DNA of 64,000 nt. It comes from Syntrophales bacterium. GTDB taxonomy: Bacteria > Desulfobacterota > Syntrophia > Syntrophales > UBA2210. Below, in pieces: positions 1 to 64,000 of this stretch. The stretch covers positions 320,001 to 384,000 of the forward strand of contig CAXXKT010000001.1 in the NCBI GenBank assembly GCA_963662405.2, read 5' to 3'. Positions within the stretch are counted from its first letter, which is position 1. Every line of letters starts with the position of its first letter. The translations under genes and the position numbers were made by a program. The notes under the pieces were generated by a model. That model saw nothing but the letters and a program-made list of their open reading frames with translations, was not told where the DNA came from and did not search any database.

Positions 1-1
1 T

Positions 2-2047
2 TGGCGCATAAACGCGGATGGCTCCGGGGCAGTATCTCTTGTCGCAAACCCCGGAATCCAAGACTACTATCCCATATATCATAATGCTAACAATATGCTA
101 TATGCGCAGTGGGACTCTTCAACTGAACCCCATCCAGACAAGATTTATAACTTGGACATCTCAGAGGGAGTGCCGGGTGTGCCCACCAAGTTAGGACTGA
201 ACTCTGATGGAAATGAATACGAAGATGCAGATGCTTTTCCGGTTGTTGATCTTATTGGTTTCTCAAGCACCAGAAAAAACGGATGGCCGGATTACGACCT
301 ATACATTGCAGGAGACAGCGGATCACCGTTCGGCGAGATTGCAAATGCAAACTCAACACTTGGCGAACTTGGCGGAGCCTACTCACCATACGCTTATGCC
401 AGGAAACTCAAGATGATCTCACCGGCAGATGACACAACCCTGATAGCTGGTTCCTCATACACTCTGAAAGTGAGGGCCTATTCAAACGGAGGTGTCTGGT
501 CGGGGGCAAATCCGTCTGTAACATTTCAGGGGCAGAGTTCGCAAACATATACAACTTTGAGAGATGATGGCATAGGGGGTGATAAAGCCTCTGGTGATGG
601 CATTTATTCTAAAACAGTCACGTTGCCATTAACAACAGGTGACTATTCCGTCACCTCCACCGCGGTTTCTTACGATAGTGGCTTCGAGAATAATATCGGA
701 TCCAGAACAACTGGAGTTACTCTTGCTAGCAGTGGCAATGAAACTAGAATTATTAGTTTATCGGGCAACTTGGTTTTTGGGAGTGTAATGGTGGGCCAGC
801 CAGCGCAACAGACCCTGACGATTTATAACAATGGGACCGATACACTGATGATTTCCGACATCAGCTATCCCGAGGGTTTCAGCGGGGACTGGGATGATGG
901 ATCGATCAACCCAGGAGATTATCAAGATATCATTGTTATTTTTGCACCGACAGAAGAAAAAGGCTATGGTGATACGATCACGGTCAGTTCGAACGCGACG
1001 GGTGGGGACAACACCATATCCTGTTCGGGAACGGGGACGACAATTTCCACAGCTGGCATACCTTCAAGCATCGATGTTCCGACGAGCGACGGCGACGGCA
1101 ACTATACGGTGCGTTGGGGGGCATCCAGCACTGTCAATGTTATATATGTTTTGGAAGAGGCCACGAATGACGAATTTTCCAGTGGTCTTCGGGAAGCATA
1201 TTCTGGATCTTCCCTCAGCACGACGATCATCGAACGTAGCAGTGGTACGACCTATTACTATCGTGTGAAAGCGACTCGGAGCGGCTATACTGACAGTACC
1301 TGGCGGGAAAGTACGAATGGATGTGCGGTGACGGGTACTGACCCCAAGTTGTGTTGTGATATGGACTATGTTCCCTGTTCATCAGGGGGACCTTGTTATC
1401 CCTTTGATTACGAGGGATATCACTTGCCCCCATCTTGGTGCCCGGGTACGGATACTGGCTCCGATCCCGGTGGTTGCTGCAAGGCGATTATAATCATCGG
1501 TGACCATCCAGATGATCAAGTGAGGGCATTTCAGACGGGGAGTAGAATCGGAATCAAGATTATGATTTTAGTCGGAGGCGCTTTCTGGGCCGAGGATGTC
1601 TCGACAACAGGAATCGGTCTAGGAACCTATTCCACGGAGATTGAAGCACGCGAGGGTGGCTACCCGTCGGTCTTTGCGGAAAATAAGTATTATGCAGACT
1701 ACGAGGAACAGACTGAAGTGACCGCTATTCAGTCCGATACTGTGTGTGCGGTTCCTCCAGCGAGCAGAGCAAGGATTGTCAGATCTGTAGCAACAAGCCT
1801 GACTTCTGGGTATGTAATAACGCCCACTGATATAGAGGAGGTGCGCGCTTACTGGGCGATCAACATCCCAAAAGTCCGCATTGATCCATCTCTGATTGAA
1901 GATGGATCGCTTATCTCCGTGATAATCGAATTGCTGGATTCTACAGGCGCTGTGGTCTGCGAACGTGTCTACGATATTGCCTATGTAGGCTGTCAACGGG
2001 CCATGCCCTGGATACCGTTACTGTTGCTTAGAAATCCAGAAGAGTGA
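2..2047 (+). CDS. 5'-truncated secreted multidomain protein (TolB/PD40-like repeats, choice-of-anchor X-like, ASH/choice-of-anchor D Ig, FN3, Cys-rich region, C-terminal MPWIPLLLL)
   Basis: Frame open from base 2 (WRINADGSGAVSLVANPGIQDYYP...); motifs LRDDGIGGDKASGDGIYS, LVFGSVMVGQPAQQTLTIYNNG, YYYRVKA, AMPWIPLLLL. Confidence 0.75.
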   Translation, partial: WRINADGSGAVSLVANPGIQDYYPIYHNANNMLYAQWDSSTEPHPDKIYNLDISEGVPGVPTKLGLNSDGNEYEDADAFPVVDLIGFSSTRKNGWPDYDLYIAGDSGSPFGEIANANSTLGELGGAYSPYAYARKLKMISPADDTTLIAGSSYTLKVRAYSNGGVWSGANPSVTFQGQSSQTYTTLRDDGIGGDKASGDGIYSKTVTLPLTTGDYSVTSTAVSYDSGFENNIGSRTTGVTLASSGNETRIISLSGNLVFGSVMVGQPAQQTLTIYNNGTDTLMISDISYPEGFSGDWDDGSINPGDYQDIIVIFAPTEEKGYGDTITVSSNATGGDNTISCSGTGTTISTAGIPSSIDVPTSDGDGNYTVRWGASSTVNVIYVLEEATNDEFSSGLREAYSGSSLSTTIIERSSGTTYYYRVKATRSGYTDSTWRESTNGCAVTGTDPKLCCDMDYVPCSSGGPCYPFDYEGYHLPPSWCPGTDTGSDPGGCCKAIIIIGDHPDDQVRAFQTGSRIGIKIMILVGGAFWAEDVSTTGIGLGTYSTEIEAREGGYPSVFAENKYYADYEEQTEVTAIQSDTVCAVPPASRARIVRSVATSLTSGYVITPTDIEEVRAYWAINIPKVRIDPSLIEDGSLISVIIELLDSTGAVVCERVYDIAYVGCQRAMPWIPLLLLRNPEE

Positions 2048-2374
2048 TAGTGATCCTTTCAGTTCGGTTTTTGGTAATTGATATTTTGTTCTTGTTCCTT
2101 TTTGTTGATTTCCATATGTAATATAGCATTACGATTGTAGTGCCTCAAAACAACACTTCAGGAAGAAACCTTTTCTACCCGAAAACCTCCAAAACAATTC
2201 ATGCATATTACGTTCATTTTTTACTACCCGAGCTTTTGAAACTATTAACAAATCTCAACATCTAATATCGTTACGATCTGTAATCATTATGCAAATAATG
2301 TAACTAATCGGTCAGCTTGGGACACAGCGCTAATGCTCTCCTTGCGTCTCGCGTGTTCGTTCTCATTTTCCACG

Positions 2375-2986
2375 TCACTTCCTTTTTGTATTTTTGTTTT
2401 TGCGGTTATGAATCCATTTTTCTACCCTCTGAAACGCCTCGTCCCTTGATGGATCATCGTCACGGATTCTTTCAAGCTGAGAGATCGCTATCTCGGCGTA
2501 GTGTACTGCCAGCTTTCTATCTCTTCCGCGATTGGTCCCTTCTGTTGCCCCCTGACAGTCAGATTGTCCACCGTTATCGCCGGTATAGGTCGCTTCCCTT
2601 GCTATCTTATACACATGGGCCGCAGTAACCTTACCTTCCGGTGCGGTTTCAACGGCCTTCTGCCAAACCTCACGCTGCTTTTCAGGCTCAAGCCTGGCGA
2701 GGGGACGGGTTTGGCGTTCTGAAGAAGGAGTAATGTCTCCCATGGGAGACAAAACTTCTATCACTTTTGCCGAATCCATTAGTCGGTATGCATGAGCTCG
2801 GTTAAAATCCCACTCCTTCTTACAGTATGCCTCGAATGTCTCGTACCCCTTCACGTCCCGGTACAATCCCCGATCCCGGATCTCCATCAAGGCACGGCCA
2901 ACCTCATAGAAGGTCTGCTGACCACGACGAATAATATCTTCCAAGTGTTCCATGTCTTGCCTGTTCCTCACAATAGTCAACTCCAT
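2375..2986 (-). CDS. Phage/mobile-element DNA-binding protein (DUF3102-like)
   Basis: FYEVGRALMEIRD...TFEAYCKKEWDFNRAHAYRLM...SERQTRPL pattern; SD GGAGG upstream. Confidence 0.6.
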   Translation of the reverse strand: MELTIVRNRQDMEHLEDIIRRGQQTFYEVGRALMEIRDRGLYRDVKGYETFEAYCKKEWDFNRAHAYRLMDSAKVIEVLSPMGDITPSSERQTRPLARLEPEKQREVWQKAVETAPEGKVTAAHVYKIAREATYTGDNGGQSDCQGATEGTNRGRDRKLAVHYAEIAISQLERIRDDDPSRDEAFQRVEKWIHNRKNKNTKRK

Positions 2987-3244
2987 ATCTCATTACCTCC
3001 TCAGCCGGTAATCCGGCAGGTTAATCTTTAATATCTTCATTACTGCCATGTGAGACGCGATCCGCCTCGACACCTCACCTTTTCCCTTGCTCTTCAACAA
3101 TTGTTCCTTACCTTTTTCTACCTTTCCTTACCGTTTAATCCCTCGTTTTTCCCTTTTGAGATTCTCATTGTTGTATACGAGAACCTGACAAAACCTAATG
3201 TCAAAATCCAATTTGTCTTGTAAGTTGAAAAGTAAATCCTCCAA

Positions 3245-4972
3245 TTATTGTCGCGCCATTTCATCAAACCGCGAGTACTCCCCGTGGAAGTAAAGCAAAC
3301 ACTCTCCCCCACTGTTGTAACGGCTTGCCTCAATCCTCACCAGCGTCACAGGGTCATAGGCTTCTGTCGCCAGTTCTCCTCTGTTTCCCTGGCTCCTGGC
3401 TCGGTGCAAGATGATCAGGTGATCGCAATCGGAAAATATTGATGAAGAATCCTTCAGATCCATTGCGGTCATGATGCTATCGGCTTGGATCTTCCGGGGC
3501 TGTGCTATCAGGATGATGGGGATTTCGAGTTCTTCAGCAAGAAATTTGAATGACTGGACCGCTTGCCCGATTTCCTGCACTTGGTTGGTTATAGACCGAC
3601 AAAGAAAGTGGAGGTGGTCAAATGCGATTAACTTCAGGCCATAGCGCCGGATCGCTGCTTTCAGTGTCTCCATGACCCCTTCAAGTGTAGGTCTCTGATA
3701 GCAATATCCCAAATAAAAGGGTTTTCCCTTGAAGCTGTTTTGTACCTTTTTGAGTTCATCCAAACCAATCTCCTCTGCCTCGTTATAACATTGCATTACC
3801 TTACGTATGATCTTTGTTGGTCTCATTTCGAGGCAGAAGAAAAGAGAGGGGATATTCTGAAGGACATTATGAGTGACAACCTGTAAGGCAAGGGTTGACT
3901 TTCCAATCTTCGGGGGCGCGGATAGAACGACCAGTTCCCCTGGCATGAATCCCGTTTTGATGATCCGGTCAATATCAGCCCAGCCGGTTCGAATCCCTGT
4001 TTCTTGTTCGAGCCGTTGTGCTTCTTCACGGTACTTTTTAAGCCCTTCGGCAAATGACACGATCCCGGCAACATCAAATTGGCGTGCCTCACTGACCGCG
4101 TCCGAGAATTCGGCATGACCGCTCCCATCTCGGAACAAATCGTTTACGTCCTGGCCACCTGGTAAAACCACATTGAAGCACCGATCATAACCAAGGCGCC
4201 GGGCCACTTCCCGGGCTCCCTTCTGTCCGGGTTCGTCCGGGTCATAGCAAAGGTATATTTTTTTCACGGCTTGAAGCTGGTCGACCCATGACGGATCGAA
4301 TGAACCCGCTCCGGTAGTAACTCCCACAACGTTTTTCAAACCCTGATCGATCAGTGTCAGTGCGTCAATTTCACCCTCAGTGATAAAGATTTCCTCTGGG
4401 TGATCTTCTAGGGCATTGCCGTTGAAGAGGATCGACCGACAACCCTTCTCACGTCGGAAGGTCTTTTCCACGGGGGGTAGAGACCGGCTCTTGATATTTA
4501 TCAAACGACCCTTCTCATAGTGGGGGATGGTCAACCATCGGCCTCCGTCCTTATCAATCTGCAAGCCGATTTTGAAAGCCTTGACGGTCTCCATGCTGAT
4601 TCCTCTGGCCTCCGTTATGTATCTCAGAGCTTCTGAATCGGTCACGAGACGCTCATGGGCTTCTACGGCCTTCTTATCGTCCGGCACGATAGAAGGGGTT
4701 TCTTTGTCCTCGAAAGCCTGCCTGACGGCCCCTTGTGGCTTCTGGTTCATGTGTCTGGTCCCTCGCTGTGTTTCATAGTCCCCATAATATTTTCGAAGGG
4801 TGATGAGGTTTCCCCGCTCCTGGCATTTGTGGCAATAAAAAGCGCCTTCTCCCGGATCCATGTAGAAATGGCCCTTCGCGTCTCCGCAAAAGGGACAAAT
4901 TTTCAGGACCGCCTGTCCCGATTGAATCCGGTACTCAAAGCTCTTGCTCTGAATGTATTCGAGTGCTGTCAT
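3245..4972 (-). CDS. Bifunctional primase-helicase (T7 gp4/Twinkle-like: Zn finger + TOPRIM + SF4 helicase)
   Basis: CPFC...CHKC; EGEIDALT and DPD TOPRIM motifs; Walker A APPKIGKST; Walker B LIAFDHLH; DLKDSSSI. Confidence 0.9.
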   Translation of the reverse strand: MTALEYIQSKSFEYRIQSGQAVLKICPFCGDAKGHFYMDPGEGAFYCHKCQERGNLITLRKYYGDYETQRGTRHMNQKPQGAVRQAFEDKETPSIVPDDKKAVEAHERLVTDSEALRYITEARGISMETVKAFKIGLQIDKDGGRWLTIPHYEKGRLINIKSRSLPPVEKTFRREKGCRSILFNGNALEDHPEEIFITEGEIDALTLIDQGLKNVVGVTTGAGSFDPSWVDQLQAVKKIYLCYDPDEPGQKGAREVARRLGYDRCFNVVLPGGQDVNDLFRDGSGHAEFSDAVSEARQFDVAGIVSFAEGLKKYREEAQRLEQETGIRTGWADIDRIIKTGFMPGELVVLSAPPKIGKSTLALQVVTHNVLQNIPSLFFCLEMRPTKIIRKVMQCYNEAEEIGLDELKKVQNSFKGKPFYLGYCYQRPTLEGVMETLKAAIRRYGLKLIAFDHLHFLCRSITNQVQEIGQAVQSFKFLAEELEIPIILIAQPRKIQADSIMTAMDLKDSSSIFSDCDHLIILHRARSQGNRGELATEAYDPVTLVRIEASRYNSGGECLLYFHGEYSRFDEMARQ

Positions 4973-5766
4973 ATAATGTTAATCCCCTTGTCTCGATAAT
5001 AATCATCAAGGGCACGGCTCCCTGTTGATTTCATGGTATGACCGTCTCTCTCACTTTCTTCCGGTTTCAGATTGCGTATGATCCCCAGGAGATACTTTTC
5101 GTTCTTCCCCTGTCCAGCATACCCCTTTTCGAGGTAAGCCCTGATTCCCGTCATTACCGATTCAATCGGGTATTGATTCCATGCCTGTAGGATGGATAAC
5201 TTCACACTATCTGTAATCTGGTTTGTTTTTCTGATCGATGCTATGGCCTGAAATACCTGGTTAATAGTTTCCTGATCCTGATATCTGTCTCTCATGACAG
5301 AGATTTCAGAAAGAATTTCTTCGGGAGTTCTTTTTTTCTTTTCTTTCTTTAACTTCTTATTTGTGTGCACCTGTTGTGCGTCTGTTGTAACGTCTGGTGC
5401 TACGTCTGTTGTATCAATTTCTATTTCTGTTGATTGATATTTATCATAATTACAAATAGTTATTATGATAAATCTGTTGCTACGACTGATGTAACACATA
5501 CCCCGTACTTCGAGTGAGGTGAGAAATGAGTTCACTCGTCTTCTTGACCAGCCAAAAAGTTCCGACAGTTTGAGCGCTGATATGATGAATTGTCCTCGAT
5601 CCACTTGGATATACTGATTCCTAAAATTCACGATCCCGTGCTTATAGTTCGCGCGAGAATATATATATGTCCACGCGTAACCATCACACCACGGTTTACG
5701 CTCAGATATTTCATGATGGAATTGATCTCGCCAGAGTTTGACCCATCCAGAATCTTTACCGCTCAT
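4969..5766 (-). CDS. Phage-type replication initiator / replisome organizer
   Basis: N-terminal GWVKLWR...RGQF...LSELFGWSRRRV...ITICNYDKYQ winged helix, followed by a repetitive linker; overlaps the helicase start by 4 bp. Confidence 0.75.
   Translation of the reverse strand: MSGKDSGWVKLWRDQFHHEISERKPWCDGYAWTYIYSRANYKHGIVNFRNQYIQVDRGQFIISALKLSELFGWSRRRVNSFLTSLEVRGMCYISRSNRFIIITICNYDKYQSTEIEIDTTDVAPDVTTDAQQVHTNKKLKKEKKKRTPEEILSEISVMRDRYQDQETINQVFQAIASIRKTNQITDSVKLSILQAWNQYPIESVMTGIRAYLEKGYAGQGKNEKYLLGIIRNLKPEESERDGHTMKSTGSRALDDYYRDKGINII
5371..5415. repeat. Four ~12-bp direct repeats (CTGTTGT..CGT), putative iterons of the element origin
   Basis: ctgttgtgcgt-ctgttgtaacgt-ctggtgctacgt-ctgttgtatc inside the initiator gene, flanked by AT-rich tracts. 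Confidence 0.6.
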
Positions 5767-6004
5767 AGTACCGCTCCAAGAAGGAGAATAGATCCTCCTT
5801 CAGATTATTGCTTTTGCTCAAAATTCCGAAAAGGGAGATGAAGCCATCCCGATCAAGGTCAATTCCGGTGTATCGCCCTGTGCTGCAGGCAATCCTTAAA
5901 GGCACATCGGCGCTGCTGTCCGAAGCGTAGAAGAAATCAGCAAGTTGCTCAACCCTCGCCGCGTTTATGACACTACTCTCGTCATCTCCCGTTTTATTTG
6001 GCAT
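5756..6004 (-). CDS. Hypothetical protein of the element
   Basis: 82-aa ORF tightly packed in the co-directional operon. Confidence 0.5.
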   Translation of the reverse strand: MPNKTGDDESSVINAARVEQLADFFYASDSSADVPLRIACSTGRYTGIDLDRDGFISLFGILSKSNNLKEDLFSFLERYYER

Positions 6005-6010
6005 CGATCA

Positions 6011-6196
6011 TCACGCCTCCGTAGGCTCAGATGGTAAAGGACCGTCCATGCCGCAACGCCGCCTGATTCGGGTTAATTTACGATCCCGGTTCTTGAGTTC
6101 TCGATTATGCAGAACTGATAGACCCCTCCGTAAAGCCACCTTATACTCGTCATTTGCCAGCACTATAAGTCCATCCTGGGTCATAATCTCTTTCAT
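6011..6196 (-). CDS. Hypothetical protein of the element
   Basis: 61-aa ORF, ATGA overlap with the upstream HTH gene, GAGGTG SD. Confidence 0.5.
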   Translation of the reverse strand: MKEIMTQDGLIVLANDEYKVALRRGLSVLHNRELKNRDRKLTRIRRRCGMDGPLPSEPTEA

Positions 6197-6384
6197 GTCC
6201 GCACCTCGATTTTCCGTGATTCCATATATTCAACGACATCCTGCAGAGAATATCTGATGGACCGGCCTGCCCTTGAAAAATTTATCCCGCGTTTCAAATG
6301 TCTGTTATTACGCAGGGTTGAAAGCGCAATGCCGGTCATCTGCGATACCTCTCGTTCATTTAAATACTTAATTTTGTTTTCCAT
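6193..6384 (-). CDS. Excisionase-like HTH protein (HTH_17/AlpA-like)
   Basis: YLNEREVSQMTGIALSTLRNNR...GRSIRY. Confidence 0.8.
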   Translation of the reverse strand: MENKIKYLNEREVSQMTGIALSTLRNNRHLKRGINFSRAGRSIRYSLQDVVEYMESRKIEVRT

Positions 6385-6385
6385 A

Positions 6386-6595
6386 TTACTCGCCCTCGCA
6401 AATTGCCCGGATATCTTCAGCTCGCCAACATGTCACTCGTGGTGATAGTTTGACTGGTTTAGGGAAACGGCCGTCCTTTACTCCAAGCCACCAGTTTGAA
6501 CGGGAGACTGGAACGAACTTTAGGACCTGGCGGATCCTCAATAAGCCGGTTTGGGGAAGGTCTTGTATTTCAGGGATTTTCTGATCTTTTGGCAT
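6386..6595 (-). CDS. alpA: AlpA family phage regulatory protein
   Basis: LLRIRQVLKFVPVSRSNWWLGVKDGRFPKPVKLSPRVTCWR signature; AGGAGG SD. Confidence 0.9.
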   Translation of the reverse strand: MPKDQKIPEIQDLPQTGLLRIRQVLKFVPVSRSNWWLGVKDGRFPKPVKLSPRVTCWRAEDIRAICEGE

Positions 6596-6655
6596 TGGCT
6601 ATCCTCCTGCGTGGTCTTGTATTGTCTTTTGGAGAACATATACACGAGGGGATAT

Positions 6656-6699
6656 GACGGTAAGCAGCTTACCCGGATTCCAGTAAGCCGCTTACCGTC
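6656..6699. promoter_or_regulatory. Pair of palindromic operator-like sites GTAAGCnGCTTAC upstream of alpA
   Basis: GTAAGCAGCTTAC 6660-6672 and GTAAGCCGCTTAC 6683-6695 inside a 17-bp-arm inverted repeat. Confidence 0.6.
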
Positions 6700-6742
6700 C
6701 AACTTTTTTATGGATTGTATTTATTTGATTATGTGAGGATTT

Positions 6743-7936
6743 TTAGTTTTCTTGATCTTTGAGACGTTTCTTAGCTATTGGAATATATGATTTTTTAAAT
6801 GTTGAAAAAGCTATTGATTTTTCTGGTTTATTAGGGTTTCTCACATCGCGACTTCCATTCCATCGAGAGTAAACTCTTTTCTCATAACAGTACACCTCCC
6901 ATCCACATCCATCTACATTAACATTAATACATGAATCCTCTTTAACGTCTCTGCTAAAAGATTTCAAAACTCGTTCGTTACTATGCTCGGCTATTTGGGG
7001 TTTGCGCTGTAAAAATCGAATGACTGCCCCTAGAATCGGCTTATTATCCTTTGGTTGTTCTCCGCCTTTTTTGCCTATCCCTCTAAGATGTTCATCGATT
7101 GCAGAAGGTTTTTCCTGTTTGCCAGTTGGCGGTTTTTTTATGGGGATTAATGCAAAAGGCTCTGGGACAGCATACCCATTGTCCAAAGCCCAACCAAGAA
7201 AATCAGGAGGAGAAATGGTCACATCATCACATTTATCTCGGCCAGACATGGCAGAGTTATACTGATCAACAGGGTTTTTACTTTGGAGCCTTTCATCCCC
7301 CGCTTCATATCCTCGCATTGCTGTTTGCAGAAGTTTAGAGTACGCGTTCTTTTTGGAGTTCAGCCACTTTTCAATAATATTTTGAAACCCTTGATGCTTA
7401 CGTAAAAACAGCTGAAATTTATGGCCACTTATTACTTCACCGGGATTGAGATTCTTCCATAAGAATAGATTTAACTTACTTCTCGCGAAATTTTTTATAT
7501 CCACATCTGGATTGATATCGGCCAGTAAGGAGCAGGCCTCCCTCAGGGTCCAATACGCCTGTCTTTTCCAATGCGTGTAGTCTGGTCGCACAGCTTCTTC
7601 TATTTCCCCGATAATTCTCCCATCTGCTTTATCAGCCTTGCTTGCCAAAATCCCCTTTTCGTTAGTCCGTGCCCATTTGTCTATATCTTCTTCAGGCATC
7701 GTATTGAGCTCTCGTTCGAGTGACTCGCCTGTTAAGCTATTCAGATAAATAACTCTGTCCACCCTATCATTGCTTTCGGCCACCGGGACATCTCTCAGCG
7801 TTTTGAGCTTCCGCAACTGCTCTCTGTCTTTCTTAACCGCTTCCAGATTGGCCTTCCTGATAAGCTCTCGTTTCTCTTTCTCCCTCTCGGCCTCCTCGTT
7901 ACGTGCATTGACTCGCTCTTTGTCCTTGTGTTTCAC
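6743..7936 (-). CDS. Hypothetical protein between integrase and alpA (possible regulator)
   Basis: 397-aa AT-rich ORF with WTLREACSLLADINP segment; GGAGG upstream of GTG start. Confidence 0.7.
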   Translation of the reverse strand: MKHKDKERVNARNEEAEREKEKRELIRKANLEAVKKDREQLRKLKTLRDVPVAESNDRVDRVIYLNSLTGESLERELNTMPEEDIDKWARTNEKGILASKADKADGRIIGEIEEAVRPDYTHWKRQAYWTLREACSLLADINPDVDIKNFARSKLNLFLWKNLNPGEVISGHKFQLFLRKHQGFQNIIEKWLNSKKNAYSKLLQTAMRGYEAGDERLQSKNPVDQYNSAMSGRDKCDDVTISPPDFLGWALDNGYAVPEPFALIPIKKPPTGKQEKPSAIDEHLRGIGKKGGEQPKDNKPILGAVIRFLQRKPQIAEHSNERVLKSFSRDVKEDSCINVNVDGCGWEVYCYEKRVYSRWNGSRDVRNPNKPEKSIAFSTFKKSYIPIAKKRLKDQEN

Positions 7937-7975
7937 GTTTCTTATCCGCCCCCTCCGCGGTCCCTGTAGTTTGTA

Positions 7976-8026
7976 GGGGGAAAGCGGCCAGGGTCGCCGC
8001 AGTTCGGCCTGCAGAGCCTATCCCCC
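7976..8026 (-). ncRNA. Structured RNA downstream of integrase (three-way junction, int-alpA-motif-like)
   Basis: GGGGGA-UA-GGC[UCUGCAG]GCC-GAACU-GCGGC[GACCCUG]GCCGC-UU-UCCCCC. Confidence 0.5.
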
Positions 8027-8037
8027 ACTTTCTCATG

Positions 8038-9255
8038 TCACTCCTTTACCAACTTGAAGGGGAGCACGTTGGCACCGATTTTCAACCCATCAAGATAATC
8101 TGCCCAAGTCTGCATCATCTTCCTCCGCTCTTCCAAGTGTGCTGTCCGATTGTAGGCCCTGCCGTTTGGATCCCTGACAGCATGGGCAAGCTGATGTTCG
8201 ATGAAATCCGTTCGTACCTGCAAAACTTCATCAAGGATTGTTCGCGCCATTGCCCGGAAACCATGGGCAGTCATTGTTTCTTTATCGTACCCCATACTGC
8301 GAAGCGCTGCATTGATGGCATTGTTGCTCATCGGTCGTTTAGAAGACCTCGCAGAGGGTAAGACATATTGACTTTCACCTGTTAACTGTTTCAGCTCGGC
8401 AAGTATCTCTACGGCCTGCCTACATAAGGGGACAATGTGGTCATTGTTCATTTTCATCTTGCGCGCAGGGATACACCAAATAGATTCGTCAAGATTCATT
8501 TCCTCCCATTCCGCGTGTCTCAGTTCCCCCGGGCGAACGAAAAGGAGGGGGGCAAGTCTCAGGGCACACTTGACGACAAAATGCCCCTGGTATCCTTCAA
8601 TGGCTCTCAGAAGTGGGGCAACCTCTTTGGGGTCTGTGATCGCGGCGAGGTGCTTTTTGTTCGGCTGGGGTAAAGCGCCCTTCAGATCGGCGGCAGGATC
8701 TCTTTCCGCCCTCCCCGTTGCCACTGCATATCTGAAAGCTTGCCCGGCAATGGTTCTTATTCTGTGCGCCGATTCCAGAGCTCCGCGGCTCTCCACGCGA
8801 CGTATCACCGCCAAGAGTTCAGGAGCTTTGATATCCATCATGGGTCTTTTACCAATCCATGGGAAAAGATCACGTTCCAACCGGCTCATAATTGTGGTTG
8901 CATGACCGGGTGTCCACGTTGGAGTGAATTTTTCGTGCCATTCCCGGGCAATAACTTCAAAGGTTTCCTTTTCCTCTGTCTTTGCCCGCTTCTGTGCCTT
9001 GCGAACGGCTCCCGGGTCAACTCCCTTTGCAACTTGTCTTCTGGCTTCATCACGTCTTTGTCTGGCATCAAGTAGGGATATTTCAGGGTAAGTCCCAAGG
9101 GCAAGCAGCTTTTCTTTCCTGTCAAAACGATACTTGAATCGCCAATACTTACCTCCCTGTGGTGTAACCAGGAGAAACAGGCCGTCACCGTCGAATAATT
9201 TTATCTGTTTATTTGATGGCTTAGATGAACGAACCTTCGTATCGCTAAGTGCCAT
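8038..9255 (-). CDS. P4-like tyrosine integrase (IntA/Arm-DNA-bind_3 type)
   Basis: DGDGLFLLVTPQGGKYWRFKYR arm domain; catalytic RPGE, HGFR, QLAH, AYNR. Confidence 0.97.
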   Translation of the reverse strand: MALSDTKVRSSKPSNKQIKLFDGDGLFLLVTPQGGKYWRFKYRFDRKEKLLALGTYPEISLLDARQRRDEARRQVAKGVDPGAVRKAQKRAKTEEKETFEVIAREWHEKFTPTWTPGHATTIMSRLERDLFPWIGKRPMMDIKAPELLAVIRRVESRGALESAHRIRTIAGQAFRYAVATGRAERDPAADLKGALPQPNKKHLAAITDPKEVAPLLRAIEGYQGHFVVKCALRLAPLLFVRPGELRHAEWEEMNLDESIWCIPARKMKMNNDHIVPLCRQAVEILAELKQLTGESQYVLPSARSSKRPMSNNAINAALRSMGYDKETMTAHGFRAMARTILDEVLQVRTDFIEHQLAHAVRDPNGRAYNRTAHLEERRKMMQTWADYLDGLKIGANVLPFKLVKE

Positions 9256-9273
9256 AAGGATTTCCTCCAGCTT

Positions 9274-9324
9274 TGGGGGTATCGATTTTCGGCTGGGGGT
9301 ACATTTTATGAAGAAATACCCCCA
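9274..9324. repeat. Integrase arm-type binding sites
   Basis: TGGGGGTA at 9274 and 9294, inverted TACCCCCA at 9317, between att and integrase. Confidence 0.65.
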
Positions 9325-9373
9325 ATACTGCCGGATGCTGATGGACCTTATAACACTTCATCGGATTAACGAC

Positions 9374-9404
9374 AAGAAAAAACCCGCCATCTTTAGCGGG
9401 TTCT
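9374..9404 (-). terminator. Intrinsic terminator after tmRNA
   Basis: aacccgc-taaagatg-gcgggtt followed by a U tract on the minus strand. Confidence 0.7.
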
Positions 9405-9435
9405 GTACTTCTTTGGACTTTGTTGGATTGTCAAT

Positions 9436-9790
9436 TGGTGGAGGCGGCGGGAGTCGAACCCGCGTCCGAAAATATTCCACTGGAGTTTCTACGTGCGTAT
9501 CCTCTGATTTTGATTCGTGCCTGAAAACTCCCAAAGGCAGGATTGATCAGACACTATCCTGATTAGTTCTCGCCTCACTTCCTCCAGGATAAAGAAGATC
9601 GGCCAGTCCGCCTATATGACGCCCTCATCCGACCCGGCAGACATGGTCGGGAGACCGGTAGCCGTCTAAGCGGCTACAGCGTAATCGTAGTTGTCTGCGA
9701 TTATGTTTTCCTACCTGTTTAACGAGGCCTGTAGGAACCTCGGCACGCGGCTACAGCTTCACCTATCCCCGTCGAAACCGTGACGCCCCC
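9436..9790 (-). ncRNA. ssrA: tmRNA; tag peptide ADNYDYAVAA* (9698-9666)
   Basis: 5' GGGGGCG pairs with 3' CGCCTCC-ACCA (G3:U70); TTCGA T-loop; tag ORF; adjacent to smpB. Confidence 0.97.
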
Positions 9791-9817
9791 ATATAAAAGA
9801 TCAGTAATTGTACTCTT

Positions 9818-9846
9818 ACTATAGTCACTTTCGCCGCCCAAGTCAA
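9818..9846 (-). promoter_or_regulatory. sigma70 promoter of ssrA
   Basis: TTGACT-N17-TATAGT. Confidence 0.7.
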
Positions 9847-9864
9847 GGATGCGCATACGACCCG

Positions 9865-10344
9865 CTACCAGCCCTTGCCGCGTGAGCTCATATCCCTCTG
9901 CGCATCGCGCATATCGTCTTTTTGTCTGATATCCTGCCTCTTGTCATACAGCTTTTTACCCTTTCCGATACCGATCTCCAGTTTCACCCTTCCATTCTTG
10001 AAATACATCTTCAGGGGAACGAGGGTCAGGCCTTTCTCGTTTGATTTCCCATAGAGTTTTTTTATTTCTTGTTTATGCAGCAGCAGCTTGCGGACCCTCA
10101 GCACACTGTGATTGGTGCGGTTACCGTGAGAATAGGGGCTTATATGCAGATCGTAGACGAACACCTCCCCGTCCTTCACCTGGGCGTAGCTGTCCTTCAT
10201 GTTTCCTCTGCCTTCACGAAGCGCCTTCACCTCGGTCCCGGCAAGCACAATCCCCGCCTCATAGGTTTCTTCTATGAAGTAGTTGCGCCGTGCCAGTTTA
10301 TTCTGGCAGATTATTTTTTCAGATGTCTTATCCTTCTTTGCCAT
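9865..10344 (-). CDS. smpB: SsrA-binding protein
   Basis: [30 protein letters not shown]. Confidence 0.98.
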
Positions 10345-10356
10345 TACACCACTCTC

Positions 10357-11136
10357 TCATATCTCAACCAAGATATCCCCCGAAGGCTGATCGTCATTAT
10401 GTTCGGGAAGGTATTCCATCCGTACATGGCTCATTGCCTTGAAAATGTTTTCGCGGATATGTTTGTTGTCCCTTTCCAGGTTGTCCAACATCTCTTTTAC
10501 ATACCTCCTCCGCGAGGTCTTGCTCGTGGGGCACAGGCTCTCTATCACGGGCAGATTCCGCTCCTTCGCGTACCGCTTGATCAGGGGCTCTCTGATATAC
10601 GCAAGGGGCCTGATCAGATGAAACTTTCCGTTGAAGATGGGCTGATCCGGCATCATCGTACTGATCTCCCGGGCGTAGAAGATGTTGATCAGGAGCGTCT
10701 CAACCATATCGTCTTTGTGGTGTGCCAGGGCGATCTTGTTGCACCCGTGTTCGTTCGCTATCTCGAATATCCGTTTTCTCCGCATCCGTGAACACAAAAA
10801 GCACGGGTTTTTTCTGTTTTCATGACTGTGGGCGAAGGGACCGATATCGGTCTTGTCCATGAGATACTCATACCCGTTCTCCTCAAGATATCGTTCCAAT
10901 CGTTCATACCCCCGGTACTCCCGATCGAATCCCATGTCCACATTGACGGCAAGAATCGAAAATCGCGGGAGAAAGATCATCCGGGTATTGAGGAGCTCGA
11001 GAAGGACGAGACTGTCTAAACCTCCCGAAACGCCGACCAGCACTCGATCTCCTTCCGCAATCATATTATAGTCCATAGCGGCCTTTTCCAGCCACTTTTT
11101 CAGGTGCAGGTACAGCTTTGACGGTTTTTCTCTCAC
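10357..11136 (-). CDS. ttcA: tRNA 2-thiocytidine biosynthesis protein, TtcA family
   Basis: PP-loop SGGLDS; CFLCSRMRR; HHKDD; IRPL. Confidence 0.88.
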   Translation of the reverse strand: MREKPSKLYLHLKKWLEKAAMDYNMIAEGDRVLVGVSGGLDSLVLLELLNTRMIFLPRFSILAVNVDMGFDREYRGYERLERYLEENGYEYLMDKTDIGPFAHSHENRKNPCFLCSRMRRKRIFEIANEHGCNKIALAHHKDDMVETLLINIFYAREISTMMPDQPIFNGKFHLIRPLAYIREPLIKRYAKERNLPVIESLCPTSKTSRRRYVKEMLDNLERDNKHIRENIFKAMSHVRMEYLPEHNDDQPSGDILVEI

Positions 11137-11282
11137 CAGAAGGTTTCCTCTCTTGCAACCATTTTACCGGACAATGACACCATGCTCAAAGGGTGCTAGC
11201 ACCCTATCATGAAAAGATCATCACGCCAAATCGGAAATTGCGTAACTATACAACTGACCAATAAATGTTTTCCATTTTTTTA

Positions 11283-11311
11283 TTGACACGACTTTTGTTA
11301 TCTGCTACGAA
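11283..11311 (+). promoter_or_regulatory. Putative sigma70 promoter for the PxxKW gene
   Basis: TTGACA-N17-TACGAA with extended TGn. Confidence 0.45.
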
Positions 11312-11341
11312 CCGCGCGAGTCTATGAAGGGCACTTGCGAT

Positions 11342-11376
11342 AATCGGGCAGTGCAGTACGGCTGCCCGATTTTTTT
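11342..11376 (+). terminator. Terminator-like hairpin in the 5' leader of the PxxKW gene
   Basis: aatcgggcagt-gcagtacg-gctgcccgatt ending in a 7-T run. Confidence 0.7.
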
Positions 11377-11415
11377 GTCCAGCACACGCTCAATTACAAA
11401 AGGGGGTGAATTCCC

Positions 11416-11697
11416 ATGCTTTGTCAGACGGTAAAAGAAGGTTTTGAATGTGTCTTCATGACCAAAAAAGGGTGTAGTTTTAATGGAGGTAGCTGTCATT
11501 CGATTGTTGAAAAGTGCGAAGGGTGTAACAAATGCCTGGAGTATTCCTCTGTCAAGTATTGTATGATGTATCCTGATCCCGCTGCTAAGTGGGCCAATGG
11601 CGTTTGTCCGTCAGCAACACACGTCGAAAAGCGCGTCAAAGAAACAGCTCAAAAGATCAACCCGCTCAAGGCCTCCAAGCGGGGTTCAAAACGCTAA
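11416..11697 (+). CDS. PxxKW family cysteine-rich protein
   Basis: CQTVKEGFECVFM...CEGC...YPDPAAKW...CPSATH...KINPLKASKR. Confidence 0.85.
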   Translation: MLCQTVKEGFECVFMTKKGCSFNGGSCHSIVEKCEGCNKCLEYSSVKYCMMYPDPAAKWANGVCPSATHVEKRVKETAQKINPLKASKRGSKR

Positions 11698-11805
11698 CTC
11701 TTTCCGCTGAACAACTAAGCACAATCCTGCTACAATGGGAAAAGCTTTATTGAGTGGAGTTTTGGTTTTCATCCATTACGGTGGAGGTGGGGGGATGTTT
11801 GACTC

Positions 11806-11833
11806 AAAAAGCCGGTTGAGAAACCGGCTTTTT
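11806..11833. terminator. Bidirectional intrinsic terminator
   Basis: aaaaagccggtt-gaga-aaccggcttttt between convergent genes. Confidence 0.85.
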
Positions 11834-11874
11834 CGTCTTCACACCCGACAGAGACAGATAACGTACCGGACTTT

Positions 11875-12201
11875 TCAACTGATGATATTGCGTATCTCCT
11901 GCAGTCCCTTCTTAATATCAGCTAATTTCTTCTCGGCATGCGGGGGATCCCCCCCCCCCTTGTTGGATCGGGCCAGGTGTTTTCTGGCTCCGGCTATGGT
12001 AAACATTTCCTCGTATAAAAGATTTTTTATTTCAAGTAATTGTTCAACATCTTTTTTTCGGTACAATCGCTGGTCCGACCTTGTCCGTATCGGCCGTACC
12101 GTCTTGAACTCCGATTCCCAATATCTCACCACGTATGGCTCTACACCCAGAATCTTACCAACCTCACCGATACGGAAATAATTCTTGTCAGGAATAGCCA
12201 T
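11875..12201 (-). CDS. MerR-family regulator commonly following ihfA
   Basis: IPDKNYFRIGEVGKILGVEPYVVRYWESEF. Confidence 0.9.
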   Translation of the reverse strand: MAIPDKNYFRIGEVGKILGVEPYVVRYWESEFKTVRPIRTRSDQRLYRKKDVEQLLEIKNLLYEEMFTIAGARKHLARSNKGGGDPPHAEKKLADIKKGLQEIRNIIS

Positions 12202-12248
12202 AATAGGAAACCCATAAAAATCCGAGACAAGAAAAGAATGCACAGGAC

Positions 12249-12524
12249 TCAGCTGTTGAGCGCCTTCTTTAATACCTGACTTGATTTAAAGGTCAAGACC
12301 TTCCTGGCCGATATCTCGATCTCTGTACCGGTCTGCGGATTCCTTCCCCGCCGGGCCGTCTTATTTCTGATGCTCAATTTACCGAACCCGGAGATTTTGA
12401 CATCTTCACCTCCGGCAAGGGTATCTTTTATGATGTCAAATACCGATTCTACAAGGCGTGCCGCATCGCTCTTAGAGACACCTATCTTCTCATGCACATT
12501 TCGTATAATATCAGCTTTTGTCAT
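12249..12524 (-). CDS. ihfA: Integration host factor alpha
   Basis: VKISGFG...RGRNPQTG; follows pheT. Confidence 0.95.
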   Translation of the reverse strand: MTKADIIRNVHEKIGVSKSDAARLVESVFDIIKDTLAGGEDVKISGFGKLSIRNKTARRGRNPQTGTEIEISARKVLTFKSSQVLKKALNS

Positions 12525-12547
12525 CTTTCCCTCCCTCGTTATGATAG

Positions 12548-14968
12548 TTATAGCTCCTGTCCTCTGATCGTTGCTCCCGTGTGTTTTACTATCGTCCCTA
12601 CAAGTCGCTCATGGACATCACTGACCTCGTTGTCCGTCAGTGTCTTCGTAGAGGAACGATAGGTAAACCTCACGGCCAAGCTTTTCATGCCTTTCGGGAT
12701 CCCTTTTCCTTCATATACATCAAAAATATCGACACATTCAAGTAAATTCTCATTTCTTTCAAGGGCGAGATCCAAGAGACGCCTCCCCTCAACCTCCCGA
12801 CCGATGACAAATGCGACATCTCTTGAAACCGAAGGAAGCTTCGGGATACTCCGATAGAGAAAACCGTCGCGGGCGAAGGGGACAATTGCCTGGAGATCGA
12901 ACTGAAAAACGACCGCTCTTTCCTTTATGTCCATCTTATCGAGGGCATCGGGATGGACATCTCCTAAAAAGCCAATGACCGTATCCTTACATACCATGGT
13001 GCATGATCTGCCGGGGTGAACAAAGGGGCGGTCACAACCCGGCATAAAGCGAACTGTTTGAATTCTCAGGGCATCGAACAGATTTTCCAGACACCCTTTT
13101 AGATCATAGAAATCGGCATGCATCTCCTCATCAAAGTGCCACGACCTGTCATAACGAGACCCGCATACAAGGCCCCCAACCGTTTCATCCTCCCGCGGCA
13201 AATCTTCGCCAATATCGGTAAACACCTTCCCTATTTCAAATATACGGAGGTCACGATTCCCAACACTACCGTTTTTCCGCATCGTCAGGAGAAGCCCATA
13301 GGCCAAATTCGTCCGCATGACGGACATATCCTCGCTCAGCGGATCTTCGAGACGTATAAAGCGCCGCCCCTCATCATCCGCACCCAGGCCGAGGATATCA
13401 GCCGATGCAGGAGAAATGAAGCTGTAATTGATAACCTCTGAATAACCATATCCGTTCAATATTGTTCTGATCCGCTTGTGTAATTCCCTCTTACTGTTCG
13501 TGATCAGTACTTCGGGCGAAAGTTCGGGGAGAGAAGAGGAGATCCCTTCATACCCGTATATTCGTGCTATCTCTTCGGTCAGGTCAATCTCCCTGGTAAT
13601 GTCAACCCGAAATGTGGGAGGCGTTACCAGGTAGTCCCCCGGTTCCCTTTCCGTCACCACCATCTCGAGACTTTCAAGAATCCCTTTCATCTCCTCTGTT
13701 TCAATCCGTGTACCCAGAATCCTGTTGACCCGATCAGGGCGAAGAGGGATGTCCCCGGCCATCTCGATTTTCCGAGGATATTCGTCAATGTATCCCCTGC
13801 AGATTGAACCTCCCGACAGATCGGCTATCAGCTGGGCCGCCCTGTCGAGGGCCCTGACGACTCCTTCCGGATCAATACCGCGTTCAAATCGAAAAGCGGC
13901 ATCCGTACCCATCCCCAGGGATCGTGACGACCTGCGGATAGAGGATGGGTTAAAATAGGCACTCTCGAGGAGAACCTCCGTTGTATCGTTTTCTACCTCA
14001 GAGTCGAGTCCACCCATGATGCCGGCAACGGCAACCGGTTCTACGCCGTCACAGATCATGAGGGTATCGGCGCGCAAGATCCGGGCCTTTTCATCCAAGG
14101 AAACAAACTGTTCGCCTTCCTCGGCACCCCGGACGACGATCCGTCCCTCCTTCAGCGACCGGAAATTGAATGCATGAAGGGGTTGTCCAAGCTCCATCAT
14201 CACGAAATTTGTCACATCAACGACATTATTGATCGCACGCAACCCAACCGCTTCGAGCCGTATCCGCATCCATGTCGGTGAGGGACGTATCTCGATATTT
14301 TGTATGAGTCGGGCGGTATACCGTGGGCACAGCTCCGGATTCAGGATCGTTACGGAGGTCAGCGTATCAATCCCCTTTTCGTTCTCCTGAAAATCGATTC
14401 GGGGATACCGGACCCTGGTTCCCGTCATAGCGGCAATCTCACGGGCGATTCCTATCATGCTCAGACAATCGGCGCGGTTGGGAGTAACGGATATCTCAAA
14501 GGCAACATCCTCAAGATCAAGGGCCACGGCCAGGTCTTCGCCAAGAGGAAGGGTATCGGGGAGCATCATGATCCCGGTTGCATCGTCGCCGATCCCCAGT
14601 TCCTCTTCGGAGCAGAGCATCCCTTCTGACAGCTCTCCCCTGAGCCGGGAGGTCTTTATCGTATAACCGCCCGGTATGGTAGCTCCCACCGTCGCGAGGG
14701 GAACGATATCACCCGCGTGGATATTCCGTGCGCCACAGACCACCGGAACGGTCGTACCACCAGTGGAAACCTCACACAACGAGAGTTTATCGGCATTGGG
14801 ATGGGGGGTTACGGACAGGATTTTCGCAACAAGGACACCGGAGAAACCGGGGGTAACCTTTTCTATGGAATCGACCTCCAGACCGGCCATCGTCAACTTA
14901 TCGGCGATCTCCTCCGGAGCCAAATCCACATCAACATAATCCTTCAACCACTTCAAACTGACTAACAT
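12548..14968 (-). CDS. pheT: Phenylalanine-tRNA ligase beta subunit
   Basis: PHPNADKL, TPNRADCLS, RFERG, FDX-ACB C-terminus. Confidence 0.98.
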   Translation of the reverse strand: MLVSLKWLKDYVDVDLAPEEIADKLTMAGLEVDSIEKVTPGFSGVLVAKILSVTPHPNADKLSLCEVSTGGTTVPVVCGARNIHAGDIVPLATVGATIPGGYTIKTSRLRGELSEGMLCSEEELGIGDDATGIMMLPDTLPLGEDLAVALDLEDVAFEISVTPNRADCLSMIGIAREIAAMTGTRVRYPRIDFQENEKGIDTLTSVTILNPELCPRYTARLIQNIEIRPSPTWMRIRLEAVGLRAINNVVDVTNFVMMELGQPLHAFNFRSLKEGRIVVRGAEEGEQFVSLDEKARILRADTLMICDGVEPVAVAGIMGGLDSEVENDTTEVLLESAYFNPSSIRRSSRSLGMGTDAAFRFERGIDPEGVVRALDRAAQLIADLSGGSICRGYIDEYPRKIEMAGDIPLRPDRVNRILGTRIETEEMKGILESLEMVVTEREPGDYLVTPPTFRVDITREIDLTEEIARIYGYEGISSSLPELSPEVLITNSKRELHKRIRTILNGYGYSEVINYSFISPASADILGLGADDEGRRFIRLEDPLSEDMSVMRTNLAYGLLLTMRKNGSVGNRDLRIFEIGKVFTDIGEDLPREDETVGGLVCGSRYDRSWHFDEEMHADFYDLKGCLENLFDALRIQTVRFMPGCDRPFVHPGRSCTMVCKDTVIGFLGDVHPDALDKMDIKERAVVFQFDLQAIVPFARDGFLYRSIPKLPSVSRDVAFVIGREVEGRRLLDLALERNENLLECVDIFDVYEGKGIPKGMKSLAVRFTYRSSTKTLTDNEVSDVHERLVGTIVKHTGATIRGQEL

Positions 14969-14997
14969 TTATTCGCCTCTCCTGAGGTGTGTACGGG

Positions 14998-16023
14998 CTA
15001 AAATTGGTCCAGGAATCTCCGGTCATTTTCGAAGAAAAGGCGGATATCCGATATGCCGTATTTAAGCATCGCGATTCTCTCGACACCGAGACCGAAAGCA
15101 AAACCGGAGATTTCTTCAGTATTATAGTTTACGTTCCTGAAAACCGCCGGATCAACCATCCCGCTCCCGAGGATCTCTATCCATCCGGTGTGGGCACACA
15201 CCCGGCAACCGGCCCCTTTGCAGATCACACATTGGATATCAACTTCCGCGCTCGGCTCCGTGAAGGGAAAAAAGCTGGGACGAAATCTGAGGCGGGTATC
15301 CTTTCCGAACATCTGCCGGAGGAAAAAGGTGAGAACGCCTTTCAGGTCTCCAAAGGTAATATCCTTGTCAACGAGGAGTCCTTCGACCTGATGGAACATC
15401 GGCGTATGGGAGATATCGGAATCGGGACGGTATACCTTGCCGGGGGAAAGGATCCTCACGGGAGGAGCTTGCTGTTCCATCGTCCTGATCTGAACGGGAG
15501 AGGTATGGGTGCGCAGGATAACATCGTCGGTTACATAAAAGGTGTCGTGTGCGTCACGGGCGGGGTGATCTTCGGGGATATTGAGGGCCTCGAAGTTGTA
15601 ATAGGTCGACTCCACCTCGGGTCCTTCGACCACGGAGAATCCCAGACTTGCAAAGATGTCGCAGATCTCACTCTCCACCCGGGTAACGGGATGAATTTTC
15701 CCGTATCGAGCCCCTCTCCCCGGGAGGGTGACATCAATCCGCTCTTCGCGCAGAGTCCGGTCTTTTTCACCAGCCTCCACACCCTCCAGGCCCTTTTCTA
15801 TCTTTTCCAGCAGGGTGTTTTTTATGTCGTTGGAAAGCTTTCCGAGACGGGGTTTCTCTTCGGGAGGGACATCTTTCAGGCCTCGGAGAAGATCGGTGAG
15901 AAATCCCTTTCTCCCGAGGTACCTGGTCTTTATGTCAAGAAACTCCTCCCGGGTCGCGGCTGAACGTATCGCAGCATCAGCCGTGTTCCGCAGATCTTCG
16001 AGGGCTTCTTTCACGTACGTCAT
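14998..16023 (-). CDS. pheS: Phenylalanine-tRNA ligase alpha subunit
   Basis: [28 protein letters not shown]. Confidence 0.98.
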
Positions 16024-16370
16024 TCACCTTTCGCCATACCGGCAATCTTTGAAAAGGCACCGGGATCATGAACGGCAAGTTCCGCAAGGATCTTTCTGTC
16101 CAGATCAACGCCCGCATCTTTTATACCATGTATTAACCGGCTGTAAGTTATTCCATTCATACGGGCGGCGGCGTTTATCCGCGCAATCCACAACTTCCTG
16201 AAATCCCGTTTCCTGACCCTGCGATCCCGGTACGAGTACTTCATTGCCCGGTCAACGGCCTCGGTAGCGGTCCGATACAGGCGGCTTCTCGCCCCGAAAT
16301 ACCCCTTCGCGAGTTTCAGCACGCCTCTTCTCTTTTTTCTGGCATGTATACTTCTCTTTACCCGTGGCAT
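16020..16370 (-). CDS. rplT: 50S ribosomal protein L20
   Basis: MPRVKR...[14 protein letters not shown]. Confidence 0.98.
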
Positions 16371-16382
16371 ATATATCTCCCT

Positions 16383-16580
16383 TTACTTATAGGGAATCAG
16401 TTTCTTGATTCCGTTCGTATCGCGTGCACTCAAGAGACCCGATTTTCTCAGATTTCTTTTCCGCTTACTCGTCTTCTTCGTTAAGATATGGCTGGCATAA
16501 GCCTTGTTCCTTTTGACCTTCCCCGTTGCGGTCAGGCCAAACCTCTTAGCCGCCCCTCTGCGCGTCTTCATCTTTGGCAT
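16383..16580 (-). CDS. rpmI: 50S ribosomal protein L35
   Basis: [14 protein letters not shown]. Confidence 0.98.
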
Positions 16581-16610
16581 GGTTTTACTCCGGTTATATC
16601 ATTAAAACAA

Positions 16611-17123
16611 TCATTTCTTCGGGGGAGCCACGATCATGATCATATTCCTCCCCTCACGCTTGGGAAACTGGTCAACAACACACTCCTCACCCAGTCTATT
16701 CTTGATATCCTCCATTATACGTCTTCCCTGGTCCGCGTACACGATCTCCCTCCCCCGGAACATCATGGTTATCTTCACCTTGTTGTTCTGATCGAGAAAG
16801 CGTTTTATGTGACGAATCTTCACCAGAAGATCGTGCTCCTCGGTCTTGGGACGGAGACGAATCTCTTTCAGCTGGACGGTACTCTGACTCTTCTTGGCCC
16901 CATGAGTCTTCTTGCTCTGCTGGTACATGTGCTTCCCGTAATCCATGATACGGCACACCGGCGGAGAGGAATTGGGGGCCACCTCTACCAGATCGAGCTC
17001 CACCTTCCCAGCCGCCGCCAAGGCATCAGCAAGGGACAATATCCCCAACTGCTGTCCCTCAGAGCTGATGACTCGGACCTTATCAACCCTGATCTCATTG
17101 TTGATTCTCAGATGTTTAGCTAT
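16611..17123 (-). CDS. infC: Translation initiation factor IF-3, non-canonical ATA start
   Basis: Frame extends to ATA at 17123 preceded by GGAGGTG; RINNEIR...DLVEVAP...PPVCRIMDYGK. Confidence 0.95.
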   Translation of the reverse strand: MAKHLRINNEIRVDKVRVISSEGQQLGILSLADALAAAGKVELDLVEVAPNSSPPVCRIMDYGKHMYQQSKKTHGAKKSQSTVQLKEIRLRPKTEEHDLLVKIRHIKRFLDQNNKVKITMMFRGREIVYADQGRRIMEDIKNRLGEECVVDQFPKREGRNMIMIVAPPKK

Positions 17124-17170
17124 GTGTCACCTCCCAGAATATCGAGAAAACCGGTTTACAGCATACCTTC

Positions 17171-19114
17171 TTATTCATACCTGTCACACTTGCCGCGTAC
17201 AAGAGCAACAAACTCATCAACGCCCATGGAACCGAGGTTCTTACCACCATCCCGCTGCCGCGGCGAAACCGCGTCTGATTCCACCTCTCGATCGCCAATA
17301 ACAAGCATATACGGGACCTTTTGCACTTGTCCTTCCCGTATTTTGTATCCCAGCTTCTCGTTTCTGAAATCTTTCTCGCATCGGACGCCCGCCTCGATAA
17401 GACGATTGTATACCTCTTCACCGTAAGGGATGTGTTTGTCGGTTACGGTTAAAACGCTGGCCTGTACCGGAGACAGCCAGACGGGAAAGGCACCTGCATA
17501 ATGTTCAATCAGAACACCCATGAACCGTTCAACCGCTCCAAGGATAACCCGATGAAGCATCACGGGCCGGTGTTTCTCCCCATCCGCCCCGATGTACGAC
17601 AGGTCAAACCGTTCAGGGAGGGTAAAATCACACTGTATGGTCGCGCATTGCCATTTTCTCCCGAGGGCATCTTTGAGCTTGAAATCGATCTTGGGGCCGT
17701 AGAACGCGCCATCTCCTTCATTGATATCATATGCAATTTCATTATCTTGCAGCGCAAGCTCCAAGGCGGTCGTGGCCAGTCCCCAGTCTTCATCAGAACC
17801 GATCGAGTCGTGTGGCCGTGTACTCAATTCCACCTCGTATGCAAAGCCGAAGACCCCCATGGCATAATCCACAAAATCAGCAATCGCCCTGATCTCCGCG
17901 TTTAGCTGATCGGGGATGCACAGGATATGAGCATCATCCTGCGTGAACTGGCGGGCACGCATGAGGCCGTGTAGCACACCCGTCTTCTCGTGGCGGTGGA
18001 CGGTTCCCAATTCGAAATAACGCAAGGGAAGATCCCGATAGCTCCGAATCTTCGATTTGTATATCAGCATGTGGGCAAGGCAGTTCATCGGTTTGATCCC
18101 GTACAACTGCTCATCGACCTCGGTAAAATACATATTTTCGCGGTAGTGGTCGAAGTGCCCGGATTTCTTCCACAGATCAACCTTCAGGATCTGAGGGCCC
18201 ATGACGATGTCGTACCCGCGTTTCAGATGCTCTCGCTTTTCCCAGTCCTCTATGATGGTCCGCAAGAGAGCACCCTTCGGGTGAAATATGATCAACCCGG
18301 GGCCAGCCTCATCATTCATCTGGAAAAGATCAAGCTCCTTACCCAGTCTTCGATGATCTCTCTTTTTGGCCTCTTCAACAACCTTCAGATAGTCATCCAG
18401 CTCCTGCTGCGTGGCAAATCCGGTACCGTAGATGCGCTGGAGCATCTTGTTGTTTTCATCCCCACGCCAGTAGGCCCCTGCAACATTTAAGAGCTTAAAG
18501 GCCTTGACCATCCCGGTGGAGGGAACGTGGGGTCCCCGGCAGAGATCGACAAATCCTCCCTGGCTATAGAGACTCACTCCGGTCACATCTTCGGGAAGAT
18601 CATTGATCAGTTCCACCTTGTACGGCTCGTTTCTCTCCTCGAAAAAAGAAACTGCCTCCCGGCGCGACATCTCCGTCCTCACAAAGGGATGATCGGCGGA
18701 GACAATCTCGCGCATCCTCCCCTCTATCTTATCGAGATCTTCGGGGGTGAAGGTGTCTGAATATTCAAAGTCGTAGTAGAAGCCATCTTCTATCGAAGGG
18801 CCGATGGTGACCTTCACGCCGGCGAATATACCCTGCACCGCCTGGGCCATGATGTGCGAGATACTGTGCCGAAGCACACCGAGACCCTCCGGGGACGATA
18901 TATCAATCAGCCCTATCGAAGCATCTTCATCCACGGTCGAACTCAGGTCGACCGTTGCATCATTTACCCTGGCCGCCACCGCGGACGCCATCGCGTCCCT
19001 GCACCGGGATAAGAAGATTTCCTTAACTGTTACTCCGGGTTGGTATGCCTCGACGGCACCATCCGGGAATGTTATCTTAATTGTTTTCACAACACCATCC
19101 GGAAAGATCCACAC
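17171..19114 (-). CDS. thrS: Threonine-tRNA ligase (start may be GTG at 19090)
   Basis: TGS domain, [28 protein letters not shown]. Confidence 0.98.
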
Positions 19115-19196
19115 TCAAGGGGACAGAGAAAGCATCTTCCCGATCCCCTAAAGAAAGGGCACCACAGACGCCGATGCCCTCGTATATGCATTTAAA

Positions 19197-19271
19197 TGGT
19201 AGGCACGCAGGGATTTGAACCCTGGACCCCCACCGTGTCAAGGTGATGCTCTCCCCCTGAGCTACGTGCCT
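19197..19271 (-). tRNA. tRNA-Val(GAC)
   Basis: AGGCACG/CGTGCCT acceptor stem plus ACCA; anticodon loop TTGACAC; GGTTCAAATCC T-arm. Confidence 0.96.
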
Positions 19272-19338
19272 ATGTCCTGAAAAGGCTAAGTTACCTAGCA
19301 ACAAAACGCCTCCATGTCAAGAACTATTATACAAAACC

Positions 19339-19875
19339 CTACGGGTGGTTGATGAATCTCACGCCTTTAAAGATGTAATATAACCCGGAAACCACGGTAA
19401 AACAGGCAGTAGTCCAAAATGCCGTCGAAATCATTATGGTATTTTCATATTCCGGCAAGCATTTGAAGGCAAGCACGAGAAATACCGTCAGGATCTGGAG
19501 TAGTGTCGTCACCTTACTGACGTAAGTGGGTCGTATCTCGAAGGAAACGGACATCAGAAAGAGTACCGACACTCCAAACAAGATAATACAGTCCCGGCTG
19601 ATAACAACCACCGCAAGCCAACCGGGGATAATCTCAAGAATCGACAGGATAACAAACGACGATATGATCAGCGCCTTGTCCGCCAAGGGATCCAGATACG
19701 CGCCCAGATCAGTCTGCTGACTCAGGATACGTGCCAGGAACCCGTCGAGGCCATCCGTTACTCCTGCAATAATAAAGACTGCAAGGGCGTAAGAAAAGGA
19801 ACCTTGCATGACAAGAATAACAAAGATCGGGACCAATATGATACGAACAAGCGTCAGCATGTTGGGAATATTCAT
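19339..19875 (-). CDS. CDP-alcohol phosphatidyltransferase (PgsA-like)
   Basis: PNMLTLVR...TDGLDGFLAR...LGAYLDPLADK. Confidence 0.92.
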   Translation of the reverse strand: MNIPNMLTLVRIILVPIFVILVMQGSFSYALAVFIIAGVTDGLDGFLARILSQQTDLGAYLDPLADKALIISSFVILSILEIIPGWLAVVVISRDCIILFGVSVLFLMSVSFEIRPTYVSKVTTLLQILTVFLVLAFKCLPEYENTIMISTAFWTTACFTVVSGLYYIFKGVRFINHP

Positions 19876-19897
19876 ACTCTTCTATGATCTCAATTCC

Positions 19898-20575
19898 CTA
19901 CCAGAATTTCCAGAACTTCCTTTCAGGGGGTGGCTTCCTCGCGAAGTCAGGACCATCAGGAAGGCTGGAGAGGGTTTCACCAACAATCTGTCGAACAGCC
20001 GGTTCATACGCCTGGTACGCCTTCAGTTCCAATCTCTTTTTGGTAAAATCATAATGCCTGTCGACCACGCTCTCCTGCGAACTCCATAAGGTGATCCCTG
20101 TATCAGCATCTTTCAATTCGAGAGCGACGGCAACCGTTGTCGGCGCGTAAACACTGATAAACGAAGTTTTCCACTCGAGGAGACGAGGATACAGGATGGC
20201 ATCGACCCCCAGAGATTCCCCGATAACCGTCGGAGGAAGAGCATCCATGCCTTCACCGATCCTTTTACCACAATCGACAGTCAGTTTTTCGTCTATTATA
20301 TCGAGCGGTATTCGAGGATATCCCTTGAAATAAAGCGCATCAAGAATTGTTTTCCGCAGCAGCTTGGCTGCCTCTACATCGTTTGTCTTGTTCTCGACCG
20401 GTGCCAGGGCGACAAGACGGACCCCTCTCTGTTCATAATCGGGCACAATCGTATGAGTAACTCCGGGGGCACATCCCGATAAGCCGTAGGCCATAAGACA
20501 GAGCACGAAACCTGCCTTGAGATTATTTATCAAAACTGCTTTCTCCTTATTCCATATTGAATTCCAACGTATCAT
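19898..20575 (-). CDS. DUF799/GNA1162-like lipoprotein
   Basis: Lipobox LSGC; VALAPVEN...LGVDAILY...TGITLW. Confidence 0.7.
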   Translation of the reverse strand: MIRWNSIWNKEKAVLINNLKAGFVLCLMAYGLSGCAPGVTHTIVPDYEQRGVRLVALAPVENKTNDVEAAKLLRKTILDALYFKGYPRIPLDIIDEKLTVDCGKRIGEGMDALPPTVIGESLGVDAILYPRLLEWKTSFISVYAPTTVAVALELKDADTGITLWSSQESVVDRHYDFTKKRLELKAYQAYEPAVRQIVGETLSSLPDGPDFARKPPPERKFWKFW

Positions 20576-21245
20576 GCGTCATACGAATCAGAGCGAGAGA
20601 AAAATCTCTGAATCCCGTCAGCTGGAGTTCCTTGGCAAGCACAGATGCATCTCCCTGCATCTCGATATCCAATTGGGCAACACCCGATCCTATCCTCGGC
20701 AGGGACACGGCATGTACTCCCCGGGTATCGTTTTCCAACACTTCCCTCAAAACCTTGAAATCACGACAGCGTTCTATACCCCGGACGGTAACACTAACAA
20801 TCGTTCTCGCAGACGACACCTGCCACCGCCCCGCGAAGATACCCAGGAATTCAAGGTCTCGCCGTATGTCCAACAGCGACAGGGTGGCGAGCATCCTGAT
20901 ACGGTAACGCCCGTTTTTTATGCCTTCCTGCAGGATCCGGTAATCACGGATATAATCCTGATGTTTCGAGTAGACAGCGACGTCGAGGATATCAACATTT
21001 TCCGACACAACCTCTTCGGGAATCAGCATCTCGACCACCTGTTCCACGGCCCCTCGCATCGAGTCACGTATCGCTTCCTCCCTCGCCGACAGCTCGTCTT
21101 TTCCGTACACGATACTGATACCCTCGGCCTCGATAACCCTGACAACCTCTTGGTTTGACTCTACATATCCCGGATACAGGAGAAAGAAACACAGGATCGC
21201 GGAAAAGATGTAACAACATACGTTTTTTACAAACATATCCCTCAT
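20547..21245 (-). CDS. Exported protein with FlgT N-terminal-like domain
   Basis: Hydrophobic N-terminus; IEAEG...AREEAIRDSMRGAVEQ. Confidence 0.55.
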   Translation of the reverse strand: MRDMFVKNVCCYIFSAILCFFLLYPGYVESNQEVVRVIEAEGISIVYGKDELSAREEAIRDSMRGAVEQVVEMLIPEEVVSENVDILDVAVYSKHQDYIRDYRILQEGIKNGRYRIRMLATLSLLDIRRDLEFLGIFAGRWQVSSARTIVSVTVRGIERCRDFKVLREVLENDTRGVHAVSLPRIGSGVAQLDIEMQGDASVLAKELQLTGFRDFSLALIRMTHDTLEFNME

Positions 21246-21262
21246 ATCACCAAGCCCGTCAC

Positions 21263-21550
21263 TTACCGACCCGGAGCTTTCTTCAGTTGCTCGACTTCTT
21301 CCCGTATGATCTTTTCAGCAATGGAGGGAAACATCTCCCTGGCGATCCTCTCCGCGATCTTTGTAACAATGCCTGCAATCTCATCTTCTAAGTTATCCGC
21401 CAACGGCACTGCCTCAATCTTTTCTTCTACAACATCAACAAGATCATAGATCTTGTAGTCCCCCGGTGCTGTCTCGTTTTTTTCTTCTACAACATCAAGG
21501 AGATCATAAATCTTCTGATCCTCCGGCACCGCACCCATATCCTCATCCAT
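21263..21550 (-). CDS. Small acidic protein with tandem KIYDLxDVVEEK repeat and RomR-C-like tail
   Basis: 60-bp-period direct repeat at 21421/21481; C-terminal IAREMFPSIAEKIIREEVEQLK. Confidence 0.7.
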   Translation of the reverse strand: MDEDMGAVPEDQKIYDLLDVVEEKNETAPGDYKIYDLVDVVEEKIEAVPLADNLEDEIAGIVTKIAERIAREMFPSIAEKIIREEVEQLKKAPGR

Positions 21551-21688
21551 ACAGCACCCCCGCTGTCTGATGTCACTGCGCCTTTTGTTTTAACAGGTTG
21601 AAAACCGGGCAAACACCGGCATATGCATTTGCACGCTACCACACAGGAACAAACACTTCAAGGATTTTACCCCGTGGCCTTCAGAGAT

Positions 21689-21720
21689 AAAAACGGCCGG
21701 GAGATCTGACTCCCGGCCGC
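21689..21720 (-). terminator. Intrinsic terminator ending the atpE-Cache transcript
   Basis: cggccgggag-tcagat-ctcccggccg-TTTTT on the minus strand. Confidence 0.8.
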
Positions 21721-21793
21721 TTCATTCTTCCCGTTGAGAAGACACAGACCACCTGAGGAGCGTTCCCCGAGTCAGTGTTCCTCAACCATTCTG

Positions 21794-23092
21794 TTAATCT
21801 TCGTCATCGTAATAGTGCGGTTCAGCCCCCGCAGGAACTTCCGCCTCGATCGAACGGGTGATCCCCTTCGAAAGCAGGGCGGAAATCAGGAAGAGGATAA
21901 ATACCGCGATGACAAGTATCAGGATGATGGTCCTCATCCAGGCATGCGCTTCCTTCTCAATTGCCTGTGCGGTCGCTAATGCCGCTTCGTTAAACTTGTC
22001 GACATCCAAACCCATGCCGACCCAGCCGAACCCTGCAGGTTCAGGGTACGAAACCGACTTGAACGGTATCGGTGCATAGGCGACAAACTTGGTGTGACCG
22101 CCAAAGGTATACTTCCGGCTTCCCGCATGTCCCGCAGCCGCATCCTTCGCAACCTCCGGAAGAGCAGGATCCATATACCCCAGATGGAAGAGATTCAGGA
22201 CCTCTTCACCTTTCTTCTTCATATTTTCAGCTGTTTCTTCGGTGAGGGGCGAAACGGGGGTCCCGTCACGGTAGAGCCCCGCTATATGGAAATCATCGGG
22301 GTGTGAGATCATCATTCCCCGATTGTCAACCACATAAGCATACTCACCTGTCGATGAATCCGCCTCAAGCACGGAAACTGCCTGAGTTGGTATGATATTA
22401 TCCGTAAATTTAGCAAGTTGTCGTACATCAAGAGCAAGGGTTATAAGCCCTGTGAATCCCTGCTTATCAAACAGAGGCGTCGCGAATCGAACGATACCCT
22501 CAAACCGTTTTCCCTTTTCAAAGTCAGCCCGATTCACATACCAACCGGTGACAGGGGACACGTAGACATCGCCCTTGCCAAGATTCTTTGTCTGTGCAAA
22601 GTAATCTTCTGACTTATAGGTCGTATCTTCGGGATTACTGATATTGCCCAGCCCGGACGCCGGAGCGATTTCCCCGTCGACGATCTTGATAACCTCATTA
22701 CCCGCCTCGTCTATCAGGGCCATTTCGACATACAGAGGCTCGGAAGATTTTACAATCTCTCCGCCTTTTTTAATCCAGAGATCTTGTCTGTTCTTTTGCA
22801 CGAATTCTCTGTACGTCTCGGCATCCGCCGTTAGAATTGTCGCTATCAGTGTATCTTTCTCACACTCCCGCAGGAAAGACGCAACATTATCGGCTACGGC
22901 AACAGCGCGGTTCATGATCTCTTCTTGCGCCTTCTGGTCAAGGACAGCCGCCGCCCCTTTCTTTGACGTGTCCCCCAACTGAAAAATGCCGTTGGCTATC
23001 AGAAAAGACGTCAGCAATAAGGGGATTACGATAAGCAGAAAAAATACCCTTGATACGGTGAAAAACTGCTTACCCTTTGTAGTTTCTGACAT
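21794..23092 (-). CDS. Membrane-anchored dCache sensor protein with no cytoplasmic output domain
   Basis: Two TM helices flanking Cache motifs (YFAQTK..GDVYVS, YAYVVDNRGMMISHP, FVAYAPI); only ~24 aa after TM2. Confidence 0.8.
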   Translation of the reverse strand: MSETTKGKQFFTVSRVFFLLIVIPLLLTSFLIANGIFQLGDTSKKGAAAVLDQKAQEEIMNRAVAVADNVASFLRECEKDTLIATILTADAETYREFVQKNRQDLWIKKGGEIVKSSEPLYVEMALIDEAGNEVIKIVDGEIAPASGLGNISNPEDTTYKSEDYFAQTKNLGKGDVYVSPVTGWYVNRADFEKGKRFEGIVRFATPLFDKQGFTGLITLALDVRQLAKFTDNIIPTQAVSVLEADSSTGEYAYVVDNRGMMISHPDDFHIAGLYRDGTPVSPLTEETAENMKKKGEEVLNLFHLGYMDPALPEVAKDAAAGHAGSRKYTFGGHTKFVAYAPIPFKSVSYPEPAGFGWVGMGLDVDKFNEAALATAQAIEKEAHAWMRTIILILVIAVFILFLISALLSKGITRSIEAEVPAGAEPHYYDDED

Positions 23093-23144
23093 TTCTATCT
23101 CCCCCTGACTTTTGTTAATTTTGAAGTTAGTTGCTCAGAGCCGA

Positions 23145-23522
23145 TTAACCCCAAAGGAAACTCGTGTAAGGGTTTGCATAGAGAAGAACAAGCGAAACGA
23201 CAAGGGCGTAAATAGCAATCGATTCCGCCATAGCCATACCAACCAGCATTGTCATCATGATCTTTCCCTGAACGCCGGGATTCCTTCCGACAGCGCTACA
23301 GGCCCCATTCGCGGCATTACCGATACCGGCACCCGCCCCGATCGCCCCGAGACCGATCGCCAGACCGGATCCCAGCATCGCGCCGACGGCAAAGATAACC
23401 TTTATCCAGGATCCTCCCTCATCCGGAAGAGCCTCAGCAGCAAACACCACCGGCGAAGACACCAACAGGGCCGCCGTTACCATCAGCAGAGCTGATAACC
23501 ATTTTACTGTCCTTCTTACCAT
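23145..23522 (-). CDS. atpE: F0 ATP synthase subunit c with signal-peptide-like N-terminal extension
   Basis: GAIGAGAGIG, RNP loop, AESIAIY, LLYANP; AAAGGAG SD. Confidence 0.96.
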   Translation of the reverse strand: MVRRTVKWLSALLMVTAALLVSSPVVFAAEALPDEGGSWIKVIFAVGAMLGSGLAIGLGAIGAGAGIGNAANGACSAVGRNPGVQGKIMMTMLVGMAMAESIAIYALVVSLVLLYANPYTSFLWG

Positions 23523-23616
23523 TTCTTTTTTCTCCTTTCCTCACTGATGCTTTTTATCTGTACGTACCGTACAAAAGTTTCTCAAGCATGACTGTTTTCG
23601 AAACCGCCCAAGCTGC

Positions 23617-23632
23617 TGCAACAGACATGCCA
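23617..23632 (-). promoter_or_regulatory. sigma54 (-24/-12) promoter of atpE
   Basis: TGGCATGTCTGTTGCA versus consensus TGGCACG-N4-TTGCW, 95 bp upstream of the ATG. Confidence 0.8.
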
Positions 23633-23732
23633 CGCATCCCCCTATCCTCATGATTAATTCTAAGGCACCAACATTACAAACTATATAATATATACCCTCA
23701 TGCGGTACCGGCCGGCCTCCCACCTCTTTCCG

Positions 23733-23779
23733 TTTAACATTTCATTCAACCAACCAAGTGGATTGAACAAAAGATGAAA
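23733..23779. promoter_or_regulatory. Candidate enhancer (UAS) for the sigma54 activator
   Basis: Imperfect inverted repeat TTTAACATTTCATTCAA...TTGAACAAAAGATGAAA, 100-150 bp upstream of the sigma54 site. Confidence 0.4.
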
Positions 23780-23917
23780 CGCTCACGGGGGACATGCCGA
23801 TCCACCAACACCCACTTATTATCTTTCTTCTAGCGTTCCATGCGAGTAAAGTCAATACACAACAGATATAAACGGGTATTTGCCGATCTCGCACCCCTTC
23901 ATTTTTCATGATTTTTA

Positions 23918-23946
23918 TTGAAAATTGGCTTTCAGGACTGTAGTAT
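23918..23946 (+). promoter_or_regulatory. sigma70 promoter of the two-component operon
   Basis: TTGAAA-N17-TAGTAT. Confidence 0.55.
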
Positions 23947-24011
23947 CGAAGTGCTGTAGCGTCGTGTGGACCTGTTTACAATTTGCTCCGACTACCACAG
24001 GGGGGAAAACG

Positions 24012-24206
24012 ATGCAGGAGATACTGACCGTGATAACCTATCTGGTTGTCTGGTTGATCTGCAAAGAAGTGCTCGGCATTCAGAGTGGGCTTGTCACCCT
24101 TATTATTTCTCTCGGCGCAGCTGTAGGCATTTACATACTGTCTGCGGTCAAAGGGGGGGGGGACAAAAAAAATCTACCAGACGATAATGGACACCATGGA
24201 GACTGA
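24012..24206 (+). CDS. Small two-TM membrane protein overlapping the kinase start
   Basis: MQEILTVITYLVVWLICKEVLGIQSGLVTLIISLGAAVGIYILSAV; G-rich SD. Confidence 0.6.
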   Translation: MQEILTVITYLVVWLICKEVLGIQSGLVTLIISLGAAVGIYILSAVKGGGDKKNLPDDNGHHGD

Positions 24207-26925
24207 CAAAGGCCCCAGATCGTTTCAGACTACACCAAAAATCCCCATATGGCTGACCACGGTAGCCGTTATTGTATTTATTCTTCTCTTGGCACTCACC
24301 GTCAATCAAGCCCGTGAAAAGGATATCGTCGAACAGTTCAGCCGTCAGCAGATGGCGATCGCCAGAGGAAGGGCGACGGGGATAGAGGATTTCATTTCAG
24401 GCATTGAAAAGAGTTTGATCCTTATTTCCCGGCTGCCGTACGTCAGGGGAACAACACCGGAAGCCACCGGGCAGGGCATTAAGATTATCTATAAAGACCT
24501 CGGGAAGATGGATTTTATAGAAATGCCGTACATCAAAGGGACCATGGATGAGGTGGTCACGCAGAGCATCAAGGTCGTCTACGACGACCTCGCCGGGAAG
24601 GTGGATTTCATAGCATTAGAAGATCTCAACGGGGTGATCGGCGTCGGATACCCCCCTCCCATCCTTGACCGGATACGGGGGAAAGGCCTCGCATCCCGGC
24701 CATATTTTCCGGAAATACAAAAAACGGGTAAGCCCTATATCGGTGCCATTCCACTGTTGGCAGCCAAAAAGACGGCCGGGACAAACGGTGACAGGCCTCA
24801 TTCGGTCATCGTTGCCGTCCCTACCTATGATTCGAGAAACAGTTTTTCCGGCACGGTAATTGCCATCCTCTCTTTATCCACCATCATCGATCGCTATATC
24901 CTGTCCCGGAATGAAACATCATGCTGTTCATGGGTTATGGATAGTAACGGCATCATCCTTGCGCACCCCGACCCGGCCCTCACCGGGCAAAGTGTGGCGG
25001 TTATGGAAACCACAATTGAAACGGGAGGATCACTGAAAGCCATCTTCGAGGAGAAAAAGGCGGGATACGGGGAATATTGGCTCACCGGAAACGGGGGGAA
25101 ACCGGAAAAGTTCATTATAGCTTACGCCCCGGTTGAGCTGAATACCAGATATTGGATGGTTGCGGTCACCGCCCCGTATAATGAAATCGTGCTCCTGGCT
25201 CGGAAGGGCTTTTCGAATATCATGCTGGGCGCCTTGGGGCTCATCATCGTTGTGATCGTTTCGGGCATGGTAATCGCTGTTACCAATACGCGGCGCTTGC
25301 GCCTCAAGGAGGAATTGAAGCGGCTGAAGGAACGAGAGGAATGGCAGGAAAAGCTGCTCATTGAACACAGGAAAACGGAGGGGGTAATCGAAGGGTCACC
25401 GATACCCACCTTCGTGCTGAACAGAGAACACCGTGTCATTCTTTGGAACAAGGCGTGTGCGGAACTGACAGGCATTGATGCCAAAGATATGATCGGTACG
25501 GATCGCCACTCCTTCCCGCTTTACAAGAGCAAGAGGCCCACGATTGCAGATGTTATTATCGACACCGATATGGATGCCCTCAAAAAATACTATGAGACCA
25601 AAGATGTTCGGGAGTCGAAAACGGTCAAGGGGGCCTATGAGGCAACGGACTTTTTCCGTGATGTCGGAGGTAAGCCCCGGCACCTGTATTTTCTGGCATC
25701 GCCGATATACGATGAATGGGGAGAGGTCATCGCGGCTATCGAGACCATACAGGACACAACCCATCAGAAAGAAATGGATATCAAGCTGGAAGAATACGCT
25801 GAAAGCCTCCAGGACGAGTTGGCCGAGAATATCGATCTCCGGCAAAAAGTAGAAAAACTATTCAACTACCTCCAATCCATCATCGACAGTCTTCCCGACA
25901 AGATATTCGATCTCAGCAAAGACGGGGTCATCAATTATGTGAGCCATGACGTCAAGCATGATGGGGGTATCGGTATCATCTCCAAGAAATTCGGGGGAAA
26001 GCATTTCGCCGACTTTGTCGACGAGGAAAACAGACAGTTTGTCCTCGATATATGGGAATATGCCAAAAAGGGCATCTACAATCCTTATGAGATGACGGTA
26101 ACTGCTCGGGACGGATCGAGGCGAAATCTGCTGATAAGGCCCTATCCGGTCACGGGAACCGATCGATTGATCCTCGTTCAGAGAGATATTACGGAGTTCA
26201 AGGCCTTGGAGAAGAAATTCTACGAGAGCCAAAAGCTTGCCGCCATCGGCCAGCTGTCGGCCGGGATCGCCCATGAGGTACGAAATCCCCTCTCCTCGAT
26301 CAAGATGAGCCTCCAGATACTCGAAAAACGGATGCTCCCGGCAGGGAATGACCTGAAACGCTTTGAAATTGCACGGAGAGAGGTCGAGCACCTGGAAAAA
26401 CTCGTCAACGACATCTTGATCTATGCGAAACCGTCCGATCCCGTCAAGAAACGATCCGACCTCCGGCAGATTATTGATCACGCCCTTGCACTGACCGAGA
26501 AATCCCTGGAGGACAAGCACATCCACGTGGAGACCTTCTTTGCACACGACCTTTCCCCCCTGGATGTCGATCCGGCGATGCTGGAACAGGCCTTCATCAA
26601 CATTTATCACAACGCCATCGACGCGATGGAGGAACGCGGAACGCTCGCGATATCCGCTCGACAGGAGAACAGCCAAATCAGGGTGGAGATCAGGGATGAC
26701 GGGTGCGGAATCTCAACGGAAGATCTTCCCTATATCTTCAATCCCTTCTTCACGAAAAAGAGTTCCGGCACCGGGCTGGGACTTGCTCAGATCAAAAAGA
26801 TCATCGACCAGCATCAGGGTACGGTAGAGATATCGAGTGAAGAGGCGAAGGGAACCAGCGTCATTATCACCTTATCGGCGCAAACAGGCGAGGAAGAACA
26901 ACAGGCACCCACCAGGATTTCTTGA
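24187..26925 (+). CDS. Sensor histidine kinase (TM-dCache-TM-PAS-PAS-HisKA-HATPase)
   Basis: AGIAHEVRNPL H-box; NAIDA; DDGCGI; FNPFFT; GTGLGL. Confidence 0.96.
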   Translation: MDTMETDKGPRSFQTTPKIPIWLTTVAVIVFILLLALTVNQAREKDIVEQFSRQQMAIARGRATGIEDFISGIEKSLILISRLPYVRGTTPEATGQGIKIIYKDLGKMDFIEMPYIKGTMDEVVTQSIKVVYDDLAGKVDFIALEDLNGVIGVGYPPPILDRIRGKGLASRPYFPEIQKTGKPYIGAIPLLAAKKTAGTNGDRPHSVIVAVPTYDSRNSFSGTVIAILSLSTIIDRYILSRNETSCCSWVMDSNGIILAHPDPALTGQSVAVMETTIETGGSLKAIFEEKKAGYGEYWLTGNGGKPEKFIIAYAPVELNTRYWMVAVTAPYNEIVLLARKGFSNIMLGALGLIIVVIVSGMVIAVTNTRRLRLKEELKRLKEREEWQEKLLIEHRKTEGVIEGSPIPTFVLNREHRVILWNKACAELTGIDAKDMIGTDRHSFPLYKSKRPTIADVIIDTDMDALKKYYETKDVRESKTVKGAYEATDFFRDVGGKPRHLYFLASPIYDEWGEVIAAIETIQDTTHQKEMDIKLEEYAESLQDELAENIDLRQKVEKLFNYLQSIIDSLPDKIFDLSKDGVINYVSHDVKHDGGIGIISKKFGGKHFADFVDEENRQFVLDIWEYAKKGIYNPYEMTVTARDGSRRNLLIRPYPVTGTDRLILVQRDITEFKALEKKFYESQKLAAIGQLSAGIAHEVRNPLSSIKMSLQILEKRMLPAGNDLKRFEIARREVEHLEKLVNDILIYAKPSDPVKKRSDLRQIIDHALALTEKSLEDKHIHVETFFAHDLSPLDVDPAMLEQAFINIYHNAIDAMEERGTLAISARQENSQIRVEIRDDGCGISTEDLPYIFNPFFTKKSSGTGLGLAQIKKIIDQHQGTVEISSEEAKGTSVIITLSAQTGEEEQQAPTRIS

Positions 26926-26991
26926 TACGTCTGTGGCAATTGGGGAATCGATCCGCACGGGGCTTCCAACAGAGGGGGAAATACACACGCT

Positions 26992-28362
26992 ATGGCGAAA
27001 ATTCTTGTCATTGATGACGATAAATCGATCCGTGAAAGTCTTGAACTCTATCTGGAAGAAGAGGGGTATAACGTGCACACGGCTCCCACCGGGACGGAAG
27101 GCCTGAATCAATTTGTGAGAGCACTGCCGGATGTGGTGATCCTCGATATCCGACTCCCCGACATAGACGGCTTCACCGTTCTCGAGGACCTGCGCGAAGA
27201 GGATGAGAAGATCAAGGTGATTATGATTACCGCCCACCATGATATGGAAACTACCATCAAGGCGATGAAGGGGGGTGCCTTCGACTATATTCACAAACCC
27301 ATCAACGTCGATGAACTGGACATCGCCATCAAGAAGGCGCTGGGCTCGATTGAGATGGAAAAGAAGATCAGCGGACTTCTCATGGAACACCACCGCGATT
27401 TCAAGGTGGGCGATATTATCGGGACAGGTAACAAGATGAAAGAGGTATTCAAGACCATCGGGGTTGTCTCACAGAGCCAAACAACCGTCCTGATACAGGG
27501 AGAAAGCGGCACCGGAAAGGAACTCATCGCCAAGTGTATCCACTACAACACCTCACGGGACGAGCCCTACATAGCCATTAACTGCTCAGCTATCGTGGAG
27601 ACCCTCCTGGAATCTGAGCTGTTCGGTCACGAAAAAGGCTCCTTCACGGGTGCGATAGCGAGGAAACAGGGAAAATTCGAGCTTGCCCGATACGGCACGG
27701 TGTTCCTGGACGAGATCAGCGAGATGTCCGTGAACCTCCAGGCCAAACTTCTCCGCGTCCTTCAGGAAATGGAGTTCGAGAGGGTCGGAGGGAAAGACCG
27801 GGTCAAGGTGAATGCGCGGATCATAACCGCAACCAATAAAAATCTCAAACAGATGGTCCAGGAGGGGACATTCAGAGACGACCTCTTCTACCGCCTGAAC
27901 ATCGTATCAATCCAACTCCCCCCCCTCAGGGAGCGGCAGGAGGACATTCCACTCCTCGTTGAATACCTGATCAGCAAGGCAAATAGAGAACTCCACAAAC
28001 AGGTCATCGGTGTTTCGGATGAGATGATGGAGATCTTCGACCGATACAGCTGGCCGGGGAATATCAGAGAGCTGGAAAACATCCTGGTCCGCGCTGTCGT
28101 TGTCGCAAAGGGGCAGGTCCTCGGCAGGGAGGACTTCCCGGATTTGATGGAAGAGAAAAATGCCAAGAAAACGTCCGATACGATCGACGATGATGAACCG
28201 GGGAAGATCCTGACCCTCGATGAGGTCGAGGAGCGGCACATACGGAAGGTCATCCGGGGAACCAACAAAAACAAGGGGGAGATCTGTGAAATCCTGGGGA
28301 TATCCCGTCCCACTTTTGAACGAAAACTGGAAAAATACGATATTATCTTCGAAAGAGAATAA
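26992..28362 (+). CDS. sigma54-dependent response regulator (NtrC/AtoC-like REC-AAA-Fis HTH)
   Basis: VIDDD/LDIRLPD; GESGTGKE; HEKGSFTGA; FLDEI; WPGNIREL; LGISRPT. Confidence 0.97.
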   Translation: MAKILVIDDDKSIRESLELYLEEEGYNVHTAPTGTEGLNQFVRALPDVVILDIRLPDIDGFTVLEDLREEDEKIKVIMITAHHDMETTIKAMKGGAFDYIHKPINVDELDIAIKKALGSIEMEKKISGLLMEHHRDFKVGDIIGTGNKMKEVFKTIGVVSQSQTTVLIQGESGTGKELIAKCIHYNTSRDEPYIAINCSAIVETLLESELFGHEKGSFTGAIARKQGKFELARYGTVFLDEISEMSVNLQAKLLRVLQEMEFERVGGKDRVKVNARIITATNKNLKQMVQEGTFRDDLFYRLNIVSIQLPPLRERQEDIPLLVEYLISKANRELHKQVIGVSDEMMEIFDRYSWPGNIRELENILVRAVVVAKGQVLGREDFPDLMEEKNAKKTSDTIDDDEPGKILTLDEVEERHIRKVIRGTNKNKGEICEILGISRPTFERKLEKYDIIFERE

Positions 28363-28406
28363 GGACGATCACGCAGCAACCCTCATCGGTAACCCCAACT
28401 ACACGC

Positions 28407-28437
28407 AAAAGGCCCTGACGGATCTGTCAGGGCCTTT
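28407..28437. terminator. Bidirectional terminator between the regulator and atpB
   Basis: aaaggccctgac-ggatct-gtcagggccttt. Confidence 0.85.
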
Positions 28438-28471
28438 CCATTCGGCATAGATAATTCTCTTTGGCTCTGGA

Positions 28472-29125
28472 CTAGTGCGATTCCTCCATCGCCAGCTGTA
28501 TGTAAATCATCGACAGCATGACAAAGACCAGGGTCTGGATGATCGAGGTAAAAATCATCAGCACGAAGATCGGCAGGGGAACGAGAAAGGGAACCAAGAG
28601 CAGAACGATTGCCAGGACCAAGTCCTCGCCCATGATATTCCCGAAGAGACGCACGGAGAGAGAAATCGGACGCGCGAGGTGACTGACAAGCTCAATGGGG
28701 AGCATAATGGGGGTCATCCACCAGACGGGGCCCATGAACTGCTTGACATATTTGAAACCGTGCAGCCAGATTCCCACGATGTGGGTCAAGACAAAAACCA
28801 CCAAGGCCATGGATACGGTGGTATTGAGATTGGCTGTGGGTGACTCGAATCCGGGGATAAGACCGAGCAGGTTGGCCGTGAGAATAAAGATGGCAATAGT
28901 CGCGATCAAAGGGAAAAACTTGAGACCGGCCGACCCCATGGCATCAAGCATCAGGTCCTTGACACCCCCCAAGACCACCTCGAAGACATGCTGTAATTTT
29001 CCGGGATATATACTGAGCTTCCGTGTCGCAAGGAAAGCAAGAACAGCCAAAATTACCATGATGAGCCACGTGTACGTGACGTGAGCCGGAAGCGGAATCT
29101 TCTCAAGAAATAAAAAGGGATGCAT
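28472..29125 (-). CDS. atpB: F0 ATP synthase subunit a
   Basis: [32 protein letters not shown]. Confidence 0.97.
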
Positions 29126-29522
29126 TGTTCTTTTTAAACCTCCTCAATGGGTTTTTCACATTGGCGCCAACAACCGTAATGACGACACTGATCACGACTA
29201 CAGAAAGTCCGAGTACAAGGCCAAAGACGTCAACCGGTACCTGGGTTATGACAACAAACAGCACAACACCCGTAATGATAAGCCGCAGATAATATTTCAT
29301 CACCATAAAGGGTTTCGCCCGCTCGGCGTGTTTTAGCAAAGAACTCCTCAAGTCTCTGGCAAGCCAGTAAAAATTGACAATACTGATAATGCCTCCGATA
29401 CATACCCCTCCGGCAAATCTGACCGACAGGAAGAGAATGCTGAGGGCAGCGAGTACTCCGAGCGTCACCCAGTTTCCTATTTCAACCTTTCGCTGCAGGA
29501 TCGTTTTTTTTATATCCGTCAC
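29103..29522 (-). CDS. atpI: ATP synthase protein I
   Basis: Four TM helices, [12 protein letters not shown]...YYLRL; directly before atpB. Confidence 0.88.
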
Positions 29523-29772
29523 CAGTTTTGCCCTTTACGGGACGAGGCTCCTCATCGGGGAAGGTGCTTTTGATAAAGAGATAAAAATTCCTGAAACCGG
29601 CGGCAACACCTACCACCAAAAGCAGGGGAGTAAAGATGTTGCTGGTTCCCACCTTTTTGTCAAGGTAAACCCCGAGCATGAGGCAGCCAAAGATAGCGAT
29701 CACCATGGCAAGGCCGAGGCTCGCCGCATATCCCATCTGAAAGAACACTCTCTTCTTGTTGGCATCATGCAT
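29482..29772 (-). CDS. AtpZ/AtpI-family (ATPase gene 1) protein
   Basis: GLAMVIAIFGCLMLGVYLDKK...GVAAGFRN. Confidence 0.88.
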   Translation of the reverse strand: MHDANKKRVFFQMGYAASLGLAMVIAIFGCLMLGVYLDKKVGTSNIFTPLLLVVGVAAGFRNFYLFIKSTFPDEEPRPVKGKTGDGYKKNDPAAKG

Positions 29773-29822
29773 CGCCGGACCGCCTATAGCATACTGGTTA
29801 TGTGAAGTCAATAGGGGAAAAC

Positions 29823-30269
29823 CTACACACCGAACCGCGCATCGACTTTAAACCTTCGTTTGACCGGCATACTGACGATATCGGTTATCCCCGTCTCTTC
29901 CGAGATACAAGAGATCGCCTTCTGAATTTCTTCTCCGGTTGACCCGATGAAGGTAAACCAGATGTTATAACCATGGTCCCTCAGATAATGATGGGTAACT
30001 CCTTTGTACGCATTGACGATCGCCACAAATCTCTCCAATTGTCTTTCAGGAACTCTCGCGGCACAGAGCGTACTCACAAAACCGAGCTTGGCCGTATCAA
30101 AAACGCCCCCGATCCTGCGGATAACCCCCCGCTCCTTGAGCGCCCTGATTCGCTCCAAGACAAGATCCTCTTCGACCGATAGCCGTTCAGCCAAGAGGCT
30201 GAACGGTTCAACGTCAAGGGGAAACTCGTGCTGCAGCATATTGAGGATGTCTCTGTCTATCGTATCCAT
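29823..30269 (-). CDS. ahbA: Siroheme decarboxylase alpha-like (AhbA/NirDL, AsnC fold)
   Basis: MDTIDRDILNMLQHEFPL..EPF...GVIRRIG...LGFVSTLCAARV...GVTHHYLR..YNIWFT. Confidence 0.8.
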   Translation of the reverse strand: MDTIDRDILNMLQHEFPLDVEPFSLLAERLSVEEDLVLERIRALKERGVIRRIGGVFDTAKLGFVSTLCAARVPERQLERFVAIVNAYKGVTHHYLRDHGYNIWFTFIGSTGEEIQKAISCISEETGITDIVSMPVKRRFKVDARFGV

Positions 30270-30349
30270 CCGTGACCTGGTTTCCTGTGCACATACCGAT
30301 TCAGGCATCCACTCTTTCTAAACCCGTCACCGGCTGCATGATCGCGGAA

Positions 30350-30631
30350 TTACTCCACGGTGATTATATCTTTGTTGGCCTGATACGTCTTCGGTCCGAT
30401 GCCTCTGACCTTCATGATGTCTTCCGCCTTTGCAAAAGGACCGTTGGCTTCCCTGTATTGGACGATCCGCTCAGCATACCGAGGGCCTATCCTCTTGAGT
30501 TTGATAAGCTCTTCAACCGGTGCGGTATTGATATTGATCCTTCCCCCCTCGTCAGCCAGGGCTATCGGAACCACCGACAGCATAAACAGCGCAGCAACAA
30601 ACATGACAAATACCTTGCGATATCTTTTCAT
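30350..30631 (-). CDS. comEA: ComEA-like helix-hairpin-helix DNA-binding protein
   Basis: Signal peptide; ININTA...GPRYAERIVQYR...VRGIGPK. Confidence 0.88.
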   Translation of the reverse strand: MKRYRKVFVMFVAALFMLSVVPIALADEGGRININTAPVEELIKLKRIGPRYAERIVQYREANGPFAKAEDIMKVRGIGPKTYQANKDIITVE

Positions 30632-30861
30632 ATAGTCACCTCCTCAAGACCGGTGACGGGTTATAGAAAGAACGCCTTAAAGCTCTATTTTTACCCTTTT
30701 TCAGATATTTCTTCAAGAATAATACCGTGCCAGGCATCAGGAATTCCCTTCCGCCCAAGCCACCTCACCGCAACCGTACAGAGCCCTTCAGGGATTTTAC
30801 ATGATCGATGCCTTCTCGTTTAAACCTTTGGAATAACGGCACAAGAAACTCCCTGCCGAAT

Positions 30862-33831
30862 TCATGAGAGGGAAAGAACGATCCGTGCCGTGTCGTCCTG
30901 CGCAGTATCCCTGACCTGCACATCGAGAATAAAGATCCGCTCGTTTTCGATCTTTCCTTTTTGTATCAGGTGCCCCTTGATCCGCTGGGCCCGTTCCTTT
31001 GCCAATTGTCGCAGGTCGACATCTGCAACAGTGGCGGCATCGATCAAAAACCGTTCCATTGCCCGGTCGGTATCCACGGGCTTTCCTTTATCCGCGCCTT
31101 TGTCTTTTTGTGTGGTTTCGTACGCTTTTTTCAGAAGGCGTTGATATTCCGCATCGGACAGGATGATATCATCCACCGCCGGGGGCACCTTTTTGCCGGC
31201 GCCTCTCAGCTCATCGGCCTTCAATTTCCTGAGCGTCCTTATCAGCTCTTTTTCGGCCAGGGCCGCTCGATCCGATGTCCTGTCGGCAGTTCCCCTGATT
31301 TCGAGCCGGAGTGCCGGTCGTTCATTGAGGGATCGGGCCAGCATGTCCAGCTTCTTCATCTGCTCCGGTGTCACCTCGGCACTACCGTATGCAAAATCGA
31401 TATGACTGAGGTCCTCCCCACCCCCGAAGAGACTGCCGAGAAGGGCGAAGGGAGAGGTAACGACCTTGGTAATCAGGTTCATGAACGCCTTGAAAACAAG
31501 CTGACCGTAGCTGAATTCCGGATCATCGATGTCTCCCTTTACCGGCAGGTCGATATTGATGTTTCCCTGACGATCTTTGAGCAAACCGACGGCGAGAGTC
31601 ACGGGCAGTTTCGTGGCCGAGGGGCTTTCCACCCGCTCACCCAGGGTAAGTTGATTCAGAAAAAGTTTATTCTCGCCGATGAGCTTGCTTCCCTGAAGCG
31701 TGTAGTCAAGATCGAGGGACATCTTCCCTTTCCTGATCGCATACCCTGCAAATTTCCCTGAATATGGAGTCAGAGTGGTCAGTTCCATGTTTTTGAAAGA
31801 AAGGGCCACATCAATGAACCTGGCAGGACTGAGGGGGTTGATCTTCCCCGTTATCCTGACGGGGGCGTATCGGTCCACGGCCCCCGTCAGGGAGACATCC
31901 GCCCGCGCGGAGGGATCGGAAGACAGCCCCTTGATCTCACCGTTCAGGTCCTGGATACCGACGGCAAAATTCGGTGTGAGAGAAAAATCGGCAAAATTCA
32001 ACGACCCGTCTGAAATCCTGACCGTATCGATGGTCGTGGCAAATGCCTTTTTCCCGTCATCGACTTCCTCCACAGCGGATGATGGTGAGGACACGGTTTC
32101 AGCCCGTTCCGCGTTATCCTCTTGTGCGAAAACGGCCGTCAGATTCACGGTTCGGTCCGGAAAGATGACAATCTTGGCATACGGTTTGGTCAAGGCAATA
32201 TCGGCAACGTGCAATCTATCGGGCGACAGATCAATCTCCATACCACTCAGCACCAGGGATTCCCATTTGAGGAGATCTTCGTTGTGGGTCCTGTCCTCGG
32301 CATCGAAACCGTCGACGCGGAACATTCCCCGGTAAAGCAGCGCAGGGGTCTTTTCTCCCGCATTGTTATAACGCACCGTTCCGCCGAGACCCACGGTCCC
32401 TTCCACGATGGTGCTCTTCACAAACGGGTCGAGATACGGCTGGAAGTGCTTCAGGGCGATTTTTGAAAGACTCACCGAGCAATCCAGCATCATGGGATCC
32501 AGGCAGACGCTACCCTTTATCTCCATCGTACCCGTCCGATTGACGGTCAGACCCAGGTCGATCGAGGACTGCGATCCGGCGCGGCTCGTTACATCTTTGA
32601 TATGCAGATCAATCGGGTCGAGAGAGGTGTACACCGGTGTGGCATACATCCGATCTTCAAATGCAATGCCATAATCCTCCAGAGAGAGGTCGCCGATATC
32701 GATACGCCATGCCTCCCCTTTCTCTTCTATCACACCTTCCGCACGTGGGTTCGGGCACTCACCCCGTTTCCCGGGCGGAGGAGCGAATACCGTCTGAAGA
32801 CTCAGGCTCCCATCCGAATCACGCCAACCGGCGATGGCGGCATGAGCGGAGGTCACGGACCCAATCGAGAGCACCTTCTTTTCGAGGTTGAGTCCCACGT
32901 TCCGACAGGCCATCAGGGGGACGGATATGAGCGTTTCCGGCACGCCCTTTTCGCAGAGGGCGACGTCCGTGATCGTCAGGGAGCCGTCTTTCAGGTCGAA
33001 ACGGTCGGTACCCGGGCCGGCCTCAAACACATACCGCAACCCGACATCCATTGATCCTTTCGTTATCTCGAAGTTGACTCGATCCCGCACATACTCCCAC
33101 AGGGTTCGCAATATGACCCCGCGGAGTTCGACCGTTCCCTGTGACCGCAGGGGGTTGATCGACAGATCACCTTTCCATTCTACCTCCCCTCCCCTGCCCA
33201 AATTTGCGACAAATTGGAATACGCCGTCATCGTCCTTCCGGGTACTAAACCCGTCCAGTGAGATTTGAATCGGAAACAGCTGCGCATCAAACGGCTCGGA
33301 CTGCGAAAGGTCTGAAAAGGTAAAACGACCCCGGTCTATCTGCAACCGATGAACCAGTACGGGTGCAATCTGCCCTTCAGGAGGCGTATCACCAGAGGGC
33401 ATCTCGGCGGATTGACCGCCTTCTGCGGGGGCCAAAACCGACCAGTTCAGGGAACCGTCGGGGAGGACCTCCACCAATCCCTCAGGGCCGACAATCCGAA
33501 TGGCGGAAAAGGTGTACGCGCGGTGGAAGAGAGATGAAAGGTCAAAATCAACATACAGCTCTTCAAATCGTGCCAAGGTCTTTTCCCCGGCCTTGACCTC
33601 GCACCCTCCGAGGGTGACGGACAAGGCAAAGGGATTGATCGCCACGTCGGTCAGCGTTGCTGATACCCCGAATGCATCGGAAACGGCGCTTTCCAGCTTC
33701 ACCTTGAGAATCGGAGGCACCACCCACAAGCCCCCGACGGCGTAAAGGATCACGGCCAAGGCGACAATGACGGCTGTTATTGCACTCGCTCGATACCTTG
33801 AGCTCTTCCCTTTCGCGTCATTTCTCGTCAT
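30862..33831 (-). CDS. DUF748 (AsmA-like) protein with C-terminal OmpA-like region
   Basis: INPFALS, YSGKFAGYAIRKGKM, LPVTLAVGLLKDRQGNINIDLPV, VTSPF, LAKERA. Confidence 0.88.
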   Translation of the reverse strand: MTRNDAKGKSSRYRASAITAVIVALAVILYAVGGLWVVPPILKVKLESAVSDAFGVSATLTDVAINPFALSVTLGGCEVKAGEKTLARFEELYVDFDLSSLFHRAYTFSAIRIVGPEGLVEVLPDGSLNWSVLAPAEGGQSAEMPSGDTPPEGQIAPVLVHRLQIDRGRFTFSDLSQSEPFDAQLFPIQISLDGFSTRKDDDGVFQFVANLGRGGEVEWKGDLSINPLRSQGTVELRGVILRTLWEYVRDRVNFEITKGSMDVGLRYVFEAGPGTDRFDLKDGSLTITDVALCEKGVPETLISVPLMACRNVGLNLEKKVLSIGSVTSAHAAIAGWRDSDGSLSLQTVFAPPPGKRGECPNPRAEGVIEEKGEAWRIDIGDLSLEDYGIAFEDRMYATPVYTSLDPIDLHIKDVTSRAGSQSSIDLGLTVNRTGTMEIKGSVCLDPMMLDCSVSLSKIALKHFQPYLDPFVKSTIVEGTVGLGGTVRYNNAGEKTPALLYRGMFRVDGFDAEDRTHNEDLLKWESLVLSGMEIDLSPDRLHVADIALTKPYAKIVIFPDRTVNLTAVFAQEDNAERAETVSSPSSAVEEVDDGKKAFATTIDTVRISDGSLNFADFSLTPNFAVGIQDLNGEIKGLSSDPSARADVSLTGAVDRYAPVRITGKINPLSPARFIDVALSFKNMELTTLTPYSGKFAGYAIRKGKMSLDLDYTLQGSKLIGENKLFLNQLTLGERVESPSATKLPVTLAVGLLKDRQGNINIDLPVKGDIDDPEFSYGQLVFKAFMNLITKVVTSPFALLGSLFGGGEDLSHIDFAYGSAEVTPEQMKKLDMLARSLNERPALRLEIRGTADRTSDRAALAEKELIRTLRKLKADELRGAGKKVPPAVDDIILSDAEYQRLLKKAYETTQKDKGADKGKPVDTDRAMERFLIDAATVADVDLRQLAKERAQRIKGHLIQKGKIENERIFILDVQVRDTAQDDTARIVLSLS

Positions 33832-34199
33832 GCTTAGCCTCTCGTCGATACGGCCGTAGGATATCCTGCGAGACCCGTTGCGGGAGTCGCAAAACTCACA
33901 AGAGGAAGTTTACACCTTTTTAAGATTTGAGACAAGATTCAGCCGTAGGGTGAAAGAGCTGAAGGATACGAGAAGAAACCGTGCCCTTACGGGAAAACTC
34001 GACGAGCAACGGTATCAAGGGCCTCAGCACGACATCCCCTATTCAATTGATGGGCATGGATGGGTCCATGCCTGTGAGCGTATCCAGACCCGAGGATTCC
34101 ACGTAAACTTTCACTGATAGTCTGTATACGAAGGCTGATCGTCCGTTTCAAACCGAACGGGCATGAGGAATAGTCCCTCTATCACAGAGAGGATTGGGC

Positions 34200-34228
34200 T
34201 TGATAATTCGGCAGTCGGATTGTATAGT
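34200..34228 (+). promoter_or_regulatory. sigma70 promoter of the paaK operon
   Basis: TTGATA-N17-TATAGT. Confidence 0.6.
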
Positions 34229-34255
34229 GCGGAGACACTGTTTGATATAGAGGAG

Positions 34256-35560
34256 ATGACGATGTACTGGGAAGAAGTAATCGAGACGATGCCAAGGGAA
34301 GAGCTGGAAGGCCTCCAGCTTGAACGATTAAAAAAGAGCGTGGCACAGGCATCCACGTCCATCTTTTACGGGGACCTGTTCAAAAAGATAGGGCTCGACC
34401 CGAAGGAGATCACTTCACTGGAGGATATCAGGAAAATCCCCTTCACCACAAAGGATGATCTTCGAGAACACTGGCCTTACGGTTTTCTAGCCACCTCCAA
34501 GGATGATTTGGTCAGGATGCATTCCTCTTCCGGGACGACCGGGAGGGCAACCGTCATCTTTCATACCCAGCATGACATCGACGAGTGGACAAACATCGTG
34601 GCCCGTTCCATGTACATGACGGGGATGCGCCGGAGCGATGTTTTCCAGAACATGATGACCTATGCCCTCTTCACCGGTGGGCTGGGATTCCACTACGGTG
34701 CAGAGAAGGTGGGAGCACTGGTTATCCCCATCGGCGCAGGGAACAGCAAGCGACAGATACAGCTGATGCAGGATTTCGGGACAACGGTCATACATGTTAT
34801 CCCCAGTTATGCCCTGCACCTCACGGCCGTCTTTGAGGAAGTGGGGGTCGATCCGAGAAGGGATACCCAGCTCGCGGTCGCCTTCCTGGGGGCGGAGCCT
34901 CACTCGGAAAAGACACGGAAAAAGATCGAAGAATTCTACGGCGTCAAGGCCTATAATTCGTATGGACTATCGGAGATGGACGGGCCGGGCGTCGCCTTTG
35001 AATGTCCGTACCAGAACGGAATGCATGTCTGGGAAGACAATTTTATTATGGAGATCATCGACCCTGATACCCTGGAACCCGTCCCGGACGGAGAAGAAGG
35101 TGAGCTCGTCATGACGACCCTCCTACGGGAAGGAATGCCCATCCTGAGATACCGGACGAAGGATCTGACACGAATCATCCCCGGGCCCTGTGAGTGCGGC
35201 AGGGTACACCGGCGGATCGAGCGGATCAAGGGGCGGACGGATGATATGCTGATCCTGAAGGGGGTCAACATCTTCCCCATCCAGATAGAAAAAAAATTGA
35301 TGGATATCCCGGGGGTCGGAACGAACTTCCTGATTATCCTGGAGCGGGACGGTTTCAACGACCTTATGATCGTCAGGGTCGAGGTGGGAAAGGAGTTCTT
35401 CTCCGGCGACCTGAAGCAGCTTGAAACCCTGCGGCGCAGGATCGTCGAAGAGCTCAAAAGTGATATCCTGATAACCCCTAAGGTCGAGTTGGTCGAACCC
35501 GGCTCGCTCCCCAAGAGCGAAGGGAAGGCGGTCCGGGTCATTGACAACAGAGAGGAGTAG
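34256..35560 (+). CDS. paaK: Phenylacetate-CoA ligase family protein
   Basis: PFTTKDDLR, HSSSGTTG, GAEP, YGLSE, RYRTKD, GRTDDM; start reset to the ATG after GAGGAG. Confidence 0.92.
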   Translation: MTMYWEEVIETMPREELEGLQLERLKKSVAQASTSIFYGDLFKKIGLDPKEITSLEDIRKIPFTTKDDLREHWPYGFLATSKDDLVRMHSSSGTTGRATVIFHTQHDIDEWTNIVARSMYMTGMRRSDVFQNMMTYALFTGGLGFHYGAEKVGALVIPIGAGNSKRQIQLMQDFGTTVIHVIPSYALHLTAVFEEVGVDPRRDTQLAVAFLGAEPHSEKTRKKIEEFYGVKAYNSYGLSEMDGPGVAFECPYQNGMHVWEDNFIMEIIDPDTLEPVPDGEEGELVMTTLLREGMPILRYRTKDLTRIIPGPCECGRVHRRIERIKGRTDDMLILKGVNIFPIQIEKKLMDIPGVGTNFLIILERDGFNDLMIVRVEVGKEFFSGDLKQLETLRRRIVEELKSDILITPKVELVEPGSLPKSEGKAVRVIDNREE

Positions 35561-35564
35561 AGTG

Positions 35565-36020
35565 ATGACTGCCTATCAACTTTCCATATTCGCGGAGAAC
35601 AAACCGGGCAGGCTGGCAAAGGTGACCCGCATCCTGAGAAAGGGAAAGATCAACATACGCGCCATCACTATCGCCACCTCGGATGCGTTCGGGGTAATCA
35701 ACGCCCTGGTGGATGACCCGGAGCAGGCGCGTGCTCTCCTGGAAGAGGGGGGACTGACCGTGAGCCTGAAGGAGGTGATCGCGGTTGTGATCGAGGATAA
35801 GCCGGGAGGACTCGACCGGCTGATCCAGTTTCTCTTGGATAAGGAAATTAATGTCGAGAACGCCTATGGGTTTGTCCTGGAGAGCAGAGAAAAAGCGGTC
35901 TTCGTGATTGATGTCGACCAGTTGGACAAGACCCAGACGGTTCTGAAAGAGGCGGGGTTCGAGACGCTGGATGCCGCAACCCTTTCTGCCATAGAGCCTT
36001 TTCACTATATGAACTACTAA
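35565..36020 (+). CDS. Tandem ACT-domain protein
   Basis: QLSIFAENKPGRL...EDKPGGL; usual paaK partner. Confidence 0.9.
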   Translation: MTAYQLSIFAENKPGRLAKVTRILRKGKINIRAITIATSDAFGVINALVDDPEQARALLEEGGLTVSLKEVIAVVIEDKPGGLDRLIQFLLDKEINVENAYGFVLESREKAVFVIDVDQLDKTQTVLKEAGFETLDAATLSAIEPFHYMNY

Positions 36021-36074
36021 CCGGTAACAAAACGCCCCCATGTCGAAACGGTCATTAGGGGGGAAAGGACAATC

Positions 36075-36509
36075 GTGGCACACGAAGATGCGGGGCACTA
36101 TGCCGCCAAGCATGCGGAGGGGATCAGGCCTGATCCCGCAATTAGTCAGGCCCTGGAGCAGTTTGTTGCGGAAGGTACCGTCTCATGTGCCGTTCTCCAC
36201 AGGATTGCGAATGATCTAGGCGTTCCGCCCGCCGAGGTGGGGAGGGCAGCCGATCTGATGGAAATTCGGTTGGCCAGATGTCAAATGGGTCTCTTCGGAT
36301 ATACGCCTGAGGGGAGAATTGTCAAACCCGCCGATACGGTTTCACCTGAACTGAAAGCCGCCATACGGATTGCTGTGGTCGATGGGAAGGTCCCCTGCCG
36401 ATCATCCTGGGAAATCGCAAAGCGATTCGGGATCGCCAAGATGAACGTAGCCTGCGCCTGTGAAGCGCTTCATATCAAGATATCTTCCTGCCAGTTGGGC
36501 GCGTTTTAA
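36075..36509 (+). CDS. Hypothetical protein with two Cys-containing repeats
   Basis: VSCA...CQMGLF and VPCR...CQLGAF. Confidence 0.75.
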   Translation: MAHEDAGHYAAKHAEGIRPDPAISQALEQFVAEGTVSCAVLHRIANDLGVPPAEVGRAADLMEIRLARCQMGLFGYTPEGRIVKPADTVSPELKAAIRIAVVDGKVPCRSSWEIAKRFGIAKMNVACACEALHIKISSCQLGAF

Positions 36510-37222
36510 CCGTTTCGTTCATCCCGGGTATAGCTGTTTATAATCTTCAGGATGGTGCGGGCGTTTTTACGCGCACCCTCGATAATCGTTTCCACCGCCA
36601 GGGGTTTATCGACGAGGCCGTGAGCGTAATTATCCACGGAGCAAATCGCTGCGTAGGAAAGCCCCATCTCATCCGCAATCGTCGCCTCGCTCGCCATCGT
36701 CATCCCGATGATATCGGCGAACTGAGACATCAGCCGTATTTCGGCCCGTGTCTCCAGCCGGGGCCCCGATGTCTGCCAGTACACTCCCTTCTCGTATGCG
36801 GGGATTCCCAACCGCCCGGCGGTATGAATCAACATCTGCCTGAGCGGTTCGTTCAGGGAAGGAGTAATATGAGCAACCTTGTCGTGAAAGATGGTGGGTA
36901 CGCCGGAAAGAGAAATATAATCATCCGGTATCACGATCATCCCCGGTACTATGTTGCTCTTCAGTGACCCCGTGGAGTTAATCCCGATGATCTCCTCTGC
37001 ACCCACGTCCCGGAGCGCTGCAAGATTCGCCTGATGATTGATTCGGTGGGGGGGAATGCTGTGCTGTACTTCCATCCCATGTCGCGGGATAAAAACGATC
37101 GCCTCCGAGATGAAGACCAGGGCGCTCCCGAATCGGGTCTCCACGTTGGTCTCTCGCAGGTCCGAGAAAACATCCTCTCCCTGAAGCGGAATGGTGCCGG
37201 AGATGATGCCCACCGGTTTCAT
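36506..37222 (-). CDS. MTAP/methylthioinosine phosphorylase-family nucleoside phosphorylase
   Basis: PRHG, PPHRINHQAN, GPRLETRAE, GMT; VDNY suggests 6-oxopurine preference. Confidence 0.88.
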   Translation of the reverse strand: MKPVGIISGTIPLQGEDVFSDLRETNVETRFGSALVFISEAIVFIPRHGMEVQHSIPPHRINHQANLAALRDVGAEEIIGINSTGSLKSNIVPGMIVIPDDYISLSGVPTIFHDKVAHITPSLNEPLRQMLIHTAGRLGIPAYEKGVYWQTSGPRLETRAEIRLMSQFADIIGMTMASEATIADEMGLSYAAICSVDNYAHGLVDKPLAVETIIEGARKNARTILKIINSYTRDERNG

Positions 37223-37337
37223 GACGGTTTCCCCTCTTCCATATGACCCCGGATCAATACGGGCCGAAACTTGTCGTGTTTGTACCAGATTCCATACCCC
37301 CTGTCAAAACGCTTAAGAGACGAGAATGAAATATTGT

Positions 37338-37366
37338 TTGACATTCAGGAAACGACCCACTACATT
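37338..37366 (+). promoter_or_regulatory. sigma70 promoter of trxA-bamD
   Basis: TTGACA-N17-TACATT. Confidence 0.6.
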
Positions 37367-37397
37367 GGCCGGGAAGAATATGCTGCAGGAGCACGAC

Positions 37398-37733
37398 ATG
37401 GCGGAAAAGGAATTGCTGTTATATGTCAGTGACGAAAGTTTTCAGGGGGTTATTGAGAATAAAGGCTCGGTCCTCGTGGATTTCTGGGCTCCGTGGTGCG
37501 GCCCTTGTCTTGCCATGGCACCTGCCATTGAAGAGCTTGCGACGGAGTATAAGGGGCGGGTGAAGGTCGCAAAGCTCAATGTCGATGAAAGTCCCGCTAC
37601 TGCCGAAAAGTATGGAATCAAGGGCATTCCGACCATTCTCTTTTTTAAGGACGGCAAGCTGGTCGATACCCTGACCGGCCTTATGCCAAAGGATCGTTTG
37701 GAAAAATCCCTCAAAATGGTGCTACAGGTATGA
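37398..37733 (+). CDS. trxA: Thioredoxin
   Basis: DFWAPWCGPC, GIPT. Confidence 0.95.
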   Translation: MAEKELLLYVSDESFQGVIENKGSVLVDFWAPWCGPCLAMAPAIEELATEYKGRVKVAKLNVDESPATAEKYGIKGIPTILFFKDGKLVDTLTGLMPKDRLEKSLKMVLQV

Positions 37734-38413
37734 AACATCGGATTATCATTCTCATGGCCGTCTGTGTGAGTCTCCTTGCCGGGTGCCTGCCATGGTGGGA
37801 GAGAGGTGCATCAAGGCCGAACACACCCGAAGCCCTGTACGCACAAGGGCAGGAGGCATATCGGGACAGAGATTACGAGAAAGCGATCGAGCACTTCCAA
37901 CGGCTCGCGGAAGAATATCCCCTCAACCCGTATGCGATCCCCGCCGAGCTGGGGGTGGCAGACTCGTATTTCAGCGATGAAGACTACGTCTCCGCGGAAG
38001 CCAACTATTCCGATTTTATGGAATTTCACCCAACCAACGAGAATCTCCCTTACGTCATGTATCAGATAGGACTATGCCACTATAGGCAGATGTCCGAAAT
38101 CGATCGGGATCAGACGGAAACCCGGCTGGCTGAGCAATCATTTCAGAAGCTGATTGCGCGGTTTCCCAGCAGCAAATTTTCCTTTCTGGCTGAGGAAAAA
38201 CTGCAGGCATGCAGGCGGAAGATTGGTGAGCATGAGTTTTATGTGGGACGGTTTTACTTCAGTAGCGGAGAATATCGGGCTGCACTGGACCGATTTCAGG
38301 GCATCGAAGAAAAATATCGTGGTTTGGGAATGGATTACAAGACGGGATATTTCATTCGTGAGACAAAGAAACGTCTCGCGATCAACGACCGGAAAAACAA
38401 CGGCCAGGAGTAG
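37730..38413 (+). CDS. bamD: Outer membrane assembly lipoprotein BamD
   Basis: Lipobox LAGC; TPRs; FHPTNE..PYVMY...DRDQTET...HEFYVGRFY. Confidence 0.93.
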   Translation: MKHRIIILMAVCVSLLAGCLPWWERGASRPNTPEALYAQGQEAYRDRDYEKAIEHFQRLAEEYPLNPYAIPAELGVADSYFSDEDYVSAEANYSDFMEFHPTNENLPYVMYQIGLCHYRQMSEIDRDQTETRLAEQSFQKLIARFPSSKFSFLAEEKLQACRRKIGEHEFYVGRFYFSSGEYRAALDRFQGIEEKYRGLGMDYKTGYFIRETKKRLAINDRKNNGQE

Positions 38414-38625
38414 GGAAACGGGATAACACCCGCACGGGCGTTTTCTGTCCCCATTGCTCCCGGGGGGAGCAGGACAGGAAGGTCTTCCTTTCCGGTACCT
38501 GATTCTTCCAAAAAAGAAAATACAGGGGCCCCTGCTGATACCGCTGTTTTAAGGATGAGTTACAAAAAGCCACCCATACCCTCTTCTGTAGCGACACACC
38601 CTGATTATCAAGGAGAAACAACACG

Positions 38626-39642
38626 ATGACCCATCTCAATCTCGTTGCATCAATGTCGGAACCGACATTTTATCCCCACCGGCCGGATACGGTGGAGGTG
38701 ATCCAGACCCACATATCCTTCATCTTCATTGCCGGGGATCAGGTATACAAGATCAAGAAAGCGGTCGATTTCGGCTTTCTTGATTTCACCACCCGTTCGA
38801 AAAGGAAGTATTACTGCGAACAGGAAGTGGTCCTGAATCGGCGGTTCGCCCCCGGTGTCTATATCGATGTAGTGACCATCACCCAGAACGGAGAGGGGAA
38901 GCTCGGGATCGGTGGAGAAGGATCCATTGTTGAGTATGCCGTCAAGATGAAACGGATTCCCGAGGAGCGGATGCTGTATCGCCTCATGGAAGCGGGAAAG
39001 GTGACGGAGGATGACGTAAGGCGCGTGGGCCGATACCTTGCCCAAGCCTACGGGAATATCCCGAGCGATGAAAAGGCACGCGCCTTCGGAACGGGTGAGG
39101 TTATTGCCGCCAATGTGCTGGAAAATTTCGAGCAGACAGGGCAGTACCGCGGGGGACCGGTGAACGCGACCGTATTCGATACCATCGAGGCATGGAGTCG
39201 GTCGTTCATTGAGAAAAACGGATCACTCTTTGCTGTCCGGGAGAAGGAAGGGAACATCAAGGACTGTCACGGCGATCTCCACCTCCAGCATATCTGTATC
39301 GACGGTGATGCGATCTCCATCTTTGACTGTATCGAGTTTAATGAACGGTTTCGGTTCGGGGACGTCGCATCGGATGTTGCCTTTCTCTCGATGGACTTCG
39401 ATTTCAACGGGAGAGAAGATCTGGGTCATATCTTTGTAGATGCCTACATGGTCGAATCGGGGGATACCTTACTGCTCGATGTCCTGAAGTTTTACAAGGT
39501 GTACCGCGCCATGGTCAGGGCGAAGGTAACCTCCTTCATGCTGGACGACAACACCCTCGATCCCGCAGTTCGAGAGGAGGTATTCCGGAAGGCCGAACGG
39601 TATTACCATCTAGCCCATACCTATGTGACTCATGAAGATTGA
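38626..39642 (+). CDS. Aminoglycoside phosphotransferase-like kinase (COG2187, N-terminal half of the Rv2004c-type fusion)
   Basis: QTHISFIF, YKIKK.VDFGFLDF, CHGDLHLQH, FDCIEFNERFR, YRAMVRAKV. Confidence 0.9.
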   Translation: MTHLNLVASMSEPTFYPHRPDTVEVIQTHISFIFIAGDQVYKIKKAVDFGFLDFTTRSKRKYYCEQEVVLNRRFAPGVYIDVVTITQNGEGKLGIGGEGSIVEYAVKMKRIPEERMLYRLMEAGKVTEDDVRRVGRYLAQAYGNIPSDEKARAFGTGEVIAANVLENFEQTGQYRGGPVNATVFDTIEAWSRSFIEKNGSLFAVREKEGNIKDCHGDLHLQHICIDGDAISIFDCIEFNERFRFGDVASDVAFLSMDFDFNGREDLGHIFVDAYMVESGDTLLLDVLKFYKVYRAMVRAKVTSFMLDDNTLDPAVREEVFRKAERYYHLAHTYVTHED

Positions 39643-40513
39643 TCTCCACATACACTCGAAAAACGGATCCGACGGCAGGTGGACGCTCGATGATATCTTT
39701 GCCGAGGCTTCCCGGCGCGGGATCGCTTTCATGTCGATCACCGATCACGATGCGATCCACTGCCAGGATGAGGCGGTGGCGCTCGCCCGACGATACGGGA
39801 TCACCTATCTCCCCGGTGTCGAGCTCAATGTGACCTTTTCTCACCCGGGATACAAAGAGGGGAAGGAGATATCCCTCGATTTTCTGGGGTACGGGTATGA
39901 TATTCACGACGAATCATTAGGGGAAAGACTCCGGGAGATGCGAGACTTCAGGGAAAAGCGTGCCCGGCAGATCCTGGAGAAGATCAACTATCAATTTCAG
40001 AAAGAGGGGCGGAGGCCCTTTACCGAGCGGGACATGGAGGCGATACAGGCGAGCGTCGACGGATCGTTCGGCCGTCCGCACATCGCCGACTATATGATCG
40101 GGAAGGGCATCGTGCAGGACAAGCGGGAGGCCTTTCAGAAATATCTGGTCAGGTGTGATGTCCCGAAGTTACCGCTGAAGCTGGAGGAGGCATCCGCGCT
40201 GATCCGCTCCGCAAGGGGGAAACTCGTCCTTGCCCATCCCTCAGATCCCAACGGCACCTCCCTCGCGATGCTGACCGAATCGGTTGCTCAGCAGCATGCC
40301 ATCATCCGGGAGGTCATGCTGCCGTATCTGGACGGGGTGGAATGTTGGCATTCACGCCACAGTGCGCGCGCCGTCGAGGCCTACCGTGCCTTTGCACAAA
40401 AAGAGAAACTGATCGTAACGGGTGGATCCGACTGCCATCAGCAGCCCGTGATAATGGGGACCGTCGAGATCCCCGACTATGTGGCGGAACAGTTTCAGGA
40501 ACTGAAAGACTGA
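39632..40513 (+). CDS. PHP-domain phosphoesterase (YciV/TrpH-like)
   Basis: DLHIHS..SDG, ITDHD, GVE, GRPHIA, LAHP, GGSDCH. Confidence 0.92.
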   Translation: MKIDLHIHSKNGSDGRWTLDDIFAEASRRGIAFMSITDHDAIHCQDEAVALARRYGITYLPGVELNVTFSHPGYKEGKEISLDFLGYGYDIHDESLGERLREMRDFREKRARQILEKINYQFQKEGRRPFTERDMEAIQASVDGSFGRPHIADYMIGKGIVQDKREAFQKYLVRCDVPKLPLKLEEASALIRSARGKLVLAHPSDPNGTSLAMLTESVAQQHAIIREVMLPYLDGVECWHSRHSARAVEAYRAFAQKEKLIVTGGSDCHQQPVIMGTVEIPDYVAEQFQELKD

Positions 40514-40532
40514 GTCGAGGAGGGGTCGTTTC

Positions 40533-41135
40533 ATGCGGGTACCGTTCAAAGAATATGTTACTGCTGCTATCGGGGAGGGTGCCGTCCTGATCGCCTGCGG
40601 CCTGCCTGCCACGAACAAAACGGAGAGTACCGAAGTGGTCGCACGCCTGAAGGGATACCAGATGCTCCGGACGGACCTGATCCGCCGCGAGGTCCTGAAG
40701 GGGGAGGATATCTTCGACGAGAGGGTGGCTTCTAATATGGACAAGAGGACACTCGTCTACGACACGATGTTTTCCCTGGCCAACGATTTCTCGGCGCAGG
40801 GAAAGGGCGTCATCCTCGATGCCACATTCATCACCCAGTCTCTCAGGCTCAGGGCCGCCGCCGTGGCTGCACGAAACAGAAAGACCTTTATTATACAGCA
40901 GACGCACTGCCCGGAGGCCTATTCACTCGACAAGATCTCCAAGCGGAGCAAAGAGAACTACGAGTCCAACGCCCTGACGGAGCAGGCCTATCTGAACAAC
41001 AAGGACCGATTCGAACCGGTTGATCTTGACGACCTTAAAAAACGATATCCCGACCTGAAAATCGTCCATTTAACGATTGACACGGCCTCCGATTCGGAGG
41101 ATGAGTGGTTCGTGATCGGGGCGGTTGAACGATAA
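40533..41135 (+). CDS. AAA_33-like P-loop kinase (COG0645) with divergent Walker A
   Basis: ACGLPATNKT; RTDLIRRE; VILDATF. Confidence 0.8.
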   Translation: MRVPFKEYVTAAIGEGAVLIACGLPATNKTESTEVVARLKGYQMLRTDLIRREVLKGEDIFDERVASNMDKRTLVYDTMFSLANDFSAQGKGVILDATFITQSLRLRAAAVAARNRKTFIIQQTHCPEAYSLDKISKRSKENYESNALTEQAYLNNKDRFEPVDLDDLKKRYPDLKIVHLTIDTASDSEDEWFVIGAVER

Positions 41136-41163
41136 CCTCCACCTACACCGGGCACCTCTGTCC

Positions 41164-41946
41164 TTATGGTGACGTATCGGTGATCCCGATTATCTCGGCA
41201 CGACGGTTCGCAGCCCGTCCTTCTTCGGTATCGTTCGATGCAACCGGCACCTCTTCACCAAAGGCCCTGACAATGATTCTCCGGGGAGCAATCCCCGCCT
41301 GTTCCGTCAGGAACATCTTGACGGCGGTTGCCCGTCTCCATGAAAGGCTCTGATTGTACTCGTGCGTACCCGTGCTGTCCGCATGGCCCTCTATTACGAC
41401 AGAGCGGGATTTAGCCCGAATTGCCGCCCCTATCGTTTCCAGGAGCGGGCAGTACGATGGCTCGATATCAGCCCTGTCATGATGAAAATAGATTGTCGGC
41501 GGGCGTGCCGAACCCCCTTCGTCACCTCCGTCCCCTGCCGTCCTCTCAAGCCACGCACCAGCCCGGGGATGTCCCAGGGCGACGGCGGTCTCCATATCTC
41601 TTCGTCCCTGCTCGTTGTTGATAAGGAAATAATTGACGGTACCTCGCTGGTAATAGGCCTCTGCATGGGTGGGGGCATGGCGCACCGCCTCGGTGAGATC
41701 GGCAAGCGCCTCCACACAGTTGGTCTTTTTTTCCGCAAAGCGGGCGACGCCCCGCTTCAGATAGGCATCGGCGCGATCAGGATCAAGCTCTATCGCCTTT
41801 GAATAGGCCTTAACAGCCTCGGCATACACCCCCCGTCGATCGAGGCTTTCCCCCCGTTCGACCCACGAAGCCGCCGTCTGTGCGGCTGAAGGGTGCCCCG
41901 CCGCCAGGATGATTCCTATGAACACGAAAAAGCGTAGTTTCTTCAT
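41164..41946 (-). CDS. Exported TPR + OmpA C-like peptidoglycan-binding protein
   Basis: Signal peptide; TPRs; IEGHADSTG..YNQSLSWRRA...NRRAE. Confidence 0.9.
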   Translation of the reverse strand: MKKLRFFVFIGIILAAGHPSAAQTAASWVERGESLDRRGVYAEAVKAYSKAIELDPDRADAYLKRGVARFAEKKTNCVEALADLTEAVRHAPTHAEAYYQRGTVNYFLINNEQGRRDMETAVALGHPRAGAWLERTAGDGGDEGGSARPPTIYFHHDRADIEPSYCPLLETIGAAIRAKSRSVVIEGHADSTGTHEYNQSLSWRRATAVKMFLTEQAGIAPRRIIVRAFGEEVPVASNDTEEGRAANRRAEIIGITDTSP

Positions 41947-41975
41947 GTATCACCCCCGTAATGGATCAGTTCTTT

Positions 41976-43052
41976 TCAGCTATCACATGAGGAGGAGCAG
42001 GACAAGACCTGGTTCCCTCTTTGGCCGCTCAACTGCCCGCAGGCGGCCAGGATATCATCCCCCTTGCTGGGGCGGGTCATCGTCGTGTAATGTTCCTGGA
42101 CGAGGATATCGTGAAACACCCTGATTTTCTTGTCCGAAGGCCGTTTGAATGCCGATCCCTGAAACTCATTGAAGGGAATCAGGTTGAATTTACAATGCAC
42201 CTCTCTGACGAGCGATGCGAGCGCCTTCGCGTCTTTTTCCGAATCGTTGACCCCGTCCATCAGGATATATTCGAAAGTAATCATTCTCCGTCTCGGCATG
42301 GGATAGTGCCGACAGGCATCGATGAGTCCCTTGAGGGGAAATTTTTTGTTGACCGGCATCAGGTATGACCGCCTCCTGTCGTCGGGCGCATTGAGTGAAA
42401 CGGCAAGATTGACGGCCGCATCCTCCCCGAGACGGCGTATCATCGGCGTGATCCCGCACGTGGATACCGTTATTTTTCTTTTTGAGAATGCCGGTCCGGT
42501 ATCGGAGGTGATAATCTCGATCGCCGTGAGGATATTTTCATAATTGGCGAGGGGTTCCCCCATTCCCATCATGACGATGTTCTTGATATCCTCTCCCTCC
42601 GGCGTGTTGAATCGGAGGGCCGTTACCTGTCCGGCGATTTCCGCGGGAAAGAGATTCCTTGTGAGGCCATATCTCCCGGTGAGACAGAACCGGCACCCCA
42701 TGGCACACCCAACTTGGGTAGAGATGCACTGGGTCCAGTGGTTGCGCTCTCGGATAAGGACGCTTTCTATGAAACGGTCGTCTTCCAGCCTGAAAAGGAC
42801 CTTTTTCGTCCCGTCCTGCGATTCCTGTATCTCTTCAATCCGCGGAAGGGCGGCACGGGCGAGTGTGGCGATCTCTTCCCGGAAGACCTTTGAAAGATTG
42901 GTCATTTCCTCAAAGGATGTGACTCCCGAGCGGTGAATCCACTTCATGATCTGGCGCGCCCGGTATTGTTCCTTTCCGAGACGAGCGATAAATGTCTCGA
43001 TCTCATCGAGTGTCATACCGGTGAGATTGGGTAAATCCTTGTCACTGTTCAT
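41976..43052 (-). CDS. rlmN: Dual-specificity RNA methyltransferase RlmN
   Basis: CISTQVGCAMGCRFC; MGMGEP; AACGQL. Confidence 0.97.
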   Translation of the reverse strand: MNSDKDLPNLTGMTLDEIETFIARLGKEQYRARQIMKWIHRSGVTSFEEMTNLSKVFREEIATLARAALPRIEEIQESQDGTKKVLFRLEDDRFIESVLIRERNHWTQCISTQVGCAMGCRFCLTGRYGLTRNLFPAEIAGQVTALRFNTPEGEDIKNIVMMGMGEPLANYENILTAIEIITSDTGPAFSKRKITVSTCGITPMIRRLGEDAAVNLAVSLNAPDDRRRSYLMPVNKKFPLKGLIDACRHYPMPRRRMITFEYILMDGVNDSEKDAKALASLVREVHCKFNLIPFNEFQGSAFKRPSDKKIRVFHDILVQEHYTTMTRPSKGDDILAACGQLSGQRGNQVLSCSSSCDS

Positions 43053-43108
43053 ACGGTTTCTCTGAGGTATCGTCGGTTTTTGCTTCCTCGGTTGATGCTA
43101 TGTTTCCA

Positions 43109-44602
43109 TCAGCTGCGCCCTATCATCCCGATGAAATGACCGACAATCGTTTTGTCAAGTTTGCCCTCGTTTGCTTCTTTTTGGAGTACGGCAAAGGCTT
43201 CCTCCCGGGACAGAGCGTTTCTATACGGCCGGTTTGAAATGAGCGCGTCAAAGATATCAACGATAGCGGCTATCCGCGCTATGATGGATATTTCGTCTTC
43301 TTTCAGACCATCCGGATATCCGCTCCCGTCGAGTTTCTCGTGATGGTATCTGATAACATCAAGGGCCAACCCCAGACTCTTCCTGAGAGGAAGGCATATG
43401 TTACAGCTCACATCAGGGTGAGTCTTGACGATCTCGAACTCGTCAGGAGTCAGTTTTCCCGGCCTGTTTAAGATCTCTCCGGGAACGCTTATTTTACCGA
43501 TATCATGGAGAATCCCCCCGAGGCGTAAGGCATCGATCTCTTCTTCCGACAGTTCCATCTTCTTGCCGAGAGTCACCGCCATATCGGCTACCCGAAGGCT
43601 ATGCCCCTGAGCATAGACATCTTTTGCCTCCACTGTGTTCGCCATGGAAACAAGAACATGCTCTATGCTGGTCAGCTTTTTGTTGAGGGAGCTTCTCTTT
43701 AAAAGAGACTCAACCCTGGCAGTCAATTCATCTCTCTCGGGAGGCGCTACCATGAAATCATCAGCCCCCGCTTCTATCGCACGGATCTTGTCTCTCCTGT
43801 CATTTGATCCGGTCAGGATAATAACAGGGATACCCTGGGTATCTTCTCTTTCCTTGAGGCGACGGCAGATTTCATAACTGTCCGTCCTGGATAATACATG
43901 ATCGATTATGACGAGAGAAATATCCATTGTATCGGCGGCGAGCAGGACTTCGTCTCCGCTGGAAACCATTATGATCTCGCAACCGGGATTGGCTATTTCG
44001 AGGAACGTGACGGTAGTATTTGTTTGCCCGGCATTGCCGACTAACATTATCCGCGGTTTTTTCCCGGATACCGACAACCCACCCTCTCGGTGAAAGGAGA
44101 CACTGTTGACCATACCGTTTTCTGCTTTGGCAAGAGATTCGTGGGCCTTCTGAATCAGGATATCCCCGTAGACTGCATCCCGAGGACATGTCGACACACC
44201 CGCGCTCAGGGTCATCTCTCCCCGGGTGAAGTCCTCGAAATCAGACCATATACGATCCACGGCCGTGTAAGGAGGTTCGGCAGGATGGTTGGTCAGGATC
44301 ACGGCAAAGATGCCTTCGGCGTAGCGAGCCGCGATGTCACACCGGCGGATCTTCTGTTTTATGATCTTCGCGGCTTCTTTTAAGACACGGTCCGCCTGTG
44401 ATATGCCGTTTTGCTCCCGGTAAAGAGAGAACGAATCTATCTGAATCAGGATAAGGGTAAAGGATGTTCCGTATCGACGTGACCTGACGGACTCCCACTC
44501 TAAGATGACCTGAAAAACATCGCGCGTCGCCAGGTTGGTCAAGGCATCGACCGAACGGTTTTTTGGGGGTATACCGTTATTTTCTCTGCTCTGATTTTCC
44601 AT
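43109..44602 (-). CDS. Degenerate GGDEF + REC + HD-GYP c-di-GMP phosphodiesterase
   Basis: DALTNL; RRCDIAARYAEGIF; GADDF; HDIGK; HHEKLDGSGYP. Confidence 0.9.
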   Translation of the reverse strand: MENQSRENNGIPPKNRSVDALTNLATRDVFQVILEWESVRSRRYGTSFTLILIQIDSFSLYREQNGISQADRVLKEAAKIIKQKIRRCDIAARYAEGIFAVILTNHPAEPPYTAVDRIWSDFEDFTRGEMTLSAGVSTCPRDAVYGDILIQKAHESLAKAENGMVNSVSFHREGGLSVSGKKPRIMLVGNAGQTNTTVTFLEIANPGCEIIMVSSGDEVLLAADTMDISLVIIDHVLSRTDSYEICRRLKEREDTQGIPVIILTGSNDRRDKIRAIEAGADDFMVAPPERDELTARVESLLKRSSLNKKLTSIEHVLVSMANTVEAKDVYAQGHSLRVADMAVTLGKKMELSEEEIDALRLGGILHDIGKISVPGEILNRPGKLTPDEFEIVKTHPDVSCNICLPLRKSLGLALDVIRYHHEKLDGSGYPDGLKEDEISIIARIAAIVDIFDALISNRPYRNALSREEAFAVLQKEANEGKLDKTIVGHFIGMIGRS

Positions 44603-44796
44603 TGCACTCCTTCTGTTGTGGCCGGGGTCCCTTCTCTGTTTATACGATATCATATTTTCTTTCGCCGATTCAAACAGGAGCGCATGCTATCACTAAGCAG
44701 GTGGACGTGCAAGGTATGTGTAGAGCACTGAGTTGTTTCAGAGAGGTATTTTGTGATAGGACAGGACAAACATCTGACTGAAAGAAGGGATGAAAG

Positions 44797-47421
44797 GTGA
44801 GGAGAGAAAATCTGACACCGGCGATGCGGCAGTATCTTGAGATCAAGGATCTTCACAAGGACTGTATCATCTTTTTCCGGATGGGTGATTTCTATGAGAT
44901 GTTCTTTGAGGACGCGCAGGTGGCCTCAAAGGCCCTGCAGATCACACTGACATCCCGAAACCGAAACAAGGGCAGCGAAGACGCAATCCCCTTGTGCGGT
45001 GTCCCATATCATGCAGCCGCGGCGTATATATCGAAACTCGTCAACCAGGGCTTTAAAGTGGCCATATGTGAACAGATGGAAGACCCCAAAGATGCGAAAG
45101 GAATCGTCAAAAGAGAGGTCGTGCGTATCGTTACTCCGGGGTTGATTCTCGATTCAGACAACCTTGAGGAAAAGGAAAACAATTTTCTCATCGGTGTATC
45201 GAGGGTAGATGGGTTTTTCGGCCTGGCCTGTGTGGATGTCTCGACGGGTGAGTTCCGTGTGACACAATCGGACGACGGTGAGATCTTCTTGGACGAGATC
45301 GCCGGACTCGATTTCCGGGAAATGATCATGTACGAAGATTTGCGGGAAGACGCCTTCGCCCTGGCATGCGGTGCACGCTCCCCGGGGTGCAGCGTTACCT
45401 GGCTCCCCGCCGATTATTTCTCTCCGGATAAAGCTTCCTCTGTTATTGATGATTTGTTTCAGGAGACTACAAAGCACATTTTTCAAGGACATCCGGCAAT
45501 GGCCGGCGCGGCAGGGGCGGTCCTCCGATATGTAAAGGAAACGCAGAACGAAAGTCTTAATCACATCAATACGATTCGCCGGTACGATATCACCGATTAT
45601 CTCGTCCTGGATGACACCGCGAAAAACAATCTCGAGCTTTTTGTCACGATCCAGGGGGGGCGAAAAAAGGGGTCTCTCTTTCATGTCCTCGACGAGACGA
45701 TGACCGCCATGGGAGGGAGAAGACTCCGCCGCTGGCTCACCTATCCCCTGGTCGATCCGGATCGGATCAGGGAACGGCTTGCCGCCGTCTCTGAGATAAA
45801 AGAAGATCACCTGCTCAGAGGAGAGATCCGGGCCTCCCTCGCCGACATCTACGATCTTGAACGCCTTGGCAGCCGTGTCTCCATGGGGATTGCAAATGGG
45901 AGAGATCTGGTTTCACTGGGGCGATCTCTGCGTTTGATCCCACCGATAAAGAGCGCCCTCTCACGGTTTGAATCTACCTTGATATCAAAGGTTTGCAGTG
46001 AAATGGATACCCTCTCCGATGTGGCGGACCTGATTGAGCGTTCGATTGTGGAAGATCCCCCGATAACTATCCGCGATGGCTATCTCATCAAACAGGGGTA
46101 TGACGATGACCTTGACAAGCTGGTTTCGCTCAGCACGGATGGAAAAAAATGGATCGCCTCCATGGAGGAAAAAGAGCGGAAGAAAACCGGGATCGCTACA
46201 CTCAAGATCGGTTTCAATAATGTATTCGGGTATTATATTGAGGTGACCAAGGCAAACAGCGCCATGGTCCCCGATGAATATGTCCGGAAGCAGACGCTGG
46301 TCAATGCCGAGCGGTATATTAACCAGGAATTGAAAGAATACGAGGTGCTCGTCCTGAATGCAGAGGACCGGAGAAAAAAGAAGGAGCATGACCTCTTTGT
46401 CAATATACGGGAAAAGGTCGCTCACCACATCCTGCGGATACAGAAGACTGCCTCGCATCTTGCGGACTTGGATGCTATCGCCTCCTTGGCGGAAATTGCC
46501 GAGCGGTACGATTTCCGCTGTCCACGGATTACCAGTGATGACCGGTTGGAGATACAGGAGGGGAGACATCCCGTCGTGGAGCGAATGGAAACGGATGGCG
46601 GGTTTGTCCCCAACGACACCGTCATGAATCGCACCGCCAATCGTTTCCTGATCATCACCGGGCCCAACATGGCGGGGAAATCGACATACATACGCCAGGT
46701 GGCGGTGATCGTTCTGATGGCACAGATGGGATCTTTCGTCCCCGCGACGCAGGCTGTCATCGGTGTCGTTGACCGGATATTCACCCGGGTCGGGGCGGGA
46801 GACAGTCTCTCATCGGGACAAAGCACCTTCATGGTCGAGATGACGGAAGTGGCAAACATCCTGAAAAACGCCACCGAGCGGAGCCTGATTCTTCTGGATG
46901 AGGTCGGAAGGGGAACGAGCACCTTTGACGGTCTCAGCATCGCTTGGGCGGTGGCGGAATATATCCATAACACGGACAGGATCGGGGCACGAACGCTCTT
47001 TGCCACCCACTATCACGAACTGACGGACCTCGCACGGACCATGGACGGGATAAAAAATCTGAGCGTTGCGGTCAAGGAATGGGGCGACCGGGTAATCTTT
47101 CTTCGTACCATCGTTGAGGGGGGAACGAACCGGAGCTACGGCATCGAGGTGGCGCGTCTTGCCGGGGTTCCCGATGAGGTGGTGTCACGGGCCAGGGAGG
47201 TGCTGAGAAACCTGGAAAAAGGTGAGCTGGACGAGATCGGAATGCCAAAAATCGGCAGGAGTAAGACACCACGAAAGGGGGAACCCACCGGCCAGTTAAA
47301 CCTTTTTACCGACAAGGAAACGCGCCTGATCAACGAGTTGAAAGAGGTCGATGTCATGCGGATGACCCCCCTGGAGGCACTCGACCGGATCAGTGAGTGG
47401 CAAAAGATCGTGAAGGATTAA
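44797..47421 (+). CDS. mutS: DNA mismatch repair protein MutS
   Basis: [35 protein letters not shown]. Confidence 0.99.
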
Positions 47422-47423
47422 AG

Positions 47424-49739
47424 CTATTTAATGCACACCCTGCGCACCTGACCGAAATCCGTATGACCCTGCAGAACCTTCATGATTCCGTCCTGCAGGA
47501 GAGTCGACATCCCCTGGGCAATGGCCGTATCTCGCAGGGTTTCCACGTTCTCGTGCTTCTGTATCAGCCGCTTTATTTCATCCGTCGCGACGAGGAGTTC
47601 ATGGACGCCCATTCTGCCTCGGTACCCCGTCCTGCCGCACGCGTTGCACCCTTTGGCCTGGTAGAGTTTGAAGTTGTCATTGTATGGTATGTTCAACCGG
47701 GCAAACCGTTCTTCGCCGTAGCTTACCGCCAGTTCATCGTATTCTTCCCGCGTTGGATGGTATTCTTCCTTGCATCGCCTGCACAACGTTCGAACCAGCC
47801 TCTGGGCCAAGATCCCCAAGAGCGAATCGGCAAAATTCAGCGGGTCGATCCCCATATCGAGCAGGCGTACGATCGTTTCGGGGGCACTGTTCGTGTGGAG
47901 GGTACTGAAGACCAGATGCCCGGTCAGTGAGGCCTCCACACCGATCTTCGCCGTTTCGTAATCCCTCATCTCCCCCACCATGATCACATCCGGATCGGCC
48001 CTGAGAAAAGCGCGCATGGCGTGGGCAAAGTCGAAACCGATCTTCGGGTTGACCTGCACCTGCCTGAGGCCGTTTTGCGAGATCTCCACAGGATCTTCCG
48101 CGGTCCATATCTTGGTCTCCGGCCTGTTTATGTGGTGCAACGCCGAATGGAGTGCCGTCGTCTTCCCGGAACCCGTGGGGCCGACGGCGAGGATCATGCC
48201 GTACGGTTTCTTGAGGAGATCGAGGAGATTTTCATAATTATAGGCGGACAGGGCCATCTCCTCGAGCCGCATGACCTCTCCCCCACTGGCCAGGATACGC
48301 ATCACGACGTCTTCAACGCCCCCCTGTGTGGGAACGGTGGCAACACGGAGTTCTATCTCGTCACCCTTTGAACGCCTGAATTTGATCTTCCCGTCCTGCG
48401 GCACCCGCCGCTCGGTAATATCAAGGTTCGAGATGATCTTGATCCTCGACACCAGGGCCGAACGATAGTTAAAGGGAACCGTCTGATACGTCGCCAGATC
48501 ACCATCCACCCGGTATCGCACCTCGACGTTTTTCTTGCGTACGTTTGGCTCGATATGAATATCCGATGCATTGCGTATATATGCATCATTGATAATCCGG
48601 TTGACCAGCTGCATAATGACGCTATCCGACTCGGTGACTTCCTCCTCCTCGATCTCAAAATCATCATCGGCATCAAGCCTGCCTATAATATCAGTGATCG
48701 AAGCGGCGGTATCTCCGGCTTGATAGAAGTGGTTAATGAATTTCAGTATATCGTCGTACAGTGCCACATCATACTCTACCGCCCGGTTCCTGAGAAGATT
48801 TTCAATCATGTCCTGCTTCAAGACATTATTGGGGTCATCTATAACCACCCGTATCTTTCCGTCCTTTTTCTCCAAGGGGATCCACATCTCGCGGCGCAGG
48901 TATTCCTCTTTCAGGTTTTTCAGGAGATCAAAAGGGATGGGATATTTACTGTTGAAAGAGACAAACCGGCAATTATAAAATTCTTCCAGAGAGCGGCCCA
49001 TGTCTTCCTTTGACACCTTACAGGCCCTCATCAGGTATGATTCGACCGTCTCCCGGTTTTTCTTCGTTTCAACCCATGCCTTCTCCAGGTCTTCCTCTCT
49101 GATCAGGCCACGGGTCAACAGGTAGTTGAAACGGGTCTTCCTCTTGCGGCTGACCCTCTCCTGGTTGTGGAAGGCGGTTCCGAGAACATCCGCCATCTCT
49201 TTGAGAAAGATCTGATCCTCCGCGGCAAATTGTTTTCCATCCTCCCTGTTCAGGATCTGAATGACACCCATCAGGGTATCATCGTGGAGAATCGGCATGG
49301 CCAGTATCTGGGCGGTTTTAAATCCCGATTTTCTGTCCCAGCTCGAGTCGAAGGTCAGTTCCGGATTAATCCCCTCCAGTTCCTGTTTGTCATAGGCATC
49401 GGCTATATTGGCTATCTCTTTGTTATGGGCCACGTACCCGGCGATGCTCCGATTATCGATGGGAAGCCGGATCTCCTTCAATTGTGACCCAGCCATAAAC
49501 ATCGAATATATCTCGTTGTTATTCCTGTCAGCAACATATATGGTAATAGAGTGGGCATTGAAGAGGGCGAGGATGTCATCTCTCAGACCGATCAGTATCT
49601 GCTTGAGATTGGTTGCGGCGTGGATCCGATTGGTAATGTCTTGAAGGGCCTTACTAAAGCTGAGCTTCTCCCGCAGCTCCGTTATCTGGGCCTTGACCGC
49701 CTTTTCATCTCCCCCTGGCTTTTGTTGGAAGATAGCCAT
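47424..49739 (-). CDS. GspE/PilB-family secretion ATPase with N-terminal GAF domain
   Basis: GAF (SIAGYVA...FDSSWDRKSGFKT...MGVIQILN); SDIHIEP; GPTGSGKTT; GEMRD; TGHLVFSTLH; CxxC pair. Confidence 0.92.
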   Translation of the reverse strand: MAIFQQKPGGDEKAVKAQITELREKLSFSKALQDITNRIHAATNLKQILIGLRDDILALFNAHSITIYVADRNNNEIYSMFMAGSQLKEIRLPIDNRSIAGYVAHNKEIANIADAYDKQELEGINPELTFDSSWDRKSGFKTAQILAMPILHDDTLMGVIQILNREDGKQFAAEDQIFLKEMADVLGTAFHNQERVSRKRKTRFNYLLTRGLIREEDLEKAWVETKKNRETVESYLMRACKVSKEDMGRSLEEFYNCRFVSFNSKYPIPFDLLKNLKEEYLRREMWIPLEKKDGKIRVVIDDPNNVLKQDMIENLLRNRAVEYDVALYDDILKFINHFYQAGDTAASITDIIGRLDADDDFEIEEEEVTESDSVIMQLVNRIINDAYIRNASDIHIEPNVRKKNVEVRYRVDGDLATYQTVPFNYRSALVSRIKIISNLDITERRVPQDGKIKFRRSKGDEIELRVATVPTQGGVEDVVMRILASGGEVMRLEEMALSAYNYENLLDLLKKPYGMILAVGPTGSGKTTALHSALHHINRPETKIWTAEDPVEISQNGLRQVQVNPKIGFDFAHAMRAFLRADPDVIMVGEMRDYETAKIGVEASLTGHLVFSTLHTNSAPETIVRLLDMGIDPLNFADSLLGILAQRLVRTLCRRCKEEYHPTREEYDELAVSYGEERFARLNIPYNDNFKLYQAKGCNACGRTGYRGRMGVHELLVATDEIKRLIQKHENVETLRDTAIAQGMSTLLQDGIMKVLQGHTDFGQVRRVCIK

Positions 49740-50101
49740 ATTTCTTACCCCGCCTTCCATATGATCAACACAGGCACGTATAACATGCGGCGAGTATAAA
49801 GCATACTGTGTGTAATTACAAGGCGCATCCGGGTGAACGGGCGTGCAAATCTCCCTTTTATTCTTGACAAATCAAGCCAGTACCATTACGAACAATCATG
49901 TATACAGAACAGATAATCAAACCGGAATCTCCTACAAAAGCCCACTCTTCCTCGAAACCATGTTATACTATAGATCGTCGGGGTTAAACTCAGATATAGG
50001 TGATTGAAATAGTTTGATCGTCACAATACGTTCAGGAAGAATACTCCGAGGGAAGATCGGTAAGATTTCTGATCTTCAATCGGAGCAGGGAGAGGGAAAA
50101 G

Positions 50102-52684
50102 ATGAAAGTGAAATGGTATGCTGATAAGCTGTTTTCGAGAAACAAAGGGCTATATCACTGGATGAATCTTATCTTCGCCCTCTTCTTTCTCGTTCCCGTC
50201 GGCGGTTTTATCTTTTTCGGCCTCAGGTATGACATTGTAGCGGACCAGTATTTTGCGCTCTTTTTTCTTTTCTTCCTGATCTTTTCGTTACTCGGGTTCA
50301 TCATACTCCGCAGGATCTTTGACCGGGTGACCGCCATCTCGAAAGAGATTTCGGAAAGGATCGCAGGTGAATTTCTCATCGATCAGCCACAGAACGGTCC
50401 GGATGTCCTCAACAACATCATAGAAACCTTCGGCACCCTGGAGGGGCGATTCGGGGTGACGTTCGGACAACTGCAGCAAAAGGTTACGGAAATATCCGCC
50501 CTGAAAGAGCTTTCGGACCTCTGTTATGTCACCTTTGATACCGATGAGATCCTGTACGTGACCCTGGAGAGGGCCTTGAAACTGACGCATGCCGACCTCG
50601 GATCTATCCTGATTCTCGAACGTCCGCATAGAAAGACATTCGTCGTCAAGGCGACCATCGGCCTTGGGGATCACCTCAAACTGGGCGAAAGGATCGATTT
50701 CGCGGACAGTATCGCTAAATATGCGGTTATTAACAAATCGCCTCTGGTTGTTGAAGATATTGAAAAGGATACCCGTTTTGCCCGAAAGAATCGCCAGCAC
50801 TATGCCACGAAATCCTTTGTGTGCATGCCCATCCGAACAATGCGTGACATTGTGGGGGTACTGACGATCTCCCGGAAGGATGACACCCATCTCTTTACGA
50901 ATGCGGATGTCGAGATCTTGGGTCCTCTTTTGGGAAATGCCGCCTTTACCTACGAAAATTTGAACCTCCTGGAGGAGAAAAAAGAAACGGGTTCCCACCT
51001 TGACGCCGTCCAGAAGATCATTCAGGTTATCAACTCAAGCCTGAGAGGAACTGAACTCTTCCACGCGATATTGGACGAGATGCAATCGGTCCTTTTGTTC
51101 GAGCTTGCGCTAATCTTGATAAAAGACGACATCAGACCGAATGAGCTAAAACTGCTCGATTTTACAGCTACCGGTTCGGGTCTTCTCCAGAAAGAGACCT
51201 ATCATCCCTATCAGGGATCGATATTCGAGAAAGTCCTGAAACAGGGTGTTACGCTGGTTATCGATGATATCGCCACACTCGAACATGAGAGTGAGAAGGG
51301 GTTTCTTTCCGGTCATCGATCCTGCGTTCTCGTACCCCTCAAGACAGGGGGGGATATCGCGGGGATCATGGTCCTGTGTGCGGAAAAAGCAGATCTCTTT
51401 TATCGATTACGGGAACTGATCGACAGAATAGCGGATGCCCTTTCTCTCGCCATCGAGAGAAACCGCCTCACCGACTATGTCGTCAAACGTGATCAAGAGC
51501 TGGATACCCTGAAACAGATCGGCAGTGCCCTCGCCTCTTCCACCTTCGACATCAGCCAGGTCCTGAACTATACCATGGATATGATCAGCGTGGCCATGAG
51601 TGTTGAGGCTGGCGTCTTGCTCCTGATGGGTGATGAGGGACTTGAATATACCGTCACACTCAATATTGATATGGCAAAATTGAAAGGAATGAATATCAAG
51701 GTGGGACAGGGCGTTGCCGGATACGTCGCGGCCCGGGGGAACGCGGTCATTGTAAACGATATGCTCAGGTCTTCTCTCTTTTCGCCCGATGTTGATGCGG
51801 CTACCGGGTTTCATACCCGGTCCATACTGTGTGTCCCCATGATATCAGAGGGAAAGGTCGCCGGCGTTATCGAAGTGCTGAACAAGCAGAACGGTGATTT
51901 TGATTCCGGCGATCGGCAGCTGTTGGAATCTATTGCGTCTTCGGTCAGCGTGGCCATAGAAAATGCCAACCACTACCATGAAACCGTCTTAATGGCTCAA
52001 AAAGAAGGGAGAATCCGTCGCGTCTTTCAGAAATTCGTCCCCGCGGAGATTGTCGACAGGATCGTTCACGACACAGAGACCGGGGAACTTGCGGTCGAAG
52101 AGTTCAGGATGCTCACTCTTATCAATATCGACATACGGGGCTTTTCGCCCCTTGCCCATAAGATCGGGGCGCAAAAAACCGTTCATATGCTCAACCGTTT
52201 TTTTTCCGTGATGGGGGAGGTTGTCTTCAAGCATCACGGGATTGTCGACAAGTACCTTGGCGATGGGTTCCTGGCGATATTCGGCGCTCCCGTCTCCAGT
52301 CAGAGAGACGCCGAAAATGCCCTTGCCGCGGCGATCGAGATGAAAAAATCGATCGCAGAGGTAAGCGCGTACTGGTTGCGAGAGGTGGGTGACCCCTTGC
52401 ACGTCGGCATCAGCGTGCACACGGGGGAAGTCGTTGTGGGGAACATCGGGTTTGACAAAAAGATGGACTATACCGTCATCGGTGACGCGGTCAATACGGT
52501 CTTCCGGCTCCAGGCGCTTGCGCGGGCATATCCCAATAGTATCCTGATCAGTGAGGACACCCTCCGCGATTCCCAAACCGACTTGGAGGTGCGTGAGGTT
52601 GAAGTCTCCGACACCTCTTCCATCGGGGGGCTCACGGTATACGAACTGATCGGGAACAAGACGGATGATCGAACATCCGCATAA
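50102..52684 (+). CDS. Membrane-bound class III adenylate cyclase with three GAF domains
   Basis: Two TM helices; GAFs; DIRGFS, DKYLGDG, DYTVIGDAVN..RL (ATP-specifying K and D). Confidence 0.92.
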   Translation: MKVKWYADKLFSRNKGLYHWMNLIFALFFLVPVGGFIFFGLRYDIVADQYFALFFLFFLIFSLLGFIILRRIFDRVTAISKEISERIAGEFLIDQPQNGPDVLNNIIETFGTLEGRFGVTFGQLQQKVTEISALKELSDLCYVTFDTDEILYVTLERALKLTHADLGSILILERPHRKTFVVKATIGLGDHLKLGERIDFADSIAKYAVINKSPLVVEDIEKDTRFARKNRQHYATKSFVCMPIRTMRDIVGVLTISRKDDTHLFTNADVEILGPLLGNAAFTYENLNLLEEKKETGSHLDAVQKIIQVINSSLRGTELFHAILDEMQSVLLFELALILIKDDIRPNELKLLDFTATGSGLLQKETYHPYQGSIFEKVLKQGVTLVIDDIATLEHESEKGFLSGHRSCVLVPLKTGGDIAGIMVLCAEKADLFYRLRELIDRIADALSLAIERNRLTDYVVKRDQELDTLKQIGSALASSTFDISQVLNYTMDMISVAMSVEAGVLLLMGDEGLEYTVTLNIDMAKLKGMNIKVGQGVAGYVAARGNAVIVNDMLRSSLFSPDVDAATGFHTRSILCVPMISEGKVAGVIEVLNKQNGDFDSGDRQLLESIASSVSVAIENANHYHETVLMAQKEGRIRRVFQKFVPAEIVDRIVHDTETGELAVEEFRMLTLINIDIRGFSPLAHKIGAQKTVHMLNRFFSVMGEVVFKHHGIVDKYLGDGFLAIFGAPVSSQRDAENALAAAIEMKKSIAEVSAYWLREVGDPLHVGISVHTGEVVVGNIGFDKKMDYTVIGDAVNTVFRLQALARAYPNSILISEDTLRDSQTDLEVREVEVSDTSSIGGLTVYELIGNKTDDRTSA

Positions 52685-52735
52685 TGCGGCGGGGCGATCC
52701 AGCCTCTGCCGATACCGGTCAAGGAGAGACAATTC

Positions 52736-53515
52736 TTAATCCCCGGGTCCCTTCTTTTCCGTATAGGCGTAGGCATTGTGATTGTGAATACTCTCCATAT
52801 TCTCCGCCTCCACGCTGTACCAGGTGAAGTTGGAGGAGGCGTTGAGTTTTTCCGCGACGGTCCTGACGACATCTTCGACGAACATCGGGTTCTGATACGC
52901 CGCCTCCGTTACATATTTTTCATCCGCCCGTTTGAGGAGCGAGAAGATCTCGCTGCTCGCCGATTCCTCCACCAGCCGGATGACGTCCTCGATCCAGAAG
53001 AATTTCTTGAATCTTAGAGTAACCCGGACTATGCTTCTCTGATTGTGCGCCCCCATTTCGCTGATTTCCTTTGAGCAGGGACAGGCGGTAGTGACCGGAA
53101 CGGCGATCCCCACCAGGAAGTCGGTTCGCTCGCCGTTGCTCTCTCCGCAGAAGGCACACTCGTACTCCATCAGACTCTTCGCCTTCGAGACGGGAGCTGT
53201 TTTCTCTACGAAGTAGGGGAAGCGTATCTCGATATGGGAAGATTCGGCGTTGAGCTTCTCTTTGATTCGTTGCAGGATAGTCCTAAACGTGTTGATGTTG
53301 ATCTGTCCCCGATACTCGTTCAAGATCTCTACAAAGCGACTCATGTGCGTCCCTTTGAAGCGGTGGGGGAGATTGACGTACATATTGACGGTGGCGTTGA
53401 CGTGCTGTTTCCCGTTTGCCTTGTCGAGGACGATGACGGGATACTTGATCCCTTTCACCCCCACTTTTTGAATATCGATCTTCCGGTGATCTTTGAGGTT
53501 CTGTATGTCTACCAT
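52736..53515 (-). CDS. folE2: GTP cyclohydrolase IB
   Basis: KGTHMSRF, CPCSK, HNQRS, FVED, ESIHNH. Confidence 0.96.
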   Translation of the reverse strand: MVDIQNLKDHRKIDIQKVGVKGIKYPVIVLDKANGKQHVNATVNMYVNLPHRFKGTHMSRFVEILNEYRGQININTFRTILQRIKEKLNAESSHIEIRFPYFVEKTAPVSKAKSLMEYECAFCGESNGERTDFLVGIAVPVTTACPCSKEISEMGAHNQRSIVRVTLRFKKFFWIEDVIRLVEESASSEIFSLLKRADEKYVTEAAYQNPMFVEDVVRTVAEKLNASSNFTWYSVEAENMESIHNHNAYAYTEKKGPGD

Positions 53516-53527
53516 TCCGATATGCCT

Positions 53528-53917
53528 TTATTGTTTCGAAGCGGAATACCCCGGTGAGGTGTAAACCGCCTTCGATCCCTCCGATTCCCATACCGCGACA
53601 CGGGATATGGTCAGGCCCAGCGGGGCAGCCTGTTCATCCAGTCGCTCACAAATAAATCGGGCGATCCTCTCCGCCGTGGGACTCACATCTTTGAACGGGT
53701 CGAGGTCATTAAGAAATGTATGGTCCAACTCCTTGAGAATCACGTGTAGCCACCGCTTCAGGACCCTGAAATCCAGGACCATGCCGTCTTTGTTCAGCTC
53801 TTCGGCTGCAACGGAGGTCTCCACCTTGAAATTGTGCCCGTGGAGCGGTTCGCGTTCACCCCCGATATCGAGGATATGGGCGGCGGAAAATGTTGTGTGC
53901 ACGGTAATCTCATACAT
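53528..53917 (-). CDS. 6-pyruvoyl-tetrahydropterin synthase family protein (QueD-like, PTPS-III motif)
   Basis: FSAAH...EPLHGHN, LDH, PTAE, VWES; no catalytic Cys. Confidence 0.85.
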   Translation of the reverse strand: MYEITVHTTFSAAHILDIGGEREPLHGHNFKVETSVAAEELNKDGMVLDFRVLKRWLHVILKELDHTFLNDLDPFKDVSPTAERIARFICERLDEQAAPLGLTISRVAVWESEGSKAVYTSPGYSASKQ

Positions 53918-53963
53918 AGGGCTTGGTCCCTTGCCGGTTCACTGCCCCTCTCGGGGATAACGG

Positions 53964-54620
53964 TTACAGGTAGCGGGTGATATCCGGTGCCTTTTCGAGA
54001 ATCAGGTCCGCCCCCGCCTGATGCAGGGGGGCCGCCTCGGAGTATCCCGTAAGGACACCGACGGTATAGGCCCCCACCTCTTTCCCCGCACTGATATCCA
54101 TGGGGTGATCCCCGACCATCGCCGCGCATGCGGGCTCCGTCCCCAGAGAATCGAGTGCCGTCAGGAGATGGTCGGGATGCGGTTTTACCCGCGCGGTACC
54201 CTCCCGGGTAATGACGGCATCACAGCAGGAATCGATATCGGGAAACAGCTGCACCACAGCGCTCCTGCAATTTCGCGTCACGATCCCTGTCTTGATCTGC
54301 CGCCGTCTCAGTTCGCGAAGCAACGTTTCCGTGCCGGGGAGGAGAGCCCCTTCCCGCGCCCCCTCGCTCTCTATGGTACCGATCAGTTCATGAGCCCGGG
54401 CGAAGAACTGTTCCTCCCTCCCCGGACAGCGTTCGGAGATGAGAGTTTTTCCTGCCTCGATCATCTCGAGGACATACAACCCCTCGATCACCTCCGGCGG
54501 GACGCAGTAATCAGACATCAGATCCAGGACCGCCCGACGCATCCGGGCAAAATCGACATTCAACTCGGCCAGGGTACCATCGAAGTCGAACAGAACCGCC
54601 TTCAGGGACCTCATGCACAC
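53964..54620 (-). CDS. HAD-family hydrolase (Gph-like)
   Basis: FDFDGTL; VTRN; KPHP; VGDHPMD. Confidence 0.92.
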   Translation of the reverse strand: MCMRSLKAVLFDFDGTLAELNVDFARMRRAVLDLMSDYCVPPEVIEGLYVLEMIEAGKTLISERCPGREEQFFARAHELIGTIESEGAREGALLPGTETLLRELRRRQIKTGIVTRNCRSAVVQLFPDIDSCCDAVITREGTARVKPHPDHLLTALDSLGTEPACAAMVGDHPMDISAGKEVGAYTVGVLTGYSEAAPLHQAGADLILEKAPDITRYL

Positions 54621-55753
54621 TCCTTCAGGTACTTCTCGATCCTGTTGATCCCCTCATCGATCTTCTCCATCGAGGTCGCATAGGAAAACCGGACATACCC
54701 CTCACAGTTCTTCCCGAAATCGATCCCCGGGGTGACACCGACATGGGCCTTCTCCAAGATATCAAAGGCGGTCTCATATGAATTTGTCGAAAAGGCCTTG
54801 ATGTTCCCCAGGATGTAAAATGCCCCCGTCGGTTCCACCGTGATCCCGAGACCGATCTCGCGGAGACGGCGAATGATAAACTTTCTCCGCTCGTTGAAGA
54901 TGTTTCTCATCCGGACCACATCGTCCTCCGCTTCCCGGAGGGCGGCGATACCTCCCCACTGAGCAAAGGAGTTGGGAGAGATAAAGAAGTTTTGCTGCAT
55001 CTTCTGCATGGGGCGGATGTACTCCTTCGGCGCGATCAGATATCCCAGTCGCCATCCCGTCATAGCATACGCCTTGGAAAATCCGTTCAGGACAAAGGCG
55101 TTATCGGTAAATTCGAGGATGGTGTGCTCGTTATCTTCATAGACGAGTCCGTGGTATATCTCGTCCGAGATGACGGGGAGACCGTATGACGCGATCTGGG
55201 CCATCCGTTCGATACTGAGAAGATTCCCGGTCGGATTTGAGGGGGAATTTATCATGATTCCCCTGGTCCGGGGGGTAATTTTTTCTCTGATCCCTTCCGG
55301 TGTGTATTGAAATCCGTCTTCTTCAAAGACGTTGACACGGGCCGGGACTCCTTCGAGAAAGGTGATGAAATTCGGATAGCAGGCGTAGTGTGGGTCGGAT
55401 ATGATGATCTCGTCACCCCGTTCAATCAGCGCCGAGAAGAGGAGAAACATGGCGGGTGAGGTACCGGATGTGACGATGACCCGGTCCGGTGAGACCTCCA
55501 CACCGTATTTTGTGAAATAGTGCTCGCATATCGCCTCTCTCAGTTCCAGCAGACCGAGGCTGTGCGTATAGTGCGTCTTGCCGTCCTTGATCGCCCGGCG
55601 ACAGGCCTCATTGATGCATTCGGGCGTGTCAAAGTCCGGTTCGCCGACCTCCATATGGATGATATCCTTCCCGGACCGTTCCATTTCCTGGGCCTTTTCA
55701 AGGATATCCATAACGATAAATGGATTGATTTCTGATGCTCTCTTGGTGACCAT
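54611..55753 (-). CDS. Class I/II PLP-dependent aminotransferase
   Basis: GEPDF, NSPSNPTG, SDEIY, FSKAYAMTGWRLG. Confidence 0.95.
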   Translation of the reverse strand: MVTKRASEINPFIVMDILEKAQEMERSGKDIIHMEVGEPDFDTPECINEACRRAIKDGKTHYTHSLGLLELREAICEHYFTKYGVEVSPDRVIVTSGTSPAMFLLFSALIERGDEIIISDPHYACYPNFITFLEGVPARVNVFEEDGFQYTPEGIREKITPRTRGIMINSPSNPTGNLLSIERMAQIASYGLPVISDEIYHGLVYEDNEHTILEFTDNAFVLNGFSKAYAMTGWRLGYLIAPKEYIRPMQKMQQNFFISPNSFAQWGGIAALREAEDDVVRMRNIFNERRKFIIRRLREIGLGITVEPTGAFYILGNIKAFSTNSYETAFDILEKAHVGVTPGIDFGKNCEGYVRFSYATSMEKIDEGINRIEKYLKECA

Positions 55754-55820
55754 AGCGTATTTCTTGTCCTTTAAATGTTTGAGATTCTACGGGGGACGTT
55801 ACTCGCCCGGCAGAATCTTG

Positions 55821-56648
55821 TCAAGGTGTTTGAGTTCTTCTGCCGTTCCCGGTCAGGTAATCGGGGCGGAGGGTCTTCGTAACCCGGTCTTCCCACCGAA
55901 TTTCCGGGGGCATAAAATCGAAGGCAATCTCAAGAAACGAGGTGATGATCCGGAGGGTAGCCCCCCAGAGGATCTCCTCTTCTCCCGTTTCTTCCCTGTG
56001 CACCAAGCAGGGAAAGTTTCCTCCCCCTTCCATCCCGCCATCCCGGTCTCCGTGGGGTGGAACGGAAAGGAGCCCGTAATTTTCCTCCTGATAAAAGGCG
56101 TCTACTGGTATCTCGACCAGTTTGTCCACCTCCCGGTTGGGGTGAAATACCCATCTCTTTTCGATGAGGCCCACTAGGGGAAAGATCGTCTTGGAAAACA
56201 TCAGGAGGTCGCTCGGGGGCAGTGGGCCGAGAAAGCGAAGGTTAAAAGGGCTGAGCCGTATTTCTTCCCACGATTCTCTGACGGCGTTGGCGAGAAACAG
56301 GGTGATGATATCGAAGGCGTCCTTTCCTCTCCGAAGGGCATGCCGTCGCGCATCCCCTTTCATGAGAGGAGGAACGCCATGGACAATGAAATATCGCAGG
56401 AATCGGTCCATCCACGGTTCCAGCTTTCCGCCCGGTCCGCTCAGGTCTCCGGACTGTGAGACGGCGTCCGATCTTTTGCTGAGAAGAAATGCCAGCTCTC
56501 CACCGGCCGACCGATCTTCTCTGAAAATGAGCGGTATCAAAACACCGGCCTCGAAGCCATTCTGTGCCCATCCGGCGTTTTTATCATAGACGATATCGGC
56601 TGTTCCCAACCTCTCTACGATATGTTGTATGATGGCATCTTTCCCCAT
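55821..56648 (-). CDS. NUDIX hydrolase (CoA pyrophosphatase-like)
   Basis: AGVLIPL, KRS..V.QSGDLSGPGG, AVRESWEE, ILWGAT. Confidence 0.8.
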   Translation of the reverse strand: MGKDAIIQHIVERLGTADIVYDKNAGWAQNGFEAGVLIPLIFREDRSAGGELAFLLSKRSDAVSQSGDLSGPGGKLEPWMDRFLRYFIVHGVPPLMKGDARRHALRRGKDAFDIITLFLANAVRESWEEIRLSPFNLRFLGPLPPSDLLMFSKTIFPLVGLIEKRWVFHPNREVDKLVEIPVDAFYQEENYGLLSVPPHGDRDGGMEGGGNFPCLVHREETGEEEILWGATLRIITSFLEIAFDFMPPEIRWEDRVTKTLRPDYLTGNGRRTQTP

Positions 56649-56728
56649 AAATCAACGCTCAGGATACAGGGTCACCTTGGAATACATGAAAACCGCAGGA
56701 TGATTCGTTCATGATCTGATTGCCCTGA

Positions 56729-57007
56729 CTACTCCCGGTCGCGATCCGTTTCCGGGGATTCCGACGAATCGCTCCTCGTATCACCACCAAGATAAAGAGG
56801 GGTCTTACACGAGGCACAGAGGGGAGAATCTTGGAGTCTGTCCTCCGGGATGCGGTTCTTGGTTCCGCAGTGCAGACACTGCACGATCAGTTCATCCAAA
56901 GGAAATCCGCATCTGCCGCAGACAGGCCGATCCTTCAATCGATCCCGAATGATACGATTCTTCTGCCCGCATCTGAGACAACGGACAACAAAGTAACTCC
57001 GAAGCAT
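56729..57007 (-). CDS. Tandem zinc-ribbon protein (TrxC N-terminal finger duplicated)
   Basis: CLRCGQKNRI...PVCGRC and CLHCGTKNRI...PLCASC. Confidence 0.75.
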   Translation of the reverse strand: MLRSYFVVRCLRCGQKNRIIRDRLKDRPVCGRCGFPLDELIVQCLHCGTKNRIPEDRLQDSPLCASCKTPLYLGGDTRSDSSESPETDRDRE

Positions 57008-57066
57008 ATCGATTTACCTGTGTGACTGATGGTGAACGGGTCTTGCACACAATCCATCGGTCGTTT

Positions 57067-58053
57067 TTACTCTGGTATGGAGATCTTTATGGTACCACCT
57101 CTTCCCAATATATCATGAAGGTGGATATATCCATCAAGATGTCCATCTCCGTCAATCGTGGCCAGTGTGGTAATCTCATCCCGCTGCATAATCTCAACGG
57201 TATGCGCCAGAGAGGTTTCAGGATCGATGGTCTTCGGTCCCTTAGTCATGAGGTCATCCACGATCTTTTCCGAGAACACCACACCTGCTCTGATATGCCG
57301 GCGCAGATCACCGTCAGTGAGAATCCCCAGCAGGCGATTTTGAGGATCCGTTATGAATACGAAACCCAGATTTTTTTCGTCCATTGTTTCAATGGCCGCC
57401 GGTGCCGACATCCCACTGGGCACCATCGGTATGCCATCCCCCCCGATCATGACATCCTTGACCCGTGCCATCAGCCGCTGGCCGAGGTGTCCCCCGGGAT
57501 GAAATTTATAGAAATCCCTCTCGGTAAAATCCATTTTTTTGACGAGGGCAACCGCCAGTGCGTCCCCCATTGCCAGGGTGGCGGTTGTACTCGATGTCGG
57601 GGCCAAACCGAACGGGCATGCCTCTTTTTCAACGCCCACATCGATCGTGACGTCACTGCTTGCGGCAAGGGTCGAATGCATATTGCCCGTTAAGGAGATG
57701 ATGGCAAGACCGATACCTTTCACATTGGAAACCAAGGTAATCAGCTCATTAGTCTCCCCGCTGTTTGATATACAGAGCATGACATCATCCCTGGTCACAA
57801 TCCCGAGATCCCCGTGGAGTCCTTCAACGGGGTGGAGAAAAATGGCGGGAGTCCCCGTACTCGTCAGGGTCGCCGCAATCTTTTTTCCCACGAGTCCCGA
57901 CTTTCCGATACCGGTTATGATGACCCGTCCCTTCGCGCGATATATGATCCCCACTGCTTCTGAAAAACTGGGTCCGATCTTTTCGATCAGATTTGAGATG
58001 CTCTCCGCCTCTATTCTGAGGACTTCCTTTGCCTGTTGTATTGAGTCAGCCAT
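57067..58053 (-). CDS. kdsD: Arabinose-5-phosphate isomerase (KpsF/GutQ, SIS + CBS)
   Basis: GIGKSG, HGDLG, SNSGET, EACP.GLAPTSST, FHPGG. Confidence 0.95.
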   Translation of the reverse strand: MADSIQQAKEVLRIEAESISNLIEKIGPSFSEAVGIIYRAKGRVIITGIGKSGLVGKKIAATLTSTGTPAIFLHPVEGLHGDLGIVTRDDVMLCISNSGETNELITLVSNVKGIGLAIISLTGNMHSTLAASSDVTIDVGVEKEACPFGLAPTSSTTATLAMGDALAVALVKKMDFTERDFYKFHPGGHLGQRLMARVKDVMIGGDGIPMVPSGMSAPAAIETMDEKNLGFVFITDPQNRLLGILTDGDLRRHIRAGVVFSEKIVDDLMTKGPKTIDPETSLAHTVEIMQRDEITTLATIDGDGHLDGYIHLHDILGRGGTIKISIPE

Positions 58054-58195
58054 ATGAAATGGTATGCCATCCTTATCGCTCGGATATAATAAAACGGGCA
58101 CACTATATACCACCCACCCGATTACCTCAAGATACAAAAAGCAAGAGGATCGAGCCAGGCGCTTGTCACAGTGTGTGTTTCTGCAGAAAAAGGGA

Positions 58196-58885
58196 TTAGC
58201 GGATCACCACTGAAGATACCGATTTTTCCAATCGTTTCCTCATGTCATCGAAGGTATTGTCAGGCCAGGTTTTCCCCTTCATGTATGCGGGATCCAGGGT
58301 CTTCGAGGGGATGAAGCGTTGCAGGACATACCGGTTTGCTCCCCTGATCAGTGTTCCGATCCGTACCACGTCTTGCTCCGTCAGGAGCGACTGCACAATG
58401 GTTGTCCGGAATTCATAGTCGATACCGGCCTTCATGATCAGGTGGATGCTTTCTTCAATCTGCTCAGGCTTGACCGGCGAGGCAACAATTTCTTCATACT
58501 TCTCGAGGGGCGCCTTGACGTCCATGGCTATATAATCAACAATAGGCTTGTCGATTAGTTTCCGCAGGATGTCGGGACGCGATCCGTTGGTATCGATCTT
58601 GACCAGATACCCCAATCCCCGTACCCGCTCGACAAACGAAATCAAGCCTCGCTGCAGCAGGGGCTCTCCACCGGTGATGCTCACGGCATCGAGCTTTCCT
58701 CTTCGTTGCTCGAGAAAGGCCATGAGGGTACGCTCCGCCACACCCTTTCCGGACGGAAATGACTCAACAAGCTCGGGATTGTGGCAGTAGGGGCACCTGA
58801 AATTGCACCCCGGAGTAAAGATAATGGCACAGATCTTACCGGGATAATCGATCAGCGAAAACCTTTGGATATCAACAATCTTCAT
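58196..58885 (-). CDS. nrdG: Anaerobic RNR activating radical SAM enzyme
   Basis: SLIDYPG; GCNFRCPYCHN; GGEP; follows nrdD. Confidence 0.94.
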   Translation of the reverse strand: MKIVDIQRFSLIDYPGKICAIIFTPGCNFRCPYCHNPELVESFPSGKGVAERTLMAFLEQRRGKLDAVSITGGEPLLQRGLISFVERVRGLGYLVKIDTNGSRPDILRKLIDKPIVDYIAMDVKAPLEKYEEIVASPVKPEQIEESIHLIMKAGIDYEFRTTIVQSLLTEQDVVRIGTLIRGANRYVLQRFIPSKTLDPAYMKGKTWPDNTFDDMRKRLEKSVSSVVIR

Positions 58886-58886
58886 C

Positions 58887-60980
58887 TTATACCCGGAACA
58901 GCTTTCTGGTATGGAACTCTTCCTGTTTTCCCTTGTTCCACTGTTTCACCGGGCGCAGGTACCCGACCACGCGCGAAAACACCTCGCAGGATTCACCACA
59001 GTCCGGGCATGTGTACTGTTCTCCCTTCAGATACCCGTGGCTCGGGCAAACACTGAAAGTGGGGGTGAAGGTAAAATAGGGAAGGTGGTACTTGTCGCAG
59101 ATCCTCCGGACCAGGAGTTTGACGGCGGCGGGGTCTTCGATCCGCTCTCCTGCATAGATGTGAAGGACCGTCCCCCCCGTATACCGAGTCTGAATTTCGT
59201 CCTGGAGGTCCAGGGCCTCGAAGATGTCATCGGTAAAGTTGACGGGAAGCTGTGTTGAATTGGTATAGAACACCTCAACCCCGTCCGCCCGCGTTCCGTT
59301 CCCGGTTGCGCAGATGATGTCGGGGTATTTCTCTTTGTCCTTCTTGGCGAGACTGTACGAGGCCCCCTCGGCCGGAGTCGCTTCAAGATTGTAGTTATTT
59401 CCCGTTTCCTCCTGGAATTCAACCAGCCGGTTTCGCATGAAATCGAGAATCTTCTTGGTAAACCCCTGTCCCTCCGGATGGGCGATATCCTTACCCATGA
59501 GGTTGAGGCACGCCTCGTTCATCCCCACAAGTCCGATGGTGGAAAAATGGTTCTTCCAGTATTCGCCGAAACGCTGCTTGACATCCCTCAGATAGTATTT
59601 GGTGTACGGATACAGATCCTTATCGGTAAAGCTCTCGAGGACCTTTCGCTTGGTCTCAAGACTTTCCCGGGCTATGACCATAAGATGGTCCACCCGTTCG
59701 ATAAATTCGTCTTCCGTCTTCGAAAGAAACCCGATGCGCGGCATATTGATGGTAATGACACCGATGGACCCCGTCAGGGGGTTCGAGCCGAAGAGGCCAC
59801 CTCCCCTCTTCTCGAGTTCCCGGTTATCGATCCGTAGCCTGCAGCACATGCTCCGGGAATCTTCAGGGTTCATGTCGGAGTTGACAAAATTCGAGAAATA
59901 AGGGACGCCGTACTTCGCCGTCATCTCCCACAGGCCATCGATATTGAGCTGATTATCCCAGTCGAAATCCTTCGTTATGTTGTACGTGGGAATCGGAAAG
60001 GTGAAAACACGCCCCTTGGCATCCCCTTCGGCCATCACCTGGAGAAAGGCTTTGTTAAAGATAGCCATTTCTTCCTGGAAGTCCTTGTATGTTTCTTCCT
60101 GCGGTTCTCCGCCGATGATAACCCCTTGGTCGGCATAGTATCGCGGCACCGTTACATCCAGGGTGACATTGGTAAAGGGAGTCTGGAACCCAACCCGTGT
60201 CGGGACGTTGATGTTGAAGATGAATTCCTGGAGGGCCTGCTTAACCTCTTTAAAGCCGAGGCCATCGTATCGTATAAAGGGGGCAAGGAGCGTATCGAAA
60301 TTCGAAAAGGCTTGGGCGCCCGCAGCCTCCCCCTGGAGGGTATAAAAGAAATTGACGATCTGCCCGAGGGCACTTCGCAGGTGTTTCGCGGGCTTACTCT
60401 CAACCTTTCCGGACGCACCCTTGAATCCCTGCGTGAGGAGGTCATACAGGTCCCACCCCACACAGTAAACCGAAAGGATGTTCAGGTCGTGGATATGGAA
60501 GTCACCATCCATCTGGGCTTTTTTGATCTCGTCGGTATATATCTTGTTCAGCCAGTATACCTTGCTCACCTCGGAGGAAAGATAGTTGTTGAGCCCCTGG
60601 AGAGAATAATCCATATTGCTATTTTCATTAACTTTCCAGTCGAGCTTCTTGAGATACTGGTCCACGAGATCGACCTCCATCTTATTGGCGATCTCTCGCA
60701 GTCTTGCATGCTGATCCCGATATATAATGTACGCCTTGGCCGTTTTGCGATACGCGGAATCAAGGAGCACCTCTTCGACGACATCCTGAATCTCCTCAAC
60801 GGACATGATCTTGCTGTCGAAGAGTTTTTCCACCAGGGTGAGTACCTTGATCGTCAGCCTCTTGGCCACATCCTCTTTGAAATCGCCGGTTGCCATTCCA
60901 GCCTTTGCGATCGCGGCCGTGATCTTTGTCGCGTCAAAACGGTCCAGGCGTCCGTCTCTCTTTCGGATTTTATTGTGCAC
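58887..60980 (-). CDS. nrdD: Class III anaerobic ribonucleotide reductase with ATP cone
   Basis: KRDG ATP cone; HIHD; YCVGW; SMCCRL; EATPAEG; RVVGYL glycyl radical loop. Confidence 0.97.
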   Translation of the reverse strand: MHNKIRKRDGRLDRFDATKITAAIAKAGMATGDFKEDVAKRLTIKVLTLVEKLFDSKIMSVEEIQDVVEEVLLDSAYRKTAKAYIIYRDQHARLREIANKMEVDLVDQYLKKLDWKVNENSNMDYSLQGLNNYLSSEVSKVYWLNKIYTDEIKKAQMDGDFHIHDLNILSVYCVGWDLYDLLTQGFKGASGKVESKPAKHLRSALGQIVNFFYTLQGEAAGAQAFSNFDTLLAPFIRYDGLGFKEVKQALQEFIFNINVPTRVGFQTPFTNVTLDVTVPRYYADQGVIIGGEPQEETYKDFQEEMAIFNKAFLQVMAEGDAKGRVFTFPIPTYNITKDFDWDNQLNIDGLWEMTAKYGVPYFSNFVNSDMNPEDSRSMCCRLRIDNRELEKRGGGLFGSNPLTGSIGVITINMPRIGFLSKTEDEFIERVDHLMVIARESLETKRKVLESFTDKDLYPYTKYYLRDVKQRFGEYWKNHFSTIGLVGMNEACLNLMGKDIAHPEGQGFTKKILDFMRNRLVEFQEETGNNYNLEATPAEGASYSLAKKDKEKYPDIICATGNGTRADGVEVFYTNSTQLPVNFTDDIFEALDLQDEIQTRYTGGTVLHIYAGERIEDPAAVKLLVRRICDKYHLPYFTFTPTFSVCPSHGYLKGEQYTCPDCGESCEVFSRVVGYLRPVKQWNKGKQEEFHTRKLFRV

Positions 60981-61005
60981 GGATTACTCCCCCTCTGTGA
61001 TATGG

Positions 61006-61054
61006 ACACAACATATTGTGGTCGAATAGTAGTACTAATACTACATGTCGTCAA
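61006..61054 (-). promoter_or_regulatory. nrdD promoter with two NrdR boxes
   Basis: ACACAACATATTGTGG (61006) and ATACTACATGTCGTCA (61038), 32 bp apart; TTGACG-N17-TACTAT on the minus strand. Confidence 0.8.
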
Positions 61055-61255
61055 GAATAAATTTTTCGTAACGCGAGGCATTAGTGAAAAATGTTTTGAA
61101 AATAGAATACTTTTTCGCGCCAAAAAAATGGATGGTTCGGATGCGACTCCAAAGGCTGATGGTTCGCGGGTGGTCAACAGATCTAAAAAACTTGACTCAT
61201 TCCTATGGGTCGTACTAAGAGGTTTCTTACCACAATTGATCGAAGGAGAGAAGAG

Positions 61256-62566
61256 TTGATTCCACGGTATTCAAGAAACGTAATGACATATATCTGGAGC
61301 CCTGAAAACCGGTTCCAGAAATGGTTGGATATCGAGATCCTCGCCTGTGAGGCCCTCGCCGCCCAAGGAAAGATCCCGCCCGAATCGCTTCGCACCATCA
61401 AGGAGCGAGCCGGTTTCGATGTCCAGAGGATCGATGAGATCGAAGAGACGGTCAAGCATGACGTAATCGCCTTTCTCACCTCGGTTTCGGAAAAGGTGGG
61501 GGAAGAAGCGCGGTACATTCATATGGGGCTCACTTCTTCCGACATCCTGGACACTTCTCTTGCCGTTCTCCTGAAGGAGGCATCGGAACTCCTGATCGCG
61601 GATATAGATGATCTTCTGGTCGTGCTGAAAGAAAAGGCATGTGAATATAAGAACACCATCATGATCGGGAGGTCGCACGGAGTGCATGCGGAACCGATCA
61701 CCTTCGGTCTCAAGATGGCCCTTTGGTATCAGGAGATGGAACGGAACCGGGCCCGGCTGGTCAGTGCCCGGGAAACAATCAGCTATGGAAAGATAGCCGG
61801 GGCCGTCGGAACTTTCTCATTTATCGACCCCGCAGTCGAGGTATATGTGTGCGAACAGTTGGGACTGAAGCCCGCCCCCATATCGACGCAGATCGTCCAG
61901 CGCGATAGACATGCCGAATACTTCACCGCCCTTGCCATAACGGCCGCCTCCATTGAACAATTTTCAACGGAGATACGACACCTCCAACGAACAGAAGTCA
62001 GAGAGGCGGAGGAATTCTTCTCCCCCGGCCAGAAGGGGTCGTCGGCAATGCCTCACAAGCGAAACCCCGTTCTTTCGGAGAATCTCACCGGCCTCGCACG
62101 GCTGATGCGCTCTTATGCACTGGCGTCGATGGAGGATGTGGCACTCTGGCATGAACGGGATATCAGTCACTCTTCCGTCGAACGGGTTATTGGGCCCGAC
62201 GCGACCATACTCCTCGATTTCATGCTCAGTAGGTTTACCGGTGTTGTGAAAAATCTTCTGGTCTATCCGGAACGGATGCTGGAAAACCTCAACATGACCA
62301 GGGGACTGGTCTTTTCACAGATGATGTTGCTCAAGTGCGTTGAAAAGGGGATGTCGCGGGAGGATTCCTACGCGATCGTTCAGAGAAACGCGATGCGGTC
62401 GTGGCGTGACGGGCGGGACTTTAAAGAACTCCTTTTGGAAGACAAGCAGGTGATGGCAGTTGTAAGCAAAGAGGATCTCGACACGGTGTTCAGGCTGGAG
62501 AATTTTCTCCGCCACGTGGATTTTATCTTCGACAGGATCTTTGGAGGAGACAATGAAGGCGCCTAA
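61256..62566 (+). CDS. purB: Adenylosuccinate lyase (TTG start)
   Basis: IPRYS, KHDVIAF, HMGLTSSD, GRSHG, GSSAMPHKRNP. Confidence 0.98.
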   Translation: MIPRYSRNVMTYIWSPENRFQKWLDIEILACEALAAQGKIPPESLRTIKERAGFDVQRIDEIEETVKHDVIAFLTSVSEKVGEEARYIHMGLTSSDILDTSLAVLLKEASELLIADIDDLLVVLKEKACEYKNTIMIGRSHGVHAEPITFGLKMALWYQEMERNRARLVSARETISYGKIAGAVGTFSFIDPAVEVYVCEQLGLKPAPISTQIVQRDRHAEYFTALAITAASIEQFSTEIRHLQRTEVREAEEFFSPGQKGSSAMPHKRNPVLSENLTGLARLMRSYALASMEDVALWHERDISHSSVERVIGPDATILLDFMLSRFTGVVKNLLVYPERMLENLNMTRGLVFSQMMLLKCVEKGMSREDSYAIVQRNAMRSWRDGRDFKELLLEDKQVMAVVSKEDLDTVFRLENFLRHVDFIFDRIFGGDNEGA

Positions 62567-63182
62567 ATGGCTCGTTTTCTTTGTATTGCTTATAATGATG
62601 TCCGGGTGCAGCTACGTGGAGGAGTACCGGGACATCATCCGGAGTGACACCATCTCGAAGGAGTATTTCAATGTCCTGAATCGTCATACCCGGGGAAAAA
62701 CACTCTATGCCGAATTTGAGACCCGTGTCCGTATCGTGGCAACGTGGAAAACCCGCGCCTTCTCAGATGCGTATCTATCCGAATATGCAAGGCTTTATCT
62801 TCTCCCCGACAGGGACAAGAAGGAACGGCAAGCTGTTCTTTCCGAGGCATCTTCTGATTTCAACGAATTTCTGTTTTACGCATACACCCCCGACAGGGAA
62901 TCGAACGATTTTTCAAAGGCCGATTCCATCTGGAAAGTATTCTTCATAGGCGAAGGAGGCAAGAGATTGGATCCCTTGGAGATTCGAGAAATCAAGGCAA
63001 CTCCCCTCCTCACAAAGTTGTTCCCCTATGTCAAACCGTACGGGAAGTGTTACAGCGTAAAATTTCCTATGATATCGAAGTCGGATCGATCTAATATGGA
63101 AGATTATTCCAAACCGATTCTCATGTTTACCGGCATACTCGGGAAGGTGGAACTGAATTGGCACGGTGGTAAAAACCGGTAA
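62553..63182 (+). CDS. Hypothetical lipoprotein
   Basis: Signal with lipobox MSGC; GGAGGAG SD. Confidence 0.7.
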   Translation: MKAPKWLVFFVLLIMMSGCSYVEEYRDIIRSDTISKEYFNVLNRHTRGKTLYAEFETRVRIVATWKTRAFSDAYLSEYARLYLLPDRDKKERQAVLSEASSDFNEFLFYAYTPDRESNDFSKADSIWKVFFIGEGGKRLDPLEIREIKATPLLTKLFPYVKPYGKCYSVKFPMISKSDRSNMEDYSKPILMFTGILGKVELNWHGGKNR

Positions 63183-63535
63183 GACCCTTCCATTGGTTCC
63201 GGCTTCGTCAGCCTCTTCTTCTCCGGCCCTTGTTCATACGCACGCACATGGAGACGGGACCCCGATGAAGGGATGTTCTTGATGGAAGCAAAGGCCTTGC
63301 CATAGATGAATCCGTTCCTCCCAACGAGGTGAGTCGTCACCACTTCCACAGAGGGAATTCGCCCTCTTTCCCCTTGACGGGCACATTGATTTGTTGCAGA
63401 CTGAAGGTGCATAATTCAAGAGAATGGCGTTGTTCTCATCAAAACAGTTTTTTTCGCAAGGGTGACAGGAGTGATCGTTTGTGTGTGTCCGGGCGGACGG
63501 CAAGACTCCGGCTCCCCCGTGGTCTTTGTGTCTCT

Positions 63536-64000
63536 ATGAAACAGTTCCTCAGGACAAAAATATTCCTTAAATCTCACCGGAGCGAGATCCGTTTTGTCCT
63601 CCTCTTCATTATCTTCTTCATCGCTCTACAGATCGCTCATTACTCCATCCGGACCTTCACGTCTCCTCTCTTTGTTCATACACTCAACGCCGGGGTCAGT
63701 TCCCGGATCATCAATCTCATCACCCCCGGGGAAAACAGCTTTTCCCGGGACGACATGGTCGGTTCCGGCTCCTTTACCATCAGGATAGCACAGGGGTGCG
63801 AAGGGACGGAAGGGATCCTGCTGATCGTGGCGGCGCTCTGCGCCTTCAGCATCAGGATGCGGGAGAAAATAGCGGGCATCCTGGTGGGATCGGTGGTCCT
63901 GTATATGGCAAACCTTGTCAGGATCGTCGTCCTCTACTACACGTTGAAATACCGACCCGACCTGTTCGATCTGGCACATGTCTACATCGGACAGACCTTC
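63536..64000 (+). CDS. Exosortase/archaeosortase-family protein (XrtH/XrtM-like), 3'-truncated; absent from the ORF track
   Basis: Manual translation MKQFLRTK...IAQGCEGTEG...ANLVRIV...DLAHVY gives the Cys-Arg-His triad and TM helices. Confidence 0.88.
   Translation, partial: MKQFLRTKIFLKSHRSEIRFVLLFIIFFIALQIAHYSIRTFTSPLFVHTLNAGVSSRIINLITPGENSFSRDDMVGSGSFTIRIAQGCEGTEGILLIVAALCAFSIRMREKIAGILVGSVVLYMANLVRIVVLYYTLKYRPDLFDLAHVYIGQTF

What the first reader, a model, noticed from the sequence alone, without database searches (positions are those of the whole stretch)
21794..29772. ATP synthase c-subunit gene detached from its operon and apparently placed under a dedicated sigma54 two-component system
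Seen: atpZ-atpI-atpB ends at a terminator (28407-28437). atpE lies ~5 kb downstream on the same strand, beyond an oppositely oriented small membrane protein, Cache/PAS histidine kinase and sigma54 enhancer-binding regulator. atpE has its own near-consensus -24/-12 promoter (TGGCATGTCTGTTGCA, 23617-23632). Known: atpE normally follows atpB directly, and sigma54 promoters need an activator that is often encoded next door. Inference: an extracytoplasmic signal controls c-ring supply separately from subunit a. This could be an on/off switch for F0, or, if a second atpE exists, a swap of c-rings with different ion/ATP ratios in an energy-limited anaerobe. I know of no described system like this.
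Basis: partly seen in the sequence, partly recalled or inferred. Interest (0 to 1): 0.88.

Follow-up and report, generated by a model that had tools for sequence, protein, structure and literature searches.

The report
Sensor-controlled second ATP synthase rotor gene
In a whole order of energy-starved anaerobic bacteria, one of two genes for the rotor-ring protein of the ATP synthase sits, with a sensor-like membrane protein, behind a switch-type promoter next to its own signal-sensing regulator pair, which suggests that these cells adjust the rotor of their ATP machine in response to a signal.

Summary
atpZ-atpI-atpB ends at a strong hairpin. A small membrane protein, a dCache/PAS histidine kinase and a sigma54 activator lie on the other strand. 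A c-subunit gene (atpE1) follows with an exact -24/-12 motif.

The framing changes. This is not a local insertion but a five-gene module conserved across Syntrophales: small protein-kinase-regulator, divergent from atpE1 plus a 432-aa Cache membrane protein.
- atpE1 precedes the Cache gene in 74 of 74 related loci.
- The sigma54 motif is present in 73 of 73.
- A palindromic upstream site about 125 bp before it is conserved and is unique in this genome.

The genome has one atpB, one atpG and rpoN, and a second F-type c gene (atpE2, 50% identical) 1.1 Mb away. atpE2-type genes lack the motif (0 of 22).

Elsewhere in the phylum, atpE follows atpB directly (23 of 24 loci) without the motif.

The regulatory link is therefore well supported by comparison. 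What it does to the enzyme is inference: exchanging or mixing c-rings, or setting enzyme level.

One family (f21) has only the atpE1 type, still with motif and regulator but without kinase or Cache protein. That argues against a pure swap. No expression data were available, and six paper searches found no description.

The parts
29482..29811 (-). atpZ-like small membrane protein (first gene of atpZ-atpI-atpB)
   Evidence: PF09527, 58.3 bits
29103..29522 (-). atpI
   Evidence: PF03899, 60.2 bits
28472..29125 (-). atpB (Fo subunit a), the only copy in the genome
   Evidence: PF00119, 175.9 bits; one match in the whole genome
28407..28437 (.). G+C-rich hairpin between the convergent atpB and regulator genes; likely two-way terminator
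   Evidence: Sequence; fold with 12-bp stem followed by UUUUG; not listed by the consensus scan
26992..28362 (+). sigma54 enhancer-binding response regulator (REC, AAA+, HTH_8; loop reads GSFTGA)
   Evidence: Pfam. 73-84% identical across the order. Best NCBIfam model is AtoC, 486.8 bits, below its cut-off of 714
24187..26925 (+). sensor histidine kinase: two membrane helices around a dCache_1 domain, then PAS, HisKA, HATPase_c
   Evidence: Pfam; orthologs in 61 of 61 related loci with enough flank
24012..24206 (+). small membrane protein (about 64 aa from the ATG at 24012; longest ORF starts at 23925); overlaps the kinase start by 20 bases
   Evidence: ORF; no Pfam or NCBIfam family; conserved and divergent from atpE1 in 67 of 70 loci
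23918..23946 (+). sigma70-like promoter of the small protein-kinase-regulator operon (TTGAAA, 17 bases, TAGTAT)
   Evidence: Scan, 9 of 12; lies in a conserved block of the intergenic alignment
23732..23780 (-). upstream activator site: palindrome TTTTGTTCAAT-N11-GTTGAATGAAA with flanking GTTAAA, centred about 125 bp before the -24 element
   Evidence: Conserved in the alignment of 74 upstream regions; only such site in the 3.8-Mb genome
23617..23632 (-). sigma54 -24/-12 promoter element TGGCATGTCTGTTGCA
   Evidence: conserved upstream of atpE1-type genes; not found before atpE2-type or outgroup c genes
23523..23606 (-). leader of about 85 nt with nested hairpins, ending in the invariant Shine-Dalgarno GAAAGGAG
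   Evidence: transcription start inferred, not mapped
23145..23522 (-). atpE1: F-type c subunit, 125 aa, with an N-terminal signal-like extension ending AxA
   Evidence: PF00137; alignments; PDB relatives
21794..23092 (-). Cache432: membrane protein with two helices around a dCache_1 domain, short acidic tail, no output domain; 52 bases after atpE1
   Evidence: Pfam; alignment A1; follows atpE1 in 74 of 74 loci
21694..21719 (.). G+C-rich palindromic hairpin about 75 bases after the Cache432 stop; possible end of the operon
   Evidence: Scan, listed on the + strand only

Best explanation
The window holds a dedicated regulatory module that is conserved across Syntrophales.

Proposed mechanism:
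- A membrane kinase has a periplasmic dCache domain and a cytoplasmic PAS domain. It is made together with a small membrane protein from a sigma70-type promoter.
- The kinase phosphorylates an NtrC-type activator.
- The activator binds a palindromic site about 125 bp upstream of a -24/-12 promoter. With sigma54 it starts transcription of a two-gene operon.
- The operon encodes atpE1, one of two paralogous Fo c subunits, and Cache432, a sensor-like membrane protein without an output domain.
- The genome has only one a subunit and one F1. The AtpE1 made on this signal therefore enters the same F1Fo as the sigma54-independent paralog AtpE2, as a ring of its own or as a mixed ring. This changes rotor properties or enzyme amount.
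- Cache432 most likely feeds back on the kinase or assists the AtpE1 ring.

Shown: the genes, the motifs, their linkage, their conservation and their specificity to the atpE1 type.

Inferred: activator binding, the transcription start, the signal, the fate of AtpE1 in the enzyme and the role of Cache432.
For: Parts are present. rpoN is present, with one atpB and one atpG. There are two F-type c genes.

Linkage:
- The cassette is present in 16 of 20 loci around atpE1-type genes of the order.
- In 80 loci found through Cache432: atpE1 directly upstream in 74 of 74, small protein in 67 of 70, kinase in 61 of 61, regulator in 54 of 55 where the flank suffices. At least 8 of these contigs are also among the 20.

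Promoter:
- The GG-N10-GC motif scores at least 9 of 11 in 17 of 21 regions and in 71 of 73. The rest score 8.
- Controls: atpE2-type 0 of 22 at 9 or more. c genes of other orders: 0 of 24 at 10 or more, one at 9.
- No sigma70-like site is listed on the atpE1 strand between 23523 and 23924.

Upstream site: the palindrome is conserved and unique in the genome at up to 2 changes per arm.

Natural experiments:
- In G025 the kinase and regulator lie on another contig, yet atpE1-Cache432 keeps the palindrome and motif.
- In family f21 the regulator ortholog (61-65% identical; paralogs at most 51%) lies convergent to atpB. The lone atpE1-type gene still has a palindrome-like site and a motif.

Co-occurrence in 81 order genomes: atpE1 type and Cache432 both present in 51, atpE1 only in 7, Cache432 only in 3 (contig edges), neither in 20 (my cross-tabulation).

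AtpE1 is a normal c subunit. It has the helix-2 glutamate, the R-N-P loop and the glycine motif, and it aligns to solved c rings. It is the only main c type in f21.
Against: - There are no expression data, no mapped transcription start and no binding data.
- The two paralogs have the same ion-site residues. Both have Glu-Ser in helix 2, Ile or Met at the position of the sodium-binding Gln, and no Thr after Ser. A change of coupling ion is therefore not indicated. Ring size cannot be read from sequence.
- Family f21 has only the atpE1 type, with the motif, and lacks the kinase, Cache432 and the small protein. There the promoter must serve the cell's only main c gene. That fits level control better than a swap.
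- Which paralog is ancestral is open. The atpE2 type is a long-branched clade (98/99) inside an unresolved short-branched atpE1 grade (88 columns). Yet the atpE2 type keeps the position next to atpB in one family.
- The two Cache domains are only 22% identical over 107 residues, so a shared ligand is not indicated.
Confidence: 0.6

Rival explanations
1. AtpE1 is the main, ancestral-like c subunit. The two-component system sets the amount of ATP synthase by limiting c-subunit supply. AtpE2 is the specialised extra copy, and no ring exchange is involved.
For: - atpE1-type sequences are very conserved with short branches, while the atpE2 type sits on a long stem of 0.83.
- Family f21 has only the atpE1 type, with the motif, a palindrome-like site and the regulator next to atpB.
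- There is no ion-site difference between the paralogs.
Against: - About 51 of 81 order genomes keep both paralogs (my reading). Twenty lack the atpE1 type and Cache432 altogether and presumably live on the atpE2 type alone. In those lineages atpE2 is sufficient.
- A constant partner gene, Cache432, is not explained by level control alone.
Confidence: 0.25
2. AtpE1 and Cache432 form a membrane complex of their own, a c-ring-like pore or sensor unrelated to F1Fo. The kinase and regulator control that complex.
For: - The strict pairing of atpE1 with Cache432, a median of 55 bases apart, in 74 of 74 loci.
- The nearly invariant first membrane helix of Cache432.
- An atpE1-specific invariant Cys75 and the loop R-N-P-G-V-Q.
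Against: - In f21 the atpE1 type is the only c gene for the main atpB and F1, and Cache432 was not found there.
- AtpE1 keeps every c-subunit hallmark.
- The module stays in the neighbourhood of atpZ-atpI-atpB in many genomes, typically 16-22 kb away on the same strand.
Confidence: 0.08
3. The neighbouring regulator acts elsewhere, and the atpE1 promoter is served by another of the many sigma54 activators in the genome, or is not functional.
For: The genome encodes many paralogous activators: 16 matches at E of 1e-80 or less in G000. Regulator and target are unlinked in G025 and f21.
Against: - Divergent linkage holds in 54 of 55 loci.
- A highly conserved regulator (73-84% identical) goes with a conserved palindrome that occurs once in the genome.
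- The regulator ortholog is kept next to atpB in f21.
Confidence: 0.05
4. The arrangement is an assembly artefact or a chance motif.
For: The window motif alone is not significant at one mismatch. The two runs whose contigs span the stretch without a difference may be the source of the assembly.
Against: The same order, atpB - regulator - kinase - small protein - atpE1 - Cache432, is found in G044 and G076. It is also found in 7 of the 80 loci from other assemblies; one of the 7, L049, is the G044 contig again. The motif is conserved in 73 of 73 loci.
Confidence: 0.02

Closest known systems
Acetobacterium woodii-type F1Fo with several atpE genes (hybrid c ring; PDB 4BEM)
   Same: More than one c-subunit gene serves one F-type enzyme. 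The A. woodii c1 chain is the best solved relative of AtpE1.
   Different: There the c genes lie in tandem inside the atp operon, and one is a duplicated hairpin lacking one carboxylate (recalled). Here both are single hairpins with the carboxylate, lie apart from atpB and from each other, and only one has its own sigma54 promoter and two-component system.
Alternative complete ATPase sets used under different conditions (Photobacterium profundum, two atp operons; N-ATPase operons)
   Same: A choice between paralogous membrane-rotor parts according to conditions.
   Different: Those are whole second operons, each with its own a subunit and F1. This is known to me only from the search listing and abstract of PMC10054830. 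G000 has one atpB and one atpG. AtpE1 scores below the N-ATPase c model cut-off (66 bits against 130.85).
Mammalian c-subunit genes ATP5G1-3 (recalled, no call)
   Same: Several differently regulated genes for the c subunit, with c supply proposed to limit the amount of enzyme.
   Different: Those are eukaryotic nuclear genes that encode the same mature protein. Here the mature proteins are about 50% identical, and control is by a bacterial two-component system and sigma54.
Divergent sensor/target pairs with a feedback protein: cpxP-cpxRA and pspF-pspABCDE (recalled)
   Same: A regulator operon is divergent from its main target. The target operon encodes a membrane or periplasmic protein that may feed back on the sensor. 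psp is also sigma54-dependent.
   Different: Those targets are envelope-stress proteins, not a core bioenergetic subunit. A feedback role for Cache432 is untested.
AtoS-AtoC two-component system
   Same: The best-scoring named models for the kinase and the regulator, with the same domain order in the regulator.
   Different: Both score far below the models' cut-offs (256.5 against 646; 486.8 against 714). The sensor part (dCache) and the target genes differ.

Membership tests
F-type ATP synthase c subunit (PF00137) | Profile match above the curated cut-off | tested here: met
   68.2 bits against a cut-off of 24. TIGR01260 gives 45.1 against 43.95.
F-type ATP synthase c subunit (PF00137) | Helical hairpin with a glycine-rich helix 1, a polar loop R-x-P and the ion-binding carboxylate in helix 2 | tested here: met
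   G57-G68 glycine motif, R80-N81-P82 and E100 are invariant in 13 atpE1 orthologs. The alignment is in register with solved c rings.
F-type ATP synthase c subunit (PF00137) | Assembles into the Fo rotor of an F1Fo complex | not testable with these tools
   Indirect only: it is the sole main c type in family f21.
Sodium-binding c subunit (Ilyobacter tartaricus type) | Gln in helix 1 (13 residues before the loop Arg) and Ser/Thr-Thr after the Glu (recalled motif) | tested here: not met
   Ile (atpE1) or Met/Leu (atpE2) stands at the Gln position. The sequence after it reads Glu-Ser-Ile/Val/Leu.
N-ATPase c subunit (TIGR03322) | Profile match above the cut-off and a place in an N-ATPase operon | tested here: not met
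   66 bits against 130.85. G000 has no second atpB.
Sigma54-dependent promoter | GG at -24 and GC at -12 with fixed spacing, close to TGGCAC-N5-TTGCW | tested here: met
   10 of 11 consensus positions in the window. Conserved in 73 of 73 and 21 of 21 upstream regions at 8 or more.
Sigma54-dependent promoter | rpoN present, and an enhancer-binding protein with an upstream binding site | tested here: met
   rpoN; activator next door; conserved unique palindrome about 125 bp upstream.
Sigma54-dependent promoter | Transcription starts about 12 bases after the GC and depends on rpoN and the activator | not testable with these tools
   No RNA run holds the stretch.
NtrC-family response regulator (enhancer-binding protein) | REC + AAA+ sigma54-interaction domain with a GAFTGA-type loop + Fis-type HTH | tested here: met
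   PF00072, PF00158 and PF02954. The loop reads GSFTGA in the translation.
AtoS/AtoC equivalogs | NCBIfam equivalog score above the cut-off | tested here: not met
   256.5 against 646 and 486.8 against 714.
Hybrid c ring of the A. woodii type | Tandem atpE genes inside the atp operon, one a fused double hairpin | tested here: not met
   Both paralogs are single hairpins of 123-125 aa at separate loci.

The most novel reading that the evidence does not exclude
Syntrophales run one F1Fo with two exchangeable rotor rings. A dedicated kinase/sigma54 pathway senses an external or energy-state signal and installs the AtpE1 ring, alone or mixed with AtpE2. It does so together with a periplasm-facing Cache protein that docks on or matures that ring. 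This would shift the proton-per-ATP gearing or the direction bias of the enzyme between ATP synthesis and ATP-driven proton pumping for reverse electron transport in syntrophic growth.
Probability: 0.25. Interest if true: 0.92.

Novelty: new variant of a known kind. Interest (0 to 1): 0.8.

Why it matters
Syntrophic fatty-acid and aromatic degraders live on the smallest energy quanta known. They use their ATP synthase in both directions. How they tune it is an open question.

This module puts a core rotor subunit under a dedicated signal pathway:
- It is present in 54 of 81 sampled genomes of the order.
- Cache432 relatives were confirmed in 256 stretches of a species-level genome collection.

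It gives a concrete, testable handle on regulated rotor composition or regulated enzyme level: a defined promoter, a defined binding site, two sensor domains open to ligand screening, and two c proteins that can be told apart by mass.

It also shows that in this lineage the textbook atpB-atpE linkage has been given up for both c genes.

Tried and rejected
- Complex prediction of Cache432 with mature AtpE1: no verdict, score 0.01. It says nothing either way.
- Public runs: no RNA holder listed, so expression and transcription start stayed untested.
- Laying contigs (one search failed; worked): two runs of one sample span the stretch with no difference but may be the assembly's source. Contigs from another study are short.
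- Rfam scan of 21500-30500: no match.
- RNAalifold on 30 leaders: no consensus pairs. Single-sequence folds show similar nested hairpins with only moderate z-scores (median -1.35; 12 of 30 below -2).
- Profile of Cache432 against PDB sequences: no match.
- Protein atlas: only generic Cache/MCP sensor clusters.
- Comparison of Cache432 with the kinase's sensor: weak, so a recent common origin was rejected.
- Earlier findings of the scan: none.
- First protein alignment failed because the G007 copy of the Cache gene has stop codons; I left that row out.
- Paper searches found no description of a sigma54- or two-component-controlled atpE, or of atpE paralogs in Syntrophales. One candidate, PMC7894505 (passages read), was irrelevant.
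- Considered and rejected: a sodium/proton difference between the paralogs, N-ATPase membership, misassembly.
Full report
**What is in the window**

On the minus strand lie atpZ-like (29482-29811), atpI (29103-29522) and atpB (28472-29125).

On the plus strand, reading towards atpB, lie three genes. The first is a small membrane protein: its longest ORF is 23925-24206 and its probable start is the ATG at 24012. The second is a 912-aa kinase with dCache_1, PAS, HisKA and HATPase_c (24187-26925). The third is a 456-aa response regulator with REC, the sigma54-interaction AAA+ domain and a Fis-type HTH (26992-28362).

Back on the minus strand follow a 125-aa c subunit (atpE1, 23145-23522) and, 52 bases later, a 432-aa protein with two membrane helices around a dCache_1 domain and no output domain (Cache432, 21794-23092).

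Between the convergent atpB and regulator genes is a 12-bp G+C-rich hairpin followed by UUUUG at 28407-28437. The consensus scan missed it because it asks for five T.

TGGCATGTCTGTTGCA lies at 23617-23632 on the minus strand, about 95 bases before the atpE1 start codon.

**The rest of the genome**

The assembly (3.8 Mb, 3 contigs) has one atpB, one atpG and one rpoN.

It has five matches to the c-subunit family:
- atpE1;
- a second F-type c gene, atpE2, at C1:1451431-1451793 (123 aa, 50% identical), which stands alone beside a NirD/L-like gene and hemL;
- three matches in two V/A-type ATPase loci.

Both F-type c proteins carry an N-terminal signal-like extension ending in AxA.

**The arrangement is order-wide, not local**

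I searched 81 genomes of the order with AtpE1. There are 58 genomes with a match at 65% identity or more (atpE1 type). About 67 have a match in the 41-60% band (atpE2 type). This is my reading of the table; 22 of the atpE2 type were checked by alignment and tree. A third, shorter c type sits next to a second atpB in some genomes and is not found in G000.

Around 20 atpE1-type genes, 16 loci show the same cassette: regulator, kinase and small protein on one strand, and atpE1 and Cache432 divergent from them. The four exceptions are G025 (same genus) and three genomes of family f21.

A scan of a species-level genome collection with a Cache432 alignment confirmed 256 stretches that encode a relative. 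The best 80 carry titles such as Syntrophales, Syntrophaceae, Smithella and Syntrophus sp.. In those 80 loci:
- atpE1 lies directly upstream of Cache432 in 74 of 74 with at least 450 bases of flank (median gap 55 bases);
- the small protein is divergent within 900 bases in 67 of 70;
- the kinase is present in 61 of 61;
- the regulator is present in 54 of 55.

At least 8 of these contigs are the same as in the first 20.

atpB lies next to the regulator only in the window's own family: G044 and G076, and 7 of the 80 loci (one of these is the G044 contig again).

In many other genomes, atpE1 lies 16-22 kb downstream of atpB on the same strand. atpE2 lies 3-8 kb from atpB, mostly divergent from an operon that ends in atpZ-atpI-atpB. 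This held in 13 of 15 regions, but those regions were chosen because both genes share a contig. atpE2 directly follows atpB only in L043, the G022 region of family f22; by coordinates the same holds in G042.

Outside the order, 23 of 24 loci from other orders of the phylum have the textbook atpB-atpE adjacency. One further family (f67) has the cassette.

**The promoter**

I scored the best GG-N10-GC site against the 11 specified positions of TGGCAC-N5-TTGCA.
- In the window plus 20 loci: 13 regions score 10, 4 score 9 and 4 score 8.
- In 73 further loci with enough upstream sequence: 15 score 11, 40 score 10, 16 score 9 and 2 score 8.
- Seven of the 80 loci could not be assessed: four lack the gene at a contig edge and three have under 250 bases upstream.

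With equal base frequencies, a site at 10 or more is expected in about 0.4% of 465-base regions (my arithmetic).

Controls:
- atpE2-type upstream regions: 0 of 22 reach 9, and the best is one 8.
- c genes of other orders: 0 of 24 reach 10, and one reaches 9.
- The whole G000 genome holds only 34 sites at 10 or more.
- No sigma70-like site is listed on the atpE1 strand in the intergenic region.

**The activator site and the other signals**

The alignment of 74 upstream regions shows a conserved palindrome. Its consensus is TTTCGTTCAAT, about ten bases, ATTGAAYGAAA, flanked by GTTAAA-like repeats. It is centred about 125 bp before the -24 element, at 23732-23780 in the window. One subgroup, whose titled members read Smithella or Smithellaceae, has a shorter spacer and keeps the outer arms.

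In G000 this palindrome occurs once, at up to two changes per arm and a spacer of 8-12.

The same alignment shows three further features:
- a conserved block that holds a sigma70-like promoter for the small protein-kinase-regulator operon (TTGAAA, 17 bases, TAGTAT at 23918-23946);
- an A+T-rich stretch between the palindrome and the promoter;
- an invariant Shine-Dalgarno sequence GAAAGGAG.

**Natural experiments**

In G025 the kinase (65% identical) and regulator (84%) lie on another contig. The atpE1-Cache432 pair still keeps the palindrome and the motif.

In family f21 (three complete genomes) no ortholog of the kinase's sensor part, of Cache432 or of atpE2 was found. A clear regulator ortholog (61-65% identical, against at most 51% for paralogs) lies convergent to atpB, as in the window, without a kinase beside it. 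The only main c gene there is of the atpE1 type and stands alone. It has a palindrome-like site and a motif scoring 8 to 10 of 11.

Together these link the regulator, the palindrome, the sigma54 promoter and the atpE1 type as one evolutionary unit. They also tie that unit to the ATP synthase genes.

**Co-occurrence**

Cache432 is found in 54 of 81 order genomes. It was not found in families f9, f11, f14, f18, f21 and f24.

Cross-tabulated:

| atpE1 type | Cache432 | genomes | note |
|---|---|---|---|
| present | present | 51 | |
| present | not found | 7 | four of f21; two at ends of short contigs; G080 |
| not found | present | 3 | genes at contig edges or partial |
| not found | not found | 20 | |

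**The two c proteins**

In a tree of 69 c sequences (88 columns, so many forks are open), all atpE1 and atpE2 types of the order and of f67 form one clade against the other orders (100/100). The atpE2 type is a clade (98/99) on a long stem of 0.83. The atpE1 type is an unresolved, short-branched grade around it.

So the pair arose in this lineage. Which copy is the 'original' is open. Sequence conservation favours atpE1. The position next to atpB in f22 favours atpE2.

Both keep Glu-Ser in helix 2, a hydrophobic residue at the position of the sodium-binding Gln, and no Thr after the Ser. A change of coupling ion is therefore not indicated.

Fixed differences lie in two places. The first is helix 1: G-A-G-A-G-I-G-N-A-A-x-G-A-C in atpE1, with an invariant Cys75, against bulkier residues and G-Q/N-A/G-T/L in atpE2. 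The second is the cytoplasmic loop: R-N-P-G-V-Q against R-N-P-E/D-A-Q. From established knowledge of c rings, these regions set helix packing, and thus ring size, and touch the central stalk. What the differences do here cannot be read from sequence.

**Cache432**

Cache432 is 52-80% identical across the order. Its first membrane helix is nearly invariant (FFLLIVIPL..L..LIA.G). It has an invariant R-S-I..E-V-P stretch after the second helix and an acidic tail.

It has no NCBIfam family, no PDB relative by profile, and only generic Cache neighbours in the atlas. Its similarity to the kinase's Cache domain is weak.

Its role is open. My preferred reading, by analogy with induced accessory proteins of other sensor systems (recalled), is feedback on the kinase. 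The alternative is a role at the AtpE1 ring.

**Reading**

The regulatory architecture is as well supported as comparative genomics allows, and I rate it at about 0.85.

The physiological meaning is inferred. There is one a subunit and one F1, so AtpE1 made on the signal must compete or mix with AtpE2 in the same enzyme, or simply add to the c pool.

The f21 case argues that the sigma54 pathway can also be the normal way to express the only c gene. This weakens a pure swap model.

Six full-text searches found no paper describing this system.

**Limits**

- There are no expression data, and no binding or structural evidence.
- The genome samples are related and not independent.
- Paralog classes outside the 42 sequences (aligned and placed in the tree) rest on identity bands.
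- Absences in draft genomes are 'not found'.

Noticed in passing
window 23523-23606 (-) and the matching leaders in L051-L128: The atpE1 leader (about 75-110 nt) folds in most lineages into a similar nested hairpin. The outer stem differs in sequence between lineages (for example TTTCCCTTCC/GGAAGGGAAA against CCTCTTTTCCG/CGGAAAGAGG), which hints at covariation. RNAalifold on a MAFFT alignment found nothing, and z-scores are moderate.
   Followed up: partly
G000:C1:417987-428772 (L002, L004, L005): There are two V/A-type ATPase loci about 8 kb apart. One has a single-hairpin c/K subunit (126 aa) and one has a double-hairpin c (186-aa frame). This organism therefore has three rotary ATPase membrane sectors besides the two F-type c genes.
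   Followed up: no
window 29823-30308 (-) and L003 2052-2534 (+): NirD/L-like (siroheme decarboxylase-type) genes sit both directly upstream of atpZ and divergent from atpE2. A weak match to the window's copy (23-30% identical) lies divergent next to atpE2 in 14 of 21 related regions. This suggests an old link between alternative haem synthesis genes and the Fo genes in this order.
   Followed up: partly
G007:C1:584613-585911 (L028, L127): In this complete single-contig genome the Cache432 homolog reads with 7 in-frame stops (5 TGA, 1 TAG, 1 TAA), while the atpE1 beside it is intact. An atpE2-type gene lies only about 400 bases beyond it, convergent. This is either a pseudogene or a sequencing error.
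   Followed up: no
other Syntrophales genomes, e.g. G045:C1:447691-448615: A second atpB with a short c gene (about 100 aa, no extension) directly after it is present in many order genomes but not in G000. It is probably a second, N-ATPase-like operon.
   Followed up: no
L077 (2250-5569): In one locus about 3.3 kb is inserted between the small-protein gene and atpE1. The palindrome region and motif stay next to atpE1.
   Followed up: no
window 19898-21550 (-): Downstream of Cache432 lie a 95-aa acidic protein, a FlgT_N-like 232-aa protein and a GNA1162-like lipoprotein. They are syntenic only within the window's own family.
   Followed up: no
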